A DNA stretch of 64,000 bases, taken from Verrucomicrobiales bacterium (GTDB lineage: Bacteria > Verrucomicrobiota > Verrucomicrobiia > Verrucomicrobiales > Akkermansiaceae). Positions 1-64,000 of this stretch are shown piece by piece. Position 1 is the stretch's first letter. Each line of letters starts with the position of its first letter. A model generated the notes under the pieces. It saw only the letters and a list, made by a program, of their open reading frames with translations, was not told the origin of the DNA and searched no databases. The stretch is taken from the NCBI GenBank assembly GCA_038235225.1, contig JBBSUD010000002.1, positions 16,270-80,269 on the forward strand, in the 5' to 3' direction. The translations under genes and the position numbers were made by a program.

Positions 1-1
1 C

Positions 2-1000
2 AGCCGCGCGCGGAAGACCGCCGGCTCCGACATTCATCTGGGCGTTTCCATTGATCAAATCGCCGCGAAAGCCGCACAGGATCAGACGCGGCTGCCCTCG
101 CTGGAGCTATCCGCGGATGGCGTGCGCAAGGCCGGGCAGTGCGATTCCGGCTATTCCTGCGCCTATCAGTTCAATCTTTCCTGGCGCTCGGAGGACCAGC
201 CGATGACGCCGGAATCCAATCCCCGTGCGGTGTTCGAGCGGCTTTTCGGAGCCGGTAGCGCCAAGGAGCGCACGAAAAGCCTCGGCCAGCGCTACGCCAC
301 CAAGCAGTCGCTGCTGGATTTCATCAGCCACGACGCCAAGGCGCTCCAGCGGAACCTCGGCCGAAGCGATCGCCACAAGCTGGACGAATACCTCACCGGC
401 GTCCGCGAGATCGAACGGCAGGTGGAAAAGGCCGAGGCCATGGGCATTCCCGTCGATCCCGGCGTGCCCGCGCCCACCGATCATCCGGGTTCCTACAAGG
501 AACAGCTCGACCTGATGATGGACATGATGGTGCTCGCTTTTAAAACCGACTCGACCCGCGTCGCCACCTTCCTGATGGCCCACGATGGCAGCAACCGCAG
601 CTTCGCGGACATCGGCGTCTCGGACGGGCACCACAACATTTCCCACCACCAGAGTAAGAAGGAAAATCTGGAGAAATTGGCGAAGATCGACCTCTTCTAC
701 ACCCGCCAGCTCGCCTATTTCCTGGAGAAGCTGAAGAAGACCGAAGACGTGGACGGCAAGTCGCTCCTCCACAACTCGATGATCGTCTATGGCGGCTGCA
801 TCTCAGATGGGAACCGTCACAATCATGACGATTTGCCGATCATCGTCGCCGGAAACGCTGGGGGAGCCTTCGCCCCCGGCCGTCACGTCGATCTGGGCGA
901 AAAGGTGCCGCTGTCCAATCTCTACGTCCGCATGCTCAACGAGTTCGGAGTGAACGACCGCAAGTTCGCGGACTCCAGCGGCGTGCTCAGGAAGATCTAG
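2..1000 (+). CDS. DUF1552 domain-containing protein (5'-truncated by window edge)
   Basis: Open frame from position 2 (SRARKTAGSDIHLGVSIDQ...LPSLELS). Motifs GYSCAY..NLSW, DRHKLDEYL, HHNISHH, SMIVYG...DGNRHNH.DLP and LSNLY are typical of DUF1552 in PVC bacteria. Confidence 0.85.
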   Translation, partial: SRARKTAGSDIHLGVSIDQIAAKAAQDQTRLPSLELSADGVRKAGQCDSGYSCAYQFNLSWRSEDQPMTPESNPRAVFERLFGAGSAKERTKSLGQRYATKQSLLDFISHDAKALQRNLGRSDRHKLDEYLTGVREIERQVEKAEAMGIPVDPGVPAPTDHPGSYKEQLDLMMDMMVLAFKTDSTRVATFLMAHDGSNRSFADIGVSDGHHNISHHQSKKENLEKLAKIDLFYTRQLAYFLEKLKKTEDVDGKSLLHNSMIVYGGCISDGNRHNHDDLPIIVAGNAGGAFAPGRHVDLGEKVPLSNLYVRMLNEFGVNDRKFADSSGVLRKI

Positions 1001-1048
1001 GCCCACAAGCGATCAGACCATCACTTTGGTCGAATAGGTCATGGCAGT

Positions 1049-1079
1049 TGCCGCGAGGGGGGATGAGGATGTATATCCT
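1049..1079 (+). promoter_or_regulatory. Putative sigma70 promoter overlapped by palindrome AGGAT-GTAT-ATCCT
   Basis: TTGCCG at 1049-1054, 17-nt spacer, TATATC at 1072-1077. A perfect 5-4-5 inverted repeat at 1066-1079 lies about 30 nt upstream of ATG 1111. Confidence 0.3.
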
Positions 1080-1110
1080 TTGTAAATCCAAAGCACCTTC
1101 GCAGCCGATC

Positions 1111-4100
1111 ATGAAAACCCAGCTCCTTCCCGCCAGAGTCCGTTCGCGCGGCTTCGCGCTCGTCGTCACCCTCAGCTTGATGATCCTGCTGACGGTAATC
1201 GCCGTCGGCCTGCTGAGTCTCGCCTCGATCAGCCTCCGAGCCACTTCCGGAGCGGATGCCCGGCAGCGTGCGAAATCAAACGCCCGTCTGGCTCTCGTGC
1301 TAGCGATCGGCGCGCTGCAGAAGAACCTCGGCCCCGACCAGCGGATTTCCGCCCCGGCGTCACTGATTGACGTGAAAGCCTCCCCCGGCATGACCGGCGC
1401 TTGGGAATCCTGGGCACCGGATCCGCTGGGCGGGACCGATTACTCCCGCCGCCGGGCCGCCGGCGGTAGCACCGAAATCGCGGACGGCGAGTTCCTCGGT
1501 TGGCTGGCATCCGCCACGGATGGCGCGCTGGCGGCGGACCCCGCCGCGCCCCCCAAGCCACCCGCCGATGGGGTCGCCCTGCTTCCCGTCACCGCTGCCG
1601 CTGCCGCCGATGCCGGCAAGGTCGCCTCCGTCCGAATCCGCAGTGACGGGTCGCTCGCCTGGGCAGTGGTGGACGAGGGCGTGAAAGCGCGTTTCGACCT
1701 CCCTGTGGAAGCCAAGGCCCTCGATGGCTCCGCCGAGTCCCGCCTCCGCGCCGCCGGCCGGGATGCGGTGGAATCCATGGACGGACTCGCCGCGCTGCGT
1801 CTGGATGCCGCCCAAGCGGCGAGGACGATTTCCCTCGCCGGGGCCGAAATCGTCGCAAGCAGGGATTCCGTCCGGATTCACCGGGAAGACATCACGCCCT
1901 ATTCCTCCTCCGTGCTTTGCAATGTGGCCGCCGGCGGACTCAAGGCGGACCTCACCCGCGCATTCGAGGCGGAGGGGCTCCCCGCCGACCTCGCGGAGCG
2001 GCGCCTCTACTCTCAGACCTCGACCCCGTTTTCCGATGCGGACCCCTACATGAGCGGTCTGGCCGCGTACTACCGGCTCTACAAAATCATGCCGGACCGC
2101 ACGACCCCCGCGCGGACCTCCGTGCCGGACAATTTTTCCGCGTTCTCGGACAGTCGCGGGGGCCCCGTTGCCAACAAATCCATGCCGAAAGGCGCGTTGA
2201 TCCTGCCGGTGATCTCCAAGGTCCAGGTCGTGTTCTCGCTGATTTCCAGGGAGGCGCATGCCCACTGGTTCACCACCATCCCGAAGAACACGGGCGATCC
2301 GAACCGCAAATACATGGTCTATCTGATCTACACCCCCGTGATCACCGTCTCGAACCCCTACGACGTCCCGCTGGTTTTCAACGATTTGAAGGTCACTTTC
2401 CGGAATCTTCCCGTGTCCTTCCGCATGTTCCGCAACGGCATGGCGCAGACCAACAACCGCTTTCTGCTGGGCCAGACTCATACCTCCTCCCAGACGAATC
2501 CGGGCTTCGACGATCCCTTCACCGTCACCGTCGGAAATTCCCCGGGCAGGTCCGGTGGAGCGGTCACCCTCAAGCCGGGCGAGGCGCGCGTTTTCGGCGT
2601 CACCCATTCCGCGGAATCCACCTTCGGCAGCATGACAAATTTCCTGTGGCAGAACGACTTGGACAAAAGCGCCACTCTCAAAACGTCCGCGGGGCCGGGC
2701 TGGGATTTCCGCTCGGGCTTCATTGTGGACTGGCTGGCCCCGTCCGGCGCCGGACGCGCGGGGGATAATCATAACCTCGGCGTCTTCGGCGTCAGCGGCT
2801 CCGACACGGTGGATGTGGAATGCGCCCCGATGATGCCGTCGAATTCCGGCGGCCGGTTCAGCGTGGAAATCGAGGCCAACGTGGCCGGCAGCCGCCGCCC
2901 CACCCGCATCGGTTTCTACGATTACAAGTACGGTAACGAAAACCGGCTGCGGGAAATCTTCGAACAAGGGCGCAACCCCCTCCTCGGCCCGGTGACCTAC
3001 CCCTTCCGCCGCGAGCGACCTTGGAAGACGAGCGAGCTTTACCAGAGCGCTCCCGACACCACCAAAATCAAAGATTGGACGGGGCCGAAGCAATTCGCGG
3101 TCTTTACTGTTTCGGACCGCACCGCCCAGGATTCCCAGTATCCAGGCAAGCCCGGCCGCCAGTCGTCCTTCGTCCACAACGTCTTGGAAATGGACGCCAC
3201 CTCCACCCATCCCGGCAGGCTCCCGATGGAGGTATCGCTCCTGCCGATCCGCACGGAAGGCACCAATACTGTCGGCTCCATCGACGCGGACGGCTTCGAC
3301 CGCGCCTATTTCTATTCCGGGACGCGCCAGGTCACCGGCGCCGTGAGCGCGCCTACTTACCAAATGCCGGTTTCTCCGCTGGTGAACCTAGCCGATTTCC
3401 GCCACGCGAACCTCGCGGCCGGTGGATTCCTCCCACTCACCAGCTACACGGTCGGCGAATCGGCGGCACCCGCCATGATCGAGGCCGGCAAAGTCCGCAC
3501 GCCCAGCGGCTTCGGCTACGACGCGCTCGATCACGCCTGGCTCGCCAACAGCCGCCTCTGGGACGGCTACTATCTTTCCGCGCTCGTCACGGAGGACGCC
3601 ACGCGAGCATTCCTCGGCGGATCTCCGCTTCTCCACAACCCGCGCTACACGCCCTACGCCACTCCCGGCACCACGCGGGACGCCGCCGCCACCGCGCTCT
3701 TGGGCGATTCCGGCTGGAAATCCGCCTCCGCCCACCAGCTTTTGCGGGGCGGATTCAACGTCAATTCCACCTCCATCCCCGCGTGGAAGGCCGTGCTTTC
3801 CGCCCACACCGGCGCTCCCATCCCGGTGCTCAACCCTCTTGACCTCACCTCGAAATCCACCACCGCCGATCTGCTCCCGGTCCTTCGCACCGTCACCCCG
3901 ACCGCCGGCGATATCGACGCCATGCCGGGCAACGCAAACCGCTGGGGCGGCTTCCGCAACCTCTCCGCCGCGAGCGTGGACAAGCTGGCCACCGCCATCG
4001 TGGCGCAAATACGCAAGGAAGGCCCCTTCCTCTCGATGAGCGATTTCCTCAACCGCCGCCTCGTCTCCGAAAGCGATGAACAATCGTCCGGCGGCCCGCT

Positions 4101-4521
4101 TGAGCTGGCGATCGCCAAATCCGGCGTCAACGACATACCCGGCGGCGTCGTCAACCGCGCCGTCACCGCCGCGGACGCCGCCGCCATGGGCTTCGCGAAC
4201 AAGACCGCCGCCGCCGGCGATACCGAGGAAGGCAGCCGCGCCCGCATCACCCAAGGCGATTTGCTCTCGATGGTCGGTGCCAGCCTGACCGTGCGCTCGG
4301 ACACCTTCACCATCCGCGCTTATGGCGAGGCAAAAGACGTCTCCGGCAAGAACACACTCTCCCGCGCTTGGTGCGAGGCCGTCGTCCAGCGGCTGCCTGC
4401 TTGGGTCGATCCCGCCGATACGCCGGAAATCGAGCCCGCCGCCGCCAGCCCTGCGAACCGCCGCTTCGGCCGCCGCTTCGAAGTGATTTCCTTCCGCTGG
4501 CTCGCTCCGGGTGAGGTTTGA
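1111..4521 (+). CDS. Verru_Chthon cassette protein A-like / PilX-N-terminal large pilin-associated protein
   Basis: N-terminal type IV pilin-like leader RGFALVVTLSLMILLTVIAVGLLSL...ARSNARLAL..AIG.LQ..LGPDQRISA. C-terminal LTVRSDTFTIRAYGE...RAWCEAVVQR...GRRFEVISFRWL. Confidence 0.75.
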   Translation: MKTQLLPARVRSRGFALVVTLSLMILLTVIAVGLLSLASISLRATSGADARQRAKSNARLALVLAIGALQKNLGPDQRISAPASLIDVKASPGMTGAWESWAPDPLGGTDYSRRRAAGGSTEIADGEFLGWLASATDGALAADPAAPPKPPADGVALLPVTAAAAADAGKVASVRIRSDGSLAWAVVDEGVKARFDLPVEAKALDGSAESRLRAAGRDAVESMDGLAALRLDAAQAARTISLAGAEIVASRDSVRIHREDITPYSSSVLCNVAAGGLKADLTRAFEAEGLPADLAERRLYSQTSTPFSDADPYMSGLAAYYRLYKIMPDRTTPARTSVPDNFSAFSDSRGGPVANKSMPKGALILPVISKVQVVFSLISREAHAHWFTTIPKNTGDPNRKYMVYLIYTPVITVSNPYDVPLVFNDLKVTFRNLPVSFRMFRNGMAQTNNRFLLGQTHTSSQTNPGFDDPFTVTVGNSPGRSGGAVTLKPGEARVFGVTHSAESTFGSMTNFLWQNDLDKSATLKTSAGPGWDFRSGFIVDWLAPSGAGRAGDNHNLGVFGVSGSDTVDVECAPMMPSNSGGRFSVEIEANVAGSRRPTRIGFYDYKYGNENRLREIFEQGRNPLLGPVTYPFRRERPWKTSELYQSAPDTTKIKDWTGPKQFAVFTVSDRTAQDSQYPGKPGRQSSFVHNVLEMDATSTHPGRLPMEVSLLPIRTEGTNTVGSIDADGFDRAYFYSGTRQVTGAVSAPTYQMPVSPLVNLADFRHANLAAGGFLPLTSYTVGESAAPAMIEAGKVRTPSGFGYDALDHAWLANSRLWDGYYLSALVTEDATRAFLGGSPLLHNPRYTPYATPGTTRDAAATALLGDSGWKSASAHQLLRGGFNVNSTSIPAWKAVLSAHTGAPIPVLNPLDLTSKSTTADLLPVLRTVTPTAGDIDAMPGNANRWGGFRNLSAASVDKLATAIVAQIRKEGPFLSMSDFLNRRLVSESDEQSSGGPLELAIAKSGVNDIPGGVVNRAVTAADAAAMGFANKTAAAGDTEEGSRARITQGDLLSMVGASLTVRSDTFTIRAYGEAKDVSGKNTLSRAWCEAVVQRLPAWVDPADTPEIEPAAASPANRRFGRRFEVISFRWLAPGEV

Positions 4522-4553
4522 ATTCGCAGGGAAACCCGCTAGCTTCACCGCTC

Positions 4554-5252
4554 ATGATCCGACTCCTGCTCCTCGCCCTCGTCGCAACCGCCCTCCCGGC
4601 CCGGGCCGGGGAAGTCCGTACCGCCAAGCTCCGCGCACTCTGCTTCGAAGCCGTGGACGGCCTTTCCGACGTGCTCTACGTCGGTCCGGACGGGAAATCC
4701 ACCACTCCGCTCAAGCTCTGGACCACCTCGTTCAGCGATGAGATCGAAATCCGCATGGATGGCGGCGCCGTCCGCTTCGCCGTGCCTGACAAGGCGCCCG
4801 ATGGCACGGAAATCCTCCGCATCGTGGCCGAGGGGCAGGCGGTGGAGGGCGCGCGGCAGCTCGCTCTTTTCATCCCGCAGCAAGGGAAAATCCCTTACCG
4901 CCTCGTGATGATGGACGATTCCGAAAAAGGATTTCCCATGGGATCCATCGCCGCCATGAACTTGGCCCCCACGCCCGTCCGGCTCCGCATCGGCGAGCGG
5001 GACGTCCAGCTCAAACCCGGCGCACGCGGCTCGATCCCCCAGCCGGCCAAGGTGAACGACCGCAACCAAGCCAACGTTGAGATCTCCTTTCTGGACACCA
5101 AGGGCGCGTGGGTGCCGGTCAACAACACCCGCTGGCTCATCTCCCCGCTCAAGCGCAGCATCGCCATCGCGTTCCTCGACCGAAAGACGAACCAGCCGAC
5201 GGTGAACTCCTACGATGACACCCCGCCTTGGCGGTTGCCAAAGCTGCCGTAA
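4554..5252 (+). CDS. Hypothetical secreted protein, downstream partner of the Verru_Chthon-A-like gene
   Basis: Signal-peptide-like MIRLLLLALVATALPARA and a GC3-rich open frame. Confidence 0.7.
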   Translation: MIRLLLLALVATALPARAGEVRTAKLRALCFEAVDGLSDVLYVGPDGKSTTPLKLWTTSFSDEIEIRMDGGAVRFAVPDKAPDGTEILRIVAEGQAVEGARQLALFIPQQGKIPYRLVMMDDSEKGFPMGSIAAMNLAPTPVRLRIGERDVQLKPGARGSIPQPAKVNDRNQANVEISFLDTKGAWVPVNNTRWLISPLKRSIAIAFLDRKTNQPTVNSYDDTPPWRLPKLP

Positions 5253-5259
5253 CTCTTTC

Positions 5260-7431
5260 CTAGCGAGGCGTCGCCGCCGCCGAGCGGACGAGCCGCAGCT
5301 TGCCGTAGCTGAAGCGCCCGCCGAGCTGCTCAAAGACCGGCTTCAGCGCGATTTCCTCGTAGCCCTCCAGCGCCGCGAGGATTTCCCGCTCGTCTTCAGC
5401 GCTGTAGAGGCGCCGCACATCGATCGGCTCGCCGTTCTCGAGCGCGGCGGCGAGGTGGTTCTCGATCGTGCTGCTGACGCAGCCGCGCATCGCCGCGATT
5501 TCCTCAATGGATTTCCCCTGCTTCCACAGCGCCAGCGTGTCGATCGCCGAGGAATTCAACGCCGTCCCCTGCGCCGGCCGCGGTTTGGGAGTGGAAATCC
5601 CTTCGAAGGTTTGCCGGGGATTTTCCGCCAGCCACGCGCCGATTTCCCGCAGGAAATCCGCGCCGTAATCCTCCAGCTTCTTCTCGCCCACGCCGGAATT
5701 CGCCAGCAAAGCCGCATCGTCCTGCGGATAGCTCCGGCAGAGATGGCGCAACGTCACGTCGGAGAAAACGACGTAGGGCGGCACGGCGCGGGCGTCGGCC
5801 AGGGATTTCCGCAACACCCGCAGGCGCTCGAAAAGCCCGTTATCGCAAGGGATGTCCCCGGCGCGGACCGCCGTGGAGCGATCGCGCGGCTCTACCAGCG
5901 CGCGCGTCAGCATCACGGTTTCGCGGTTTTTCAAAACCGCCATCCCCTCGCGGCTGATGGCGGCGGTGGGGAATTTATCCCCGCTGGCCGCCAGAAATCC
6001 GGCGCGCAAAAGCTGCCTGCCAAGATCCACCCAGTACGCCCGCGCCCGGTCCTTGCCGATGCCGTAGGTACTTACCTTGTCGTGACCCCAGCGCAGGATT
6101 TTCTCGGATTGCCCGCCGGTGAGGACCTCGGAAACGTGATTCAACCCAACGTCGAATCCCCCCGCCTGGCGGATGCGGACGACGCAGCTCAGCAGCTTCT
6201 GGACGTCGAGCGTCGCGTCCCATTTCTCCCGCGGATTCAGGCAATGGTCGCATGCGCCGCAATTTTCCGCCGTCCAGTCCTCGCCGAAATATCCCATCAG
6301 CGCGACCCGGCGGCAGCGGTCGTCCTCGGCGTAATGCGTCATCTGGTCGAGCTGCCGGTGCGCCACTTGGCGGGCCTGCTCGTCCGGGATGTCGTCGAGA
6401 AATTTGAGTAATTTCATCACGTCGCCGCGGGAAAACAGCAGCAGACAATCGGCGGGCAGCCCGTCGCGCCCGGCCCGGCCGGTTTCCTGATAATAGCCCT
6501 CCAGATTTTTCGGCAAATCCGCGTGGATCACGAAGCGGACGTTGGGTTTGTTGATTCCCATGCCGAACGCGACGGTGGCGCAGACGATCTTCGCCTCGTC
6601 ACGCAGGAAGGCGTCCTGATTCGCCGCGCGCTCGTCGGCTTGCAGGCCGGCGTGGTAGCAGACGGCGGCAAACCCATTTCCGCGCAACGTGGCAGCCATC
6701 GCCTCCGTGCTTTTCCGGGACTGGCAGTAAACGATTCCGGACTCGCCCGGCCGCGCTTCGGCGAAATTGCACACCTGGGCGGCGGCGCCGGATTTGGCCA
6801 CGACCTGGTATTTCAAATTCGGCCGGTTGAAGCTGGCCAGGAAGATTTCCGGCTCCCGCAAATCGAGCTGGATGGCGATGTCCGCCCGCACCCGCTCCGT
6901 CGCCGTCGCCGTGAGCGCCAGCACCGGGATGCCAGGCAATGTCTCCCGCACCTCGCGCAAACGACGATACTCCGGGCGAAAATCGTGGCCCCATTCGCTG
7001 ATGCAGTGCGCCTCGTCCACCGCCAGCGCATCCACATTCCAATGCCGCAGACCATCGAGAAAATCCGGCAGCATCAGCCGCTCCGGCGCGACGAAAAGCA
7101 GGTCATACTCGCCCTTGCCGAGCCCGCGCGTCCGCTCGTAGGCCTCGGCAGGGTCGAGCGTGGAATTGAGAAAAGTCGCCGCCACGCCGCTTGCCCGGAG
7201 CTGGTCCACTTGGTCCTTCATCAGCGCGATCAGCGGCGAAACCACCACCGTCAGCCCTTTGCGAAGGAGCGCGGGAAGCTGATAGCACAGGCTTTTGCCC
7301 GCGCCGGTCGGCAGAATCGCCACCACATCGCGCCCCGCCAGAGAGACCTCCATGATTTCCCGCTGCAGCGGCCGAAAATCGTCGTAGCCGAAGGTTTGTT
7401 TGAGTTTTCGCGCCAGCCGGTCATCGCTCAT
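5260..7431 (-). CDS. recQ: ATP-dependent DNA helicase RecQ
   Basis: Motifs PTGAGKSLCYQLPA, VDEAHCISEWGHDFRPEY, ALTATAT and YYQETGRAGRDG, Zn motif CRR...CGACDHC, RQC, HRDC (VPPYVVFSD) and a C-terminal HTH. Confidence 0.97.
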   Translation of the reverse strand: MSDDRLARKLKQTFGYDDFRPLQREIMEVSLAGRDVVAILPTGAGKSLCYQLPALLRKGLTVVVSPLIALMKDQVDQLRASGVAATFLNSTLDPAEAYERTRGLGKGEYDLLFVAPERLMLPDFLDGLRHWNVDALAVDEAHCISEWGHDFRPEYRRLREVRETLPGIPVLALTATATERVRADIAIQLDLREPEIFLASFNRPNLKYQVVAKSGAAAQVCNFAEARPGESGIVYCQSRKSTEAMAATLRGNGFAAVCYHAGLQADERAANQDAFLRDEAKIVCATVAFGMGINKPNVRFVIHADLPKNLEGYYQETGRAGRDGLPADCLLLFSRGDVMKLLKFLDDIPDEQARQVAHRQLDQMTHYAEDDRCRRVALMGYFGEDWTAENCGACDHCLNPREKWDATLDVQKLLSCVVRIRQAGGFDVGLNHVSEVLTGGQSEKILRWGHDKVSTYGIGKDRARAYWVDLGRQLLRAGFLAASGDKFPTAAISREGMAVLKNRETVMLTRALVEPRDRSTAVRAGDIPCDNGLFERLRVLRKSLADARAVPPYVVFSDVTLRHLCRSYPQDDAALLANSGVGEKKLEDYGADFLREIGAWLAENPRQTFEGISTPKPRPAQGTALNSSAIDTLALWKQGKSIEEIAAMRGCVSSTIENHLAAALENGEPIDVRRLYSAEDEREILAALEGYEEIALKPVFEQLGGRFSYGKLRLVRSAAATPR

Positions 7432-7476
7432 GGCGCCGATTTCCCGCCATGCGCAGGGGCGGTTCAAGAGGGAAAA

Positions 7477-8664
7477 TTAGGAAGCCGCGTCCTCCGCTGG
7501 CGGAACGCCTCCGCCCGTGATCGCCTGCCTTTTCAGATTTCTCAGCGTGAACAAGCCCAAGCCCGGGGCTTCCCGTATTTCGCGTGCGCCATCCTTTCTC
7601 GTTTTGCCGAAATTCCCCCGCTGTTCCCGGAAAACCGCCTCCACAAACTCCCGGCCACCAATCGCCACGCCATCCACAAAGTAGCGCACCCGGCATCGCA
7701 GCAACTCTCCACGCGACAGCCCACCACGCTTTTGCCGCACCTCCGCCCGAGCCTCTGCGGTCACCCCGCGCCGCGTCTCCGTCACCACCCCGCGCTCGAA
7801 TAACCAGCTCCGGTATAACATTGCCACGGAGAGTCTTCCATCAACGTCGCCGGATTGGATGCTATCCCAGGAATCCGCCTCCCGCTCTGTCGCCAGGCAT
7901 AGGCCGCGCCGCGCCATTCCGGATCCCGCCAATGCCTCCGCATACCCGCACCAGCGGTAGTCCTTCGGATCCTCCACCAATCCCGCCCGCACCGCATTCA
8001 GGTCGATGTAGCATGCCATCGTCCGCAATGCCTCACCGTCCGCTACCAGCACGCTTTTGAAGCGCTCCATCCACAGCGTCCCTTTCCGGTCGTGCGTCCG
8101 GTTGAACCAACGGGAGAACCGCTCCTTCAACTCCTTAACGAACAACGGCAAATTGCAGAACCGCAGCTTGAAACGATTCAGCAGTTCGTCCGCTTCCTTC
8201 TCCATCCCCCTTGCCCGCAAATCCGCCAACTCCCCGCCAAGTCCCTGCAGGTATTCCGCCGAATAAAGAAATCCCAGCCGCTCGAACATCCGCTCCTCCC
8301 CCTCCGGTCCGTCGAATTGCACCAGAAATTTTTTCTGATCCGGCACCCGCACCAGCAGGTGGAAGTGATTCGCCATCACCGCGTGGGTGACGATTTCCAC
8401 TCCGGAGAATCCCTCCAGCAGCCGCACGATTCCGAGAAAAGCATCCTTTTCCACCGCCCCGAAAAGTTTTTCCCCGCCGGCGGTCTTGCTCATCACGTGG
8501 AAGGAATTCGCGTGTCCCGTCCCCCCCGTGATCCTCCGTCGCCCTCCACTTTTTCCCCGCGCGAACCCACCCATCGGCAGTCCGGTTTTCCGCCCTGCCA
8601 GCATCTCGGTTCCCCCACTCCTGTCTCCGGTCTCTGCTCCGCTCATCCGCACACCCTGCGCCAC
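7477..8664 (-). CDS. REP-associated tyrosine transposase (RAYT, Y1_Tnp HUH family); start may be 8574
   Basis: HUH motif VMANHFHLLV, upstream FHVMS, WMERFKS, catalytic YIDLNAVRAGLVEDP.DYRWCGY, and the C-terminal RVRYFVDGVAIG typical of verrucomicrobial RAYTs. Confidence 0.85.
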   Translation of the reverse strand: MAQGVRMSGAETGDRSGGTEMLAGRKTGLPMGGFARGKSGGRRRITGGTGHANSFHVMSKTAGGEKLFGAVEKDAFLGIVRLLEGFSGVEIVTHAVMANHFHLLVRVPDQKKFLVQFDGPEGEERMFERLGFLYSAEYLQGLGGELADLRARGMEKEADELLNRFKLRFCNLPLFVKELKERFSRWFNRTHDRKGTLWMERFKSVLVADGEALRTMACYIDLNAVRAGLVEDPKDYRWCGYAEALAGSGMARRGLCLATEREADSWDSIQSGDVDGRLSVAMLYRSWLFERGVVTETRRGVTAEARAEVRQKRGGLSRGELLRCRVRYFVDGVAIGGREFVEAVFREQRGNFGKTRKDGAREIREAPGLGLFTLRNLKRQAITGGGVPPAEDAAS

Positions 8665-8684
8665 CTTCAGAAAAGCACAACAAC

Positions 8685-8703
8685 AATGTGCCAGTCATAT
8701 TTA
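8685..8703. repeat. AT-rich imperfect hairpin AATGTG-CCAGT-CATATT upstream of RAYT
   Basis: 6-bp stem with one G:T pair, in an AT-rich patch 20 nt 5' of the RAYT ORF. Confidence 0.3.
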
Positions 8704-8786
8704 GTTTCGCACTTCCACGTTCACTCACGCCTGATCCTCCCACCGAGCGCTTGCGTGCCGCTGGTGGAATGATAAGGAGGCCGCGC

Positions 8787-9482
8787 ATGTCCGATTCCGA
8801 ACTCCCGACGGCCCGCGCGCGCGGTGGCTGCATGTCGAAGCTGCTCTTCCTCCTGCTGCTGTTGCTCGCCATAGGCTTGGGGACCGGGATTTTTTACGCG
8901 GCGCGGCCGCAGGACCTCTCCGATCTGGGCGGTTACGGTGGGGCGGTATCGCCACGGGAAAGAGATTTGGCGGAGGTTCTGAAGAGCTCGCTGGACCGCG
9001 GTTACAACGTCACGCTCACTGAAGCGGAGATCAATCAGTGGCTGGGACGGACGCTGGTATGCAAGCAGGGCGGACCGCTTGGTGATTTTGTAAAACTCAA
9101 GCGCGTGTGGGTGCGACTGGAGGACGGCCGGGCGGAGGTCATCATGGTGCGCTCCATTTTCGGCAAGCCCTTCACCGTTTCAATGTATCTGCAGGTGGAG
9201 AAATTCGAAGACGCTCGCGGCCTCATCACCGACGTGAAACCGGACGGCGGCCCGTATCACCCGGATTTCCCCAAACCTCCCAAAGGCGGGCGCTTCGGGC
9301 GGCTTGTGGTTCCGCAGGGTTTCCTGCACCTCATACTGCCGGCCTACAGGAAGCTCGCAGCGGCGTTTTCCGAGGAAACCGGCATGGCTTTCAGCGACAT
9401 GGCGCGCATCCGCATCGAGAGCGACCGCCTCGTTCTCGATCCCCGCGACAATTCCAGCGATACCGGTCTCGCACCGTTCTGA
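8787..9482 (+). CDS. Hypothetical membrane-anchored protein
   Basis: SD AAGGAGG at 8774-8780 precedes ATG 8787. N-terminal TM segment LLFLLLLLLAIGLGTGIFYA. Confidence 0.75.
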   Translation: MSDSELPTARARGGCMSKLLFLLLLLLAIGLGTGIFYAARPQDLSDLGGYGGAVSPRERDLAEVLKSSLDRGYNVTLTEAEINQWLGRTLVCKQGGPLGDFVKLKRVWVRLEDGRAEVIMVRSIFGKPFTVSMYLQVEKFEDARGLITDVKPDGGPYHPDFPKPPKGGRFGRLVVPQGFLHLILPAYRKLAAAFSEETGMAFSDMARIRIESDRLVLDPRDNSSDTGLAPF

Positions 9483-9488
9483 AAGTCC

Positions 9489-10937
9489 ATGATTCCGCCT
9501 CCACTCACGTTCGTTCTGCTGCTCTCCACCGCGGCGGTCGCGCAGGAAATCCCGCGGGCGATCCAGGTCGCCGAGCCACCGCTCTCCAAGGCGATCCGCG
9601 ATCCGAACGTCATCGTGAGCAATTCGGAACAGTTCCGTGTCTCGGGCGGCGTGGCTTCCGACCGGTCCGCCGTCGCGCTGCTAGCCGAGGAAGCGAAATC
9701 CGACCTGCTCAAGCTCACTGACGAGAAGGACGAATTCGTTCACGCGAACGTTCCCATCGACATCGTTCTCCACGGAAAGAACGGCGACCCCATGCCGCCG
9801 CGCATCGAGGCCATCGCCCTCACGTGGAGTGAGTTGGGCTACAAGGTCACGCTGGATCTCCACATGGGCCTCGGCGTCGAGCCGGAGCGGGTTCGCCGCG
9901 CGGCCACATCCGCGCTGCTTTACTACCGCACGCTCAAGGACTTGCCGAAAGGGGCAGACACGCCGTTTCTCGTGCCGCCATGGTTGGTGGACGGCCTTCG
10001 CGAGGCTACAGACTGGCGACTTGGGCGCAGCGATCGACGTCTTTACGAGGCATTGTTCAAATCCAGCGGACTCTTCAAGCTCGACGAGCTGTTCTCGATC
10101 AATCCCGCCGCCTGCGCGGAGCTGGACCCCGCCATGCGCGCCGCGTTCCGCGTTTCCTCCGGCTCGCTGGCCATGGCGCTGCTGGAGCAGCCGCAGGGGA
10201 AGGACGGATTCCGCTCGTTCCTTACCGAGGTAGCCGGGTTTCAGGGTGAGATGCCCGTCCTTCTCCGGAAGCACTTCCCGGGGCTGAACCTATCGGAAAA
10301 TTCGCTCGCGAAATGGTGGGCGCTTCAGTTCGCGAATATTGGCGGCCGCAATCCCGCGACCGACGTGATGAACGTCGCCGCCACGGAAATCGCTTTGAAT
10401 GAAGCGCTTCAGCTCGATTTCCGCACTCCGGAGGGCACCGTCGAGCGCAAGAATCTCTTCGCGTGGCCGGAAGCCGCCGCGCTCCCCGAAGCCGCCCGCG
10501 CTGCCGCCATTCAGCCTGCCGTTGAGGCGCTCGTCCGCATAAGCTGGCGTTGTTTTCCGACATACCGGCCGCTGGTTGCCGATTACAATGCGGCGCTTGC
10601 GGAAATTGGCGCGGGCCGTTCCGACGGCATCGCCGCGCAGCTGGAAGATCTCGCCAGCCGCCGCAACGTATTGGCTGCCAAGGCAGCCCGCGCCCGGGAT
10701 TATCTCGATTGGTTTGAAATCACCCGCGCCAGCGAGAGCAGTGGCGCCTTCGAGGACTTCATGCGCCTCAAGGAGCGGCTGAAGGAAAATCCCCGCCGCC
10801 GGGACGATCCGCTTTCTCAATATCTCGACCGCATGGATGCCGTTTTTGACCGTGGTTTCACCGATCTCGCGCCGGTCGCACCCCAGTCGGGCGAACTGGA
10901 TTTCAGCTCCCTGCCGCCGCTGCCGCTTCCCCAGTAG
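9489..10937 (+). CDS. Hypothetical secreted protein
   Basis: 482-aa ORF with a signal peptide, 6 nt after the previous stop, and typical codon usage. Confidence 0.75.
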
Positions 10938-11042
10938 CCGCCTGCCCGCTTGGATTTCCCGGCGCGGCATTCCGCATTTCGGCTTTCACCCGTTACGGGT
11001 TCGTGCCTTCCCTCCCGGCGACCACGCCCCGCCTTCCCGCCC

Positions 11043-12842
11043 ATGTCCACAGAGCTGACCCGCAATTTCTCCATCATCGCCCATATCGACCACGGGAAAA
11101 CCACGCTTTCCGACCGCCTCATGGGCGCGACCAACACTGTCGCCGAGCGCGACGAAAAGGCCCAGCTTCTCGACGCCATGGACTTGGAGCGGGAGAAGGG
11201 TATCACCATCAAATCACATCCCGTCGCCATGGAATACAAGGCGAGGGACGGGAAAACCTATAAGCTCAACCTTCTCGACACGCCCGGCCACGTCGATTTC
11301 TCCTACGAGGTCGCCCGCTCGCTCGCCGCCTGCGAGGGCGCCATTTTGATGGTTGATGCCGCGCAAGGTGTCGAAGCCCAGACCGTCGCGAACCTTCACC
11401 TCGCCCACGCGCAGAACCTCGTCATCATCCCGGTTCTTAACAAAATCGACCTGCCTGCCGCAGACGTGGCGAAATGCCGCAAGCAGCTCGAGGACATTCT
11501 GGCCATCCCCGGAGAGGACGCCATTCCCGCCTCCGCCAAGGCTGGCATCGGCATTGTGGAAATCCTGGAGGCCATCGTTCACCGCGTCCCCGCGCCCGTG
11601 GAAAATCCGGACAAGTTGCTGCGCTGCTCGGTGTTCGATTCGATTTACGATACTTACCGCGGCGTCGTCTCCTACGTCCGGGTCTTTTCCGGCAGCGTGA
11701 AAAAAGGCCAGCGCGTGAAACTCATGCACACCGGCAAGACCTACGAGGTTAAGGAAGTCGGAGTCTTCACTCCCAAAATGAGCGCCCGCGAAGTGCTCGT
11801 AGCGGGCGATGTCGGCTATGTCATCGCCAACATGAAATCCGCGGACGAGGCGAAAATCGGCGACACCATCACCGACAATGTTCATCCCTGCGCCGAGCCA
11901 CTGCCCGGCTACAAGGAAATCCAACCCATGGTTTTCTCCGGCATCTATCCGGTCGAATCGTCCGACTACGAGGCGCTCAAGGCCGGCATGGGCAAGCTCC
12001 AGATCAACGACGCCGCCTTCACCTTCAATTCCGAAAGCTCCACCGCCCTCGGCTTCGGTTTCCGCTGCGGGTTTCTCGGATTGCTGCATATGGAAATCAT
12101 CCAGGAACGCCTTCGACGGGAGTTCAACATGGATGTAATCTCCACTTACCCGTCCGTCATCTATCATGTGAAACTCACGGATGGAACCGAAGTCATCGTG
12201 GACAACCCGACCTTGTTTCCCGATACCCAGGTCATCCAGGAAATCGAGGAACCCATCGTGAATGTCTACATCATGGTCCCCGGCGAGTACATCGGCGACA
12301 TGATGCAACTCGTCCTGGAAAAGCGCGGAGATGTCACCAACACCGAAACCATCGATGACATGCGCGTCATGCTTTCCTGCGTCCTGCCGCTCTCCGAAAT
12401 CCTCGTCGATTTCAATGACAAGCTCAAATCCATGACCCGCGGATATGGGTCCATGGACTACGAGCACGCCGGCTACCGCCCCGCCAAGATGGTGAAAATG
12501 GACATGCTCATCGCCGGCGATCCCGTCGAGGCGTTCTCCACCATCGTCCACCGCGACAAGGCGGAAAGCTATGGCCGCGTCCTCGCCGGCAAGCTCAAGG
12601 ATGTTATCCCGAACCATTTGTTCGTGGTAGCCATCCAAGCCGCCGTCGGCGGCAAAATCGTCGCCCGCGAATCCATTTCCGCCATGCGCAAGAACGTCAC
12701 CGCCAAATGCTACGGCGGCGACATCACCCGCAAACGCAAGCTTTTGGAAAAGCAAAAGGAAGGCAAAAAGAAGATGAAGATGTTTGGCAAAGTGAACATC
12801 CCCCAGGACGCCTTCATCAAAGTGCTCAAGAGCGGGGATTGA
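11043..12842 (+). CDS. lepA: Translation elongation factor 4 (LepA)
   Basis: [55 protein letters not shown] and [22 protein letters not shown]. Confidence 0.99.
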
Positions 12843-12892
12843 GAAACCCGCCCGGTCCGCGGTTCCGATTTGCTCCGCCTGTTGCTTCGCAA

Positions 12893-12933
12893 TCCAAAGC
12901 GGTGTGGCGCGGCGCTTCCCACCGCACTCCAAG
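12893..12933 (+). repeat. REP-like palindrome TCCAAAGCGGTG...CACCGCACTCCAAG
   Basis: Stem GCGGTG/CACCGC with TCCAAA and ACTCCAA flanks, intergenic after lepA. It resembles a repeat family common in PVC genomes (antisense translation LECGGKRRATPLW). Confidence 0.65.
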
Positions 12934-13024
12934 GTGCGGCGCTTCGCTTCCCACCTCAATCACCCGGTCCGGGAATTCCTTGTCCGCTCCGCCCGTCGGC
13001 GCGGTGTATTACGGTGAGAACAAC

Positions 13025-14653
13025 ATGCCGGAGACCGACCACGCAGCCCTGATCCGATTCGCCACCCACCGGCGGGATGCCGATTTCCGGCTGCTTGCGG
13101 ATCGCTACTCCGGCCTGATCTATCAGACTGCCCTCCGTCGCACCGGCAGCCGCCAGCTTGCCGAGGAGGCGGGCCAGAACGTCCTCCGCGCTCTGGCGAA
13201 GAAGGCTCCGGGCTTGCCAAGCATCCCGATCGCCTCGCCGCGTGGCTCCACCGCGCGGCAATTTTCGAATCCGGCAAAGCCATGCGTTCCGAAATCTCCC
13301 ACCAGCGGAGGAAATCCCTCCAGCACCCGGATTCCATCCCATCCACCGCACCCGACGAAGCACCACTGTGGACCGAGATCCTCCCGCACCTCGACCTCGC
13401 GCTCGACCGTCTCCCGGACAGCGACCGCACGGTTCTTCTCCAGCATTACTACGAGCGGCTGCCGTTTCCCCGGATCGGCGAAATCCACTCCCGCCCGGCG
13501 GCGACCGTCCAAAAGCAATGCCGCCGCGCGCTGGAAAAAGTCGCCGGAATTCTCCGCGGAAAAGGACTCGTCGTGTGCGCCACCTCACTGGCAACCGGCT
13601 TCGGCGTGGAATGTGCGAAGGGCGCTCCCGCCGGATTCTCCGCATCCGCCGCCGCAGGCGCGCTGACCGCCGCCGCAGGCGCGCTGACCGCCGGCGCCTA
13701 TTCCACCACCCTCCTAACACTTTTTATGGCCACGAAATCCAAAGCATTCATCCCGCTCGCGCTGCTCCTCACGCTCACCCCGCTGGTCATCCAGCAGCTT
13801 GAAATCGCGCGTGCCTCCGCCCGCTTGGACTCTCTCGGCGGGTTCGCGGTATCACCCGCACGCCAACCCGCGCGGGCGGACCGCATCGTTTCGACCGAGC
13901 GTTCCGGGACCATCACCATCACCCTTCTCAGCCATGCATACGACGAAGCGAAACGTCGTGGCAGGTTGAAATGGATCGCCTTCGAAGACATGATCGCCGC
14001 GCTTGAGCCAGACGAGGCCGCTTGGGCGCCTTCGTAGCTTCCACCCTCGACGCCGCCTCGGAATACCGGCAGTTCTTCGCGGCCCTGCGCCGGACTCGGG
14101 AAAAAACCGGCGACTCTCCCGTGCTGGAGAAAATCCGCGCCGGGTATGTCGGCGCTCTATCCGATCCGCTGGCGGGACTTCCGTTTGAGGACGCGTCGGC
14201 GATTGTGGATTCCGAGTTCACTGCCGCGGAAAGATTGAGGTTTGCAGCTTCCGAGTGCCACCGGGCGGATCTGGATGGTTGGAAAAATGGGCGGATTGGT
14301 ATTTGAAGATCGGTTACGACGATTGGAAAAAGCGGGAGGTCACGCCGGGATCGCCTCCCGACCATCCCGCGGCCGCTGTGTTAGAAACCTGGGCCGAATC
14401 CGACTGGCAGGCTGCGGGAAAATGGCTGGGAAAAGTGCCAACCGGTCCGCTGCGCTCGGAGATGGTCCGGGATTATGCCGTGCGCATCGCCGCCCTGGAA
14501 CCTGCCAAGGCCGTTGCGTTTCTGGCGGAGATTCCCGAGGAGCGTGTACGGAGAGATCTGATCAAACGGATCGCCGAAAATCTGGACGGGGGAAATCCCG
14601 AAGCTGCGGCCGCGTTCCGCGCGGAGTTTCCGGCAACGGGCGGCGACCGTTGA
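13025..14653 (+). pseudogene. ECF sigma-70 factor with long C-terminal extension, broken by three -1 frameshifts
   Basis: Sigma region 2 (LADRYSGLIYQTALRRTG) in frame 2 to about 13215. It continues as HPDRLAAWLHRAA...region 4 (LDRLPDSDRTVLLQHYYE...TVQKQCRRAL) in frame 1 to about 14020, then frame 3 to about 14275, then frame 2 to the stop at 14653. Confidence 0.8.
13648..13689 (+). repeat. Exact 21-bp tandem duplication (GCCGCCGCAGGCGCGCTGACC x2; AAAGALT x2)
   Basis: Read directly from the sequence. Confidence 0.9.
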
Positions 14654-14701
14654 TCGCCGCTACGGCGCAGGCCGCGACACTGCTTTGAAATTGCGGAAGT
14701 C

Positions 14702-14856
14702 GTAGTGGCGGATCGCATCCGCCTGGCTCTGCAAGCAATATCAAGCGGCTTCGGATGGGTCGACAGACGAGCTTCGCAATGCGACGTGATGCGCCTCACG
14801 GGATTACTGGAAGAAGTTTGGATTGGCGGGGCATGGCGGATGCAATCCGCCGCCAC
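14702..14856. repeat. REPIN-like inverted REP doublet
   Basis: GTAG-T-GGCGGAT-CGC-ATCCGCC at 14702-14723 and, on the opposite strand, GTGG-C-GGCGGAT-TGC-ATCCGCC at 14856-14835. Intergenic between convergent genes. Confidence 0.65.
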
Positions 14857-14886
14857 GGGACCGATGATTGCCGTTGCGGCGGGGAC

Positions 14887-16365
14887 TCATTCACTTTCAT
14901 AACAGTCGGCCAGCCATTGGCTAAGGAGGCGGACGCCGAAGCCGGTGGCGAAGCTGGGTTCGCGCGGGTCGGCGCGGGTTTCCTTGGTGGCTACGCCGGC
15001 GATGTCGAGATGCGCCCATGGCACCTCGCCGACGAAGCGCTGGAGGAACTGCGCGGCGGTGATCGAGCCGGCCGCCCTACCGCCGATGTTCTTCATATCG
15101 GCATTCGGCGAATCCAGCATCTTGTCGTATTCCGGCGCGAGCGGCATGCGCCAAATCTTCTCCGTGGAGCTGGCGGATGCGGCGGCGAGGCCGTTTGCAA
15201 CGTCGTCGGAATTGGAGAAAAGCCCGGCATATTCGCTGCCGAGCGCGATGACGATCGCGCCGGTTAGCGTGGCGAGATTTACCATGGCGGCGGGTTGGAA
15301 TTGTTCTTTGGCATACCATAATGCGTCGGCCAGCACGAGGCGGCCTTCGGCATCGGTGTTCTGCACTTCGATGGTCTGGCCGGACATGGAAACGACAATA
15401 TCACCCGGATTTTGCGCGTCGCCGTCCGGCATGTTTTCCGCCAGACCGACGATGCCGATGACATTCACCTTCGCCTTGCGGGAGGCGGCGGCATGCATCG
15501 CGCCGACGACGGCCGCGGAGCCACCCATATCTCCCTTCATGTCCCACATGCCGGCGGCGGGTTTTATGGAAATGCCGCCGGAATCAAACGTTACTCCCTT
15601 GCCAATGAGACATACCGGCTTGTCGCCGGATTTGCCGCCATTCCATTTCATGACGACTAGCTGGGACTCGCGGCGGGAACCTTTTCCCACGCCGAGCAGC
15701 GCGTGCATGCCGAGCGCGGCCATTTCCTTTTCGCCGAGGATTTCGATTTCCAGTCCGAGGCTGGCTAGTTGCTGGATCCGCTCGGCATAGGCTTTGGGAA
15801 ATAGAACATTGGAAGGCTCGTTCACCAGGTCGCGGGCAAGGATTTGGCCATCGCCGACGGGGCCGTGGAAACCGGCATAGGTGACTGCGGCTTTGGCGGC
15901 ATCGTCCACGATTACGCGGAGTCCGGTGACGGTGGTTGCCTTGCGGACGGGGAGTTTGGTGCGGTATTTATCGAATCGATAGGCGGCGAGACGAGCGCCG
16001 AGGGCAGCGCGCGCGGCTTCCTCGGGATTGATGGAAATGCCGTCGAGATGCAACGAAAGCATGGCGGCACCGGTGCTTCGGAATGCCTGCATGGCCCGCG
16101 CGCCGAACAGCTCGGCATCGAAATCCGCGCGGCTGCCTTCGCCCGTGAAATGGATGCATTCCGCTTGCGAGCCGTGCGGCGCGTAGATGGAAACGGACGT
16201 CCCCTTCGCTCCGGAAAAGCGCGCGGCCTTGAGCGCCGCCTCGATTTGTCCGCAGGAATCGGCGCGATAGGCGGCGGCGGTTCCTGTGGTTGGAATTTCT
16301 CCGAATACCGGCACGACGGCGATGCCGGCGTCCGTCTTGGCTGCATTTTCAAATGTGATTTTCAT
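14887..16365 (-). CDS. pepA: Leucyl aminopeptidase (M17 family)
   Basis: GKGVTFDSGGISIK, MKGDMGGSA, AENMPDG, NTDAEGRLVLAD, ATLTGA and WAHLDIAG. Confidence 0.97.
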   Translation of the reverse strand: MKITFENAAKTDAGIAVVPVFGEIPTTGTAAAYRADSCGQIEAALKAARFSGAKGTSVSIYAPHGSQAECIHFTGEGSRADFDAELFGARAMQAFRSTGAAMLSLHLDGISINPEEAARAALGARLAAYRFDKYRTKLPVRKATTVTGLRVIVDDAAKAAVTYAGFHGPVGDGQILARDLVNEPSNVLFPKAYAERIQQLASLGLEIEILGEKEMAALGMHALLGVGKGSRRESQLVVMKWNGGKSGDKPVCLIGKGVTFDSGGISIKPAAGMWDMKGDMGGSAAVVGAMHAAASRKAKVNVIGIVGLAENMPDGDAQNPGDIVVSMSGQTIEVQNTDAEGRLVLADALWYAKEQFQPAAMVNLATLTGAIVIALGSEYAGLFSNSDDVANGLAAASASSTEKIWRMPLAPEYDKMLDSPNADMKNIGGRAAGSITAAQFLQRFVGEVPWAHLDIAGVATKETRADPREPSFATGFGVRLLSQWLADCYESE

Positions 16366-16537
16366 GGAATCGATGGGCATGTCTCCGGCTCGCGCGCGGG
16401 CGGGGAATGCTCGGCGGCGGCTTGGCGGGATTCAATGCCTATCCGGCGCGGCGGACGATCGGACCGGGGATTTTCTAACCGCCGGCCGAGGAGAAGGCTT
16501 GCGGCCGCCCCGTCGGGGAGGCGAAGCTCGTGCAGCC

Positions 16538-17008
16538 ATGCCGGAAACCCGCAAATCAACCCGCGCGCGCCGCACCATCGCGAACTCGCCGCCGCAGAGC
16601 GCCAAGAAGCAGGCGGAGGCGCTCAAAGCGACGCGCGAGCAGCATGCGGCGGAGGTGGCGCAGGATTATCTGGAGGCGATCGCAGTGCTGATCGAACAGA
16701 ACGGCGAGGCGCGCGTGGTGGACCTGGCCGGGCGGTTGGGGATTTCCCACGCCACGGTGATCCAGACGGTCGCGCGGCTGCGGAAAAAGGGGCTGGTCTT
16801 CAACGAGCCATACCGGTCGATTTTTCTAACGGACAAGGGCCGGGATATCGCGGAAGAGGCGCGCCACCGCCACGCGGTAACAGTGGCCACGCTGATCAAG
16901 CTGGGCGTGAGTCCGGCGACGGCGGAGGTGGATGCGGAGGGGATGGAGCACCACGTGAGCCGCGAGACGCTGGGGATTTTCGAAAAATTCGTGGGCGGCG
17001 CGGTCTAG
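16538..17008 (+). CDS. mntR: DtxR/MntR-family manganese-responsive transcriptional regulator
   Basis: DYLEAIAVL..EARVVDLAGRLGISHATV, PYRSIFLT.KGR.IAE.ARHRH and DAEGMEHHVS. Confidence 0.9.
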   Translation: MPETRKSTRARRTIANSPPQSAKKQAEALKATREQHAAEVAQDYLEAIAVLIEQNGEARVVDLAGRLGISHATVIQTVARLRKKGLVFNEPYRSIFLTDKGRDIAEEARHRHAVTVATLIKLGVSPATAEVDAEGMEHHVSRETLGIFEKFVGGAV

Positions 17009-17095
17009 CGGATTCGTTATCGGTGCGCGGGATGGCGGCGGGGTTTTGGGAAAATCCGCATTTGCATCGCGGCGATCTTGGGTAGCGTCCCGCGC

Positions 17096-17764
17096 ATGAC
17101 GACGCTGCGCCGATTTCTCGCTCCCGGATCCGTCTCGCTGAAGATTTGCGGAGTGACCACGCGCGCGGATGCGGAGCGCCTCGCGGAGCTGGATGTGGAC
17201 GCGCTGGGGGTGAATTTCTGGCCGCGCTCGAAGCGGTATCTGGCACCGGAGCAGGCGGAGTGGCTGCGGGAAATAGCGGGCAGGATTTTACGCATCGGCG
17301 TGTTCGTAAACGAGCCGCCGGCGCTGCCGCTGCGGCTGATGGAGGCGGGTCTGCTAGACGCCATCCAATTGCATGGCGACGAGGCGCCGGCGGATGCGGC
17401 GGTCTATCGGGACGCGGGCGTGCCATTCATCAAAGCGATCGGCGTGAGGACTCTGGCGGACCTGGCGCGGGCGGCGGAATACGGCGCGGCGGCCATCCTG
17501 CTGGACGCGCACGCGCCAGGCGTCTATGGCGGTACGGGCGCGGTTTTTGATTGGGACGTGGCGGCGGATTTCCGCAATGCCGCCGGCGCGCCACCCGTCA
17601 TTCTGGCCGGCGGCATCGTCCCGGAAAATGCCGCACGCGCTGCAGAAACCGTCCGGCCGGCGGCGCTGGACATCGCGTCCGGCGCGGAGATTTCCCCGGG
17701 CGTGAAAGATTTCGCGAAGACCGCCGCCTTTCTAACGATCCTCCGCCAGCCGGCCGCATGTTGA
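17096..17764 (+). CDS. trpF: Phosphoribosylanthranilate isomerase
   Basis: LKICGVT, LGVNFWPRSKRY, GVFVNE, IQLHGDE, LLDA, GGTG..FDW, ILAGGI.PEN and DIASGAEISPGVKD. Confidence 0.95.
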   Translation: MTTLRRFLAPGSVSLKICGVTTRADAERLAELDVDALGVNFWPRSKRYLAPEQAEWLREIAGRILRIGVFVNEPPALPLRLMEAGLLDAIQLHGDEAPADAAVYRDAGVPFIKAIGVRTLADLARAAEYGAAAILLDAHAPGVYGGTGAVFDWDVAADFRNAAGAPPVILAGGIVPENAARAAETVRPAALDIASGAEISPGVKDFAKTAAFLTILRQPAAC

Positions 17765-18591
17765 CCGATTCCCACTGCCATCTCGCCTCGCACAAGTTCC
17801 CGGCGGAGGAAATCCCGGCTCTGCTGGACCGCGCGCGGGAGGCTGGAGTCGGCAGGCTCATCACGCTGGCGACGTGCGCGGAGGACATCGCGGCGAATCT
17901 AACATTCTCCGAAAATCCGGCCGTCCACGCCTGTCTCGGCATCCATCCGTGCGATGTCCACCATGCCGCGGACGACGCGCCGGAACTACTGGCCGCCTAT
18001 CTAGCAGACCCGCGGGTTTGCGGCGTGGGCGAGACCGGCCTGGACTACTATCACCCGGCGCCGTACGGCTGGACCGAGGCCGCCTACCATGAGCGCCAGC
18101 GGGATTTCCTGCGCCGGCACTTCGCGGTGGCGCGCGACGCCGGGCTGAATGTGGTGATCCACACGCGGGACCGGGAGGGCGCGGCATCCCTCGAGGACGC
18201 GCTGGCCATCTACGGGGAATACAGTAACGGCGTGCGCGCGGTGTTCCACTGCTTCATCGGCCCGTGGGAGAACGCGGCGCGCGTGCTGGAGCTGGGAGGG
18301 CTGGTTTCCTTCGGCGGCGTGGCGACTTTCAAATCGGCGCGGGAGGTCCGCGAGACGGCGCTGCGCTGCCCGGCGGACCGCTTCATGGTGGAGACGGATT
18401 CGCCCTACCTCGCGCCGGAGCCGCACCGCGGAAAGCGCAACGAGCCGGCCTATGCCAGCGCCACCGCCGCGCGCTTGGCCGAGCTGCGCGGGGAATCGCT
18501 GGAGGAACTCGCTGCCCGGACGAGCGCCACCGCCGCCGGGTTTTTCCGCCTGCGGGGGGAAATGGATTTGAATAAAGAAATCGTTCCGTGA
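17758..18591 (+). CDS. tatD: TatD-family DNase/hydrolase
   Basis: DSHCHL, LGIHP, VGETGLDYY, VIHTRD, VFHCF and ETDSPYLAPEPHRGKRNEP. Confidence 0.93.
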   Translation: MLTDSHCHLASHKFPAEEIPALLDRAREAGVGRLITLATCAEDIAANLTFSENPAVHACLGIHPCDVHHAADDAPELLAAYLADPRVCGVGETGLDYYHPAPYGWTEAAYHERQRDFLRRHFAVARDAGLNVVIHTRDREGAASLEDALAIYGEYSNGVRAVFHCFIGPWENAARVLELGGLVSFGGVATFKSAREVRETALRCPADRFMVETDSPYLAPEPHRGKRNEPAYASATAARLAELRGESLEELAARTSATAAGFFRLRGEMDLNKEIVP

Positions 18592-18673
18592 CGTTCCATT
18601 CAGCGATCGGCGGCCCTGCCTCCGGCGCCTTGCCGACCTTGCAATCCCCTCACGCCAACCCCAGCCTCACTCC

Positions 18674-19090
18674 ATGAATTCGCTTCTCATCCCCGTCACC
18701 GCGCTGCTCGTCCTGGCCCTCGCGTCCTGCGCTAATAACAAGCCGGCCAATTACGACACCGCTGCGAATCCCTACGGCGTGGCCGACCCGGGCGTGAACG
18801 CACCGGTCGATCCCAACCCGATTTACGACACGCCGGCAGCCTACGAGGAAACCAGTTCCACGGCGGCGGCCACCACCCCGTCGATCAATCCGATCATGAA
18901 TCCCCCGGTTTCCACGCCGCGCGTGCCGTCGAACGGCGCCGCCACCATCCATACCGTGGTCAGCGGAGACACGCTCTCCGGCATCAGCGCGAAATACAAA
19001 GTGCCATCCGCACAAATCAAACAGGCCAATGGCATGACCAGCGACGTCGTCGTGCTCGGCCGCAAGATGGTCATCCCGCCCGCCCGCTGA
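18674..19090 (+). CDS. LysM peptidoglycan-binding lipoprotein
   Basis: Lipobox LALASC and C-terminal LysM HTVVSGDTLSGISAKY.V....IKQANG...LGRKMVIP. Confidence 0.9.
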   Translation: MNSLLIPVTALLVLALASCANNKPANYDTAANPYGVADPGVNAPVDPNPIYDTPAAYEETSSTAAATTPSINPIMNPPVSTPRVPSNGAATIHTVVSGDTLSGISAKYKVPSAQIKQANGMTSDVVVLGRKMVIPPAR

Positions 19091-19109
19091 ATCCGATCTT
19101 TTGCATCCA

Positions 19110-19143
19110 GCCGCCGGAGGTGTTATGCCTCCGGCGGTTTTCC
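19110..19143 (+). terminator. Rho-independent terminator after the LysM gene
   Basis: Stem CCGCCGGAGG/CCTCCGGCGG with a 7-nt loop, followed by TTTTT. Confidence 0.7.
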
Positions 19144-19153
19144 ATTTACCGCC

Positions 19154-20110
19154 ATGCGCATCATTCAGAAATCCCTCGCGCTGCTCCTGCTAACGGGCTC
19201 GCTCCTCGCACAAACTCCGGACAAAACCCCGAGCCCGAAGGAAATCGCCATCGACGGGTTGCTATCGGAACGCGGCGCGCCGTCGGCCATGGATGCAGCC
19301 ATCGCCAAGGCGAAAGCCGCCGGCGTCGGTCCGCAAGCCATCCTCGAGGCGCGCCTGTTATACCATGTTGACCGCCGGGAGGACGCGGCGCTGGCGGCGA
19401 TGCTGCCGGACTTTCTGGCGCGGGACGCGGATTTCAAAATCGCGGATTCCACCATCTTCAGCTCGCGCGAGGACTGGCTCGCCGCCGTCGAATACGTCCG
19501 CGCGATCGACGCTTTGGAAAAGGGCGACAAGGCCGCTTTCAAAAACCACATCACCGAGGCATTCTGGCTCAGCCCGCGGCAGGGCGCGGCTTTTGCCCCG
19601 CACATCGAGCGGCTGCGCCTGGACGACGCCATGAAATCCGTTAGGGTGGATTTCTCCAAGCCGTTCCGCAGCCTAACAGGCAGCGAACCCGTCGCCCTGC
19701 GGGAAATCCTGGGCAAAAAAAAAGCGCTCATCCTGCACTTCTGGTCGCCCGCCAGCATGGACTCGGCCGGCAGTCTGCCGGACTATGCCATCGCCGCCGC
19801 GGAGCTTGGCTCGAAGGGCGTTGCGATGGTTTCGCTGCTGCCCGCCGACGCGCCGGACGCGTTGCTGGAAGACGCGCGGAAAGCCTTGGCGCCGCTTGAA
19901 CCCAAGCCGCCCGGCGCCTGGCTCATCGACCGCGCCGAAGGTCCGCTTTTCCAGGAAATGAGGATCCGCTCCATGCCCGTCTTTGTGCTCGTTTCAAAGG
20001 AAGGCCGCGTGTTGTATAATGGCGACCCCGGCGATGACGCACTGTGGGAAGCGCTCGCCAGACTCGACCCCGCGCTCGTCCGCCCGGCCATGGAAAAGGA
20101 AGCGGACTGA
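19154..20110 (+). CDS. Secreted protein with C-terminal thioredoxin/TlpA-like fold lacking CxxC
   Basis: Signal peptide; LREILGKKKALILHFWSPAS...GVAMVSL...IRSMPVFVLVSKEGRVLYNG. Confidence 0.65.
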   Translation: MRIIQKSLALLLLTGSLLAQTPDKTPSPKEIAIDGLLSERGAPSAMDAAIAKAKAAGVGPQAILEARLLYHVDRREDAALAAMLPDFLARDADFKIADSTIFSSREDWLAAVEYVRAIDALEKGDKAAFKNHITEAFWLSPRQGAAFAPHIERLRLDDAMKSVRVDFSKPFRSLTGSEPVALREILGKKKALILHFWSPASMDSAGSLPDYAIAAAELGSKGVAMVSLLPADAPDALLEDARKALAPLEPKPPGAWLIDRAEGPLFQEMRIRSMPVFVLVSKEGRVLYNGDPGDDALWEALARLDPALVRPAMEKEAD

Positions 20111-20244
20111 GCTACTACGCCTTTGGTAGGTGCGGCGCGGGCGGCTGGGGAAAGTTTAACTTTTCCTGATATTCGATGCGTTTTCCCTTGACGCGGGGCG
20201 GACCTACTACTTATGTCGTCGCTAAGCGAAGCGATCCCCGCCAC

Positions 20245-20958
20245 ATGGCACGGCCCCTCCCCATTCCCTCGCATCCGTCCAACCTGGAACTCCAGGCGCT
20301 CACCGTCCTCTGGAACGAGGGACCATCTACGGTATCCGCAGTAGCGGATGGCCTGACCGATGGCCGGGACCGCGCCTACACCACCGTGCTCTCGGTGATG
20401 CAGAGCCTGGAGCGCAAGGGTCTGGTGGTGAAGGAACGCTCCGGCCGCGCGCATGTCTTCGAGGCGGCGATGCCGCGCGGGGAAATCGTCGGCCGCGCCA
20501 CGCGGTCCTTTCTAACAAACGCTTTTGGAGGACGCGCCGGTGAGGCAGTCCTCGCCATCCTCTCCAACGCCGAACTAACGCCGGAAGAGAAAACGAACAT
20601 CGAACGCGAACTCCAACGAACCAAAACTATGGCTGCAAAAAAAACAGCGAAGAAGGCCGCGGCCAAGACCGCCAAGAAAGCCGCGAAGCCGGCTGCCAAG
20701 AAAGCACCGGCCAAGAAGGCCGCCGCTAAAAAGGCAGCCAAGAGCGCGGCCAAATCCCCCGCCAAGAAGGCCGCCGTGAAGAAGGTGGCCAAGAAGGCGG
20801 TGAAGAAAACCGCCAAGAAGGCCGCTAAAAAAGCCGCGAAGAGCGCGGGCGCCGCCACCGCGGCCCCGAAGAAAACCGTCGCCAAAAAGGCCGCCGCCAA
20901 ATCCGCTCCGGCGAAGAAGGCGGCCAAAAAGACGGCGAAAAAAGCTGGCAAAAAATAA
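20245..20958 (+). CDS. BlaI/MecI/CopY-family regulator fused in frame to a Lys/Ala-rich histone H1-like tail
   Basis: ELQALTVLWNEGPSTV...RAYTTVLSVMQSLERKGLV..RSGRAHVF, then 109 aa of AKK/PAKK repeats starting at internal ATG 20629. Confidence 0.85.
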   Translation: MARPLPIPSHPSNLELQALTVLWNEGPSTVSAVADGLTDGRDRAYTTVLSVMQSLERKGLVVKERSGRAHVFEAAMPRGEIVGRATRSFLTNAFGGRAGEAVLAILSNAELTPEEKTNIERELQRTKTMAAKKTAKKAAAKTAKKAAKPAAKKAPAKKAAAKKAAKSAAKSPAKKAAVKKVAKKAVKKTAKKAAKKAAKSAGAATAAPKKTVAKKAAAKSAPAKKAAKKTAKKAGKK

Positions 20959-21012
20959 ACCCTCTCCCGGTCCTGCGGGCACATCGCCGCGGGCGGTTCC
21001 GGGGTTCAACAA

Positions 21013-21046
21013 GGGCGGGGAATCTCCGGATTCCCCGCCTTTTTTC
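21013..21046 (+). terminator. Rho-independent terminator
   Basis: 11-bp stem GGCGGGGAATC/GATTCCCCGCC with a TCCG loop, followed by T6. Confidence 0.85.
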
Positions 21047-21060
21047 GTCGGAAAAAGGGG

Positions 21061-21090
21061 TTGCATGGCGGCGCGGGACCGTCCTAGTTT
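21061..21090 (+). promoter_or_regulatory. Putative sigma70 promoter of tRNA-Val
   Basis: TTGCAT-N18-TAGTTT followed by a GC-rich discriminator. Confidence 0.45.
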
Positions 21091-21116
21091 CGCCCGCCCC
21101 GAGCGGGGCGCCGTTC

Positions 21117-21191
21117 GCGCGGTTAGCTCAGTGGTAGAGCACCTCCCTGACACGGAGGGGGTCACTGGTTCGAACCCAGTATCGCGCACCA
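21117..21191 (+). tRNA. tRNA-Val(GAC)
   Basis: Acceptor stem GCGCGGT/ATCGCGC, D-loop AGCTCAGTGGTAGAGC, anticodon arm CCTCC-CTGACAC-GGAGG, GGTTCGAAC, encoded CCA. Confidence 0.97.
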
Positions 21192-21219
21192 TCCTCCTTT
21201 CCCAAGTCCGCCGTCCGTT

Positions 21220-22071
21220 TTGACTTCCGCGCCTCCAGCCGGGCCGCCGGCCCTCGCCGAGCTCGAAGCCCTGATCCGCCTCCTTGATGACGAAACCCCG
21301 GAGGTGCGCGAAAGGGTCGCGGCACGCATGGCGCTCTGTGGCGGGGATTTGAGCGAATGGCTCGCCTCCCATTCGCGCCCTCTCAGCCTGCGGGAAAAGT
21401 TCATACTGGCGGAAATGCTGCGCCCTGCGCTGCGGGAAAATCTTTCGCGGGAATGGATCGCCCCCACTGGCGGGGCGGCTGCCTTGCAGGAGGATTGGGA
21501 ATCCTTCGAGGCGCTGCTGCGGCTTCTGTCGGATTTCCTGCACGATGGCATCACGCTGCGCCAGCCGCTGTCCGACGCGCTCGACCTGTTGGCGGAGGAG
21601 GCGGCGCAGGCCGGCATCCGCACCGCCCGCGCCCTCGGGGATTTTCTTTTCCCGGACCGGCTGGAGCCAAACGCCACAAGCTACTACGACCCTAGAAACT
21701 CGGACCTCGCGTGGTGCCTCGCGGCCGGCCGCTCGAATCCGCTGGGCCTTTGCCTCATCTTCATCCTCGTCGGCCGGCGGCTGGACCTGGAGGTGGAAGG
21801 CGTGAATTTCCCCGGCCATTTCATGTGCCGCATTTATGAAGACGGATGCCCGATCGTTGTCGATTGCTTCGATGGCGGGCAGCTTCACTACCAAGGCACG
21901 CTGCTGGAGAGTCCGGAACTCGACCGCCGCCGCAAGGCGATCCTGCGGGAAACGGCCGGCCCCGGCGAAATCCTCCTGCGCTTGCTGGGGAATTTACGCA
22001 AATCCCTGGCCGACGCCGGCCGGAAGGAAGACCAGCAGCTCGTCACCCGGCTGCTCAAGACGCTGGCCTGA
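21220..22071 (+). CDS. Transglutaminase-like / SirB1-family protein (start uncertain)
   Basis: YYDPRNSDLAWCL..GRSNPLGLCLIFILVGRRL...GVNFPGHF...VDCFDGG...ILLRLLGNL. Confidence 0.8.
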   Translation: MTSAPPAGPPALAELEALIRLLDDETPEVRERVAARMALCGGDLSEWLASHSRPLSLREKFILAEMLRPALRENLSREWIAPTGGAAALQEDWESFEALLRLLSDFLHDGITLRQPLSDALDLLAEEAAQAGIRTARALGDFLFPDRLEPNATSYYDPRNSDLAWCLAAGRSNPLGLCLIFILVGRRLDLEVEGVNFPGHFMCRIYEDGCPIVVDCFDGGQLHYQGTLLESPELDRRRKAILRETAGPGEILLRLLGNLRKSLADAGRKEDQQLVTRLLKTLA

Positions 22072-22165
22072 GCGCCGAGATTCCGGGTTGCGCGGCCCCC
22101 GCAGGCTGGCCAATCTTGCCCGGTAACCGGACGCCCGGACGCGCCCGGAAGATTTCCAAGCAATC

Positions 22166-22828
22166 ATGAATAACTCACCCGGCGAGCCGTCGCAATCCGC
22201 GCGGGAACCTGGCGGTTCCGTCAGCCCGGAATTCCCAACGGATGATCCGGATGACGATTTCCGGCTCGTTGCCCTCGCCCAACAAGGGGACATGAGCGCC
22301 TACGACGAGCTCGTGACCCGCCACCGGGGAAGAATTTTCGCCATGATCCGCAACATGATCCACCAGGAAGCCGACGCGTGGGACCTCGCCCAAGAGGTCT
22401 TCATCAAGGCATGGAAGGCGTTGCCGAAATTCGAGGCGAAGGCGCGCTTCTCGACGTGGATCTACCGGATCGCCCACAACTGCGTCTATGATTGGGCGCG
22501 CAAGCGGAAGCTGCGCAGCGCCGGCGAACTGAATGACGAGATTTTCCAACGGGAGCGCATTGATCCCGCTTCCTTCACCACCCCGTCCGGCGGCGAGTCG
22601 CCGGACGTGACGATGGCGCACGGCGAGTTGCGCGTAAAAATCGAAACCGCTCTCGGCAAGCTCTCCGCGGAGCACCGGGAGGTTGTCGTCCTCAAGGACG
22701 TGCAGGGCTTGTCCTACAAAGAAATCGCCGAGGCCATGTCCTGCAACCTCGGCACCGTGATGAGCCGCCTCTACTACGCGCGGCAAAAACTCCAAGCAAT
22801 GCTCAAAGATGAATACGAATCTCGATGA
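22166..22828 (+). CDS. ECF RNA polymerase sigma factor (RpoE/SigW-like)
   Basis: AYDELVTRHRGRIFA, DAWDLAQEVFIKAWKAL.KF...FSTWIYRIAHN and LSYKEIAE.M.C.LGTVMSRLYYAR. Confidence 0.93.
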   Translation: MNNSPGEPSQSAREPGGSVSPEFPTDDPDDDFRLVALAQQGDMSAYDELVTRHRGRIFAMIRNMIHQEADAWDLAQEVFIKAWKALPKFEAKARFSTWIYRIAHNCVYDWARKRKLRSAGELNDEIFQRERIDPASFTTPSGGESPDVTMAHGELRVKIETALGKLSAEHREVVVLKDVQGLSYKEIAEAMSCNLGTVMSRLYYARQKLQAMLKDEYESR

Positions 22829-23423
22829 AACCACCCTGGCCCTATGGCTGGAAGACGAACTGACCGGCCCTTCGCTAGCGGCAGCCGAGGCGTGGGCGGC
22901 CGGGCAGCCGGACCAGCTTGCCGCCCGCGCGGCCATACGCTCTTGGCGGGCCACCATTGCCGCCGCCATCCCGGCGTCCGAGGAGCCGCCTTATCCGGAT
23001 TTCTTCAACAGCCGCGTGCTGCAAGGCATTCGCGAGTCCGCGCCCGCCGCCGCGCCGGAGCCCGCCCGCCGGGCCGTGCCGTTTTGGAAATCCTGGTTCC
23101 TGCCCGCCGCCGCCTGCGCGGGCATGGCGTTGGCATTCTGGGCCGGCACCATATCCTCCCCCGCCCCGGCAAACGTCGCGAGGCAGACAAATCCGCCGCA
23201 GGCAGCCGCCGCCCCGGTCGTTTACACCCCGGAAAAGGGCGTGAAAGCCGAGTGGTTCGCCAGCTCGCCGGCATCCGCGACGGTCATCGTTCTCAATGGC
23301 GTCGCCGCCATTCCGGATTCCACGGATTTCACCGAAACCGCCTGGCTGCCAACGCCCGGCGAGGCGGATTCCACCGCCGCCCTGGACCGAGAATCCCCGG
23401 CCATCGAACGCCTCACGCCATGA
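22809..23423 (+). CDS. Putative membrane-bound anti-sigma factor
   Basis: Overlaps the ECF gene. N-terminal ASD-like LALWLEDEL and a single TM segment (WFLPAAACAGMALAFWAG). Confidence 0.65.
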   Translation: MNTNLDETTLALWLEDELTGPSLAAAEAWAAGQPDQLAARAAIRSWRATIAAAIPASEEPPYPDFFNSRVLQGIRESAPAAAPEPARRAVPFWKSWFLPAAACAGMALAFWAGTISSPAPANVARQTNPPQAAAAPVVYTPEKGVKAEWFASSPASATVIVLNGVAAIPDSTDFTETAWLPTPGEADSTAALDRESPAIERLTP

Positions 23424-23932
23424 CCATCGCCCGCCGCCGCTGGATCGGAGTGATATTTCTCGCCCTCTTTGCTGGTCCTACCGCCGCCCAGGACGATCCG
23501 GGGAAAACGGTCATCGGTCAGGTGCGCGTGGCGGTCTATTACGGGACCGACGGCGACGTGAAATCCGCCGGAGCGAAGGTCTCCCCGGTCGATGCCGCCA
23601 CCGCCACCCGCCTCCGTGGCGAGGCGCGCCTCCGCTTCAAAAGCTACGTTCTGCTGGGCCAGGACACCCAGCCGCTCCTGCGCAGCTACGAGAACTGGGT
23701 CCAGCCGCTGCACCCTTCTGACGAAGTGCTCGTCCGCTTCGAGGCCCGTGCCAAGCCTACCAAGGCGTTCACCCCGCTCGATCTGGAACTATGGCTCAGC
23801 CGCAAGAAAATCCTCAAGACCGATGCCCGGCTCGAAGGCGGCAGGCCGCTCTTCGTCCTCGGTCCGGAGTGGCGCGGTGGACGCCTCATCATCGCCGTAT
23901 CGCTTGCACCCAAGGCGAAACCCAAGTCATAG
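23420..23932 (+). CDS. Hypothetical exported protein
   Basis: ATGA overlap with the previous gene and a signal-like N-terminus. Confidence 0.7.
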   Translation: MTIARRRWIGVIFLALFAGPTAAQDDPGKTVIGQVRVAVYYGTDGDVKSAGAKVSPVDAATATRLRGEARLRFKSYVLLGQDTQPLLRSYENWVQPLHPSDEVLVRFEARAKPTKAFTPLDLELWLSRKKILKTDARLEGGRPLFVLGPEWRGGRLIIAVSLAPKAKPKS

Positions 23933-23939
23933 TCCCGCC

Positions 23940-24635
23940 ATGAAACACACGCTCGCGTTTTGGATGGCCCTCGCGATTTTCGCGCAGGCGGAGAAACTCA
24001 AATTCGACTCCCTGCTCAAGGAAATCTCCGCCAGCCCGGAAGCCAAAACGGTAGTCACCGATTTCAAATTCACCAACGCGAGCAACAAGCCCGTCACCAT
24101 CACGAAGAGCGATCCCGGCTGCTCGTGCCTCCACGTCCAAGTCCAAGGCGGCAAGCTCACCTACGCTCCCGGCGAGGATGGCCTCATCCGCACCACCTTC
24201 GATATGGGAAATTTCTCCGGCACCGTGGACAAGGTCGTGGCCGTCTGGCTGGACGACGACCCGCAGGACCATCCATCGCTGCGCCTCACCTCCCGCGTCC
24301 ACATCCCCGTGCTGGTCAATCTGGAACCGAAAACCGTCGCCTGGGAAATCGGTGCCAAACCATCGCCGCAAGTCATCGCAATCAAGATGATGGAGGGTCA
24401 GGAAATCCATGTGAAAGGCGTGTCCTCTTCCAATCCTGTTTTCGCCTGCACCCTCGCCACCGTCAAGGAAGGCAGCGAATACAAGCTCACCGTCATCCCC
24501 GCCGCCACGGACAAAGCCGGCATCGCGGTGATCCGCATCGAGACCGATGCGAAGTCGGCCAAGCACCGTCTCGCCCAGGCCTTCGGCGTCGTCCGCAAGA
24601 ACGCAGCCGGCGTCCAACAGGCCTCCTCCCGGTGA
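23940..24635 (+). CDS. DUF1573 domain-containing protein
   Basis: FKFTNASNKPVTI..SDPGCSCL......YAPGEDG.I...FD.G.FSG...K, plus a signal peptide. Confidence 0.85.
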   Translation: MKHTLAFWMALAIFAQAEKLKFDSLLKEISASPEAKTVVTDFKFTNASNKPVTITKSDPGCSCLHVQVQGGKLTYAPGEDGLIRTTFDMGNFSGTVDKVVAVWLDDDPQDHPSLRLTSRVHIPVLVNLEPKTVAWEIGAKPSPQVIAIKMMEGQEIHVKGVSSSNPVFACTLATVKEGSEYKLTVIPAATDKAGIAVIRIETDAKSAKHRLAQAFGVVRKNAAGVQQASSR

Positions 24636-25078
24636 TGCGCGCGCCCGCCCAACTCGCCGCCATCCTGGTGATTTCCGCCGCTGCGGCCGGGGGAACCTAC
24701 CTTGTGAAAGGTCCGCCGGCGCGCAAGCTCGCTTGCGATCCCACCACCCTCAAACCGGGTGAAATCTGTCTTTCCCAGATCCCCGCCGACGCCGTCGTGC
24801 TCTGGGTCGATGCCCGCCAGCGGAAGGAATGGGAAGCCAATGGCGTCCCCGGCTCCGCCCTCTGGAACCTCGATCCCGGCGAGGACATGCAGGCTTTCGA
24901 GGCGGATGTCGCCATGCAGATCATGCAAACGCCGCGCGTCATCGTCTATTGTGGCGATGAGAACTGCGGACTCAGCCACCAAGTTGCCCTGCGCATCGAA
25001 GCTCTTCAACTCGGTGCCGATGTCTCCGTCCTCCGCGGCGGCTGGCGTGTCCTGCACGAAGCCGGACGGACGAAATAG
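24635..25078 (+). CDS. Rhodanese-like domain protein
   Basis: LWVDARQRKEWEANGVPGS, IVYCGDENCGLSHQVA and VLRGGW. Confidence 0.85.
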   Translation: MRAPAQLAAILVISAAAAGGTYLVKGPPARKLACDPTTLKPGEICLSQIPADAVVLWVDARQRKEWEANGVPGSALWNLDPGEDMQAFEADVAMQIMQTPRVIVYCGDENCGLSHQVALRIEALQLGADVSVLRGGWRVLHEAGRTK

Positions 25079-25178
25079 GCTGCGATCAGCGCGAGCGAAT
25101 TGTTTCGGGTTTCTTAATCATTGACCTGTCCCCGCATCCGCGATAACCCAGCCAGCGAACGCGAATCCGCCCCGGCTC

Positions 25179-25667
25179 ATGAATTCCACCCGCACGCACG
25201 CCCGTCCGCCCGCCACCCGCGAATCGACCGCACGATGGTTGGAGCGTGAGGGATTTGTGGACGAGGAGGTTGTCGCCAACATCATCGCCGCCCCGCATTC
25301 CCGCCGTGCCTCCGGGCAGCCGGACGATCTCGCGCTTGCCGCGGACGATATGGATTTCGCCGGTTGGAACCTTCCCGCCTTCGTCCGCACCGGGCCCCCG
25401 GAAATCCTTGCGGAACCCACCGCCCCCGTGGCCGGCCGCCTCCCCGCTCCCCCCGTCCCGCCATGGCGGAGGGAAGCGCCCGTGCCAGCCGCCGGCCGCC
25501 GCTGGTGGCTCGCGGCACTGGCCGGCGTCATCGCCACATTGCTTGTGTCCGCGGTCGTCGTCGCCCTCGCGCTCGGTGCGAAGAATCCTTTTTCCCTGCC
25601 GCCCGCCGGCGACCGCCCTGCCCCGCCGCACGGCGCCGCCCCCCTGCCTCCCGCCCCAGGCGATTGA
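25179..25667 (+). CDS. Hypothetical Pro-rich membrane protein
   Basis: ORF with one C-terminal TM segment; weak support. Confidence 0.45.
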   Translation: MNSTRTHARPPATRESTARWLEREGFVDEEVVANIIAAPHSRRASGQPDDLALAADDMDFAGWNLPAFVRTGPPEILAEPTAPVAGRLPAPPVPPWRREAPVPAAGRRWWLAALAGVIATLLVSAVVVALALGAKNPFSLPPAGDRPAPPHGAAPLPPAPGD

Positions 25668-25701
25668 CGGCGGGCGCGCCACCCGGCCATTCTCGCCGCG
25701 C

Positions 25702-26562
25702 ATGTCACGCCCCGGATTGATCCTCAAGCTGAGCTGCACGGACCAGCCCGGCATCGTCGCGAAAGTCGCCACCTACGTCGCCGGCCACCGCGGCAATCTG
25801 GTTGAATTCGCCCAATTCTCCGACCGGCTCGGCGGCAAATTCTTCGCCCGCTTGGAAATTGAAACCGCCGACCTCGACGTCGATGTTCAGGATTTCATCG
25901 ATGGGTTCGGCACGCTCGGCCGCTCGCTCCGGGCGGATTGGCACTTCCGCCGACTGCCCTACCGCATGAAAACCGCGGTCCTCGTCACCAAGACCGACCA
26001 CTGCCTTCACGAAATTCTCTGGCGCGCCGAACTCGGCGAATTGCCCATCGAGATCACCTCCATCATCGGCAACCGCGAGAACTGCCGCGCCGCCGCCGCA
26101 CGCGCGGAAATCCCCTTCCACCAGATTGAAATGGATGGCGACCGCCGCCCAGCCGGCTTCGTCGAAATCCGCCGCCTCGTCGAGGAGCAGGACGTCGAAC
26201 TCATCGTCCTCGCCCGCTTCATGCAGATCGTCCCCGACGATTTCTGCACTGATTTCTCCGGCCGCATCATCAACATCCATCACAGCTTTCTGCCCGCCTT
26301 CATCGGCGCCAATCCTTACCAGCAGGCTTACGCCCGCGGCGTGAAACTCATCGGTGCTACCTGCCACTACGTCACCGCGGACCTCGATGCCGGCCCCATC
26401 ATCGAGCAGGAGGTGGAGCGCGTGCAGCATTTCCACACGCCCGCCGATCTCGCCCGCCTCGGACGCCATTGCGAGCGCGCCGCCCTGGCCCGCGGCATCC
26501 GCTTCCACGTCCACGACCGCACCATCATCGACGGCCGCCGCGCCATCGTCTTCCCGGATTGA
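25702..26562 (+). CDS. purU: Formyltetrahydrofolate deformylase
   Basis: ACT domain LSCTDQPGIVA, VLVTKTDHCL, VLARFMQI, INIHHSFLPAFIGANPYQQAYARGVKLIGATCHYVT and LDAGPIIEQ. Confidence 0.97.
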   Translation: MSRPGLILKLSCTDQPGIVAKVATYVAGHRGNLVEFAQFSDRLGGKFFARLEIETADLDVDVQDFIDGFGTLGRSLRADWHFRRLPYRMKTAVLVTKTDHCLHEILWRAELGELPIEITSIIGNRENCRAAAARAEIPFHQIEMDGDRRPAGFVEIRRLVEEQDVELIVLARFMQIVPDDFCTDFSGRIINIHHSFLPAFIGANPYQQAYARGVKLIGATCHYVTADLDAGPIIEQEVERVQHFHTPADLARLGRHCERAALARGIRFHVHDRTIIDGRRAIVFPD

Positions 26563-26622
26563 ACGGGAAACTGGAGGCTTTACAAACCACCGGAGCCTGC
26601 CCATTTTCCCGCCCCGTTCCAA

Positions 26623-26712
26623 GGAGAGGTGGTCGAGTGGTCTATGGCACCTGATTCGAAATCAGACGTGGGGTAATACTCACCGTGGGTTCAAATCCCA
26701 CCCTCTCCGCCA
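26623..26712 (+). tRNA. tRNA-Ser(CGA)
   Basis: GGAGAGG/CCTCTCC acceptor stem, CGAGTGG D-arm, anticodon loop TTCGAAA, long variable arm, GGTTCAAATCC, encoded CCA; 90 nt. Confidence 0.95.
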
Positions 26713-27102
26713 AGAAACCCGATTCCACAAGGATTCCAGCGCTCCATGGCTAACGGATTCAGGGTTTCCGCGAATCTCTCGCAGCGCCCAAAGTGCGATG
26801 AAATGCGCGAAAATGCCTATTCTATTGCACCGTCCGTTGCACGGTGGAGTTCCGCTGCTGACGGTCCCACTGGTTGCTCGGTGACCGGGTCCGAATCGGG
26901 CTCGAAGGTCGATCATCGCACGGGGCGGGAGTTGCCGTGCAACACGCCGATGCGCGGTTGGATATTCGGACGATCTTTCCCGGTCCAAAAATTGCAAGGA
27001 GGGCCGGAACGCCATCGATGCCCCATGCGTCTCCCACGAAGGTTGTTGGGCGGAGAAATGGGGGGTGCGTTAACCATAGAACGCACCGTTGTTTTAGTAC
27101 TA

Positions 27103-28130
27103 TCAGGCCGGCTTGCCGAGTAGGCGGGTGGTCCGTCTCACTCCGAAGCGGCAGGCCGCTTGTTTCCACACGAGTCGGATTTCGTAGGTGTTGCCAGCGG
27201 CCAACTGCGAACTCGCGAAGTTCAACTGTTGCCAGCCGACTCTCTCCGCAGCCGCTTGATCACAGCAATCATCGACGACTTGCTGCCACAGCTTCCAGAC
27301 AGCGACGTGAGAAATGCCGAGTTCCCCCCCGATGCCGCGTTGTAACTTGTCACTCAACTTCAGTCGGGTGACGACAGCTCGTCGGAAAATGGTTCGGGTG
27401 TGCTGCACCATACGCTGACTGCGGAGAGGTTGGGGGCGACGGTTCTTTATCCAGCGGGGGCCATCGGATCCGCCCAAGAACCGGATCATCACGTCCATGG
27501 AGACGCTGTTATTCCGCGTTCCCTCGATCTTGGCGGGATCAAACTCGGCTTCGGCGATCTTCGGTAGCACTGCGGCCAAACCTTCTCCCCGGACGAGCCG
27601 CGCCAATTGCTGAAACGATCCCGCGCGGACGACCACCCGAGGACTCCACCCTTTCGCCGCGAGAAGCTCCGCGTAGGTCCGGGAGAACTGTCCGCCTGGC
27701 ATCAGCTCTCCACAGGGGTGTTTGGAGAAGAGGCTATCGATTCCCATATCGCCTTTCCAAGCCAGCATGGGCGCGGACATTGAGTAGCCGATTTTCCCGA
27801 GCGGATGGCATTTCATCCCGGCGGGAGCGGGGTCTTGACGGATGATCGCAAAATCCAACCTGCCGTCGGCGACGCAACGCGCTGCATCAAGGGTGCGGGA
27901 TTGCCCCAACTCCAGGACTACCTCGCCGAGAGCGCTTCGGCTCCCAGCCAGCTTTGGCAAGACGAGCCAGTCCACCACACTCGCGGATGCACCGATGCGC
28001 ACTTTCATCGGTCGCCCGGACATAGATTCCCGGAAATCATCCAACTCCGAGAAGTGTCGGCGGATAGTCCCGGCGAGCTGATGCCCTTCACCCGTGATCT
28101 CGGTGGTTTGGGGCGGTGCTGGTATCGGCT
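27103..28130 (-). pseudogene. LysR-family regulator relic: N-terminal HTH lost, C-terminus fused in frame to an unrelated HTH-like fragment
   Basis: Linker/effector domain ITGEGHQLA...VRIGASASVVDWLVLPKL...GRLDFAIIR...SFQQLARLVRGEGLAAVLP, with an in-frame TGA just upstream of the linker. Confidence 0.7.
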
Positions 28131-28413
28131 GCGATCATCTGATCCCGAACATTGGCAATCAGTGGCAGGGAGTTCGCGCCAATTACCCCGGGGGCGAAAT
28201 TGAACATGAGAATCGCTGCCACCCAAGCCGCCAGCCTTCCTTGCACGCACCAAGGATCCCCATCAGGATTTGAGGGAAATCGCGTTGAGCTCGGGCGCAT
28301 ATCGACGAGCGAACCCGCCTCGCCCGGGGATGTTCCGGCAGGGGCGTGATGCTCAACTTCGATTTCCACCGGCACTTTCTGATCCCCAAGACTTCCATTC
28401 CGGCTTCTAGATA

Positions 28414-30303
28414 GAGCCTGTCCCAGGAGCGGTGCTTTTTTATGATCGACGCAATAGGCGTTCAATCGAACACTTTCCGGATTCCGAATCGGTGAAAAGT
28501 TTGGCGAAAGTGGGGCTGGATTCGCTCATTTACGGGATTTTTCGCGTTTTCAGGTCCGGTGAGGACGCAGTGATCCCGGATCGACGGTGGCGATCCCGCT
28601 TCTGATGGCCCTGCGCTCCGCTATCAGCCCGCTCGCTCCATAGCCGCCCGCACCTTCTCTTCCTGTTCCGCTTTTCGCTTTTTCTCAGCCTCGGCCATGC
28701 GGGCTGCCACCCACAGGTTATGCGTGAGGACGGCCCAGCCGACGGCGACCTCCCGATGCTCGAAGCCTTTGGCTAACAGGGGACGACCGAGGAAACCATT
28801 CTTGAAAATGGCGATCCTTGCCTCGGTGCCGGCCCGGCGCTTGAGCCCCTCGCGGAAGCCTTTCTCGTTGACGAGCTTGTCGGAGAGTTCCTTCGGGTCG
28901 CGCGGACACAGGCCGTTGCCGATGCCTCGTTTTTCTAACATCGTCGTATTAACTTTACTGGCAAGACCGCGATCTCCCCAAACCTTGGCGATGGCGTGTT
29001 GTTGCTCGCCCACGAGCCGCTCAATGGCGGGCTTGATCAGCTTGGAGTCGCACGGGGTGTCTTGGTATAACTGGTAGTCGACGATGATGCCGTCGCCGTT
29101 TTCACCGAGCCAGAGTTTGTTTCCGAATTCGACTTTTGCACCAGCTTTGCCGCGTTGGATGACATTGATAGAGCTGTCATATAAACTCAGAATCTTGTCT
29201 TCATTGGCAACACTGCGACCACCAATGATGCGTTCGTGAGCTTGGTGGATGGCGGCAGGAAGTTGCTCCAACACGCTCTCAATGCGATGAACAATCTGTT
29301 GGGCTTGGCCTTCGCTCAGGTCGCTTTCCTCGCGGCGTGTCTTGAGTGCGTGGAGATGAGCCTTTGCGTGTTTGGCGATGGTATTGACGAAGGATTTCAT
29401 TTCGCGCAGCACTTTCTTGCGCTGTTTCTTGCCATCCTTCGCGTGAAATTTGGCGGTCATTTTCATGCACAACGTGTTCATTGTGCTGAGAAATGCGAGC
29501 GGTTCCTGAGGCATGCGGTTCTTGAGTCCATGCTGGCGGATGACAAGGGTGGCCTTCATCAAGGTGCGGGTGGCATCCCGCAATATCACCCAGTCCACGG
29601 GGAAATGAATGTCGGCCTTGAGGCAGGTGCTGTCGAAATAGATATTATCGAATCTGATAGGTTCTGCAAGTCCCAATGCTGCGGCAGGCGTCATTCCGGT
29701 GCTGTAATCCAGCACTTCTGATGCTAACAGCGCGGTGAGTTTCCCGTTGATCACCCGCACGGTTTGCTCGCTGGCCCAATGGCCGAAGCGGTCGCTGCTG
29801 CTCTTGGCGAACACCTTGACGCAATCGACCTCGCCGACATGCAGGAACCATTGAAGCAGCGAGCTGTCGGCGAGACGGGCGCAGAAGTCGCGGTGGTCGA
29901 GCCCCGTGAGTTGACGGGCGATGTTAGAGCGGAGTGCCAGGACGGTGCGAGAAGCGAAACGGTCGAGCTGTTTGGCACCGATGGCGTGGATATCGATCTG
30001 GCGCTCGGCGAGGACGAGGTTGAGGAATTCCTGCTCAAGGCCGGAGGAGCGGAGAATCGCGTCGATACGCTCGAACCGGGCGCGTTGCTCGCGGTAGTCC
30101 AAAGGACCGTAAACGCAAGGAAGTGCTGGACGAAGGGCGGGCTGGTAAGAGAAGGTGGTCACGGTTCGGGGCTGGATTTAGTCTGCTAACCAAATCATAG
30201 ACCCTGAATTTGGGGCATGGGAGCCTTTTTTGGCTCCCATGCCTTAATTTTTTGCCCGGCAAAGTGCTGTGCAACAAGGGGTTGTGGGGTTTGGGACAGG
30301 CTC
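28414..30303 (-). mobile_element. Intact 1890-bp insertion sequence (ISNCY family, probably ISDol1-like)
   Basis: 12-bp TIR GAGCCTGTCCCA (28414-28425) / TGGGACAGGCTC (30292-30303), 6-bp TSD TAGATA (28408-28413 and 30304-30309), and a single 512-aa DDE transposase. Confidence 0.9.
28624..30162 (-). CDS. DDE transposase
   Basis: YFDSTCLKADIHFPVDW, KILSLYD.S...I..GKAGAKVEFG, WGDRGLAS and RRAGTEARI.IFKN. Confidence 0.9.
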   Translation of the reverse strand: MTTFSYQPALRPALPCVYGPLDYREQRARFERIDAILRSSGLEQEFLNLVLAERQIDIHAIGAKQLDRFASRTVLALRSNIARQLTGLDHRDFCARLADSSLLQWFLHVGEVDCVKVFAKSSSDRFGHWASEQTVRVINGKLTALLASEVLDYSTGMTPAAALGLAEPIRFDNIYFDSTCLKADIHFPVDWVILRDATRTLMKATLVIRQHGLKNRMPQEPLAFLSTMNTLCMKMTAKFHAKDGKKQRKKVLREMKSFVNTIAKHAKAHLHALKTRREESDLSEGQAQQIVHRIESVLEQLPAAIHQAHERIIGGRSVANEDKILSLYDSSINVIQRGKAGAKVEFGNKLWLGENGDGIIVDYQLYQDTPCDSKLIKPAIERLVGEQQHAIAKVWGDRGLASKVNTTMLEKRGIGNGLCPRDPKELSDKLVNEKGFREGLKRRAGTEARIAIFKNGFLGRPLLAKGFEHREVAVGWAVLTHNLWVAARMAEAEKKRKAEQEEKVRAAMERAG

Positions 30304-30340
30304 TAGATATTGTTAGCCTGCCGACCCGGCTTCGGCTTCA

Positions 30341-31861
30341 TCACCGCTGCCATGCGATGATTTTTTTCATGATGGATGCGATGAATGGCGTGAGGCGGGC
30401 CTTGTTATAGAGATCCCCGGTTTTACGGATCGCCTCGGCTTGGGTGGGGTAGGGATGGATGCAGTTCGCGATTTTCCCGAGGCCGATGCCTTGGGTCATG
30501 GCAATGGAAATGGACGCAATCATATCCCCCGCGTTGGCGGCGACGATGGTGGCGCCGAGGATCTCGTCGCTGCCTTTCCTGACATGGATGCGGACGAATC
30601 CCTCGGTTTCGCCTTCGAGGATCGCTCGGTCCACACCGGACATCGGCTGGGTGAAGGTATCAACTTCGATGTCTTGTTCTCTGGCTTCTGCAGAGTTCAG
30701 CCCGATGCGTGCAAGCTCCGGCGAGGTATAAGTACACCATGGAATGACGAGGTCGCTATGTTTGACGCGACCGAAAAACAACGCATTGCGGACCACGGCG
30801 CGGGCCATGAAATCGGCGGCATGGGTGAATTGATAGGGAGAGCAGATATCGCCTGCGGCGAAGATGCGTTTGTGGGTGGTGCGGAAACGGTCGTCGATGG
30901 TCACGCCCTTTTTCGTGTGCTCCACACCGGCTTTTTCGAGATCGAGTCCTTCCACATTGGGTGCGCGGCCGGTCGCCACCAGGAGTTGATCCACGGTGAT
31001 GTCATAGCTGTCGTCTCCAGATTCCACGCGCATGCGGATGCCGCCATTGCCGCCGGGTGATAGTTTCAGTTTCCTGCCCGAGCCGAGGATTTTCACAGCA
31101 TCTCGGACAAGGTGCTTCTCGATAATTGCCGCGGCATCCGGCTCTTCCTTGTCGAGTATGCCGGATGAGGATTTGACGAGATAGGCTTCGGAACCGAGAC
31201 GCGCGAAAGCCTGCGCCATTTCGCAGCCGATAGGTCCCGCACCGATGACGCCGATGCGCTTCGGGCGTTCCGTTAGCGAGAAGATCGTTTCGTTGGTATG
31301 ATAGGAAACCGTGTCGAGTCCCTCGATCGGCGGCGCGGAAGCGCGTGCGCCGGTGCAGATGACAGCTTTGGAAAAATGCAGCTTCGCTCCGGCGACTTCG
31401 ATATGGGAGGAATCGATAAACTTTCCTTGGCCCAAGAATACGTAGATGCCGAGCGAGGTGTAGCGCTTCACCGAATCGTGGGGTGAAATGTCGCTGCGGA
31501 GCTTTCTCATGCGTTGCATGACTTTTGCGAAATCCACCTCGGTCCCTAGCGGCACGTTCACGCCGAAGCCCCCGGCATCTCGCACGGCGGCGGCGGCGCG
31601 GGCCGAGCTGATGATCGCCTTCGATGGCACGCAGCCGACATTCAGGCAGTCGCCACCCATGAACTGGCGCTCGATCAACGCGACCTTCGCCCCCAGCCCC
31701 GCCGCGGCGGATGCGGTGACAAGCCCGGCGGTGCCAGCACCTATGACGACGAGATCGTATTTCCCGGAAGGCACCGGGTTCGTCCAATCGGCGGGATGAA
31801 CGTTGGCCACGAGCTTCGCATTATACTCGTCATCGGGCTCCATACGGTGGGGCGTGCTCAT
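30341..31861 (-). CDS. MerA/LpdA-like FAD-dependent pyridine nucleotide-disulfide oxidoreductase (no C-terminal Cys-Cys)
   Basis: VIGAGTAG, GGDCLNVGCVPSK, GAGPIGCEMAQ, ATGRAPN, IFAAGD and IHPYPTQAE. Confidence 0.9.
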   Translation of the reverse strand: MSTPHRMEPDDEYNAKLVANVHPADWTNPVPSGKYDLVVIGAGTAGLVTASAAAGLGAKVALIERQFMGGDCLNVGCVPSKAIISSARAAAAVRDAGGFGVNVPLGTEVDFAKVMQRMRKLRSDISPHDSVKRYTSLGIYVFLGQGKFIDSSHIEVAGAKLHFSKAVICTGARASAPPIEGLDTVSYHTNETIFSLTERPKRIGVIGAGPIGCEMAQAFARLGSEAYLVKSSSGILDKEEPDAAAIIEKHLVRDAVKILGSGRKLKLSPGGNGGIRMRVESGDDSYDITVDQLLVATGRAPNVEGLDLEKAGVEHTKKGVTIDDRFRTTHKRIFAAGDICSPYQFTHAADFMARAVVRNALFFGRVKHSDLVIPWCTYTSPELARIGLNSAEAREQDIEVDTFTQPMSGVDRAILEGETEGFVRIHVRKGSDEILGATIVAANAGDMIASISIAMTQGIGLGKIANCIHPYPTQAEAIRKTGDLYNKARLTPFIASIMKKIIAWQR

Positions 31862-32469
31862 GTTTCCGTTATGTTCGGTCCTTCGGAATCATCAATTTTT
31901 CCCGACAGCGCGCGCTTGGCGATTTTGGTGATCCAGACGGTTACGATGATGGTGGCGACCAACCCGATTCCATAAAACACCTTCTGTGAGGTCGTCGTTT
32001 CGCTGGCGGCAACTTTAGCGATCGAGCCGAGATAAACATAAAGAATAGTCACCGGAAGCATGCCGATCCACGATGCACCGACGGCCTGCCAAAAGCCGAT
32101 CTTCGTGAGGCCGAGCGCGTAGTTGAGAAATGTGAATGGGAAAACGGGCGATAGCCTTAGCAGCATAATCATCTTCCAGCCTTCGCGACCGACCGCTTCG
32201 TCGATTGCCTTGAATTTCGGCTTATCCTTTAGTTTTTTATCGATCCAATTCCGCAGTGCGAACCGACCTAGCAGGAAGCTCACCGCGGCGGCGAGAGTTG
32301 AGGCGACGGAAACGAGCAGGGTTCCCTCTACCAGTCCGAAAATCGCCCCGGCGGAGAGTGTCAGGATACTGCCCGGCACGAATGCGACGGTTGCGCCCAC
32401 GTAAAGTAGGACAAAAAGCACGGGCGCCCAGATGCCTTGGGCCTGGACCCAATCGAGGATGTGTTGCAT
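31858..32469 (-). CDS. TVP38/TMEM64 (DedA/VTT) family membrane protein
   Basis: VPGSILTLSAGAIFG...LLRLSPVFPFTFLNYALGLTKI...IGMLP.TILYVYLG. Confidence 0.92.
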   Translation of the reverse strand: MQHILDWVQAQGIWAPVLFVLLYVGATVAFVPGSILTLSAGAIFGLVEGTLLVSVASTLAAAVSFLLGRFALRNWIDKKLKDKPKFKAIDEAVGREGWKMIMLLRLSPVFPFTFLNYALGLTKIGFWQAVGASWIGMLPVTILYVYLGSIAKVAASETTTSQKVFYGIGLVATIIVTVWITKIAKRALSGKIDDSEGPNITET

Positions 32470-32475
32470 GCGGAG

Positions 32476-33777
32476 TTATAGGTAAGTTATGGATCGAACC
32501 CGCGCGATCCACCGGGGCGGGACGCTCAGGAAATAGGCAGCAAGCATCAATTGATGTCGAAGGAATGTGCGCACGATGCCGCCCGTTTCCCAGCGCCGCG
32601 GCGATGTCAAAGCTGCCTGCGGCGCCGTCCGGACCGGGCCAAGCCGCTTGAGCCGGCGGACCAGATGGAGGTCCTCCATCGCCGGCCAATCGGGAAATCC
32701 TCCGAGGTGGCGGAAGATGCTCCGGCGGATGAACAACCCTTGGTCGCCATAAGGCATACCTAGCAGATCGCAGCGCAGATGCACGAGTGACTCGATCAAG
32801 GGCGCGGCAGCGAGATCTCCCGCAAGCTGGAATCGGAATGCGCCTGCGCTCGTCCCGGGCTTCTGCAATATCCGGCCCACTACTTCACCATAGTCTAGCG
32901 GCGGCAAAGTATCCGCATGGAGAAACAACAGGAACTCGCCCGTCGCCATGGCGGCGGCCACATTCATTTGCGTGGACCGCCCTTTCGGAGTTTCGATCAC
33001 GCGGACGCCCGCTTTTCCGGCTATCGCTTTGGTTTGGTCCGTGCTGCCTCCGTCCGCGATGATGATTTCGTGCGGCGGCGATTCCAAGAGCCGCTCGAGA
33101 AGTATGGAAATCCAAGTAGCCTCATTCAGTGTGGGAATGATGACAGAGAGCGAATTTCCCACGGTGAGCGCGGCATTTGCAGCCGGGAGATCGTCCGGCG
33201 TGTCCACATCCGGGCGGGCGTCCAAAAGAGCGACATGCGCTCCGCACGCGGCGGCGGCAGCCAGCGATTGATTTAGAACCTGCGGTCCGCCCCATTCGAT
33301 GTTAGTGAAAATTCCGGGACACGGTTTATTCAGACCGACGAGATAATAGCCGCCATCCGCCGCGGGGCCGAAAACCAGATCCGCGCGTTCCAGCGCTTGG
33401 AATGCCTTCGCGAGAAGCGGCTCGTCGATCGACGGGCAGTCGGTTCCGGTGATGACCACGCGGCGGGCGCCATCGGCAAACGCCTGCTCCACTGCGGCGT
33501 GCAATCGGGCTCCCAAATCGCCATTTCCCTGCACCCGGCAATCGATATCTCCCAACCATATCTTTCCTTCGACGGCGGTCCCGCCTTCCAAGCGAATCTG
33601 CAAGCGGGTGCCGGGATGCATCATCGCGTAAGAAGAGGCCCGACCTATGGCATGCCGTGCGAGGCGGTCGTGGAAATCCGCAGCACCAATCGTGCCCAGC
33701 GCGGGGATCAATCGTGTCTTGTTCCGGCCTTCACAGGGAAGGCGCGTCATCACGATGATGGTGTCTTGCCGCTTCAC
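32476..33777 (-). CDS. Fused arsenosugar-cluster transferases: TIGR04282 (DUF2064) plus TIGR04283 (GT2)
   Basis: N-half GRNKTRL...QGNGDLGARL...TGTDCP...GPAADGGYYLVGL...DVDTPDDL. C-half SVIIPTLNE..DGGSTD..GRSTQMN..LFLHADT..PYGDQGLFIRR..MED..SPRRWE. The GTG start at 33777 overlaps the DUF547 stop. Confidence 0.88.
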   Translation of the reverse strand: MKRQDTIIVMTRLPCEGRNKTRLIPALGTIGAADFHDRLARHAIGRASSYAMMHPGTRLQIRLEGGTAVEGKIWLGDIDCRVQGNGDLGARLHAAVEQAFADGARRVVITGTDCPSIDEPLLAKAFQALERADLVFGPAADGGYYLVGLNKPCPGIFTNIEWGGPQVLNQSLAAAAACGAHVALLDARPDVDTPDDLPAANAALTVGNSLSVIIPTLNEATWISILLERLLESPPHEIIIADGGSTDQTKAIAGKAGVRVIETPKGRSTQMNVAAAMATGEFLLFLHADTLPPLDYGEVVGRILQKPGTSAGAFRFQLAGDLAAAPLIESLVHLRCDLLGMPYGDQGLFIRRSIFRHLGGFPDWPAMEDLHLVRRLKRLGPVRTAPQAALTSPRRWETGGIVRTFLRHQLMLAAYFLSVPPRWIARVRSITYL

Positions 33778-34565
33778 TGTTTGTTGAGATCCCAATTGTA
33801 GTCGGTATATTTGATGCCGAGTCCGCCGCGGAGGATGACTTTGCCTTGTTCATCGTTGAAAAGCGGTGCCACGAATTTTTCGACAGAGCCGGACTTGCCG
33901 GTAAAGTCCTGTTTGAACCACTTGAAGATCGGCGAGAGATAGAGCACTCCGCTTTTAGCATCGACTCGGTTCTTCGAGCTATCGCCCAAGAAAATCCTGC
34001 CTTGCTCATTGAGTTGAGGATCGAGCTTGGAGGCTTGGTAGGCTTCCGCACGCAGGGACGGACAACCGATCGATGCACAATTAATGGCGAAGTGGATGCG
34101 CGGGTCATTGAACTTCGGTCGGAGCAGATCGTTCTCGATATAGTCGAGGGTTTGCTTCTTTCCGAACAGCCGGACGACGGGTTGCTTCCATGGCCCGCTG
34201 AAAAGGCCGCCGATGTCTTTGATGCTGTCCACCGGATAGTGATCGATTACGAGCTTGAGAGTCGCGGCGTTATAGAGATTGATGAGATATGCCATCCGCT
34301 CATCGCGGGGCCAGCCGTTGAAGCTGGATTCGGACACGGCAGCAAGCGAATCCAGATAAACATCGAGCGGTTTTGGATTCCTTTTCAATCCTGCGTAATC
34401 GACCTTCTTGCCTTTCACATGCGCCCCGAGAATCAAAGTTAAGGCGGAGTGCGATCGGTCGAAATCCTGGCGGGTGTTGGCAATGGTTTGGAGCTCCTGT
34501 GCCTGCGATACCACGGTGAGTATGGGGAACAAAGCGAGAGCGGTGGCGAATGTGAGATTTTTCAT
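33774..34565 (-). CDS. DUF547 domain secreted protein
   Basis: Signal peptide; AYLINLYNA.T, LDYIENDLLRP, DPRIHFAINCASIGCP and YLSPIFKWFKQDF. Confidence 0.9.
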   Translation of the reverse strand: MKNLTFATALALFPILTVVSQAQELQTIANTRQDFDRSHSALTLILGAHVKGKKVDYAGLKRNPKPLDVYLDSLAAVSESSFNGWPRDERMAYLINLYNAATLKLVIDHYPVDSIKDIGGLFSGPWKQPVVRLFGKKQTLDYIENDLLRPKFNDPRIHFAINCASIGCPSLRAEAYQASKLDPQLNEQGRIFLGDSSKNRVDAKSGVLYLSPIFKWFKQDFTGKSGSVEKFVAPLFNDEQGKVILRGGLGIKYTDYNWDLNKQ

Positions 34566-34571
34566 GATGAT

Positions 34572-35531
34572 TCAGGCATTAGCTGTTTCCAGCGCGCCGC
34601 TGCAACTGCTGCCGTGGCCGGCGGTGCAGCCGAAGCAATGATTTGCGGTGAGGATCGGGAGGTCCGCCATCGAGTCCGGAGTGATGTCCCAGAGATAAAG
34701 TTTTTGGTCATTGCGCTTTTGTTGCATGCGGAGCATTTGGTTGAAATCGCAGTCGAAGACCTCGCCCTCGTAACCGATATTGATGGTGGACCGGCACATA
34801 AGTCCCCCGACCGTGGCGGGGTTGAAACTATTCGCCAGCAATTCCATATAGTAATCCCACTGTCCGTGCTCGCGGAGGTCCACCGCGAAGCGGGCGATCG
34901 GGAGATTCGTGATCGCAAAGAGGCGGGTGAAAACGATGCCGTAGCGTTTCTTTAGCTCGTCCTTGTAGTCCGCTTCAAGTTCTGCTTGGTCGGGCGGCAG
35001 CTTCGCGCCGATGGGATTGTAAACGAGGGTCAGCGGGAGGCGGGTGCCATAGCCAGCGGCATTGAGTTTCTTCAGCGCGGAAATGCTCTTTTGGAAAACT
35101 CCGTTGCCGCGCTGGGAATCGACATTGTCTTCCAGATAGCAGGGCAGGGATGCGACAACTTCCACTTCATGCCGGGCGAGAAACTCCGGCAGATAGGCAT
35201 GGCTTTTCGTCTCGATGATCGTGAGATTGTTTCGGTCGATGACATGCGAACCGACCGAGCGGGCCGTCTCAACGAAATACCTGAAATGCTCGCTGATTTC
35301 AGGCGCGCCGCCGGTGATGTCCACGGTCGCGGGCCGATGTTCCACAATCCAGGCGCCGACTTTGCGGGCAGTTTCCCGATCCATCATCTCGGTGCGGGTC
35401 GGGCCGGCATCGACGTGGCAGTGGGTGCAGGTCTGGTTGCATTTGCGACCGACATTGATCTGCAGCGTCTCGAAGCGGCCGCGATCCAGCGGAACTTTGT
35501 TTTGGTGGAGAAGTGTCTGGAAGTTATTCAT
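34572..35531 (-). CDS. arsS: Arsenosugar biosynthesis radical SAM protein ArsS (TIGR04167-type)
   Basis: TLQINVGRKCNQTCTHCHVDAGP (CxxxCxxC), DITGGAPE, ASLPCY, LVYNP, GLMCR, DCDFNQML and HCFGCTAGHGSSC. Confidence 0.92.
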   Translation of the reverse strand: MNNFQTLLHQNKVPLDRGRFETLQINVGRKCNQTCTHCHVDAGPTRTEMMDRETARKVGAWIVEHRPATVDITGGAPEISEHFRYFVETARSVGSHVIDRNNLTIIETKSHAYLPEFLARHEVEVVASLPCYLEDNVDSQRGNGVFQKSISALKKLNAAGYGTRLPLTLVYNPIGAKLPPDQAELEADYKDELKKRYGIVFTRLFAITNLPIARFAVDLREHGQWDYYMELLANSFNPATVGGLMCRSTINIGYEGEVFDCDFNQMLRMQQKRNDQKLYLWDITPDSMADLPILTANHCFGCTAGHGSSCSGALETANA

Positions 35532-35581
35532 GAGAGAAGTGAATCGGTGACCGCTTTGGATGTGAGGATCGGGCGGCGTTT

Positions 35582-36409
35582 CTATTCGGATATGTTTTTC
35601 CGGAGCGGCGGGATGCGGGTGAATGCTTTTGCAGATGGCGGATCCTCATCGAGTTTCGAGAAGACGCGCTGGCAGGAATCGCTCTCGAAGAAGGCGTCGC
35701 AGCAGGCGGATTCGAGGATTTCTCCGTGGCCGTTGTCCGTGCAGAGGCAGGCGATCCAGTCGGTCAGGCGGCGGGCTTGGTCGAGATTGTGGGTGACGAG
35801 GATGACGCTGCGGGTGGCTCGCATACTCAGAATCCCCGCCTCCACGGCTTCCGCAGCGCGCGGATCGAGGGCGCTCGTCGGTTCGTCCATGAGCACGATT
35901 TCCGGATCGACGGCCAAGGTGCGGGCAAGACATAGCTGCTGCTGCTGGCCGATGGACAGACGGCGCGCGGGTTCCGTTAGCCGGTCCTTCACCTCATCCC
36001 AGAGAGCGGCTTCGCGGAGCGATTTTTCGATAAGCTCGCCGCGGTCGCGTTTGTTTAGTCGGCGGAGCCGACGGGCACCGAAGATGACGTTATCTGCGAT
36101 GCTGGCGGGAAACACGGCGGGCTGTTGGAATATCATGCCGATGCGCTCGCGGAGGGCGTCGGGATCGACGGCGCGGTCCAGGATTTCGCAGCCATGGAAG
36201 CGGATGCTGCCGGTGACCCGGAAGCCGGGCTGCAGCTCCAGCAGTCGGTTGATGGATCGCAGCAAAGTGCTCTTGCCCGCGCCGGACGGGCCGAGGATGC
36301 CGAGCACTTGTCCGGCTTCGAGCGTTAGATTGACCGACCCGATGATGGCGCGGCCGCCCACGGAGACGCCGAGGTTGCGGATTTCCAGGATGGGGGATCG
36401 ATCAGACAT
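35582..36409 (-). CDS. pstB: PstB-like ABC transporter ATPase with Cys-rich C-terminus
   Basis: GPSGAGKSTLLRSINRL, IGMIFQQP, LREAALWDEVKDRL, LSIGQQQ.LCLAR, MDEPTSALDP and VTHN. Confidence 0.85.
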   Translation of the reverse strand: MSDRSPILEIRNLGVSVGGRAIIGSVNLTLEAGQVLGILGPSGAGKSTLLRSINRLLELQPGFRVTGSIRFHGCEILDRAVDPDALRERIGMIFQQPAVFPASIADNVIFGARRLRRLNKRDRGELIEKSLREAALWDEVKDRLTEPARRLSIGQQQQLCLARTLAVDPEIVLMDEPTSALDPRAAEAVEAGILSMRATRSVILVTHNLDQARRLTDWIACLCTDNGHGEILESACCDAFFESDSCQRVFSKLDEDPPSAKAFTRIPPLRKNISE

Positions 36410-37256
36410 GGTTGGCGGCATCGTGGAATTTCCTGCGGAAGGGTATAGCTAACAGACTTGCCAGGGTAACCAAGGAAACAAGCACCAGCGCGGTGCCCCA
36501 GAGATTGGTCCGGCTGCTTTCCTGAAACGAATCCTGGGCGAGGATGAATATGTGATAGGGAAGCGCGAGTATGGGTTGTTCCTTGATGCCGATGGGGATG
36601 GTGGCGCCGGAAAAGATGGTGGCGACGAAAAGGATCGGCGCCGTTTCCCCGGCGGCTCTGGCGAGGCCGAGCAAGGTGCCGCTAACGAGCGAGGAAGCGC
36701 AGTGTGGCATGATGATACTTCGGACGATCCGTCCGCGGCGCAATCCCAATGCGAACGCGCTATCGAGATACCGCGGCTCGATCGCGCCGATCCGCTGGGC
36801 GGCCGCTATGGCGATGGTGGGAACGATCATGATGCCTAGCAGGATGCCGCCCGCGAGCCAGGATTTCCCCCAGTCGAAGATGCGGGTGAAGACTAGCAGA
36901 CCGAGGATACCGAAGATGATGGAAGGTATCGCATTGAATAACTGAAGCACGAACCCTAACAGGCGCTGGCGGCGGGATCCGAGTGGCAGGAGAAATGAAT
37001 GGACCAATGCAAGTGAGATGGCGATGGGCAGCGCGACCGCCGCGGCGGTGGAGATGAGGATGATGGTGCCCACGATCTGCCAGAGAATGCCGCCGCTCGC
37101 ACCGGCTTCCGAGGTGGCGGTGGAAATGAAGTTCCAATCCACCACGTCCCGGCCTTTCCAAATGAGGACTGCCGCTACCGTGAGGGAAAACAACAACACC
37201 ACCGATGCGGCGGCAGCGGTGAGGATCGACGTCAATGATGCTAACGATTTTCTCAT
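36402..37256 (-). CDS. pstA: PstA-like ABC permease
   Basis: IPSIIFGILGLLVF, LAGGILLGIMIVPTI, LGLARAAGETAPILF and LPYHIFILA. Confidence 0.88.
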   Translation of the reverse strand: MRKSLASLTSILTAAAASVVLLFSLTVAAVLIWKGRDVVDWNFISTATSEAGASGGILWQIVGTIILISTAAAVALPIAISLALVHSFLLPLGSRRQRLLGFVLQLFNAIPSIIFGILGLLVFTRIFDWGKSWLAGGILLGIMIVPTIAIAAAQRIGAIEPRYLDSAFALGLRRGRIVRSIIMPHCASSLVSGTLLGLARAAGETAPILFVATIFSGATIPIGIKEQPILALPYHIFILAQDSFQESSRTNLWGTALVLVSLVTLASLLAIPFRRKFHDAANHV

Positions 37257-38167
37257 GAGGAAATTCTCCCGATGCGGCGCAGCAGGGTGCCGGTGGCGTC
37301 GAAAAGCGCGGATAGAACAAGTAGAATCAGTCCGAGAGAAAGCATGGCTCCCCAATGCAGCGGCGTGCCGAGCGCAATGTGGGTTTCGGGTCCGCCGAGC
37401 TTGCTGGTAAGTGTTTGGCCGGGCTCGATGAGCGGCCGGAGGCTGAAGAGTTTTTCGGGAAACTGATTGTCCAATCGGCCCACCACGAGGAAGACGGCGA
37501 TCGTTTCACCTAGAGCGCGGCCGGTGCCTAACAAGGCAGCGCCGGTGATGCCGGGCCATGCCTGGGGAAGCACCACATGTATTACTGTTTCCGCACGGCT
37601 CAGCGCCAGACCGCGGGCGGCGATGCGCTGCTCCTGCGGGACTCCGCGGAGTGCGTCTTCGGAGAATGTGGTGACGGTTGGGAGTATCATCACCGCGAGC
37701 AGGACGCCGGCGGTTAGAAGCATGTCGCCACTGAGTATATCGAATGCGATTAGCCGCTCGGCCATCCACTCGCGCAGGAAAATGACACCGAAAAGGCCGT
37801 AAACAACCGATGGCACGGCAGCCAAAAACTCGACGGCGGTCTTCACCGGCAACCGCAGCCGGGGAGTGAGAAATTCGGATATGAAAACCGCTGCCGCGAT
37901 GCCGACCGGTGCGGCGAGGACGAGGGCGATCACCGCGACGACGAGACTGCCATAGATCATGCCCGCGGCACCGAAGATGTTGTCCCGATAGAACCACTCG
38001 CGTCCTTTGACCAGCTCGCTACCGATCTTGGAAATCGCGGGCCACGCCTGCTGGATCCAGAGAGCGAGAACCGCGAGCAGGCCGAGGAAAAATCCGCTGG
38101 AAATCGTCCATACGCCGACAGTGACGGCATCGGGCCGCCGCCTCGCTGTCAGCTCGTGAGCGCTCAT
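37253..38167 (-). CDS. pstC: PstC-like ABC permease
   Basis: MIYGSLVVA..APVGIAAAVFISE, VEFLAAVPSVVYGLFG, AVMILPT, GRALGETIAV and TLTSKL. Confidence 0.88.
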   Translation of the reverse strand: MSAHELTARRRPDAVTVGVWTISSGFFLGLLAVLALWIQQAWPAISKIGSELVKGREWFYRDNIFGAAGMIYGSLVVAVIALVLAAPVGIAAAVFISEFLTPRLRLPVKTAVEFLAAVPSVVYGLFGVIFLREWMAERLIAFDILSGDMLLTAGVLLAVMILPTVTTFSEDALRGVPQEQRIAARGLALSRAETVIHVVLPQAWPGITGAALLGTGRALGETIAVFLVVGRLDNQFPEKLFSLRPLIEPGQTLTSKLGGPETHIALGTPLHWGAMLSLGLILLVLSALFDATGTLLRRIGRISS

Positions 38168-39021
38168 TGTTTCTTAAGATCCGCTAGAGAAAGATAGCCG
38201 TGCTTGTGAACCAGCTTCTGACCTTCCGGGCCTAGCAGGAAATCGATCAGTGCCTTGGCATGACCGGCTGGCTCGCCATTGGTGATGACCCATAGCGAAC
38301 GGCTCAGCGGATAGTCACCCGCGAAGATATGTGCTGCGGTCGGTTCTACGATTTTGTCGTCATCAAGTTCCACGGATAGGGCGAAAACCTTGATTCCATC
38401 GACCCACGCGGCGGACAGTTGGGAAAGCGCGCCGCGGCTGCCGGCCACCTTGTTGCGCGCTTCCTCATTCGCTCCGACTTCTGGGTGCGCGACGGACGGC
38501 GCTTTGTCGGCCTTGCCGTAGAGCCAGTTCGCGAAGACCTCCCAAGTGCCGCGTCCCGGCTCCTTGTTGAAAAATGCGATCCTGCGGTCGGGGCCGCCGA
38601 TCTGCTTCCAGTTGGTTACTTTTTTCTCGTAGATCCGTTGCATGGTTTTGCGGGAAATCGATTTCACCCCGCCATCCCAGACATCTTTGGAAACGATCAT
38701 TGCCACCGCGTCCTCGCCGATTTTCACCGGTGTGAAAACGATGTTCGGATACTTCATATGGTCGGCTTCATTGAGCGGGCGGGATGACATGGCCATATCC
38801 ACCCGGCCGTCGCCGAGTGCGGAAATCCCGCCGGAACTGCCGCCTTGGGTATCCACTTGGATGGTGATGTTCTTTTCCTTTTTAAGGATTTCCGCAGCTT
38901 CGGAAACCACGGGATTCACCGTGGTCGATCCATTGACGCGAACGATGTCTTGTGCGGAGACAAACGTACTCGCTGTGGCGAAAGCGAATGCGAGTAAAGG
39001 GAGGGATTGCATGAATTTCAT
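38164..39021 (-). CDS. pstS: PstS-like periplasmic oxyanion-binding protein
   Basis: Signal peptide; GSTTV, GGSSGGI, MSSRPL, IGEDAVA, IYEKKVTNWKQIGGPD and DYPLSRSLW. Confidence 0.85.
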   Translation of the reverse strand: MKFMQSLPLLAFAFATASTFVSAQDIVRVNGSTTVNPVVSEAAEILKKEKNITIQVDTQGGSSGGISALGDGRVDMAMSSRPLNEADHMKYPNIVFTPVKIGEDAVAMIVSKDVWDGGVKSISRKTMQRIYEKKVTNWKQIGGPDRRIAFFNKEPGRGTWEVFANWLYGKADKAPSVAHPEVGANEEARNKVAGSRGALSQLSAAWVDGIKVFALSVELDDDKIVEPTAAHIFAGDYPLSRSLWVITNGEPAGHAKALIDFLLGPEGQKLVHKHGYLSLADLKKQ

Positions 39022-39040
39022 CAGTTGAATCGAGTTGATC

Positions 39041-40204
39041 TCAGCAGCAGCCGCCGGCGTCGCAGCAGTTCGATGCGGCGGTGGTGACATGATAATCGCG
39101 GCCCTTGGTTTCCTGCGGGTGGCGGACAGCGGTGCGGTTGCAATCGAAGGGCGCCGCGTCTGCCAGCGGTATGTCTGTTAGCGGATCGATGAAAGAGAAG
39201 TAGCCGGAATACGGCGCTTTTTTGTATAAGTTGTATGTCTTGTCGCAGACCGCATAGCGCTTGCCGCGCTCCATGGCGTGGCCGTCGTCAACGAGGACTT
39301 TCAGGAAAGGGCCGTTGTAAATGACCGCCTGATTCCGCTCGAAGCACGGACCTTGTTTTCCTTTCCACGCTTGGATCGTGACTGAGCGGAACTCGATCCC
39401 TTCGACCGTTTGCCATGGCGTTTCGTCGCGCTTCAGGATTTCGATTCCATGAAATCCCGCATCTGCAAACGCTTTGAGAAACCCTTCCTCGGTATAGGCG
39501 CCGCTGATGCAGCCGCTCCAGAGATGGGGATCGTCCTGGAGATGGCTCGGGATTTCCTCGTCGGATACGATGTCGGAAATCACCGCCCGGCCGCCAACTT
39601 TCAGGACGCGGAAGATCTCCTCGAAAAGCTGACGCTTCAGGTGGTTCTCCACGAGATTGAGCACGCAGTTAGAGACTACGGCGTCGATGCTGTCGCTGGC
39701 GACGAGCGGGTGCTTCACGCGGAGATCGGCGGCGAGCGCGTCGGCCGCGAGATAGGAATTCGCGCTGGAAATCGGATTCCGGGCGAGTTCGCGGTCGAGA
39801 ATTTCCAAGTCGAGCGCGAGATCTTGGATGCGGCCCTTGCGGAACTCGACATTCGCGTGGCCGATATTTTCCGCGACGATCGGCGCATTCCGGCGGGCGA
39901 CTTCCAGCATGTCGTCGGTCATGTCCACGCCGATGACGCGGCCGGTCGGGCCGACGACCTGGGACGCGATGAAGCAGATTTTCCCGGTCCCCGAGCCGAG
40001 ATCGAGCACGGTCTCGCCGGGATGCAGGTGCTTCGACGGGTCGCCGCAGCCGTAGTCCTTTTCGATGACCTCGGCCGGAATGGCCTTGAGAAACTGCGGA
40101 TCGTAATCGACCGGGCAGCACAAAGCGGCCTCGGGGGCGTGGGCGGCGGCGGCGTAGCGATCGCGGGTGGCGGCTTCGGACGAGGTGCTGGCTGGGGCGA
40201 TCAT
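39041..40204 (-). CDS. arsM: Arsenite S-adenosylmethionine methyltransferase (ArsM)
   Basis: LCCP, YGCGDP, VLDLGSGTG, VIGVDMT, VSNCVLNL and WSGCISGA, i.e. the four conserved ArsM Cys positions. Ends in CCDAGGCC. Confidence 0.9.
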   Translation of the reverse strand: MIAPASTSSEAATRDRYAAAAHAPEAALCCPVDYDPQFLKAIPAEVIEKDYGCGDPSKHLHPGETVLDLGSGTGKICFIASQVVGPTGRVIGVDMTDDMLEVARRNAPIVAENIGHANVEFRKGRIQDLALDLEILDRELARNPISSANSYLAADALAADLRVKHPLVASDSIDAVVSNCVLNLVENHLKRQLFEEIFRVLKVGGRAVISDIVSDEEIPSHLQDDPHLWSGCISGAYTEEGFLKAFADAGFHGIEILKRDETPWQTVEGIEFRSVTIQAWKGKQGPCFERNQAVIYNGPFLKVLVDDGHAMERGKRYAVCDKTYNLYKKAPYSGYFSFIDPLTDIPLADAAPFDCNRTAVRHPQETKGRDYHVTTAASNCCDAGGCC

Positions 40205-40466
40205 GGTTGTGGGAAAATCTGGCCGGGATGCTGGCTTGGGCATCGGTTCGCTTGGGATAACGAAATCTCCAGATATAACGGATTTGCGTGCGCAAAAATC
40301 GGATTGCTCGCTGGAGGATCGCCATGCGTCCCGGTCGGCAGGAAATCTGAGAGCACGCGAACGCCCGCTCTATTCCTCGAAGATCCGGTTTGCCGCTTGT
40401 CGGCGGGATTTGTCCGGAGACTCCGCCGGGCGTGGACACGCGGATACCGGTGTGGAATCGTGGAAG

Positions 40467-41570
40467 ATGCCTGACACGAAAAGCCGGATCGATCTCGGCT
40501 GGGTCATCTGCCAAGGCGACCGCGATCCGGGCAATCAGACGCGCGAGATGGTCACGCGGACCTCCGCGGTTTTTCTGGAGGAAATGAACCGCGAATTTTC
40601 CCGCTACGACTGGCGCGGGAAGGTCACCTGGCGGCGAACGCCGGGGCGCGGCGGGCAGGCCGATCCGCTGGAGCTGCTTGAGATCGGCGTCCGGGAGAAG
40701 GTGAGGAATGGCTGGGACTTCGCGATGGTCGCCACCGGCGCGGAACTGCTTGGCAGGCGCTTGGTCGAGCTGGAGGCAGCGCCCTCGTCCGCGCTCGAAT
40801 GCGGCGTTTTCTCGGTCTGGAGACCCGGCGACGAGGAAATGGCGGACGCGCGGGTCTTGGAAATCCTCCGCTACCTGCTCGGCAGCATGCTCGGACTCGA
40901 GCGTGGCGTGAACGACGGCCCTTTCACCGAATCCGAGCGGGAGCTGGTTCGCGGCCGGCTGGAAGACATCGGCGACGAGCGGCTGGAGGAGAGGCGGAAC
41001 AATTGGAATGTCATCGATTTCTACCTGCGAACCTTGCTGGCCGACGCCCGCGGCCTCTTCGGCGACGTGCTGGGCTATCATCCGTGGTGGCAGCCCTTCC
41101 GCTTCGGCCGGCTTACCGCTGCGGCGTTCGTCACCTCGCTGCTGTCTTTCTTGGGCGCGGAAGTATGGGAACTCGGCGTGGGCGCCTCGCCGGCGCTGCT
41201 CGCGGCCGGCGCGTTTTTCTCCGTCCTCGGTGCGATGTGGTATCTCTACCGCGGGCAAAACCTGGCCGAACTGACCGGCGGCATCGCCCTCAACGAGCAG
41301 GTCGCCCGTAGCAAACTGGTGATGATTTTCTGTCTCTGGATTGGCATGGCCTCGCTGTGGCTATTGCTTTTCGCGAGCTGCTGGTGCCTCGCAGGCATCC
41401 TTCCGCGCGAGGTCGTCCAAGGCTGGGCCGGCGAGACTCTCGACCTATTCGCCCGCGCCCGCTTCGCCGCTTTTGTCTCGACGCTCGGCACCCTCGCCGG
41501 CGCTCTCGGGGGAAATCTGGAGGACGAAGGCAGCTTCAAGGCGCACTTCTTTTTCGATGACGAAGTCTAG
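40467..41570 (+). CDS. Hypothetical membrane protein (about 4 C-terminal TM segments)
   Basis: 367-aa ORF with typical codon usage and hydrophobic C-terminal helices. Confidence 0.7.
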   Translation: MPDTKSRIDLGWVICQGDRDPGNQTREMVTRTSAVFLEEMNREFSRYDWRGKVTWRRTPGRGGQADPLELLEIGVREKVRNGWDFAMVATGAELLGRRLVELEAAPSSALECGVFSVWRPGDEEMADARVLEILRYLLGSMLGLERGVNDGPFTESERELVRGRLEDIGDERLEERRNNWNVIDFYLRTLLADARGLFGDVLGYHPWWQPFRFGRLTAAAFVTSLLSFLGAEVWELGVGASPALLAAGAFFSVLGAMWYLYRGQNLAELTGGIALNEQVARSKLVMIFCLWIGMASLWLLLFASCWCLAGILPREVVQGWAGETLDLFARARFAAFVSTLGTLAGALGGNLEDEGSFKAHFFFDDEV

Positions 41571-41810
41571 CAAGCCGTCCGGGCGGGGGTCGGGCATCAA
41601 TCCACCGGGAGCCAGCCTCCCTCGAAATTCCGTGCAATCCTGGTTTTTCCGGCCTTCGAAAGGCATCGACGGAAATGTCCGCGGAGGCTCGAATCGCCCT
41701 TTCTATCGAGCTGTTCGCTCGGGTAGATTGCCGCGGCCGCAGCCCCCCGCCGCCATGATACCGACCGGCGCGCGGCCGGACGGCTCCCGTAAGTTTTCAT
41801 TTTCCGGTTC

Positions 41811-43040
41811 ATGAGTTCCTTCCACGATCAGCTTTATTCCGAGATCGATGCCGCCCGGAAACTGGTTGCTGGATTTGCCAGCCGTCACGGACGGAAACCG
41901 GCTGGCACGCCTCAAGTGCCTGGCGAACCGAACCGCCAGGCCCAAGAGGAATCGGCATCGGCTGAAATCGCGGCGCTCGCGGCGGAAGAGGAACTCTTCA
42001 CGATCCAAGCCCGGGAGCGGGCGGAAAACCGCGCGAAGGCCCGGGCGGAAAAGAACGCCGGGGCCGGCGGAGCGCAAAATGCCAGCGCGGTCCCGGGACC
42101 GGCGGGGTCGCGCTGGAAAGCGGCGGCCATCTTGAAAGGCCTGGCGAAACTCCGTATCAAAGAGCGGTCCGCCGCCGAGGATTTGATTCGCCAGGCGCAC
42201 GAGGTCGGCAACGACGACCTGCTGCATGCCGCGGATTACCGCCCGGAGCAAGCCGCCGCCCCGGTCCGGGGGATGTGGGTCCCTTCACTCGGAGCGGCCC
42301 AAGTCTGGTACTTCACGTCCCAAGGAACGCGCTGCGGGCCGGTGAGCTTCACGGAGCTCCGGAAGATGGCCTCCAGCCGGGTGCTGGACCCGCGGATCGA
42401 CATGGTCTGGAAAGAGGGAATGGAAGGATGGAAACAGGCGGGCCTCCTCGACGGCCTGTTCGAGCGGAGGAGTATTCCAGCCGATTCCCCGGCCAGGCGT
42501 GGGGGGAGAAAACTCAGGACGTTCGCCGCATTGCCGACGGACCTTACCGCCGCGCTGGCTTCGAAGTACCTGAGCTGGCCCGGTGCCGGTCGCGGGCTTC
42601 TTTGGTTCGGCCTGCTGCTGTTCCCGCCGCTGTGGAGCCAGCTACTTGGGTGGGGCGGTCCCGCCTTGGTCGCCGCATTGGGCAGCTCGGCGGTAGCCAA
42701 GCTCCTGCCGATCGCAGCCTTTGTGCCTGCCGCGGTCTTGATTTATCTGGTCCTCATGCGGCTCGTAAATTTGGGGATGAGCCGCTGGTGGGCGGTGATG
42801 CTGGCGATTCCCGTAGTGAACTTGTGGGTCGGGTTCCGCTGCCTGATCTGCCCGTCCGGCTATGGCTATCACCGCAAAATGGACCGGACCGGAATCGTGA
42901 TCGTCCTTGCGATCGTGATCATGGCACCGGGGGTTTGGTTTCTCCACCGGAAGCACCCGAATCTGCTCTCTCCCGCGCGCCTCCGGACCACTCTGCATCG
43001 CCTGATCGAACGAGAAAGATCGGCGACTCCCGACCGGTGA
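41811..43040 (+). CDS. GYF_2 (DUF4339) plus DUF805-like membrane protein
   Basis: WYFTSQGTRCGPVSFTEL...MVWKEGMEGWKQAG (GYF_2) and MRLVNLGMSRWW..LAIPVVNLWV..CLICP.GY. Confidence 0.75.
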   Translation: MSSFHDQLYSEIDAARKLVAGFASRHGRKPAGTPQVPGEPNRQAQEESASAEIAALAAEEELFTIQARERAENRAKARAEKNAGAGGAQNASAVPGPAGSRWKAAAILKGLAKLRIKERSAAEDLIRQAHEVGNDDLLHAADYRPEQAAAPVRGMWVPSLGAAQVWYFTSQGTRCGPVSFTELRKMASSRVLDPRIDMVWKEGMEGWKQAGLLDGLFERRSIPADSPARRGGRKLRTFAALPTDLTAALASKYLSWPGAGRGLLWFGLLLFPPLWSQLLGWGGPALVAALGSSAVAKLLPIAAFVPAAVLIYLVLMRLVNLGMSRWWAVMLAIPVVNLWVGFRCLICPSGYGYHRKMDRTGIVIVLAIVIMAPGVWFLHRKHPNLLSPARLRTTLHRLIERERSATPDR

Positions 43041-43091
43041 GGCGGACGAATCGAGGGGGCCAGCCGCTCCCGATGGGGGCAATCGGCCGGT

Positions 43092-43523
43092 TCAGCGGGC
43101 CTCCGAAGCAGGCCCGCCGCCCTGCATTTTCGCGATGGCGGCGGCGATCCCTTCCTCGCGGCCAGCCTCCGTGCGGATGAAGATTTCCTGCAATCCCTTG
43201 GCCGACTGCGTCACGCCTTTCAGCCCGCCCGGCACCTTGCGCTGGATCCTCACGGCACCGGTCGCGCAATCCGTGCCGAGCGATTTCCCCCCGTACGAGC
43301 GCCCGATTATCACCGCCGCCACGCCGTCCAGAGCCTCGATGCCGCGCATGGTGCGGTGGCATTCCTTCGAGGTGGTCCGGTGGCGTCCGCGGGAAGGCAT
43401 GGCGGCGTGCAGATTTCGGCCGAGGTCGGCCGCCGTCCACTCCTTAACGCCGGTTTCGTGCAATTCGCCCTTGAAAGGGATGGCGGCAGCGGCGGGAAAT
43501 CCTTGGGAATCCAAGCAAGGCAT
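43092..43523 (-). CDS. Putative DUF2103-like small protein
   Basis: GRHRT...AVIIGRSYG...VRIQRKVPGGLKGVTQSAKGLQEIFIRT resembles DUF2103; start uncertain. Confidence 0.45.
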   Translation of the reverse strand: MPCLDSQGFPAAAAIPFKGELHETGVKEWTAADLGRNLHAAMPSRGRHRTTSKECHRTMRGIEALDGVAAVIIGRSYGGKSLGTDCATGAVRIQRKVPGGLKGVTQSAKGLQEIFIRTEAGREEGIAAAIAKMQGGGPASEAR

Positions 43524-43579
43524 TGGAAAAATAGGTGGTTTGCCGAGGCAGGCACGGCATTTGCGAAAGATCGCGGACC

Positions 43580-44359
43580 ATGAAACTCAAGCGCACACTC
43601 ATCCTTCCCGCCCTATTCCTCCTCCCATCGATCGGCATGGCGGACATCACCGCACCCCGGCCCGCGCCGGATATCTCCCCGCCGATCGTCGAAACCACCG
43701 TCACGGAAACGAACCGTCCGGCTGTGGTGGAAACCACCGTCACGGAGACGAATCGCCCGCCCGTCGTCGAAACCACGATCACGGAAACGAACGGTAATCC
43801 TAATGCCGCTATCGCCGCCGCGCGGCTCGATGCGGCGCTTGCCCGCCAGCAGCTAGGAACCGCGCCGCGCGCATTGCCACCCGGCGTCCAGCCCGGCGAC
43901 GTGGTCCAAACGACCGAGACGACGACGACCGTCGAAACGCCCGGTCAGCCGGACCGCGTCTATAACTCCCAGCGCAATGTCGTCATCACCGGCGGCCGCG
44001 AGCTTTCTTACCTCACGGTGCCGGTTCTGTTCGTCGAGGGCACCGCCGATTTGCTCGATGCGGCCTCCCGCATCGCGCTGGAAGACACCGCCGCCGCGAT
44101 CAAGGAAATCGTCGTAAAAGATCCGACCGCACTCTTCGACGTGGAGGGTCACACCAGCACCGATGGCTCGGACGAAATGAATATGCGCTTGTCCGCGGAC
44201 CGCGCCCGCCGCGTCTATGACGAGCTGACAACCCGCTACGGCGTGCCGGTTGCCGCGCTCAGCGCCCACGGCTATGGCGAGAATTACCCCAATTTCCCCG
44301 ACGGAACCGAGTCCCAGATGGTTCTCGATCGCCGCGTCTTGGTCGTTCGCGCCAAGTGA
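43580..44359 (+). CDS. OmpA-family protein with Thr-rich tandem repeats
   Basis: Signal peptide; VLFVEGTADL, VEGHTSTDGSDEMNMRLSADRA, AHGYGE and DRRV. Confidence 0.88.
   Translation: MKLKRTLILPALFLLPSIGMADITAPRPAPDISPPIVETTVTETNRPAVVETTVTETNRPPVVETTITETNGNPNAAIAAARLDAALARQQLGTAPRALPPGVQPGDVVQTTETTTTVETPGQPDRVYNSQRNVVITGGRELSYLTVPVLFVEGTADLLDAASRIALEDTAAAIKEIVVKDPTALFDVEGHTSTDGSDEMNMRLSADRARRVYDELTTRYGVPVAALSAHGYGENYPNFPDGTESQMVLDRRVLVVRAK
43682..43792 (+). repeat. Three imperfect 39-bp tandem repeats (P.VVETTVTETNR)
   Basis: PPIVETTVTETNR / PAVVETTVTETNR / PPVVETTITETN. Confidence 0.85.
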
Positions 44360-44364
44360 GCTTG

Positions 44365-44399
44365 GTAGTGAGTGCCGCGCCGCGGACTTGCGGCGCGGC
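44365..44399 (+). repeat. GTAG-preceded perfect 10-bp hairpin (REP-like or terminator)
   Basis: GTAG at 44365 and stem GCCGCGCCGC/GCGGCGCGGC with a GGACTT loop, just after the OmpA stop; no T-tract. Confidence 0.4.
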
Positions 44400-44486
44400 C
44401 TGAGATTGGTAGGAATCCGGCTCTTCCTGGCTCTGGATTCCCCAGCGGGTCCGCCGCTCCGGTAGTGGGAAGGTGGATTTCGACTT

Positions 44487-45707
44487 ATGAAATGGTCCTC
44501 TTTCGCAATCTGGTCCGCTCTCGCCGGCGTCGGCGTCGCTCAGGACGATTGGGAGCAGCGGCCATTTCGCTACTCGGAGACAATCCCCGCCGACCCCGGC
44601 GCCAAGCTGGGCGAGGGACTGGAGGGAAAATCGCCGCTCGAGCGGGTGCGCACGGTGTTGGAGCGGCTGGATATTCCCGAATCCTCCCAGATCCTCGTCT
44701 TCTCGAAAACCAGCAAGCAGAATGACTTGATCGGTCCGGCCAATCCGCGAGCGCTCTACTTTTCAGAGAATGCCTATGCCGCTTTCGTCCCCGGCGGGCA
44801 GATGGAAATCGTCACCCCGGACGCGTCGCTCGGACCTATTTTCCGGACGATTCATTTATACGACGCGGCTCCGGTGGCGGTTCGCGAAACCGGCGAGTGC
44901 CTCGTCTGCCACGGCACCGCCCGTACCGCCGGCGTTCCCGGTGTCTTGATGCGCTCGATTTTCCCGGATGACTCCGGGCTGCCGCTCCTCGCGCACGGCG
45001 GCTTCGCGGTGGACAGCACCACGCCGATTTCCCAGCGCTGGGGGGGCTTCTACGTCACCGGCACCAGCTCGCTGCCGCATTTGGGAAATCGCTTCTACCG
45101 GGCGGACGAGAGCCCACCGGATTTCACCTCCCCGCTGAACTTGAAATCCCTTGTCGGCCGGGTCGATACCTCCAAATACCCGCGCGCCACCAGCGACATT
45201 GTGGCCTTGCTGGTGCTTGAGCATCAATGCCAGGTGAACAACCTCATCACCGCCGCCGCCTATCGATACCGCCGCGCCACGTGGTTGGCCAAGACGCTCG
45301 ATCCGGCTGCGGATCCCGACCGCGGCACCGCCGGCCGCATCGCCGATGACCAAGCGGAGGAGCTCGTGGCGGCGCTGCTTTTCAAAGATGCCGCCCCGCT
45401 CGGAGACGGCGTCGAAGGCGACCGATCGTTCCAAGACGATTTCGAAAAGCGCTTCCCCAAAACGGCAGCCGGACGCTCGCTCGGCCGCTTCCAACTCGGC
45501 GGCAAGCTCTTCAAATACCGCTGCTCCTACATGATTTACTCTCACGCCTTCGAGGCCCTGCCGCCGCGCGTGAAATCCGCCACCATCGCCCGCCTGCGTG
45601 AAATCCTCGAAGGCCCGCAGAAAATATCCGGCTACGATTACTTGGGGAAATCCGAAAAGCGCCGCATCGTGGAAATTCTCAAGGAAACCTGGCCACCTTA
45701 TCGTTGA
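44487..45707 (+). CDS. Hypothetical secreted protein with one CxxCH (possible c-type heme) motif
   Basis: Signal peptide; CLVCHG, FSKTSKQ..I.P.NPRALYF and RWGGFYVTG. Confidence 0.75.
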   Translation: MKWSSFAIWSALAGVGVAQDDWEQRPFRYSETIPADPGAKLGEGLEGKSPLERVRTVLERLDIPESSQILVFSKTSKQNDLIGPANPRALYFSENAYAAFVPGGQMEIVTPDASLGPIFRTIHLYDAAPVAVRETGECLVCHGTARTAGVPGVLMRSIFPDDSGLPLLAHGGFAVDSTTPISQRWGGFYVTGTSSLPHLGNRFYRADESPPDFTSPLNLKSLVGRVDTSKYPRATSDIVALLVLEHQCQVNNLITAAAYRYRRATWLAKTLDPAADPDRGTAGRIADDQAEELVAALLFKDAAPLGDGVEGDRSFQDDFEKRFPKTAAGRSLGRFQLGGKLFKYRCSYMIYSHAFEALPPRVKSATIARLREILEGPQKISGYDYLGKSEKRRIVEILKETWPPYR

Positions 45708-45825
45708 ACCTCAACGAGTGGTGGCGTCCCGCTGCCAAGGTCACGCGCAGCCTGCGTCTTCTGGATTTCGAAAATTTTCCAGAGCGGTTTGAGGGGCTTG
45801 GCGAATGCAATCCGCCGCGACGGGC

Positions 45826-48258
45826 TTACTCCGTGTGAATCAGCAGGCGCCCCGGCCGGGCTAACAGGATGCCCTCCTCTTTTTCTCCCAAGTCGAGGCT
45901 GTCCAACACGTTGGTGCGGTGGCGCACGAAGCCGGATTGCTCCGAGGTGGTCGCAAAACTGGGAAATTCCGTATGATACGGATCGTCGCCGATCAGCGTC
46001 GGCTCTTTCGGCCGGACCGGCACCGCATCGAGCGCGGGCAGGTCGAAAAGCCCGCCGCCAGGACCAGTCCCCTCCCCGTACGCGCCGGAGTGGATCGGAC
46101 AATAAGCCAGCGGCTGGGTGCCCTTGCGGAAATACTCGGCCACCGCGGTCGAGCGCGATTTCACCGTCCCCGAACTCACATCCTCAACGTGTTCTTGGCA
46201 GAACTGTGTCGCGAGCTGGCCGGATTTCGTGCATACCGTTTCCTTAACGACGTCTTCCGGCGGCGCGAGCTGGCCCTCGCCAAAGTAGGGCGTGGCGGCA
46301 TTCATCACGGCCTGCCAGACCGGCATCGCAATGTCCCGGCTGAATGCGCCGGGATAAATCGGGCCCCCATTTCCCGAGAGGAATCCGGTCCAGACCCCGC
46401 AGGTCACGCGCTTGTTATAGCCGATGAACCACGTGTCCGAGAAATCGCTGGTCGTGCCGCCTTTGCCAGCGCCGCTGAAATCATTTCCAGCCACCAGACC
46501 GTCCAGCGCGCCCTTCGAGCTGCCCCGGTAGAGCGAACCCGCCAACATGCTGTGGATCTGCCAGGCCGTCGCATCGTCCACGACGGTGTGGCGCGGCGCG
46601 CGCGTCCGTTCGCGCCGGTAGATCACCCGGCCGGCGGCATTTTCCACGCGGTCGAGGTAGTGCAGGGTTTCCGGCCCGGATTGGCCGCCGAGTGCGAACG
46701 TCTCCATGCCGCGAACCGCCTGCTTCATCGTAACTTCCTCAAATCCAACCGCCAGCCGCGGTAGCAGCTCCGCATTCCCCATCGGCAGCCCGAATGCCAC
46801 CGCGGTGTCCACCACCCGCTTCAGCCCGGTCTGCGTCGCCAGCCTCACCGTCGCTGCGATCTTGGATTGCTCCAATGCCTCCCGCATCGTGATTTTCCCC
46901 TCATAGGTCGGCGAGGTCACCTCCATGCCCCATTCGCCCAAAATTCCCTCACGCCCGCCGATCATCACCGCGCGGTTGTCCATAGGCTCGTCCTCCACCA
47001 GCGAAGCCGGCGTCATGCCGCCCACCAGCGCCGCAGTGTAAATATAGGGGAAAAACGCCGTCCCCAGCGACCGTCGCCCGGACTCGATGAAATCGTATTG
47101 CACCTGCGAATAGTCGCGCCCGCCGACGTGGGCCAGCACCTCGCCATTTTCGTGATCCACCATCAGCACGGCGCCCTGCAGGTATTCCGCGGGCTTCCCG
47201 CCGGCGCGGTTGAACTCCGCGTGCTTCGGGTGCGCGTAGTCCGGCCGCGCCTCCGCCGATGTCAGGGATTTCTCCAAGGCCTCCTCCGCCGCCGCCTGCG
47301 CTTCCGCCAGAATCGTCGTGTGAATCTTGAACGCGCCCGGCCCCCAGCCATCCTCCCCGAGCGCCTCGCCCACTTCCTCCGCCACCCGTTCATACAAGTG
47401 CGAGGTGCCGCGCCGCAGCGGATCCGGATGCAGCGAGAGCGGCAGCGCCCGCAGCCGCGCGACCTCGGACATTTTGAGAAATCCCTCCTCGCGCATCCGG
47501 TTTAGCACGTAGTTCCGGCCCGCCAGATTCGCTTCCGGATTGTTCAGCGGCGAGCGGCCGTTCGGGTTCTTGATCAGCGTCACCAGCGAGGCGCACTCAC
47601 CCGCCGTCAGCTCCATCGGCTCCTTGCCGAAGTAGCCCAGCGAGGCCGAACGGATGCCGTAAAACCCGCTGCCGAAGTAGATCCGGTTCAGGTAGAAATC
47701 CAGGATTTGCTGCTTCGTGTAGCGGTCCTCGATGCGCCACGCCAGGAACGCTTCCACGAGTTTGCGCTGGATCGTCGTTTCCTTCCGCTTCACCGCCTCC
47801 GACTTCAGGTTGTAGGCGTTTCGCGCGAGCTGCTGCGTGATTGTGCTCGCCCCCTGGCTGCTTCCGCGGAAGTTGAAAATCCCCGCCCGGATCACGCCCA
47901 CGTAGTCGATGCCGTGGTGGGTGAGGAACCGCGAATCCTCGCCCGCGCGCAACGCTTGGATGAAGACTTCCGGCACCTTCTTGATCGGGATCACGCTGCG
48001 GTTCTGGACGAAAATCCGGCCGATTTCCTTGCCGTTCCGGTCCAGGATGATACTCGGCTGCTCCAGATCGTTGATGCGCTCCAAATCGTATTCCGTCGTC
48101 GCACGCAGCCGGTATTCCCGCGTGTACCGCTCCAGAAATACGAAGCCGATCGCGCCGGCGAACAGGCCGACCAGAATCAGCCCGATCCAGAACCCTTTGC
48201 GCTTGAAGAACCAATTTCGGGAAGGCTTCTTCCGATTCGTTTTTTGAGTAGTCGCCAT
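45826..48258 (-). CDS. Class A penicillin-binding protein (transglycosylase plus transpeptidase-like)
   Basis: N-terminal TM; EDSRF..HHGID, GASTITQQLARN, RKLVEA, YLNRIYFG, and KGGTT...DTWFIGY. Confidence 0.92.
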   Translation of the reverse strand: MATTQKTNRKKPSRNWFFKRKGFWIGLILVGLFAGAIGFVFLERYTREYRLRATTEYDLERINDLEQPSIILDRNGKEIGRIFVQNRSVIPIKKVPEVFIQALRAGEDSRFLTHHGIDYVGVIRAGIFNFRGSSQGASTITQQLARNAYNLKSEAVKRKETTIQRKLVEAFLAWRIEDRYTKQQILDFYLNRIYFGSGFYGIRSASLGYFGKEPMELTAGECASLVTLIKNPNGRSPLNNPEANLAGRNYVLNRMREEGFLKMSEVARLRALPLSLHPDPLRRGTSHLYERVAEEVGEALGEDGWGPGAFKIHTTILAEAQAAAEEALEKSLTSAEARPDYAHPKHAEFNRAGGKPAEYLQGAVLMVDHENGEVLAHVGGRDYSQVQYDFIESGRRSLGTAFFPYIYTAALVGGMTPASLVEDEPMDNRAVMIGGREGILGEWGMEVTSPTYEGKITMREALEQSKIAATVRLATQTGLKRVVDTAVAFGLPMGNAELLPRLAVGFEEVTMKQAVRGMETFALGGQSGPETLHYLDRVENAAGRVIYRRERTRAPRHTVVDDATAWQIHSMLAGSLYRGSSKGALDGLVAGNDFSGAGKGGTTSDFSDTWFIGYNKRVTCGVWTGFLSGNGGPIYPGAFSRDIAMPVWQAVMNAATPYFGEGQLAPPEDVVKETVCTKSGQLATQFCQEHVEDVSSGTVKSRSTAVAEYFRKGTQPLAYCPIHSGAYGEGTGPGGGLFDLPALDAVPVRPKEPTLIGDDPYHTEFPSFATTSEQSGFVRHRTNVLDSLDLGEKEEGILLARPGRLLIHTE

Positions 48259-48281
48259 GCCAGATCCGGATTCGCCACCCA

Positions 48282-48335
48282 CTGACCGCGAGGCGACGCG
48301 GCAGCTAGGCTACCCCGCCGCCCTCCCGCCCGCAA
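48282..48335. promoter_or_regulatory. Putative bidirectional promoter with overlapping -10 hexamers
   Basis: Minus strand: TTGCGG (48335-30)-N17-TAGCCT (48312-07). Plus strand: CTGACC (48282-87)-N18-TAGGCT (48306-11). Confidence 0.4.
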
Positions 48336-48343
48336 CCCCTTCG

Positions 48344-49465
48344 TTGGCGGCCTCGATCCGGGAGGAAATCCGCCGCAACGGACCGCTGGCCTTCCCGGAT
48401 TTCATGGCCGCCGCCCTCTACGATCCCAGCCGCGGCTACTACGCCCGCGGCACCCGCCAAGTCGGCCGGGAAGGCGATTTCTACACCAGCGTAAGCGCCG
48501 GCCCGCTCTTTGGCGTCCTCCTCGCCCGCCGTTTTCTCCAAGAATGGACCACTCTCGGGAATCCCGGCAAATGGCGCATCCTCGAATGCGGCGCCCACGA
48601 TGGCACCCTTGCCCACGACATCCTTGGGGAAATCGCCCGGCAAAATTCCGCCGCCTTCGCCGCGCTGGAATACGCGATTCCCGAGCCGCTGCCCTCTCTC
48701 CGCGACGCCCAGCGCCGGACTCTCGCCGATTTCCCCGGGACATTCGTTTCGATCGCGAATCCCGCCGAACTCACCGCGCTTCCCGGCATCGTCTTCGGTA
48801 ACGAACTGCTCGATGCCCTCCCGTTCCATCTCATCGAGCGCCGTGACGGCCGCTGGCTGGAACGCCGCGTCGCCCTCGCTGCCAACGATTCCCTCGCCTG
48901 GACTCTGGCGGAAATCACCGACCCAGCCCTCCAGTCCAAGCTCCCCGGAAATCTTCCCGAAGGCTACCTCGCCGAAGTCCGCACCAATTTCCCCGCCTTC
49001 CTCGAACCCCTCGTCCGCACCCTCACCACCGGCCTCCTCCTCTGGGCCGATTACGGATTTGCCAGGCCCGAACTCTACGATCCCGCCCGCCGGGACGGCA
49101 CCCTGCGCACCTTTTCCCGCCACCGCGCCTCCGCCGACCCGCTCGATCGCCCGGGCGAAATCGACATTACCGCCCACGTCGATTTCACCGCCGCCGCCGA
49201 AGCCGCCATCGCGCTCGGCTGCGTCCCCACCGGATTCCGCGGCCAAGGCCCGTGGCTCACGGAAATCGCCCGCGACTGGTTGCTCGCCCAAGAGGGAAAT
49301 CCCGATCCCGCCCTCATCCGCAACTTCCAGACCCTCACCCACCCCGCCCACCTCGGCGGGAATTTTCACATCCTCGAGTTGTCTTGGAACCACCCCGCCG
49401 AACTTTCCGAAGACGTCCGCCACCGCCTCGCATTGCAGGCTTGCCCCCCGCCGCCGAACCTCTAG
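48344..49465 (+). CDS. SAM-dependent methyltransferase, MidA/NDUFAF7 family (alternative start 48257)
   Basis: FPDFMAAALYDP..GYY, GDFYTSV, LECGAHDGTLA, GNELLDALP, DYG, and DITAHVDF. Confidence 0.9.
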   Translation: MAASIREEIRRNGPLAFPDFMAAALYDPSRGYYARGTRQVGREGDFYTSVSAGPLFGVLLARRFLQEWTTLGNPGKWRILECGAHDGTLAHDILGEIARQNSAAFAALEYAIPEPLPSLRDAQRRTLADFPGTFVSIANPAELTALPGIVFGNELLDALPFHLIERRDGRWLERRVALAANDSLAWTLAEITDPALQSKLPGNLPEGYLAEVRTNFPAFLEPLVRTLTTGLLLWADYGFARPELYDPARRDGTLRTFSRHRASADPLDRPGEIDITAHVDFTAAAEAAIALGCVPTGFRGQGPWLTEIARDWLLAQEGNPDPALIRNFQTLTHPAHLGGNFHILELSWNHPAELSEDVRHRLALQACPPPPNL

Positions 49466-49479
49466 ACTCGCTCCCGAAA

Positions 49480-49561
49480 GCCGGGATGGCGGAATTGGTA
49501 GACGCGCTTGATTTAGGATCAAGTGGATTCATCTGTGCAGGTTCGAGTCCTGTTCCCGGTA
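49480..49561 (+). tRNA. tRNA-Leu(TAG), CCA not encoded
   Basis: GCCGGGA/TCCCGGT acceptor stem, GGCGGAATTGGTAGACGCG, anticodon arm CTTGA-TTTAGGA-TCAAG, variable arm and GGTTCGAGTCC. Confidence 0.95.
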
Positions 49562-49631
49562 CTTTCTTAACTCCGTTCGACCGGCGCGGTGCTGCATTCG
49601 CTTCGACCGGAGCACCACTTCCCATTGCCGT

Positions 49632-50561
49632 TCAGCCGGCCCTCAGTCCGCCTGGAAGCGTGCGGGTGGCGTCACGATAGGCGGACGGGCGCATGCCCAC
49701 CAATTTCATGAAGATGTTGGAAAAGGTGGAGCGATACTCATAACCGATCTCTTCACAAATGGTATCAATCTTGAGGTCGGTCGAGCGGAGCAGTTCCTCC
49801 GCGCGCCTCATCCGCAGCAGCGAAAGATGCATCATCGGGCTGCGGCCGAAAGTTTTGAGACATAGCCTGCGGAAATGCTCCGCGCACATCATCGCGGTTA
49901 CCGCCATTTCCTCCACACTCCAGTCCCGGCGCAAATCCGCGGAGATCTTGCGCCAGGCCGTTAGGATCCGCTCGTCCGCCTGCCGGGGCTGGGCGAAAAT
50001 CCGGACATATCCATGAATCAGCTCGACCCAATGAAGGAGCAGCGCGGGGTTGGCGTCCGTAATCGCCTCGGCATGCAAACCGCGGATCGCCTGGAGCAGC
50101 GGCGCCCCATCGAAGCTGACGGGATGCCCGGATAAATCCGGAAATCCGGAACGGTCTGCATAGCAAATATAAATCCCGGCCCAGCCATGCTCCGATGGTG
50201 TGCGAATGTGGACCGGAGAAGCGAGCAGACAGGCGCTGCGGGGCTCGAAGCGTTTCCATCCGTCCGCCATGCGGAGACGCGTCCGGCGGTTGAAGCACAA
50301 CATCATCGCCTGCCCGGATTTCCCGATCGTAACCCCATCGACCGCGGAATTCCCGGCGATGATTCCCACATGAACGATACCTTTCGAAGCGAGCTCGCCG
50401 ACTACGGTTACCTCGGTTGTATCATCTCCCGCTGCCGACGGAGAAACCGCCAGTACCAAATCGTCCGAGGCGGGCGGCCGATCGATATCTCCCGGGAAAC
50501 AATCATCCGGCTCTGCAAGCATCACGGTGTCGTGAGCATGGGAATTTGAATCGTAAAACAT
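49632..50561 (-). CDS. AraC-family transcriptional regulator
   Basis: WSVEEMA..AMMCAEHFRRLC..FGRSP...LRMRRAEELL..TDLKID.I..IGYE..STFS..F.K.VGMRPSAYR. Confidence 0.9.
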   Translation of the reverse strand: MFYDSNSHAHDTVMLAEPDDCFPGDIDRPPASDDLVLAVSPSAAGDDTTEVTVVGELASKGIVHVGIIAGNSAVDGVTIGKSGQAMMLCFNRRTRLRMADGWKRFEPRSACLLASPVHIRTPSEHGWAGIYICYADRSGFPDLSGHPVSFDGAPLLQAIRGLHAEAITDANPALLLHWVELIHGYVRIFAQPRQADERILTAWRKISADLRRDWSVEEMAVTAMMCAEHFRRLCLKTFGRSPMMHLSLLRMRRAEELLRSTDLKIDTICEEIGYEYRSTFSNIFMKLVGMRPSAYRDATRTLPGGLRAG

Positions 50562-50572
50562 GGTGGTCGGTG

Positions 50573-52522
50573 TTATGGGTTTGGCGGGATCGAACGCTCC
50601 CATTCCTTGAGGGCGTTCTGGTATTCTTGAATTGCGCTGGGGGGCAGGATGTTGCTGCTGCGGGAAATCTCATCTCTCACCCGTTGTGCTAGAAATTCGG
50701 CTTGTTCGGGTCGTGGCTGGAGGGGCTTGCTCGCATCGTCGAACCAAACCGGCGCTGTGTGAGCGAACCGGAAGCGGCCGTCTTCCCGGGGTTCCCAGAC
50801 GCGCAGAGCGATCCACGTGGTGCCATCGAGGGGAATTTCACGATCAATCGTCGCCTCCTGTGAATTCACATCGATTGTCTCGTAAATCGCACCATTCACG
50901 ATAATCTCGATCTTGCCGAGAGAACGTTCTCCCTTCGCCCACGCATGCAGATAGGCATTGTGGCCATCACGCCGGATTTCCGAAATACACATCGGTCCGG
51001 TCGTGACAAAACTCCTCCCGCTCTTCAGCCCTGCCAGCCAGTTTTCATAAGTGAAACCATCCGGGCAGTGAACATAAACACGACTGTAGCCCAAGGGCAC
51101 GGGATGCACGCCGCTTGCGGTGCCAGCGGACGGACGCAAACGCTGGCCGCAATTGAGCAATGCCCAGTAGGTTTGATGGGTGTATTCAATCCAATCCCGT
51201 TCATTGCCCTGCCTCGTGGCGCCCGGCAGCATCCATTCCGGAGCCGGGGTGCTCCATTGGGTGAGGGCGAAAGGAACCCGCCACACATGATTGTTGGAAA
51301 GCTCGAACAAGTTCACATTCATCACCGGCGGCAGCGCCATCGCCCAGGGCCAATCCGGCTTGTCCATGTCCAGCAGGGCACCCTGCCTCCGTGCTTCCTC
51401 CGCGACGGGCTCTAACGGAGGTGCGTTCAGCTTGAATGGCGTTTTGTGCCCGAGAGCAAAGACCGCGCCGAACGTGTGCGTGGGACCGCCGATCCCGAAA
51501 ATTTCCCACTCGGTATTGCATGGCCAGATCACATGATTCGTATCGACGGAAATCAGCGTGGCCGCTCGGTCCGGGTTCGCCCCCTTGTCATAATGAAAGG
51601 GAACCTCGGTCCCATCGAGACACCAATAAGTTAGCGGGAATGCAACATTGAGGTCTTCCGCCAGCATGACATTCGGCAGCTCGGCGAGCTTCCGGTGAAC
51701 GTGGGTTTCGCCGCTGAACCAGCCTTCCGAGGCCATATTCACCCAACGCTTTAGTGGCAGTTCGAGATCGAGCGGCTCGCCCGTCACCGTGATTTCGCGA
51801 ACGAGCGGAATCCACTCCTTGCCGCGCTCGACAGTGATTATATAGCGGCCCGGCGGGAGATCGGCCTGCCATGGGTGGGAATCCAATGTCGCATGGTTTT
51901 CCACGCTGAGAGGGTTTTTCAAATTCCGTTTCTCGTAGCGGACCGCCGACCCGCCCTCGCTGGTTGGGAAAAACCAGTCACCGTCCGCGTTACGGATTTC
52001 CATGCGGGCTGGCATCGGCGATTTGGTTTCCGCGTCTAGGATCCGGCCGCGAATGCGCGTCAGCTCTTGGCCGGCCGCAATTTTGAAATTGAGCAGAACG
52101 TCGCTGCGGAACCCGAGATCCTGAGTGCCTTGGCCAGCGTTCACATTAAGAACGGCGGAACGGATGCCGCGCTCTCCGGTCATTAGGCGCAGCTTCCGGG
52201 TCTCGTGGGATTTGCCTGTCAACAGCCCGGGCGGCAGCATTTCGAGGTGTAACCAACGTTCGCGCGATTGGTCTGCGGTAGCCGCTGAAATGACATTCGC
52301 GCTTTCAATCCGCAGTGCGGAAGTGATACCCGCGGAGTTATCGATCACGATTTCAAAGTCGCGCCACTCGCCTTGCACCAGTTCCTGCGTTGCGCCGCCT
52401 TCCGCTGCTTTCACCCGCGATTCGGGCGAAATGGTTACCACGACCAACGGCGCCGCGCCCGCGTGCCCGAAAACCATGGCGGCCAGCAGCGGGAACAAAA
52501 ACCGTGGAAATATCGAGGACAT
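50573..52522 (-). CDS. CehA/McbA-family (PHP-like) metallohydrolase, secreted
   Basis: Signal peptide; GWFSGETHVHR, FELSNNH, SAGTASGVHPVPLGYSRVYV, SFVTTGP and AHTAPVW. Confidence 0.8.
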   Translation of the reverse strand: MSSIFPRFLFPLLAAMVFGHAGAAPLVVVTISPESRVKAAEGGATQELVQGEWRDFEIVIDNSAGITSALRIESANVISAATADQSRERWLHLEMLPPGLLTGKSHETRKLRLMTGERGIRSAVLNVNAGQGTQDLGFRSDVLLNFKIAAGQELTRIRGRILDAETKSPMPARMEIRNADGDWFFPTSEGGSAVRYEKRNLKNPLSVENHATLDSHPWQADLPPGRYIITVERGKEWIPLVREITVTGEPLDLELPLKRWVNMASEGWFSGETHVHRKLAELPNVMLAEDLNVAFPLTYWCLDGTEVPFHYDKGANPDRAATLISVDTNHVIWPCNTEWEIFGIGGPTHTFGAVFALGHKTPFKLNAPPLEPVAEEARRQGALLDMDKPDWPWAMALPPVMNVNLFELSNNHVWRVPFALTQWSTPAPEWMLPGATRQGNERDWIEYTHQTYWALLNCGQRLRPSAGTASGVHPVPLGYSRVYVHCPDGFTYENWLAGLKSGRSFVTTGPMCISEIRRDGHNAYLHAWAKGERSLGKIEIIVNGAIYETIDVNSQEATIDREIPLDGTTWIALRVWEPREDGRFRFAHTAPVWFDDASKPLQPRPEQAEFLAQRVRDEISRSSNILPPSAIQEYQNALKEWERSIPPNP

Positions 52523-52675
52523 GACGGGCAGGAAATCGAGCGGCGGCAGATGCCCGGTTTGGCGGGGCAATCTGACGTTCTCGACTTCCTCATGCTGCGG
52601 CGGACGCGAAAAATCGTCCAGACGTCCAATGGGATGGGTTTTCGCCCATCGCCGCCGCGCGGATCCGGGGCGTTT

Positions 52676-55279
52676 TCAGTCACCTGCCGCTTCCGCCATG
52701 ATATGCCGGTAGGTCGTCCGGGCGTGATCGTAGGCCGCCTTCGCATCCGCCATCTCGGCCGGAGCGTAGCTGGGACTCTTCTGCTTCCAGCATTGTTCCA
52801 CGGCGGCGAGGCACCATGCGGCGCTTTGCTTGCTGGCACGGATGGGTTTGCCATCCACAATGACCTTGATCGGGTTCGTGTGGGCGCTGGGAAATTGCCG
52901 GATCGCCACCCAACTGCTGCGGTTGATCTCTGGCTTGGGGAAAACCACTCGGGTCAACGTCCCATCGGACGGCACCATCCGACTGGCGACTGGCAGACCG
53001 TTCACAATCAACTCAACTTCTTGCGTTGCCACGCTGGGATTCCTCAATGCCGCGTTGACCGCGAACGATCCATCCGGCAGTTGTTCGAAATCCATCAGAT
53101 GGCCGGTGCCGTCACTCACATAACTTCTCCCCGCGCGCAGGGCCTCCACCCAATCGTCATAGTTTAACTTCTCCGGCAGTTTCACATAAACGCGGCCGAT
53201 GCCGACACGTTCGCCGCTCATGCAGGGAAAATCCGTTTCGCCGCTGGCGACGATGTCCATTCCGCAGTTCAGCGTGTGATACCAAAGGTTCAACTCCTGC
53301 TTGCGCGGCGTATTCATGGTGGCGTAAAAATCGATGGCATTCACTTCCTCGCCATTCTCGCCGGGAACCTTGTGGGTGACATCGACGATGTATCCCATCG
53401 CTCCAATACCGTCAAAGGCCGGAATGTCATAATTTGGCAGGCCGTTGGGTCCATCCGTCCCCGACGTGCGACCGACGCTGGTCATGAGTCCGCCGGCGCT
53501 GTGGGCAGTGCCAGTGACCGCACCTTGGCTCTTCGCCCAACGCAAGGTGTTTAAGCCAAGAGTGGGCCAATGCGTGTCCGATTCCCCGCCGGGAGGGATT
53601 TGTTTCTTCAATTTGAGAAGGTTGAGGTGCCCGGAAAATTGGGAACCGAAACCACTAACCTCGACATCGTAGCGGAGAAGATAGGGGTAACGGCTCACGT
53701 CGTCCGGTTTACCGGAAAAGAACTGCTTCTGGAAATCAAAGCACGGTCCCCAAGTGAGGCAGCAGCCGACCTTTACGTCCTCGCCCATGATATGGCGCAG
53801 CATGTCTTGAGGCATCACACCTTGGGTCGGGTTATCATAATGGAGGCAGCCCGCCGCGTGGATGTGATGGTCGCCACTCCAGTAGCCGAGCTTCTGGGTA
53901 TCGATCCAACGTTTCACCTGATAGCTAAACACAACTGGCTCATGCCCCACAACAAGGGTCTTCGTTTCAGGAATGCTTTCCGGCCCGTGGGAGCATTTCA
54001 CCGAATACGTCCCCGGCGAGAGGTCGAGGACCTCACCGGATTCGCGATAGATCTGGCTTTGAAAAAAGAAATCCGGGGTAAGCCGCTTTGACTGTGCCGG
54101 ATAGACCCGCCCCTTCTCGTCTCGGATTTCAAATGCAGCCATGCAAGACGAACCGTCCGCATCCTTCACATCGAAGGTCACCGGGGTGCTAGGAAGAATT
54201 TTGAAAGTCAGCGACACCGGCGACCAATCCGCGCTTTCGCCTTTCGCATATTCCAAATCCATCCAGTCGATCCGAATGTTTCCCGGTGCCATTCCCGGAT
54301 CGAGTCGAAGACCGGCGATTTCGCCGTCGCTCTCGAACTCGACTTCGTAAAGTTGCGCCGCGCCCGATTGCATCTGGAAAGCTACCTGGCGCACCGCGTC
54401 CGGAGCTGGCTGGTCCGGCGACATCCAATACAACTGGCCCATGCCGCCGGCGTCGGATTGGGCGAAAAACCGCAGAACCATCCGTCCGCCGCGGGCCGAT
54501 ACCGGAGCGGAGAAAAAGGGATCCTCGCCGGTGGAGGTGAAGTGCAGTGAACTGTCCTTCGCCTCGACAGTCCCGCAATTCGGCTTTTCCCAACCGCCAG
54601 TGTCTTTTGCAAATCGCCATTCGCGGATGATGCCCGACGTCGCTCCAGGAAGCCCGCCGATGTTGAACTCGATTTCACCCTTCTTCTCACCCTCGCCGAT
54701 CGCTGAAAGCTGGATCACCCGATATTCTAACTCCAACCCGCTAAGTTCCCCTGCCATCGGCCTGCCGTCGAAAACAGATAGATCCATCCACCGCCCAGGG
54801 ACTTCGTCCAGTGGGGCGCGCGGGAGCGGGCGGGCGGCGGGACTGCCAATTCGCAGCCGCGAAGCGACACCCGCTTTGTTGATTACCTTTACCAGAACCG
54901 TGCGCCATCCGTTTTCCTCCAGTTCGATGCCGTTGAGGGCTGGAGTTGCTATGCACTTGCCGTCCGCACCGATCTCGAATGCCGCGATGCATTGTGGGTC
55001 CAGCAGTTCCTGCACCTGGCGCGTGATCGTGGCATCTTCCTTGAGTTCGCCCAATTTCCCGAGAGCGGCCACAGTCTCCGGGGACAGCGGCGTGCCGATG
55101 CTTGCGAGTGCTTCCGCCAGTCGCTGGCATTGCAGCAACAAAGGTTGCGCATCCACCCGCTCCACCATGGGAATTTCGAGCGGATGAACCCCGGTGCCAT
55201 CGTGTGAATGGCCGGGATGCGCTGCTACAGAACTCGCCCACAGCACGCCGGCGAGTGCTAGCAAAAGAATTGTCTTCAT
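52676..55279 (-). CDS. CehA/McbA-family (PHP-like) metallohydrolase, secreted
   Basis: Signal plus AHPGHSH; YWSGDHHIHAAGC, EVSGFGS..SGHL, LWYHTLNCG..ASGETDFPC, GRVYV, GRSYVSDG and SAHTNP. Confidence 0.82.
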   Translation of the reverse strand: MKTILLLALAGVLWASSVAAHPGHSHDGTGVHPLEIPMVERVDAQPLLLQCQRLAEALASIGTPLSPETVAALGKLGELKEDATITRQVQELLDPQCIAAFEIGADGKCIATPALNGIELEENGWRTVLVKVINKAGVASRLRIGSPAARPLPRAPLDEVPGRWMDLSVFDGRPMAGELSGLELEYRVIQLSAIGEGEKKGEIEFNIGGLPGATSGIIREWRFAKDTGGWEKPNCGTVEAKDSSLHFTSTGEDPFFSAPVSARGGRMVLRFFAQSDAGGMGQLYWMSPDQPAPDAVRQVAFQMQSGAAQLYEVEFESDGEIAGLRLDPGMAPGNIRIDWMDLEYAKGESADWSPVSLTFKILPSTPVTFDVKDADGSSCMAAFEIRDEKGRVYPAQSKRLTPDFFFQSQIYRESGEVLDLSPGTYSVKCSHGPESIPETKTLVVGHEPVVFSYQVKRWIDTQKLGYWSGDHHIHAAGCLHYDNPTQGVMPQDMLRHIMGEDVKVGCCLTWGPCFDFQKQFFSGKPDDVSRYPYLLRYDVEVSGFGSQFSGHLNLLKLKKQIPPGGESDTHWPTLGLNTLRWAKSQGAVTGTAHSAGGLMTSVGRTSGTDGPNGLPNYDIPAFDGIGAMGYIVDVTHKVPGENGEEVNAIDFYATMNTPRKQELNLWYHTLNCGMDIVASGETDFPCMSGERVGIGRVYVKLPEKLNYDDWVEALRAGRSYVSDGTGHLMDFEQLPDGSFAVNAALRNPSVATQEVELIVNGLPVASRMVPSDGTLTRVVFPKPEINRSSWVAIRQFPSAHTNPIKVIVDGKPIRASKQSAAWCLAAVEQCWKQKSPSYAPAEMADAKAAYDHARTTYRHIMAEAAGD

Positions 55280-55287
55280 GAAGAGCT

Positions 55288-56280
55288 CTAGGGTTTCGTG
55301 ACGATACCGAGTCCTTGCGACAGTTTCGTCTTTGAAGACTGCGACGGAGGCGGCACCACCACGTCCGCTTCATTCACTCCGTAGATTTCGGCGACGTTCC
55401 AATCCTTCGAAAGTTCCTTGAACATCGGAGCACGCCGTTGCCGGAATTCCCGCGCATGGACGCGGGAGTTTCGGAGTTGTTCCATGTTGAGATCGGCAAC
55501 GATGTAGCCTTCTTTCGCTTCGGTGAGCTGCTGTTTCACCCCCTGCGGCCACTCGGCAATCATCGTCCCGGTGCCCACCGCTTTGTTCGATGTGACCATG
55601 TGGACATAGTTCTGATGCACGTTGGCCCGGACGATGTAGTCCTCCACCGTCCCTTGACGGGCATTCGGCCAGACAATGATTTCCGCGCCCTTGAGGCTGA
55701 GCAGTCGGAACATTTCAGGGAAATAGCCATCATAACAGGTGAGCACGCCTACCTTGCCGAAGTCGAGATCGAAGACCGGGCAATCCTCCCCTGGAGTCAT
55801 CATCCACTCCGGATCGTCCGCCACCGGAGGCCACGAATACGGCGCGCCTCCCACGGCTTGATAGGCTTTGAAATATCGTCCAACAATTTCCCCCTCACGA
55901 TCAAAAATCAACGTGGAGTTTCCATAGTTGCCCTGGTCGTCGGTCACCTCGAAGCAACCAACCATGACATACAAATGATTGCGCTTGGCGGCGGCGGCGA
56001 TTGCGTCGGTCTGCGGGCTGGGCACTCGGAACATCCCTAGATAAAGTTCGGGAAACACCACCAGGTCTGCCTTATCCTTTCCGGCCCGGTCGATGTAGGG
56101 AACGATGGCGGTGGCGGGATCTGTGGCGGCGGTTGGCGGCACCCTCCATTGCCAAGGACCGGTGATTTGCACGGCGGCCACGCGGACGCTCTTGTGCGCA
56201 AGCTGACCTGCGGTGATCCGCGGGACTTCCTGCGCGGCAGCTAAACAGAAAGAGAACAGGAGAACTGACAGCGATTTCAT
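55288..56280 (-). CDS. Carbon-nitrogen hydrolase (nitrilase superfamily) with signal peptide
   Basis: Catalytic E-K-C: VFPELY, YFK and TCYDGYFPE; GAEIIVWP; N-terminal MKSLSVLLFSFCLAAA. Confidence 0.9.
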   Translation of the reverse strand: MKSLSVLLFSFCLAAAQEVPRITAGQLAHKSVRVAAVQITGPWQWRVPPTAATDPATAIVPYIDRAGKDKADLVVFPELYLGMFRVPSPQTDAIAAAAKRNHLYVMVGCFEVTDDQGNYGNSTLIFDREGEIVGRYFKAYQAVGGAPYSWPPVADDPEWMMTPGEDCPVFDLDFGKVGVLTCYDGYFPEMFRLLSLKGAEIIVWPNARQGTVEDYIVRANVHQNYVHMVTSNKAVGTGTMIAEWPQGVKQQLTEAKEGYIVADLNMEQLRNSRVHAREFRQRRAPMFKELSKDWNVAEIYGVNEADVVVPPPSQSSKTKLSQGLGIVTKP

Positions 56281-58187
56281 GGTTTTAGAACGATTCCTTG
56301 GTTGTCTATCATGGTAGGCTTGGACGCCGCCGTTCCGGCTTCTACGTCAAGTTCTCGGACTTGCTCGTTGCCCTCGAAGCGATTGCCTTCCAGCACGATG
56401 TTTCGTCCCGAATTGAATGCAAATGATGCGAGGTCAGGCTGATAGGGCTCGGCGAAATCGGTCATGCGGATCCGGTTGTTACGGATGATTAGTCCGTCAA
56501 TCGCCTGACCTTCGACAATTTTCCCATGATAGGTCTCGATGAGATTGTCCTCGAACACGATACCTCCGTGATAGAGCGCGTCCGGGAACCGTTTCGCATC
56601 GACTTCCGCAGACATCCGTAGGACCGGCCCGGCGTTGTTGCGGAAGGTGTTTCCGCGAATCACGGCGTCGCGCGTGGGACCGGATTCCCACCAGAAGCCG
56701 TTGTCGCCTTCCATCTGGATGCCGGCCATCGAGGAGTGCTCGAAGGTGTTGCCCTCAACCAGCACCTTGCCCGAGGTGGCGATCAGCATGGTTCGCGCGC
56801 GATTGTTGCGGACAACGCTGTTGCGAAAGGTTAGGTCGGCCTGCCAAGAGAGATTGTAGAGTCCGGAGCCATCTCGCACGCCTCCTTCCGGCAAATGGTC
56901 GAGCGTCACCTCGAAACGGTCGGAATTCAGCTCGCGAGTGGAGACCACTTTGGCATCGGCATAACCTTGGAGATCGGCGCTGGTCACAAATCGGACGACG
57001 TCACCGGCATCCATGACCACCAGTCCACGTTGCTGGCTGTGGACCCGCTGGCAGACGAGCGTGTTGTTTGCCGTTGTTTTCTCGATCCTGACGAAACAGC
57101 CGTGAACATTGGTGGCATCGTCCAACATGTTTTCGAACAGACAGTCCTCGATGAGAATTCTGCCTTGGCAACCGTTGAAATGGGTGGCATCCGCGGTGGT
57201 CGTCACGTAGCGGTCCTTCCCTTCCGGCAGCGTCACCTTGAACCGCCGCAATGTGAAATCCTCAGAGCGCTGGGCGATCAGCCCCATGCCGCCAGCGTGG
57301 TGGATGGCCACATCCTCGAGCGCGACATTGGAGCAACCGGAAATCCGGATTGCCGGCGAGGTCCGGTTCGGGTCTTTCATTCCGCTCACCACCAGCACCA
57401 TGCCGGGATCGGGCATGACCTTGACGGCGTCGAAAATGCGAATCAGGTGCGGCCCCAACTCGGCGACGCGCGGATCCGGTTCCAGTCCCAGCAGGTGCTC
57501 GCCGGGCACCGGGTGGCGGGTGCCTCCCTGGAACCACATGTTCCATTGCAGGTTGTGCTCCCACGCGATCGTCGCCGTGACAGGTGGTGCCCATTCCTTC
57601 CAAGTATTTGCTGATGGACTCGGTTTCTCGCGGAAAATCAGCCGCTCCCCGCGCATCTCGTAACACACTTCGGGATGCAGCTTGAGATCGAAGGCTTTCA
57701 GATCCGGATGCACCGCTTCCACCGTCCCTTGCAGACTGAAGGGCCGCGCCCAGTCGATGCTGAAACCTTTCAGCGTTAGATTCTTCGTATTCTCGGCGCT
57801 GATCGGCACCAGCGACCCGTGACAAACGAAATGCGCGCCTTCCGCCGCCAGCGTGAAGCCGTCGAAGCCATCGATGGGAAAAATCACCCGCTTGATGCCG
57901 GAGTCATTGTTGGCCACCGCCAGATTCTGCTCGAAAGCGTAATCCGGGAATAGTTGCCATTCGCCGGCGGGGATTGTCAGGCCCTCGGATTTTTGTTCCC
58001 GGCAGGCTTCCATCGCCCGCCTTAGGGCCGGAGTCGCATCCGCGCCGGCTTTCAAATCGCCGAGGCCGAAATCCGCGGCATTCAACATTTCCCCGGCGGC
58101 CGCGGATTGGATCATCCAGATGCCCGTGAGAAAAACGATGTGTGCCGCGCGATCGCAGGTCAGCCGTTTGGATTTGCAATTCATCAT
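56277..58187 (-). CDS. GH110 alpha-1,3-galactosidase-like parallel beta-helix protein
   Basis: DFG..DAT.ALRRA, NND...KR, GMGLIAQRSE, TADATHF..C.G.I.IE.C.FENM.DD.TNVHG and NRAR..L..T.GKVL.EGN.F. Confidence 0.8.
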   Translation of the reverse strand: MMNCKSKRLTCDRAAHIVFLTGIWMIQSAAAGEMLNAADFGLGDLKAGADATPALRRAMEACREQKSEGLTIPAGEWQLFPDYAFEQNLAVANNDSGIKRVIFPIDGFDGFTLAAEGAHFVCHGSLVPISAENTKNLTLKGFSIDWARPFSLQGTVEAVHPDLKAFDLKLHPEVCYEMRGERLIFREKPSPSANTWKEWAPPVTATIAWEHNLQWNMWFQGGTRHPVPGEHLLGLEPDPRVAELGPHLIRIFDAVKVMPDPGMVLVVSGMKDPNRTSPAIRISGCSNVALEDVAIHHAGGMGLIAQRSEDFTLRRFKVTLPEGKDRYVTTTADATHFNGCQGRILIEDCLFENMLDDATNVHGCFVRIEKTTANNTLVCQRVHSQQRGLVVMDAGDVVRFVTSADLQGYADAKVVSTRELNSDRFEVTLDHLPEGGVRDGSGLYNLSWQADLTFRNSVVRNNRARTMLIATSGKVLVEGNTFEHSSMAGIQMEGDNGFWWESGPTRDAVIRGNTFRNNAGPVLRMSAEVDAKRFPDALYHGGIVFEDNLIETYHGKIVEGQAIDGLIIRNNRIRMTDFAEPYQPDLASFAFNSGRNIVLEGNRFEGNEQVRELDVEAGTAASKPTMIDNQGIVLKP

Positions 58188-58263
58188 GGATGGGTCGGGC
58201 GAATCAAAGCTTGGGTGGAACCGATTTTGCAAAGGGTAACTTTCCTCCGGGTCCCGGCTGACG

Positions 58264-58310
58264 AATCTCGAACAATCCTCCGCAGCTCTCGGAAATCTCG
58301 CGCAATCTTC
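58264..58310. promoter_or_regulatory. Tandem 17-bp direct repeat with 30-bp period in a divergent promoter region
   Basis: AATCTCGAACAATCCTC (58264) and AATCTCGCGCAATCTTC (58294); 14/17 identical. Confidence 0.5.
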
Positions 58311-58445
58311 AGTCTGTCAGCAAGTTGGCGATTCCAGCGACAACCCAATCATCCGTTGGGATGGGTCCGTGCGGTGCTCCCACGCTACCAAATGGTGGAT
58401 GCTCATTATAGCCGCCAGCGCGGGCATCCGCCACAGTTGCATGGT

Positions 58446-59396
58446 ATGCAATCCATCAAAACGCTTCTTCCCGCGGTCGCCTCGCTGCCTGTGTTCCTAA
58501 TTTCGCAAGGACAGGCCGCGTTGATTTTCCAGGACACCTACAACACCACCGCGGACTCGCTCGACAGCAGGTTCGAGCGCGGTGCGCCTTCCCCGCGCCA
58601 GACGTTTGGCGCGAACTCGAACGTCCCCGCCGGCACCCAGACTTCCGGCATCGGCGTTCTGACGCCGACCTACACTCCGAACCAGGCTGGCGACTATCAC
58701 GACCAAATCAGAAACGGCCAGCTTGTGCTGACCGGCGATGCGGCCGTGCCAATCAACGCGACAAATACCCAAGGCATCGCCACCTTGTCGCCGTTCTATA
58801 ACTTCAACAACCTCGACACACTCGGAAATGCCGTCGCCACGCGGGTTTCCTTCACCCTTGATGTCTTCAGCAACTCGCCGGGAGCCGGCACCGATTCCTA
58901 TTCGCAAGCTTCATTTACGGTCGGGTCGCTTGGCAGCAATGGCTTCAACGGTCGGGCGGAATCCGGCACCGCCGCCGCCGGCTTCAGCGTGCGGTTTGTG
59001 GAAGACCGCTTCGGCGCGGGCCAGTTCGGGAGCTTCATTCAGTTCTATGACGGAGCGAATTTGCTACAGAACGTGATCGCCAATCCTGCAGGATTCGGCG
59101 CGATGACTGTGGAACTCTTCATCACCGATCCCGTCGATGGCAATCCATGGGATGGCGTGGGCGGCGGAACCACGATCAACGTCAGCGTCAACGGCACCGC
59201 GGTGGGCGCTCCCTTCACCAAGTTGGGAACCGGCTACACCGAAAATTTCATGACGATGGAAGGCAGCGCCAACACCGTCGGGTTTCTGGCGGCCGAGCAT
59301 AGCTTCGACAACCTTCAGGTATTTTCGGTCCCCGAGCCAACCGCCGCGTTGCTTGGCAGCATTGGCCTGCTGGGCCTGCTACGCCGCCGCCGCTGA
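58446..59396 (+). CDS. PEP-CTERM sorting domain protein
   Basis: Signal peptide and C-terminal VPEPTAALLGSIGLLGLLRRRR. Confidence 0.93.
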   Translation: MQSIKTLLPAVASLPVFLISQGQAALIFQDTYNTTADSLDSRFERGAPSPRQTFGANSNVPAGTQTSGIGVLTPTYTPNQAGDYHDQIRNGQLVLTGDAAVPINATNTQGIATLSPFYNFNNLDTLGNAVATRVSFTLDVFSNSPGAGTDSYSQASFTVGSLGSNGFNGRAESGTAAAGFSVRFVEDRFGAGQFGSFIQFYDGANLLQNVIANPAGFGAMTVELFITDPVDGNPWDGVGGGTTINVSVNGTAVGAPFTKLGTGYTENFMTMEGSANTVGFLAAEHSFDNLQVFSVPEPTAALLGSIGLLGLLRRRR

Positions 59397-59427
59397 TCGC
59401 CGGAAAACCAAACCCATAGAGCCGACC

Positions 59428-61314
59428 ATGAAATCCAAATTCCATCTCGCCTGCTTCTCGTTCACCTGTCTTGCCACCGCATCCGCCGTCCCCATCCAAT
59501 GGATCGGTGAAGCGGGCGGAGACTTTTTCGACCCATTCAACTGGTCCGACGAAATCGGCCCGGATCCCGACGGCGATCCGGCGACCGCCTACGAGGGCGA
59601 TATCTTGTTCTCGAACAGCAGCGCGACCGCCGCGCAGAATCTTCTGCTCGGCACGGGATTCAACATGACGGTGACGAACAGCACTTTGGATTTCACCGGC
59701 TTCACAATCCAAGGGGTTCAGAACGCCGCTACGGATGCATCAATCCAGCTTAATAAAACCACTCTGACGGTAAACTCGGTGGCGAACGACGTGATGCTCA
59801 ACCTCACGAACCGCAGCGAGCTGAGACTCTTCGGAGTGAACAATTCGATCAACGGCAACAACACCCCGACCAATAACACGCGGGTATTGCTGGGGGACGG
59901 TTCCAAGATCACCCACATCAATGGGAACAACGGTAACGCCGGCACCGGAGCAACCGTCGGCCAGCGGATTTTCCGCGCTGCCAGCGGCATTTCCTTTGAA
60001 AGCGATTTCGCGTCCCCGCCCCTGACGGAGTTCATTATCAGCGGCGACAGCACGCCATTCACAGCGCCAAACGGCGGCAGCTCCACGATCACCGCGGTCG
60101 ATCCGGCACCGTCCGTACCCGTGCCGGAAATCATCATCGGCTATCGGCTGGTGCCGCCGGAACAGAACCAGCCGGTGTGGTATCCGACCTACCGGACGGC
60201 GACTGATTGGCAGATTAATTTGGACATTCCACAGATCGCCCGCTTCGGGTTCGCCGGCATCACGGACGCATATCTAGCCGACCTCAATGGCGACGGCTTG
60301 AGCGACAAGGTTATGCGCCAGACCGCCAACAACGGCGGCACGAATCCCTCCCAAGTCATCGCTTCCTATACGACCGCGCCGCCCGACGGATTTGCCACGA
60401 GCACCAATTTCAATCCGCCCGCCGGGGATCTCCAAGTTCCGTTTCTGCTGCTGAGCGCGGCGGATACGAAACTCATCTTCGGAGATCTGGATAAAGACAA
60501 GATCGACGATTCCGGAGTGACGGTGGATGGCAGCAAGGTTGGCGGCGCCGCCGGGCAACTAACTTGGGGAATGTATAAATCGGCCGGAATCGCTGGCATT
60601 TCCAAAGACCAGGGCGCCAATGCGAATTTCACCGGCTGGAACGTTTTCGGCGACCTCGCTCTGGGTGATTTGGGTTATCTGGGAGATTTCAATGGAGACG
60701 GCGTCGCGGACCGGATGATTTATCGCGTCTCGACGCGGCAGGTATTCATCGACTTGAGCGTAGCCGGCAATTTCGGCGATGGAATGGCCGACTACAGCCC
60801 GATTCCCTTGGGCGTCGCCGGGGACGCCATTTATGTCTCGGACATCAACGGCGACGGTAAGGACGATCTGGTCGTCGCCCGCGATACCAGCCAATCGCCG
60901 CCGCCCAACAACACTCCGGGCCTGCAAACTCTTTACGGCTACTACAATGATGGTAGCGGCTTCAGCGCGCTGGTGGAATCAGCGCCGGACATCACCGATT
61001 TGTGGGGCGCGGGCGAGGGGCTGTTGTTCGGAAACATCGTCCCGCTGCCGGAGAATACGGCAGGTTTCAAAATCACGCAGATCGGTTCCGCCGGCCCGGA
61101 AATGGCATTCTCCGGCACGTTCCAGGCAATCCGCGCCGGCACCTATCGAGTTGAAGCTAGCCTGAATCTGCAATCTCCTTGGCAAGTCATGGAAACCTTG
61201 TCCATCGCCTCCCCTGGTCCCGCATCCTTCTCGATTTCCGATTCGCAATTGGATACCGCGTTCGGTCCCGCCACCCGGGCGAAGGTGTTCGTCCGGATCT
61301 CGCTGCTTCCATGA
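59428..61314 (+). CDS. Secreted FG-GAP/VCBS-repeat protein
   Basis: Repeats ADLNGDGLSD, GDLDKDKIDD, GDFNGDGVAD and SDINGDGKDDLVV, plus a signal peptide. Confidence 0.85.
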   Translation: MKSKFHLACFSFTCLATASAVPIQWIGEAGGDFFDPFNWSDEIGPDPDGDPATAYEGDILFSNSSATAAQNLLLGTGFNMTVTNSTLDFTGFTIQGVQNAATDASIQLNKTTLTVNSVANDVMLNLTNRSELRLFGVNNSINGNNTPTNNTRVLLGDGSKITHINGNNGNAGTGATVGQRIFRAASGISFESDFASPPLTEFIISGDSTPFTAPNGGSSTITAVDPAPSVPVPEIIIGYRLVPPEQNQPVWYPTYRTATDWQINLDIPQIARFGFAGITDAYLADLNGDGLSDKVMRQTANNGGTNPSQVIASYTTAPPDGFATSTNFNPPAGDLQVPFLLLSAADTKLIFGDLDKDKIDDSGVTVDGSKVGGAAGQLTWGMYKSAGIAGISKDQGANANFTGWNVFGDLALGDLGYLGDFNGDGVADRMIYRVSTRQVFIDLSVAGNFGDGMADYSPIPLGVAGDAIYVSDINGDGKDDLVVARDTSQSPPPNNTPGLQTLYGYYNDGSGFSALVESAPDITDLWGAGEGLLFGNIVPLPENTAGFKITQIGSAGPEMAFSGTFQAIRAGTYRVEASLNLQSPWQVMETLSIASPGPASFSISDSQLDTAFGPATRAKVFVRISLLP

Positions 61315-62990
61315 GTTTTCGGAAATCGCGCCTGTTTGCAGCTCTGATCCTCGGTCTGCTACCGATGGCGCAAGCCACGGTGGCGGGCGAACCGCCGAAG
61401 ATCTGGCTGAATCATTTCCAACTCGGCATGCTGGCCACGGCGGCCGATGCGGATTGGCCGGAAACCCGGAGCGGGCTGGATACCGCATTTTTCGCGATCA
61501 ACACGCTATGGCCGATGAAGCGGCCGATGCGGCTCAGCATCGCTCCCGCAAAAGCCGCCGCCGCCGCAGCGAAGCTGCACCGGGAGGGCATCCACATCGG
61601 CGTGGAATGCGGCTATTTCGACCACTCGGAAACGCTGAGGACGCTTGAAGATCCGGCATCGGATGTGATCGCCTCCGCCTCGCCCGCTGTCATTTCCGCA
61701 GGCGTCGGCGAGCGCACGGCCCGGGTTGAAATCGCCAAGATGCGTTCGTGGTGGCAAGCCGGACAGACGCCGGACTATCTGGTGCTCGACGACCCGATAC
61801 GCCGTCTAACGGTGCCGGGCCAGGACAGTCCCGGCCAGATCTTGCAAGGCATGCCGGACTACGAATCGGCGTCGCGTGAGGTCACCGCCTACATGCGCGT
61901 GATGCGGGCGAAATTTCCCGCCGTGAAATTCGTGGTCATCCTGAATTTCCCCAACTGGGGATGGAAGGGCGCGCCGGCGTTCTCCGTGGCGCCGGGCCGC
62001 ATGACCCCGATGAACTGGGGCGACGCGCATGCCGCGATGGAAATCCTGTTCTCGACCCTCGCGAGAAACGACCTGCGCATCGATGCCATCCAAGGAGATT
62101 TCCCGTGGCGCTATTTCGCCGAACCGCCGTCCGATGCCATCGCCGCGACCGTGGACTGGCCGGGACGCATCCTCGAACTGGAGCACTACGCCCGCGACAA
62201 GGGGGTGCGCTTCCAACTGACGGCCAATTCCGAGGCGGGCTACACTTCGGCTAAGGCCTTCGCCGACGATTCGCTGAAATACCTCGACGCCTATCTGGCA
62301 GTTGGCGGCAAGCCGGACCGCTTCGTCGTGCAGTCGTGGTATCCCCACCCGCAGGAACTTCTTCCCGAAAGCACGCCCTACACTGGCACCTGGCTGGCCG
62401 CGCGATTCGTCCGCCGCCTGCGCGAAATCCAAGCCGGCACACCCGTCGCCGCGGGTCCGCGGGTGCCCCGGCCGTTCGACCGGTCCGAGCCGGAAGCCTT
62501 GCTGCAATTGCTCCAGATACTCGCGCCGGATGAGTGGAAATCGCTCGCGCCGGCGATTTTCTCAAACTGGCTAGACCGCCAGGAGGACCCTCCGGCATCC
62601 CTCGCCAGCGGGGAATTGCTCGCCCTGCGCGCCGCGGTGGCGAAGGCCGCCGATGGCAAACCAAAAGCGACCATCGTCCTGCGCAACCGCTCGGCGGACG
62701 TCGCGACGGGCCTCCCGCCGCTGCCGCTGAAGCCGGGTCCCGGCCAAATTTGCATCGTGGAAGTGATCGGCGCGGCATCGGAATCCACGCTCGCGTCGGC
62801 GTGGATGGAAGGCTCGAAAAGCGATCCCACGCCGCTCGTTTGGATTTCACCCGGCGGCTCCCGGCTGCTGGCGGTGGCGCTGGATTTATCGTCCGCGAAG
62901 AATGGCGTCGTGATTTTGTGCGTTGGCAAGCCGGGCGGATTTTATCGAAAAGTGGCGGTGATGGTGAAACCGGCGGACGCTCTGCCATGA
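61311..62990 (+). CDS. Hypothetical secreted protein (possible TIM-barrel glycoside hydrolase-like)
   Basis: Signal peptide, ATGA overlaps on both sides, and YLVLDDP / [10 protein letters not shown] motifs. Confidence 0.65.
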
Positions 62991-64000
62991 ATTTCCTCCT
63001 GCCCGCCTTCCTTGCAGCGGTGGCTTTCAGCGGTCCGGCGCGCGCGGGGGAATCACCGGCTACGGACGTCCGGCCTAACATCCTGATCGCCGTGGCGGAC
63101 GACTGGTCCGCCGGCCACTCCGGCGCGGAAGGTTGCCGGTGGGTGAGCACGCCCGCCTTCGACCGCGTCGCCCGGGACGGCATTCTTTTCAAGCGCGCCT
63201 ACACGCCGGATGCGAAGTGCTCGCCCTCCCGCGCGGCGATGCTGACGGGGCGAAACCCGTGGCAGCTCGGCGCGGCGGCGAATCACAACTGCATCTTCCC
63301 CCCGGAGTTCGGGACCTACCCGGAAGCACTGGGGAAAGGCGGATATTTCGTAGGCATGACTGGGAAAGGCTGGGCTCCCGGCATCGCACTCGATGCCGCC
63401 GGCCGGCCGCGGCTCATGACGGGCGCTCCGTTTGGTAAACACACCTTGAAGCCGCCCACCACCGGCATTCTCCCGAACGACTACGCGGCGAATTTCGCGG
63501 ATTTCATCAAAGCCGCGCCCCCCGGCCGACCGTGGTGCTTCTGGTATGGATCCTTCGAGCCCCACCGGGATTATGAGGCCGGTTCCGGGCAGACCGGAGG
63601 CGGCAGGAAAACGACGGATATCGACCGCGTTCCGGGTTGCTGGCCGGACAACGAAATCGTGCGGGGCGACATGCTCGACTACGGATTCGAGGTCGAACAT
63701 TTCGACCGCCACCTCGGACGCATGCTCGACCTGCTGGCGAAATCCGGGCAACTGGCGAACACGCTGGTGATCGTTACTTCCGATAACGGCATGCCATTTC
63801 CCGCCGCCAAAGGGCAGACCTACGAACACGCGAACCATATCCCGCTCGCGGCAAGCTGGCCCCGCGGGATTGCGAAATCCGGCAGAAAAGTGGACGCGCT
63901 CGTCAGCCTGATCGATCTCGCACCGACCATTCTCGAGCTGGCCGGACTGAAGCCCGGTGATTGCGAAATGGCTCCCGTCACCGGCCGCAGCCTTACCGAT
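62987..64000 (+). CDS. Sulfatase (3'-truncated by window edge)
   Basis: [23 protein letters not shown], formylglycine motif [27 protein letters not shown] and LIDLAPT. Confidence 0.95.

What the first reader, a model, noticed from the sequence alone, without database searches (positions are those of the whole stretch)
35672..35749. PstB paralogue carries a five-cysteine cluster (CLC...CC...C) at its C-terminus
Seen: C-L-C-T-D-N-G-H-G-E-I-L-E-S-A-C-C-D-A-F-F-E-S-D-S-C, five Cys in 26 residues, and the ABC signature reads LSIGQ. Known: canonical PstB ends ...[11 protein letters not shown]...TEDYITGRYG without this cluster, and vicinal Cys pairs/triads are the classic As(III)-binding motif (ArsR, ArsD, ArsA, ArsM). 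Inference: the ATPase is allosterically gated by cytoplasmic As(III), giving feedback control of arsenic uptake. This is direct sequence evidence that the transporter is specialised for arsenic.
Basis: partly seen in the sequence, partly recalled or inferred. Interest (0 to 1): 0.75.

Follow-up and report, generated by a model that had tools for sequence, protein, structure and literature searches.

The report
Cysteine cluster in arsenic-linked PstB ATPase
The ATP-hydrolysing subunit of a phosphate-type uptake pump encoded among arsenic genes carries five conserved cysteines that ordinary versions lack; they most likely form a built-in sensor for toxic trivalent arsenic, or else hold a metal cluster, and I found no published description of them.

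Summary
The 279-aa PstB-like ATPase (35582-36421, minus strand) has Cys225, 227, 240, 241 and 250, and its signature motif reads LSIGQ.

The cluster is not chance:
- All five Cys are 97-99% conserved in the 120 closest homologues (57-100% identity).
- They are absent (0/81) from canonical PstBs, including the genome's own two phoU-linked copies.

The ATPase belongs to a strongly separated Pst-like transporter family:
- Its PstS has an invariant remodelled anion loop (FFNKEPGRGTWEV).
- The membrane Arg/Glu anion site is conserved.
- The Walker-A cysteine is lost.
- Its neighbours are arsenic genes: arsM-pstSCAB-arsS operons, or ArsR regulators with a C-terminal GCC motif.
- ArsM or ArsS lies beside 8 of 18 Cys-cluster loci and 0 of 54 canonical loci. 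All 11 distinct arsM/arsS-linked PstBs found here have the cluster.

However, 21 sister lineages in the same family lack the cluster, so it is a dispensable add-on.

The ligand is unresolved. I favour binding of trivalent arsenic that tunes ATPase activity (about 0.45). An Fe-S cluster (precedent: DppD/DppF/OppD) or a zinc site remain serious rivals. Whether the pump carries arsenate or phosphate is also open. I rate it a new variant of a known kind.

The parts
35582..36421 (-). PstB-like ABC ATPase of the 'Cys5' subfamily (279 aa). Walker A, Q-loop, signature, Walker B, D-loop and H-loop are all intact.
   Evidence: TIGR00972 scores 259 bits, below its 343 cut-off; PF00005. The AF2 model has pLDDT 89.8 and its best Foldseek match is E. 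coli PstB 9k3s/9k3x.
35672..35749 (-). Five-cysteine cluster: C225-L-C227 on the last-but-one beta strand, C240-C241 at the strand/helix junction, and C250 at the start of the final helix.
   Evidence: 97-99% conserved in the subfamily and 0/81 in canonical PstB. C240 is the most dispensable.
36266..36292 (-). Walker A GPSGAGKST. The Cys that is 99% conserved in canonical PstB (GPSGCGKST) is replaced by Ala.
   Evidence: Ala, Val or Gly in every member of the arsenic-linked family.
35945..35959 (-). ABC signature LSIGQ (LS[VIT]GQ across the family; LSGGQ in canonical PstB).
36402..37256 (-). PstA-like permease. The likely start is the MRKSL Met; the longest ORF runs to 37355. Anion-site R233/E237 match E. 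coli R220/E224.
37253..38167 (-). PstC-like permease. The Arg/Glu pair equivalent to E. coli R237/E241 is conserved.
38164..39090 (-). PstS-like periplasmic binding protein (signal peptide; likely start at 39021). Remodelled anion loop FFNKEPGRGTWEV where relatives of known structure have R-E-D-G-S-G-T.
   Evidence: The loop is essentially invariant (two single-residue variants) in every family member examined.
39041..40243 (-). ArsM-type As(III) S-adenosylmethionine methyltransferase, first gene of the operon, with a Cys-rich C-terminus CCDAGGCC.
   Evidence: Best NCBIfam hit is NF040538 at 331 bits, below every cut-off. Orthologues at 63-82% identity lie upstream of pstS in L087, L106, L107, L108 and L109.
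34572..35531 (-). ArsS arsenosugar-type radical SAM enzyme, 50 nt downstream of pstB.
   Evidence: TIGR04167 at 427 bits (cut-off 300) and DUF3641.
30341..34565 (-). Rest of the operon: DUF547 (33774-34565), fused TIGR04282/TIGR04283 transferases (32476-33795), VTT/DedA membrane protein (31858-32469) and FAD disulfide oxidoreductase NF004991 (30341-31861).

Best explanation
The gene encodes the ATPase of a binding-protein-dependent, Pst-like oxyanion importer that belongs to the arsenic regulon. It is not the Pho regulon's PstB. In one large clade of this transporter family, five residues on the last beta-hairpin and the two C-terminal helices of the nucleotide-binding domain have been replaced by cysteines. 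In ordinary PstB these positions are a conserved Phe, a Tyr/Leu, a variable residue, a conserved helix-capping Thr and an Asp/Asn. I propose that the five thiols converge into one pocket at the membrane-distal end of the domain. There they would bind trivalent arsenic (arsenite, or the methylated As(III) species made by the adjacent ArsM). Occupancy would change the packing of the C-terminal helices against the catalytic core and so tune ATP hydrolysis. The most likely effect is to throttle import when free As(III) builds up (trans-inhibition). What is shown: the cluster, its conservation, its restriction to this clade, the arsenic gene context, the intact catalytic motifs and the conserved membrane anion site. 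What is inferred: that the thiols are close together in space, the identity of the ligand, the direction of the effect, and whether the cargo is arsenate or phosphate.
For: (1) The cluster is a conserved, discrete feature: 97-99% Cys in 120 homologues, 0/81 in canonical PstB, and only one full-length representative among 1.84e9 protein clusters. (2) Arsenic context. arsM-pstSCAB-arsS occurs in the window and in L087/L152, L106, L107/L153 and L109, and pstB-arsS in L111, L114, L118 and L146; in L089 arsM and arsS lie 4-7 kb upstream of pstS; arsM-pstSCAB occurs in L108. ArsM or ArsS lies beside 8/18 Cys5 loci versus 0/54 canonical loci, Fisher p=3.7e-6. All 11 distinct arsM/arsS-linked PstBs found carry the cluster. 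(3) The wider family is controlled by ArsR regulators with an invariant C-terminal LGCCxFxF plus an N-terminal Cys, a typical three-thiol As(III) sensor arrangement. (4) Motif style. C-x-C and C-C-x8-C resemble the As(III) sites of ArsR (CVC), ArsD and AfArsR (CC...C) and ArsP (CSC); this is from my own knowledge. 17/120 members add a flexible N-terminal MSDCC pair, which is usual for soft-metalloid handling and unusual for Fe-S sites. (5) The family has removed the Walker-A Cys that is 99% conserved in canonical PstB (A/V/G instead), and the 'DEPC' Cys present in 44% of canonical PstBs is always Thr here. This fits selection against arsenite poisoning of the active site, with thiols kept only at a distal site. 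(6) The arsM/arsS-embedded operons have no ArsR nearby, and the window's genome has no GCC-type ArsR. Post-translational control would fill that gap. (7) The cluster was gained or lost at least 2-4 times within the family, as expected of a regulatory add-on. (8) Canonical PstB has no regulatory domain (PMC12976172), so this would be its functional substitute. AF2 confidence falls to 72-74 over residues 241-260 despite a 118-sequence alignment, which is compatible with ligand-dependent packing.
Against: There is no biochemical evidence. Thiol-thiol distances could not be measured, because the structure tool returns no coordinates. Four Cys (225, 227, 241, 250) are the invariant core, and four is the number expected for a tetrahedral Zn or Fe-S site rather than As-S3. 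Replacing two aromatic residues (Phe225, Tyr227) opens a cavity larger than a single As atom needs. ABC importer ATPases with a C-terminal [4Fe-4S] cluster are already known. About half of the Cys5 loci with usable flanks show no arsenic gene (L112, L113, L116, L123, L135, L148). 21 related genomes run the same ArsR-linked transporter without the cluster. Four Cys5 loci also have ArsR, so the cluster does not simply replace it.
Confidence: 0.45

Rival explanations
1. The cysteines ligate an iron-sulfur cluster ([4Fe-4S] or [2Fe-2S]). The cluster would stabilise the C-terminal part of the ATPase and make transporter assembly or activity depend on redox state or oxygen, as in the peptide importers DppBCDF and OppABCD.
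For: E. coli DppD and DppF and M. tuberculosis OppD each bind a [4Fe-4S] cluster through four C-terminal Cys, and it is essential for complex stability (PMC12136057). Dpp/Opp ATPases are among the Foldseek matches of the model. Four Cys form the invariant core and C240 is occasionally lost. Two aromatic residues are replaced and the hairpin loop is longer, which could make room for a cluster. The neighbour ArsS is itself an Fe-S enzyme.
Against: There is no oligo_HPY/Dpp-type C-terminal domain and no motif similarity; the Cys lie inside the NBD core hairpin. There is no CP or CxxC spacing. A fifth Cys is conserved at 97%, and some members carry an extra N-terminal CC tail. The cluster was lost repeatedly without loss of the transporter. 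This reading does not explain the tight association with arsM/arsS.
Confidence: 0.27
2. The cysteines form a structural Zn(Cys)4 site that merely replaces the small hydrophobic core holding the C-terminal helices. It has no sensing role.
For: There is a four-Cys invariant core. The positions are buried hydrophobic or capping residues in canonical PstB. Zn(Cys)4 sites are the commonest use of such clusters in cytoplasmic proteins (my own knowledge).
Against: It offers no reason for the link to arsM/arsS, for the fifth conserved Cys, or for the repeated loss or gain. Canonical PstB folds without a metal.
Confidence: 0.12
3. The thiols act as a redox or persulfide switch (disulfide, polysulfide or sulfane-sulfur sensing) that couples transport to thiol redox state.
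For: Exported tandem-rhodanese proteins are recurrent neighbours (L091, L119, L121, L134, L143, L149, L171). Thiol-disulfide oxidoreductases occur in some clusters: the FAD disulfide reductase in the window and HEAT-AhpC in L108. Vicinal Cys pairs readily form disulfides.
Against: The rhodaneses carry signal peptides and so are periplasmic, whereas PstB is cytoplasmic. Rhodanese neighbours also accompany family members without the cluster (L149, L171).
Confidence: 0.1
4. The cluster has no function; it is lineage-specific compositional drift.
For: Related lineages function without it.
Against: Conservation is 97-99% across sequences that are otherwise only about 57% identical, with five coordinated replacements of otherwise conserved residues.
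Confidence: 0.02

Closest known systems
Canonical PstB of the PstSCAB phosphate importer (E. coli; PDB 9k3s, 9k3x, 9k3y)
   Same: Same fold (TM-score 0.92-0.95 normalised to the target, 39% identity). Same operon partners pstS, pstC and pstA. Catalytic motifs intact. The PstA/PstC Arg-Glu anion site is conserved.
   Different: Scores below the TIGR00972 cut-off. No phoU partner. Walker-A Cys lost. LSIGQ instead of LSGGQ. The invariant C-terminal TEDYITGRFG is replaced. Five extra Cys. The family is separated from canonical PstB by a long, 100%-supported branch.
ArsA, the As(III)/Sb(III)-stimulated ATPase of the ArsAB pump
   Same: An ATPase whose activity is allosterically set by a metalloid bound to a three-Cys site (my own knowledge). 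This is the functional analogy proposed here.
   Different: Unrelated fold family (ArsA/GET3, not ABC). ArsA drives efflux, not binding-protein-dependent import, and As(III) activates ArsA. No homology was tested or claimed.
As(III)-binding thiol sites of ArsR, ArsD and ArsP
   Same: Short C-x-C and C-C-xn-C motifs; arsenic gene neighbourhood.
   Different: Those sites sit in repressors, chaperones and permeases. No sequence homology. Binding here is untested.
[4Fe-4S]-containing ABC importer ATPases DppD, DppF and OppD
   Same: A Cys cluster at the C-terminal end of a type I importer ATPase, needed for complex integrity.
   Different: Their four Cys lie in an appended oligo_HPY-type C-terminal domain. 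Here there is no extra domain and two of the Cys are within the core beta-hairpin.
Trans-inhibited ABC importers ModBC and MetNI
   Same: Cytoplasmic product or cargo binds the ATPase and stops import. This is the regulatory logic proposed here.
   Different: They use a separate C-terminal regulatory domain and bind the cargo itself. Here the site would be built into the NBD core and would bind the reduced form of the cargo, or a stress signal.
pst operons inside bacterial arsenic islands (next to aio/ars genes)
   Same: Pst-type transporters co-localised with arsenic genes (review PMC7533571 listed; my own knowledge of Li et al. 2013).
   Different: Those PstBs were not examined individually. 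In the 50%-identity representative search, no protein outside the Cys5 group carried more than two of the five Cys. No Cys cluster or remodelled PstS loop has been described for them, as far as my literature searches show.

Membership tests
PstB equivalog (NCBIfam TIGR00972) | Whole-protein score at or above the curated cut-off (343.2 bits) | tested here: not met
   259.1 bits. The genome's two canonical copies score 388-389 bits.
PstB equivalog (NCBIfam TIGR00972) | ABC ATPase motifs intact (Walker A/B, Q-loop, signature, D-loop, H-loop) | tested here: met
   GPSGAGKST, Q99, LSIGQ, LMDEP, SALD and H211 are invariant or nearly so in the subfamily.
PstB equivalog (NCBIfam TIGR00972) | Encoded with pstS, pstC and pstA | tested here: met
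   pstS-pstC-pstA-pstB with overlapping stop/start codons. Same order in all related loci.
PstB equivalog (NCBIfam TIGR00972) | Pho-regulon wiring: phoU neighbour and conserved C-terminal TEDYITGRFG | tested here: not met
   The canonical T253, G259, F261 and G262 are lost. phoU lies beside 33/54 canonical loci. Among Cys5 loci only L134 has a PhoU-LMWPc fusion; the 33% hit of that query in L109 falls on its LMWPc gene. The genome's canonical copies lie in pstA-pstB-pstB-phoU.
Three-thiol As(III) binding site (ArsR/ArsD/ArsA type) | At least three Cys sulfurs within bonding distance of one As atom | not testable with these tools
   An AF2 model was obtained but no coordinates are exposed. Only secondary-structure placement is known.
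Three-thiol As(III) binding site (ArsR/ArsD/ArsA type) | Binds As(III)/Sb(III) with a functional response | not testable with these tools
   Needs biochemistry.
Fe-S ABC importer ATPases (DppD/DppF/OppD) | Appended C-terminal oligo_HPY-type domain carrying four Cys ligands | tested here: not met
   No PF08352 or other C-terminal domain hit. The protein ends 29 residues after C250.
Trans-inhibited importers with a regulatory domain (ModC, MetN, MalK) | Separate C-terminal regulatory domain of about 100 aa | tested here: not met
   279 aa in total. The model shows only the NBD plus two short helices and a disordered tail.
Arsenosugar-type ars cluster (ArsM + ArsS + TIGR04282/04283) | ArsS (TIGR04167) and the associated transferases above cut-off in the same operon | tested here: met
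   ArsS 427/300 bits, TIGR04283 232/182 and TIGR04282 186/134. ArsM is below all NCBIfam cut-offs, but the four catalytic-type Cys motifs (LCC, GCG, SNCV, GCISGA) can be read in the sequence.

The most novel reading that the evidence does not exclude
The operon encodes a deliberate arsenic-acquisition system. A PstS variant would capture arsenate and the pump import it for conversion by ArsM and ArsS into organoarsenicals. The ATPase would sense free trivalent arsenic directly through a thiol pocket built into its catalytic domain and shut the pump. That would be the first dedicated bacterial arsenate importer, and the first ABC importer regulated by a metalloid site inside the NBD core.
Probability: 0.2. 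Interest if true: 0.85.

Novelty: new variant of a known kind. Interest (0 to 1): 0.62.

Why it matters
Bacteria are thought to take up arsenate only by accident, through phosphate transporters. A Pst-type importer that is fixed inside arsM-arsS operons, has a remodelled binding protein and carries a thiol cluster in its ATPase raises a concrete question. Do some bacteria acquire arsenic on purpose for organoarsenical (arsenosugar or arsenolipid) synthesis, or do they switch to an arsenic-proof phosphate pump under arsenic stress? Either answer bears on arsenic and phosphorus cycling. Mechanistically, canonical PstB has no regulatory domain. A ligand site built into the NBD core would be a new way of regulating a type I ABC importer. 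The family also gives annotators clean markers (KEPGRGT in PstS; GPSGAGKST and C-x-C...CC...C in PstB) for telling these systems apart from true phosphate transporters in genomes and metagenomes.

Tried and rejected
- The genome-contig scan with the whole protein was swamped by canonical PstB.
- I tried to get contexts for other PstB-like paralogues that carry 2-3 Cys at overlapping positions (P0122, P0167). The contigs were too short to be informative.
- Taxon names for subfamily members were not on record. Named members are all Verrucomicrobiota (Luteolibacter, Terrimicrobiaceae, Verrucomicrobiales).
- Literature searches for a Cys-rich PstB, or for a pst transporter in arsS clusters, found nothing relevant. 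The Streptomyces arseno-organic cluster has a phosphonate-type transporter, not a Pst-type one.
- I considered that the cluster might mark all arsenic-linked Pst transporters. This is rejected, because 21 ArsR-linked relatives lack it.
- I considered a single origin with no reversals. This is rejected, because the tree built without the trait columns needs at least 2-4 changes.

Full report
OBSERVATION. The minus-strand ORF 35582..36421 encodes a 279-aa ABC ATPase. Residues 225-250 read C-L-C-T-D-N-G-H-G-E-I-L-E-S-A-C-C-D-A-F-F-E-S-D-S-C, which maps exactly onto 35672-35749, and the signature motif is LSIGQ (35945-35959). Random placement of the protein's seven Cys would give five within 26 residues with p of about 0.004. 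The decisive evidence is comparative.

CONSERVATION AND SPECIFICITY.
- The 120 closest homologues among 5.8 billion proteins are 57-100% identical to the query. They keep Cys at the five columns in 119, 119, 116, 117 and 118 sequences, against a mean column identity of 53%.
- The few exceptions are truncated or frameshifted sequences, or lack only C240. The invariant core is therefore C225, C227, C241 and C250.
- In 81 canonical PstBs from many phyla the same columns are Phe (85%), Tyr/Leu, variable, Thr (93%) and Asp/Asn, never Cys. These include the two tandem canonical copies in this genome (pstA-pstB-pstB-phoU on contig C19).
- An exhaustive HMMER scan of 1.84 billion 50%-identity representatives returns one representative of this subfamily (434 bits), then falls to 268 and about 226 bits. 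Only that representative and one fragment have all five Cys.
- All catalytic motifs are intact, so this is a working ATPase and not a decayed paralogue.

STRUCTURE. An AlphaFold2 model built on 118 sequences has mean pLDDT 89.8, and its best structural matches are E. coli PstB 9k3s and 9k3x. C225 and C227 lie on strand 222-227. C240 ends the partner strand 233-240. C241 starts a short helix, and C250 starts the last helix (248-259). Confidence falls to 72-74 over residues 241-260. No coordinates are exposed, so the distances between the sulfurs could not be tested. That the five positions changed together, and that in canonical PstB they are residues expected to pack the C-terminal helices on the hairpin, suggests but does not prove that they are close in space.

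WHAT THE TRANSPORTER IS.
- The gene lies in a translationally coupled operon: arsM-like methyltransferase, pstS, pstC, pstA, pstB, arsS (TIGR04167, 427 bits), DUF547, fused TIGR04282/04283 transferases, a VTT/DedA protein and an FAD disulfide oxidoreductase.
- The same arsM-pstSCAB-arsS core recurs in two further genomes of the same genus (L087/L152 and L107/L153), in L106 and in L109. pstB-arsS is seen on the shorter contigs L111, L114, L118 and L146. In L089 arsM and arsS lie 4-7 kb upstream of pstS. L108 has arsM-pstSCAB without arsS. L109 also has an LMW-phosphatase (ArsC-type) gene and a molybdopterin oxidoreductase between arsM and pstS.
- A DNA-pattern scan for the Cys motif in metagenome contigs gave 39 further loci, all of them PstB-like.
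- Among Cys-cluster loci with at least 5 kb of flank, 8/18 have ArsM or ArsS, against 0/54 canonical pstB loci (Fisher p=3.7e-6). When ArsR and LMW-phosphatase are included, the counts are 11/18 against 5/54.
- Conversely, phoU follows 33/54 canonical pstB genes. Among the Cys-cluster loci it appears only as a PhoU-LMWPc fusion in L134.

THE WIDER FAMILY. An order-level genome search found 21 more genomes with PstBs 49-58% identical to the query. A tree built only from residues 1-219, with the trait columns excluded, places these and all Cys-cluster proteins in one clade. That clade has 100% support and sits on a long stem, away from canonical PstB. Every member of this family shares four features:
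- a PstS whose anion loop reads FFNKEPGRGTWEV (essentially invariant), where relatives of known structure have R-E-D-G-S-G-T;
- conserved PstA/PstC Arg-Glu pairs equivalent to the E. coli phosphate site R220/E224 and R237/E241;
- a Walker A without the canonical Cys (GPSG[AVG]GKST);
- LS[VIT]GQ and DEPTSALD motifs.

Fourteen of the 21 lie next to an ArsR-family regulator with an invariant C-terminal LGCCxFxF and an N-terminal Cys. Yet these 21 PstBs lack the five-Cys set. They have Phe, Leu or Arg at 225 and mostly Gly, Ser, Ala or Cys at 227, and one (L154) has a variant arrangement, CIC...C...C..C. On the tree the trait needs at least 2-4 changes. The cluster is therefore a clade-level, evolutionarily labile add-on to an arsenic-regulon transporter. 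It is not a requirement for transport. All 11 distinct arsM/arsS-embedded operons found here have it. None of those operons has an ArsR nearby, and this genome has no GCC-type ArsR.

MECHANISM. I favour (0.45) a thiol pocket that binds trivalent arsenic and tunes ATPase activity, most simply by slowing import when As(III) or methyl-As(III) accumulates. The support is as follows:
- the arsenic context;
- ArsR/ArsD/ArsP-like C-x-C and CC...C spacing (from my own knowledge);
- extra N-terminal MSDCC tails in 17/120 members;
- removal of thiols close to the active site;
- absence of a transcriptional arsenic sensor in the arsM/arsS operons;
- the labile, regulatory-looking distribution;
- the fact that canonical PstB has no regulatory domain (PMC12976172).

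The main rival (0.27) is an Fe-S cluster. E. coli DppD and DppF and M. tuberculosis OppD bind [4Fe-4S] through four C-terminal Cys (PMC12136057). The invariant core here is four Cys, and two aromatic residues have been removed. Against it, there is no Dpp-type domain or motif and it gives no account of the arsM/arsS link. A structural Zn site (0.12), a redox or persulfide switch suggested by recurrent but periplasmic rhodanese neighbours (0.10), and drift (0.02) complete the list.

SUBSTRATE. The conserved membrane Arg/Glu site points to a tetrahedral oxyanion. The invariant remodelled PstS loop points to altered recognition. Arsenate import that feeds ArsM and ArsS, and an arsenic-induced, arsenate-excluding phosphate importer, both fit. 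ArsR-derepressed expression in the cluster-less relatives fits the second reading slightly better. The operon position between arsM and arsS, and the ArsC-type gene in L109, fit the first. I regard this as open. The Cys cluster itself is not evidence about the cargo.

NOVELTY. Full-text searches found no description of a Cys-rich PstB or of a Pst-type transporter in arsS clusters. NCBIfam has no model for the subfamily; its best hit is below cut-off. I rate this a new variant of a known kind: a regulated type I ABC importer, possibly metalloid-sensing. It is interesting mainly because it turns two questions into concrete experiments. One is whether bacteria deliberately take up arsenic. The other is whether an ABC importer can be controlled through a site in the NBD core.

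Noticed in passing
L119:6825-7169 (-); also L121, L134, L143 and L154-L173: ArsR-family regulators next to this transporter family all end in an invariant (L/F)(D/N)xGCCxFxF motif and have one conserved N-terminal Cys. This is a distinct ArsR subtype whose vicinal pair resembles C-terminal As(III)/MAs(III) sensor sites.
   Followed up: partly
P0057; L116, L119, L140, L143 (PstB N-termini): 17 of 120 Cys-cluster PstBs start with MSDCCPPP or a similar motif, a second vicinal Cys pair on a flexible N-terminal tail. Another clade has a single Cys in a P-C-E-K motif. The window's protein has neither.
   Followed up: partly
L143:1288-2226, L119:7188-8162, L134:1262-2335, L091:11020-11973, L149:13310-14206: An exported tandem-rhodanese protein of about 310 aa (64-86% identical between loci) is a recurrent neighbour of the transporter in loci without arsS. 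Its role is unknown; periplasmic sulfur transfer or thioarsenate handling are possibilities.
   Followed up: partly
L134:7596-8693 (+): A fusion of a PhoU domain pair with a low-molecular-weight phosphatase/ArsC-type domain lies next to a phosphate-porin O/P homologue and the Cys-cluster pst operon.
   Followed up: no
L119:8326-9115 (+): An exported dual-specificity-phosphatase-like protein with an HCHHGKHR (CX5R) motif lies beside the ArsR/rhodanese/pst locus. It is a candidate periplasmic arsenate reductase or phosphatase.
   Followed up: no
window 39041-40243 (-): The ArsM-like methyltransferase scores below every NCBIfam ArsM cut-off. It is closest to the arsinothricin-type model NF040538 (331/500 bits), not the arsenosugar ArsM model (134/400), although ArsS passes its own cut-off.
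   Followed up: no
window 28624-30162 (-) and 27103-28044 (-): A 512-aa ORF with no Pfam hit lies just past the end of the ars operon. It is followed by an ORF whose N-terminal half matches only the LysR substrate-binding domain and whose remainder looks unrelated. This may be a mobile-element or rearrangement boundary of the cluster.
   Followed up: no
L115, L132, L145: Three metagenome contigs show an arsS fragment followed by a truncated pstS that runs straight into the 3' part of pstB. They look like deletion remnants of the operon.
   Followed up: no
L109:4027-7102: Between arsM and pstS this locus carries an 873-aa molybdopterin oxidoreductase (Arr/Aio-like class) and an LMW-phosphatase (ArsC-type) gene. 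Arsenic redox enzymes are thus inserted into the same operon.
   Followed up: no
G000:C19:1392-2919 (L001/L002): The genome's canonical phosphate system has two tandem pstB genes (388-389 bits each) followed by phoU.
   Followed up: partly

What the first reader, a model, noticed from the sequence alone, without database searches (positions are those of the whole stretch)
38545..38565. PstS paralogue has a remodelled phosphate-binding loop (KEPGRGT)
Seen: KEPGRGT where PstS proteins have R-x-x-x-S-G-T, while GSTT and GSSGG are retained. Known: E. coli PstS binds Pi through T10, S38, D56, R135, S139, G140 and T141. Inference: by my manual alignment R135 becomes K and S139 becomes R, which should change selectivity, e.g. 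towards arsenate, methylarsenate/dimethylarsinate or an organophosphate donor.
Basis: partly seen in the sequence, partly recalled or inferred. Interest (0 to 1): 0.65.

Follow-up and report, generated by a model that had tools for sequence, protein, structure and literature searches.

The report
Arsenic-linked PstS with rebuilt anion loop
The odd KEPGRGT loop is real and is the fixed hallmark of a rare, undescribed branch of phosphate-binding proteins whose transporter genes almost always sit beside arsenic-sensing or arsenic-methylating genes, so it probably changes how the cell tells phosphate from arsenate, in a direction only a binding assay can show.

Summary
Observation confirmed. Window 38545-38565 (-) encodes KEPGRGT. 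It lies in a 285-aa secreted PstS-like protein and aligns without gaps to the R-x-x-x-S-G-T loop of solved S-type PstS proteins (R->K, D->P, S->R). All other S-type phosphate ligands are kept, as are the Arg/Glu pairs of the PstC/PstA channel. The loop is not a one-off: 118 of the 120 closest homologues (>=59% identity, several phyla) carry it, and Glu187 co-varies with it. The protein is an accessory paralogue. The genome also has a canonical PstS, and 47 of 50 carrier genomes have at least two.

Of 69 related loci with enough upstream sequence, 59 have ArsR, ArsM, ArsS or a related radical SAM gene next to pstS'CAB. None has PhoU. A sister clade (KEPGRGTR) is also ArsM/ArsR-linked. An older K...RGT clade in Nitrospinota is not, so the K/R swap predates the arsenic link.

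No solved PstS has this loop, and I found no paper describing it. It is best read as an arsenic-regulated Pst-type oxyanion importer with a rewired pocket. I favour arsenate-excluding phosphate uptake (0.45) over deliberate arsenate uptake for ArsM/ArsS (0.3).

The parts
38545..38565 (-). KEPGRGT loop (K153-T159), the remodelled counterpart of the PstS R-x-x-x-S-G-T anion loop at the N-terminus of a helix
   Evidence: Translation. Gap-free alignment to 4gd5, 1twy, 4ecf and 4n13 loops. Invariant in the family. In the AF2 model a helix starts at residue 158.
38164..39021 (-). pstS' gene: 285-aa secreted S-type PstS-like binding protein (signal peptide residues 1-23)
   Evidence: PF12849 E=1.3e-36. 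TIGR02136 scores 175.3 bits, below its cut-off of 206.6. AF2 model pLDDT 90.9. Best Foldseek matches are 4gd5, 4q8r, 4n13 and 1twy.
38920..38931 (-). GSTT (G31-T34), first anion-binding loop, retained
   Evidence: Aligned to GSTS of 4gd5. G31, S32, T33 and T34 are invariant.
38827..38841 (-). GSSGG (G61-G65), second anion-binding loop, retained
38455..38484 (-). PEVGANEEAR (P180-R189), a family signature. E187 is Glu in all three K...RGT clades and variable in canonical PstS, so it probably belongs to the rewired charge network (inference).
   Evidence: Invariant columns. Group comparison.
37253..38167 (-). pstC', start overlapping the pstS' stop (ATGA); keeps the GRALGET motif (E. coli R237/E241)
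   Evidence: TIGR02138 219.5 bits, above its cut-off. Alignment to 9k3s/9k3x PstC. Sequence.
36402..37256 (-). pstA' (likely start MRKSLASL, ATGA overlap with pstC'); keeps R-x-A-G-E-T (E. coli R220/E224). E. coli S130 is Ala here.
35582..36421 (-). pstB' ATPase with a cysteine-rich C-terminal region (ACLC...ACC...C)
   Evidence: TIGR00972 259 bits, below its cut-off of 343. Five Cys in the last 60 residues in 37 of 69 family PstB' proteins.
39041..40243 (-). Long-form ArsM-like methyltransferase directly upstream (20-nt gap to pstS')
   Evidence: NF040538 331 bits and NF008823 206 bits, both below their cut-offs. Orthologues lie next to pstS' in 34 of 82 fetched loci (83 with the window).
34572..35531 (-). 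arsS, arsenosugar-type radical SAM enzyme, 50 nt downstream of pstB'
   Evidence: TIGR04167 426.8 bits, above its cut-off of 300.
30341..34565 (-). Rest of the operon: DUF547, TIGR04282/TIGR04283 fusion, VTT/DedA-like protein, MerA-like flavoprotein disulfide reductase

Best explanation
KEPGRGT is the invariant signature of a distinct subfamily of S-type PstS binding proteins (PstS'). Each comes with its own PstC'A'B'.

Shown:
- The protein keeps the PstS fold.
- It keeps both Ser/Thr/Gly anion loops, the Ser at the E. coli D56 position, and the Asp104-Arg241 pair of S-type binders.
- The channel's two Arg/Glu pairs are kept.
- The third anion loop has R->K, D->P and S->R, together with a co-varying Glu187.
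- The module is an accessory paralogue, lacks PhoU, and is encoded next to an ArsR with three invariant cysteines and/or ArsM plus a radical SAM enzyme.

Inferred:
- Arg157 takes over the charge-neutralising role of the lost arginine from a new position, held by Glu187, giving a re-shaped pocket for a tetrahedral oxyanion.
- The system is switched on by arsenic and imports phosphate while rejecting arsenate better than the host's ordinary S-type PstS, which lacks the discriminating low-barrier hydrogen bond. This keeps phosphate supply going and limits arsenate entry in arsenic-handling bacteria.
For: Loop identity and conservation.

Fold.

Retained S-type ligands (S80, D104, R241, T33/T34, S62): read against PMC13614923.

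Channel Arg/Glu pairs conserved: with PMC12976172.

Accessory paralogue: (47 of 50 carrier genomes have >=2 PBP_like_2 proteins).

Arsenic linkage:
- Among 82 fetched loci plus the window (83): ArsR in 41, ArsM in 34, ArsS in 16 and another radical SAM in 14.
- 59 of 69 loci with enough flank have such a gene close by.
- The sister clade KEPGRGTR has ArsM at 14 of 40 loci and ArsR at 8 of 40.
- The ArsR has three invariant Cys in 27 of 27 sequences.

Why phosphate fits every context: about half of the loci are ArsR-pstS'CAB alone. Ten of 25 such genomes have no ArsM-like gene at E<=1e-20. In those, arsenic-induced phosphate uptake makes sense and arsenic-induced arsenate uptake does not.

Precedent: the ArsR1-repressed, As(III)-induced pst1 locus of Agrobacterium tumefaciens 5A (PMC7965956) and pst genes in arsenic islands (PMC3834237).
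Against: - No binding data exist for any member.
- The module is translationally coupled between arsM and arsS in several phyla. 39 of 50 carrier genomes have the long-form ArsM, against 6 of 301 in a phylum sample. This suggests a tie to arsenic methylation beyond shared regulation.
- The Cys-rich PstB' tail would fit product feedback by As(III) on an arsenic importer.
- This window has no ArsR gene.
- The K...RGT loop itself predates the arsenic link.
Confidence: 0.45

Rival explanations
1. Arsenic acquisition. PstS' binds arsenate (or another arsenic oxyanion), and PstS'CAB imports it on purpose to feed reduction, ArsM methylation and ArsS or other radical SAM chemistry, producing arsenosugars, arsenolipids or other organoarsenicals. 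ArsR gives substrate induction. The Cys-rich PstB' tail gives feedback inhibition by cytosolic As(III).
For: - pstS'CAB sits between arsM and arsS or another radical SAM gene, with overlapping or near-touching genes. This holds in three different cluster architectures and several phyla.
- The sister clade is also ArsM-linked.
- PstS' carriers mostly have the long ArsM (39/50), while ArsM carriers mostly lack PstS' (5 of 6 in the phylum sample).
- The residues changed are those that touch the anion.
- PstB' is Cys-rich.
- The Streptomyces arseno-organic gene cluster also carries an arsenate-induced, binding-protein-dependent ABC transporter and ArsR-like regulators (PMC4943196).
Against: - Half of the loci are ArsR-pstS'CAB only, and 10 of 25 such genomes show no ArsM-like gene. 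An arsenic-induced arsenate importer would be harmful there.
- No arsenate reductase is among the frequent neighbours.
- Arsenate already enters through ordinary phosphate transporters.
- Co-occurrence may reflect shared islands and habitat.
Confidence: 0.3
2. Neutral or compensatory arginine relocation. K...R-G-T is an alternative way to build an ordinary S-type phosphate site with no useful change in selectivity. The arsenic link is purely regulatory: a second Pst system under ArsR instead of PhoB.
For: - R->K and S->R always change together, with partial reversions inside the grade.
- The arrangement is old and also occurs in non-arsenic Nitrospinota modules.
- A proven Pi binder (SphX) tolerates loss of the Arg.
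- All other ligands are kept.
Against: - The whole heptad plus W160, N36 and the PEVGANEEAR segment are invariant across phyla at only ~60% overall identity. That argues for selection on a specific pocket.
- The TIGR02136 score falls below its cut-off.
Confidence: 0.15
3. PstS' binds a methylated arsenical (MAs(V) or DMAs(V)) or a phosphate ester rather than a bare oxyanion. The invariant Trp160 would provide a hydrophobic wall.
For: - W160 replaces the Arg that follows S-G-T in canonical and sister clades.
- ArsS uses a dimethylarsenic substrate (established knowledge of ArsS).
- A descendant clade has lost the oxyanion motifs altogether.
Against: - Both Ser/Thr/Gly oxyanion loops and the channel's paired arginines are intact, which fits a small tetrahedral anion.
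- ArsM would be unnecessary if DMAs were imported.
- The sister clade has Arg, not Trp, and is still ArsM-linked.
Confidence: 0.07

Closest known systems
S-type PstS phosphate-binding proteins (C. perfringens PBP-1 4gd5/4q8r, V. cholerae 1twy, B. burgdorferi 4n13, Synechocystis SphX; TIGR02136)
   Same: Same fold and size. Same GST(T/S) and GSxG loops, Ser at the D56 position, Asp-Arg pair, and partner PstCAB (PMC13614923).
   Different: The third loop is K-E-P-G-R-G-T-W instead of R-x-x-x-S-G-T-R. There is an extra invariant PEVGANEEAR segment. The score is below the TIGR02136 cut-off. The genes are arsenic-linked rather than Pho-linked.
ArsR1-repressed, As(III)-inducible pst1/phoB1 locus of Agrobacterium tumefaciens 5A, and pst genes of arsenic islands
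   Same: A second Pst system tied to arsenic sensing rather than phosphate starvation (PMC7965956, PMC3834237).
   Different: Those loci include phoU and phoB and sit in aio/ars islands of Proteobacteria. Here there is no phoU or phoB, the binding loop is remodelled, PstB' is Cys-rich, and the module is often fused into arsM/arsS operons. I could not check the loop sequence of the 5A PstS1.
E. coli PstS / PfluDING (D-type, low-barrier hydrogen-bond discrimination against arsenate)
   Same: Periplasmic oxyanion binder of a Pst ABC importer. Loop positions R135, D137, S139, G140 and T141 are homologous.
   Different: D56 is Ser here, so the known discrimination mechanism is absent. R135, D137 and S139 are all replaced.
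AioX / ArrX arsenic-oxyanion binding proteins and the PhnD-type transporter of the Streptomyces arseno-organic cluster
   Same: Periplasmic binding proteins associated with arsenic metabolism. In the Streptomyces case the ABC importer lies inside an organoarsenical gene cluster with ArsR regulators (PMC4943196).
   Different: These belong to a different binding-protein family (PhnD type, from my own knowledge). PstS' hit only PBP_like_2, SBP_bac_11, PBP_like and SBP_bac_1 in Pfam, with no phosphonate-binding (PhnD-type) family.

Membership tests
PstS family (PBP_like_2 / TIGR02136, S-type) | PBP_like_2 domain and type II periplasmic binding fold | tested here: met
   PF12849 E=1.3e-36. AF2 pLDDT 90.9. 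Foldseek top hits are PstS structures at E~1e-23.
PstS family (PBP_like_2 / TIGR02136, S-type) | Score above the curated TIGR02136 cut-off | tested here: not met
   175.3 bits against a cut-off of 206.6.
PstS family (PBP_like_2 / TIGR02136, S-type) | First and second anion loops (GST[ST], GSxG) and the S-type Ser/Asp/Arg residues | tested here: met
   G31-T34, S62, S80, D104 and R241 are invariant and align to 4gd5.
PstS family (PBP_like_2 / TIGR02136, S-type) | Third anion loop R-x-x-x-S-G-T | tested here: not met
   K-E-P-G-R-G-T.
PstS family (PBP_like_2 / TIGR02136, S-type) | Encoded with PstC, PstA and PstB; channel Arg/Glu pairs present | tested here: met
   PMC12976172.
PstS family (PBP_like_2 / TIGR02136, S-type) | High-affinity, selective binding of inorganic phosphate | not testable with these tools
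   Needs ITC or DSF on purified protein.
Pho-regulon Pst operon (pstSCAB-phoU) | phoU in the operon or Pho-type regulation | tested here: not met
   No PhoU among the window's operon genes, in annotated related loci or among frequent neighbours. I did not search for a Pho box.
ArsR-controlled arsenic-island Pst systems | Adjacent ArsR-family repressor with a metalloid-type cysteine site | tested here: inconclusive
   Absent from this 64-kb window. Present at 41 of 82 related loci, with three invariant Cys in 27 of 27. Arsenic responsiveness was not tested.
AioX/ArrX (PhnD-type arsenic oxyanion binders) | PhnD-type phosphonate-binding domain | tested here: not met
   Only PBP_like_2, SBP_bac_11, PBP_like and SBP_bac_1 hit in Pfam.

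The most novel reading that the evidence does not exclude
PstS'CAB is a dedicated arsenate uptake system. KEPGRGT plus Glu187 form an arsenate-preferring pocket, and bacteria that make arsenosugars, arsenolipids or methylarsenicals use it to acquire arsenic as a raw material. PstB' cysteines would sense the As(III) product.
Probability: 0.3. Interest if true: 0.85.

Novelty: new variant of a known kind. Interest (0 to 1): 0.62.

Why it matters
How proteins tell phosphate from arsenate is understood for only one mechanism, the low-barrier hydrogen bond of D-type PstS. This subfamily lacks that mechanism and instead carries a strictly conserved, differently charged pocket, and it occurs almost only beside arsenic genes.

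A single set of binding assays on one soluble protein would show which of two things it is. It could be a second natural way to exclude arsenate, which would be useful for biosensors and for understanding phosphorus uptake in arsenic-rich soils. Or it could be the first dedicated arsenic importer, which would change how microbial organoarsenic synthesis is viewed.

The KEPGRGT[WR] motif is also a practical annotation marker. These proteins are now labelled simply as phosphate-binding proteins.

Tried and rejected
- **Chance or degenerate pseudogene: rejected.** The loop and about 60 other columns are invariant across phyla.
HMMER alignments to four solved structures are gap-free through the loop.
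- **PstS' as the cell's only phosphate binder: rejected.** The genome has a canonical PstS on another contig, and 47 of 50 carriers have at least two.
- **Cys-based arsenite binding as in AioX: rejected.** The protein has no cysteine.
- **Is K...RGT a marker of arsenic linkage in general? No.** The Nitrospinota DKExHRGTR clade has a conserved non-arsenic neighbourhood, and its adjacent methyltransferase is not ArsM-like.
- **Unbiased neighbour clustering.** I looked for Acr3/ArsB, ArsC and PhoU among frequent neighbours and none appeared. Single-linkage clusters were contaminated by antisense ORFs, so I relied on targeted phmmer labels.
- **Side-chain geometry of Arg157 and Lys153.** Not possible, because model coordinates are not exposed.
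- **Literature.** Nine searches returned no paper whose title or abstract describes this loop or subfamily.

Full report
**1. The observation**

The ORF at 38164-39021 on the minus strand encodes a 285-aa protein. Its N-terminus is a typical signal peptide (MKFMQSLPLLAFAFATASTFVSA|QD). Translating 38545-38565 (-) gives KEPGRGT, residues 153-159.

Pfam assigns PBP_like_2 (E=1.3e-36). NCBIfam's TIGR02136 (PstS family) scores 175.3 bits, below its cut-off of 206.6.

HMMER alignments to solved PstS proteins run through the loop without gaps. FFNKEPGRGTWEVF aligns to VVSREDGSGTRDAF (4gd5/4q8r), VVTREASSGTRYSF (1twy), LINRAQGSGTRATF (4ecf) and FINRDSSSGSY (4n13). In addition P155 replaces D137, and W160 replaces the Arg that usually follows S-G-T.

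An AlphaFold2 model built on a 51-sequence alignment is confident (pLDDT 90.9). It places the loop at the start of a helix. Its best structural matches are short PstS proteins (4gd5, 4q8r, 4n13, 1twy; E about 1e-22).

**2. What kind of PstS it is**

A 2026 study (PMC13614923) separates two types.
- D-type PstS (E. coli type) has an Asp that forms a low-barrier hydrogen bond and discriminates against arsenate.
- S-type PstS has Ser at that position plus an Asp-Arg pair supporting the Thr/Ser ligands.

The window's protein is S-type. By alignment and family conservation it keeps G31-S32-T33-T34, S62, S80 (the D56 position), D104 and R241. Only the third loop is rebuilt.

The partner permeases keep the residues that bind Pi in the E. 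coli channel. PstC' has GRALGET (R237/E241) and PstA' has R-x-A-G-E-T (R220/E224) (PMC12976172). The cargo is therefore most likely still a small tetrahedral oxyanion.

**3. It is a family signature**

- Of the 120 best homologues (59-83% identity) from Verrucomicrobiota, Acidobacteriota, Binatia and others, 118 have KEPGRGT.
- In a 51-sequence alignment K153, E154, P155, G156, R157, G158 and W160 are invariant (T159 is conserved in at least 90%). So are N36 and most of a second segment, PEVGANEEAR.
- A motif scan of one genome per species found the family in 215 of about 185,600 species.
- Only 2 of 301 genomes sampled across the window's own phylum have it.
- It is an accessory paralogue. 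The window's genome has a second PBP_like_2 protein with GRNSASGTYGFF followed by a pstC. 47 of 50 carrier genomes have at least two PBP_like_2 proteins.

**4. Evolution of the loop**

A search of 50%-identity representatives and a maximum-likelihood tree show a grade, in this order:
- a canonical R...SGTR clade;
- a DKExHRGTR clade (Nitrospinota and others);
- KEPGRGTR;
- KEPGRGTW (this family);
- a large, well-supported clade with degenerate GxG[VIM]W loops that has often lost GSTT/GSSGG.

R->K and S->R change together, and a few tips revert. Comparing the groups, Glu187 is Glu in all three K...RGT clades and variable in canonical proteins. I read this as relocation of the charge-neutralising arginine with a new acidic partner. 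That is an inference, because I could not examine model coordinates.

The Nitrospinota clade sits in a conserved neighbourhood without ArsR, ArsM or PhoU. Its neighbours are a generic methyltransferase, TPR proteins and unknowns. Nitrospina also has a SphX-like canonical PstS. So the K/R swap is older than the arsenic association.

**5. Genomic context**

In the window the order is arsM-like, pstS', pstC', pstA', pstB', arsS, DUF547, TIGR04282/04283 fusion, VTT/DedA, MerA-like flavoprotein. All are on the minus strand. The pstS'/pstC' and pstC'/pstA' junctions are ATGA overlaps. The 64-kb window has no ArsR.

I labelled genes with phmmer across 82 related loci, 80 from genomes and 2 from look-ups. 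The counts below include the window's own operon (83 loci in all):

| Gene | Loci |
|---|---|
| PstC | 81 |
| PstA | 73 |
| PstB | 72 |
| ArsR | 41 |
| ArsM | 34 |
| DUF2064/GT2 | 20 |
| ArsS | 16 |
| Another radical SAM | 14 |
| Metallophosphoesterase (with that radical SAM) | 13 |
| Flavoprotein (with that radical SAM) | 13 |
| Type III PKS | 8 |
| Fatty acyl-AMP ligase | 7 |

- Of 69 loci with at least 1.5 kb upstream, 59 have an ArsR, ArsM, ArsS, radical SAM or MIP gene within -3/+6.5 kb. One more has a weak ArsR hit.
- No PhoU, Acr3/ArsB or ArsC family appeared among the frequent neighbours.
- The adjacent ArsR has three invariant cysteines, one N-terminal and a C-terminal GCC, in 27 of 27 sequences. 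That is compatible with a three-thiolate metalloid site.
- PstB' is cysteine-rich near its C-terminus: five Cys in 37 of 69.
- The KEPGRGTR sister clade, fetched from metagenomes, is also ArsM-linked (14 of 40) and ArsR-linked (8 of 40) despite short contigs.
- Of 25 carrier genomes without an adjacent ArsM, 14 encode a close orthologue of the window's long ArsM elsewhere, and 10 have no ArsM-like hit at E<=1e-20.
- In a 301-genome phylum sample only 6 have that ArsM, and 5 of those lack PstS'.

**6. Interpretation**

Established here: PstS' is a conserved, arsenic-gene-linked, Pho-independent accessory Pst-type system. Its binding protein has a specifically rebuilt anion loop.

Not established: what it binds. 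Two readings compete.

*Phosphate uptake that works in the presence of arsenate.*
- It fits every context, including stand-alone ArsR-pstS'CAB units in genomes with no ArsM.
- It has precedents: the ArsR1-controlled pst1 locus of A. tumefaciens 5A (PMC7965956) and arsenic islands carrying pst genes (PMC3834237).
- It would make sense in lineages whose ordinary PstS is S-type and lacks the known discrimination device.

*Deliberate arsenate uptake for ArsM/ArsS chemistry.*
- It fits the tight operon embedding in three architectures.
- It fits the asymmetry of co-occurrence and the Cys-rich ATPase.
- The Streptomyces arseno-organic cluster offers a partial parallel with its own arsenate-induced binding-protein transporter (PMC4943196).

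I give 0.45 and 0.30 respectively, 0.15 to a selectively neutral relocation, and 0.07 to methylated arsenicals or phosphate esters.

**7. Novelty**

No solved PstS has this loop. Nine full-text searches returned no paper whose title or abstract describes the loop or the subfamily. Sources label the proteins simply as phosphate-binding proteins.

Other agents of this scan noted the same module in other genomes. Those notes are not independent evidence, but they agree with the distribution found here.

I class it as a new variant of a known kind. One binding experiment on a small soluble protein would decide between an ordinary and a remarkable function.

Noticed in passing
L011, L015, L016, L018, L019, L021, L029, L031, L080 and others: ArsR genes just upstream of pstS': The ArsR clade next to pstS'CAB has exactly three invariant cysteines: one before helix 1 (xDCxxxLKAL) and a C-terminal LDFGCC pair. 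This arrangement differs from the classical ELCVCD site.
   Followed up: partly
window 35582-35760 (-), C-terminal part of pstB': PstB' replaces the usual C-terminal strands with ACLC...ESACCD...SC. Five Cys occur in the last 60 residues in 37 of 69 family members, and fewer in Binatia and some others.
   Followed up: partly
L013, L034, L038, L059, L066, L070, L073, L081 (Thermoanaerobaculia): A larger conserved cluster: fatty acyl-AMP ligase, type III PKS, ICMT/PEMT-like methyltransferase, FAD-binding protein, DUF2064/GT2, ArsM, pstS'CAB, a non-ArsS radical SAM enzyme, a metallophosphoesterase and a flavoprotein. It looks like a gene cluster for an unknown lipid-like organoarsenical.
   Followed up: partly
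Proteins P0129-P0215 (for example P0143, P0148, P0179): A large, well-supported sister clade of PstS-like proteins has degenerate GxG[VIM]W loops and has often lost GSTT/GSSGG. These probably no longer bind phosphate-type anions. Their context is unknown because the contigs are short.
   Followed up: no
L087, L089, L132-L135 (Nitrospinota): The DKExHRGTR PstS-like protein with its own PstCAB sits in a strongly conserved module with a generic methyltransferase, proteins of about 430, 260 and 810 aa without Pfam hits, and a TPR protein. Function unknown. Nitrospina gracilis also has a SphX-like PstS elsewhere.
   Followed up: partly
L092-L131 (KEPGRGTR clade, metagenomes): The binding proteins have lipoprotein-type signal peptides (LAGC). 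In most loci phmmer labelled only one permease ORF (PstC or PstA), so these operons may have a fused or single permease.
   Followed up: no
G174:C43:295395-296183 (a same-order relative): The only other PstS' homologue in the 301-genome phylum sample has an in-frame TAG. That genome has no long-form ArsM hit, so the gene may be decaying.
   Followed up: no
L040 8315-10828 and L047 8648-10834: The open frame containing pstS' extends about 450-560 codons upstream. This is either an N-terminal fusion or simply a stop-free GC-rich leader.
   Followed up: no
window 39041-40243 (-): The ArsM here is a 400-aa long form ending in CCDAGGCC. Its best NCBIfam model is the arsinothricin-type ArsM (NF040538, 331 bits, below the 500 cut-off), not the arsenosugar ArsM model (NF038099, 134 bits).
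   Followed up: no
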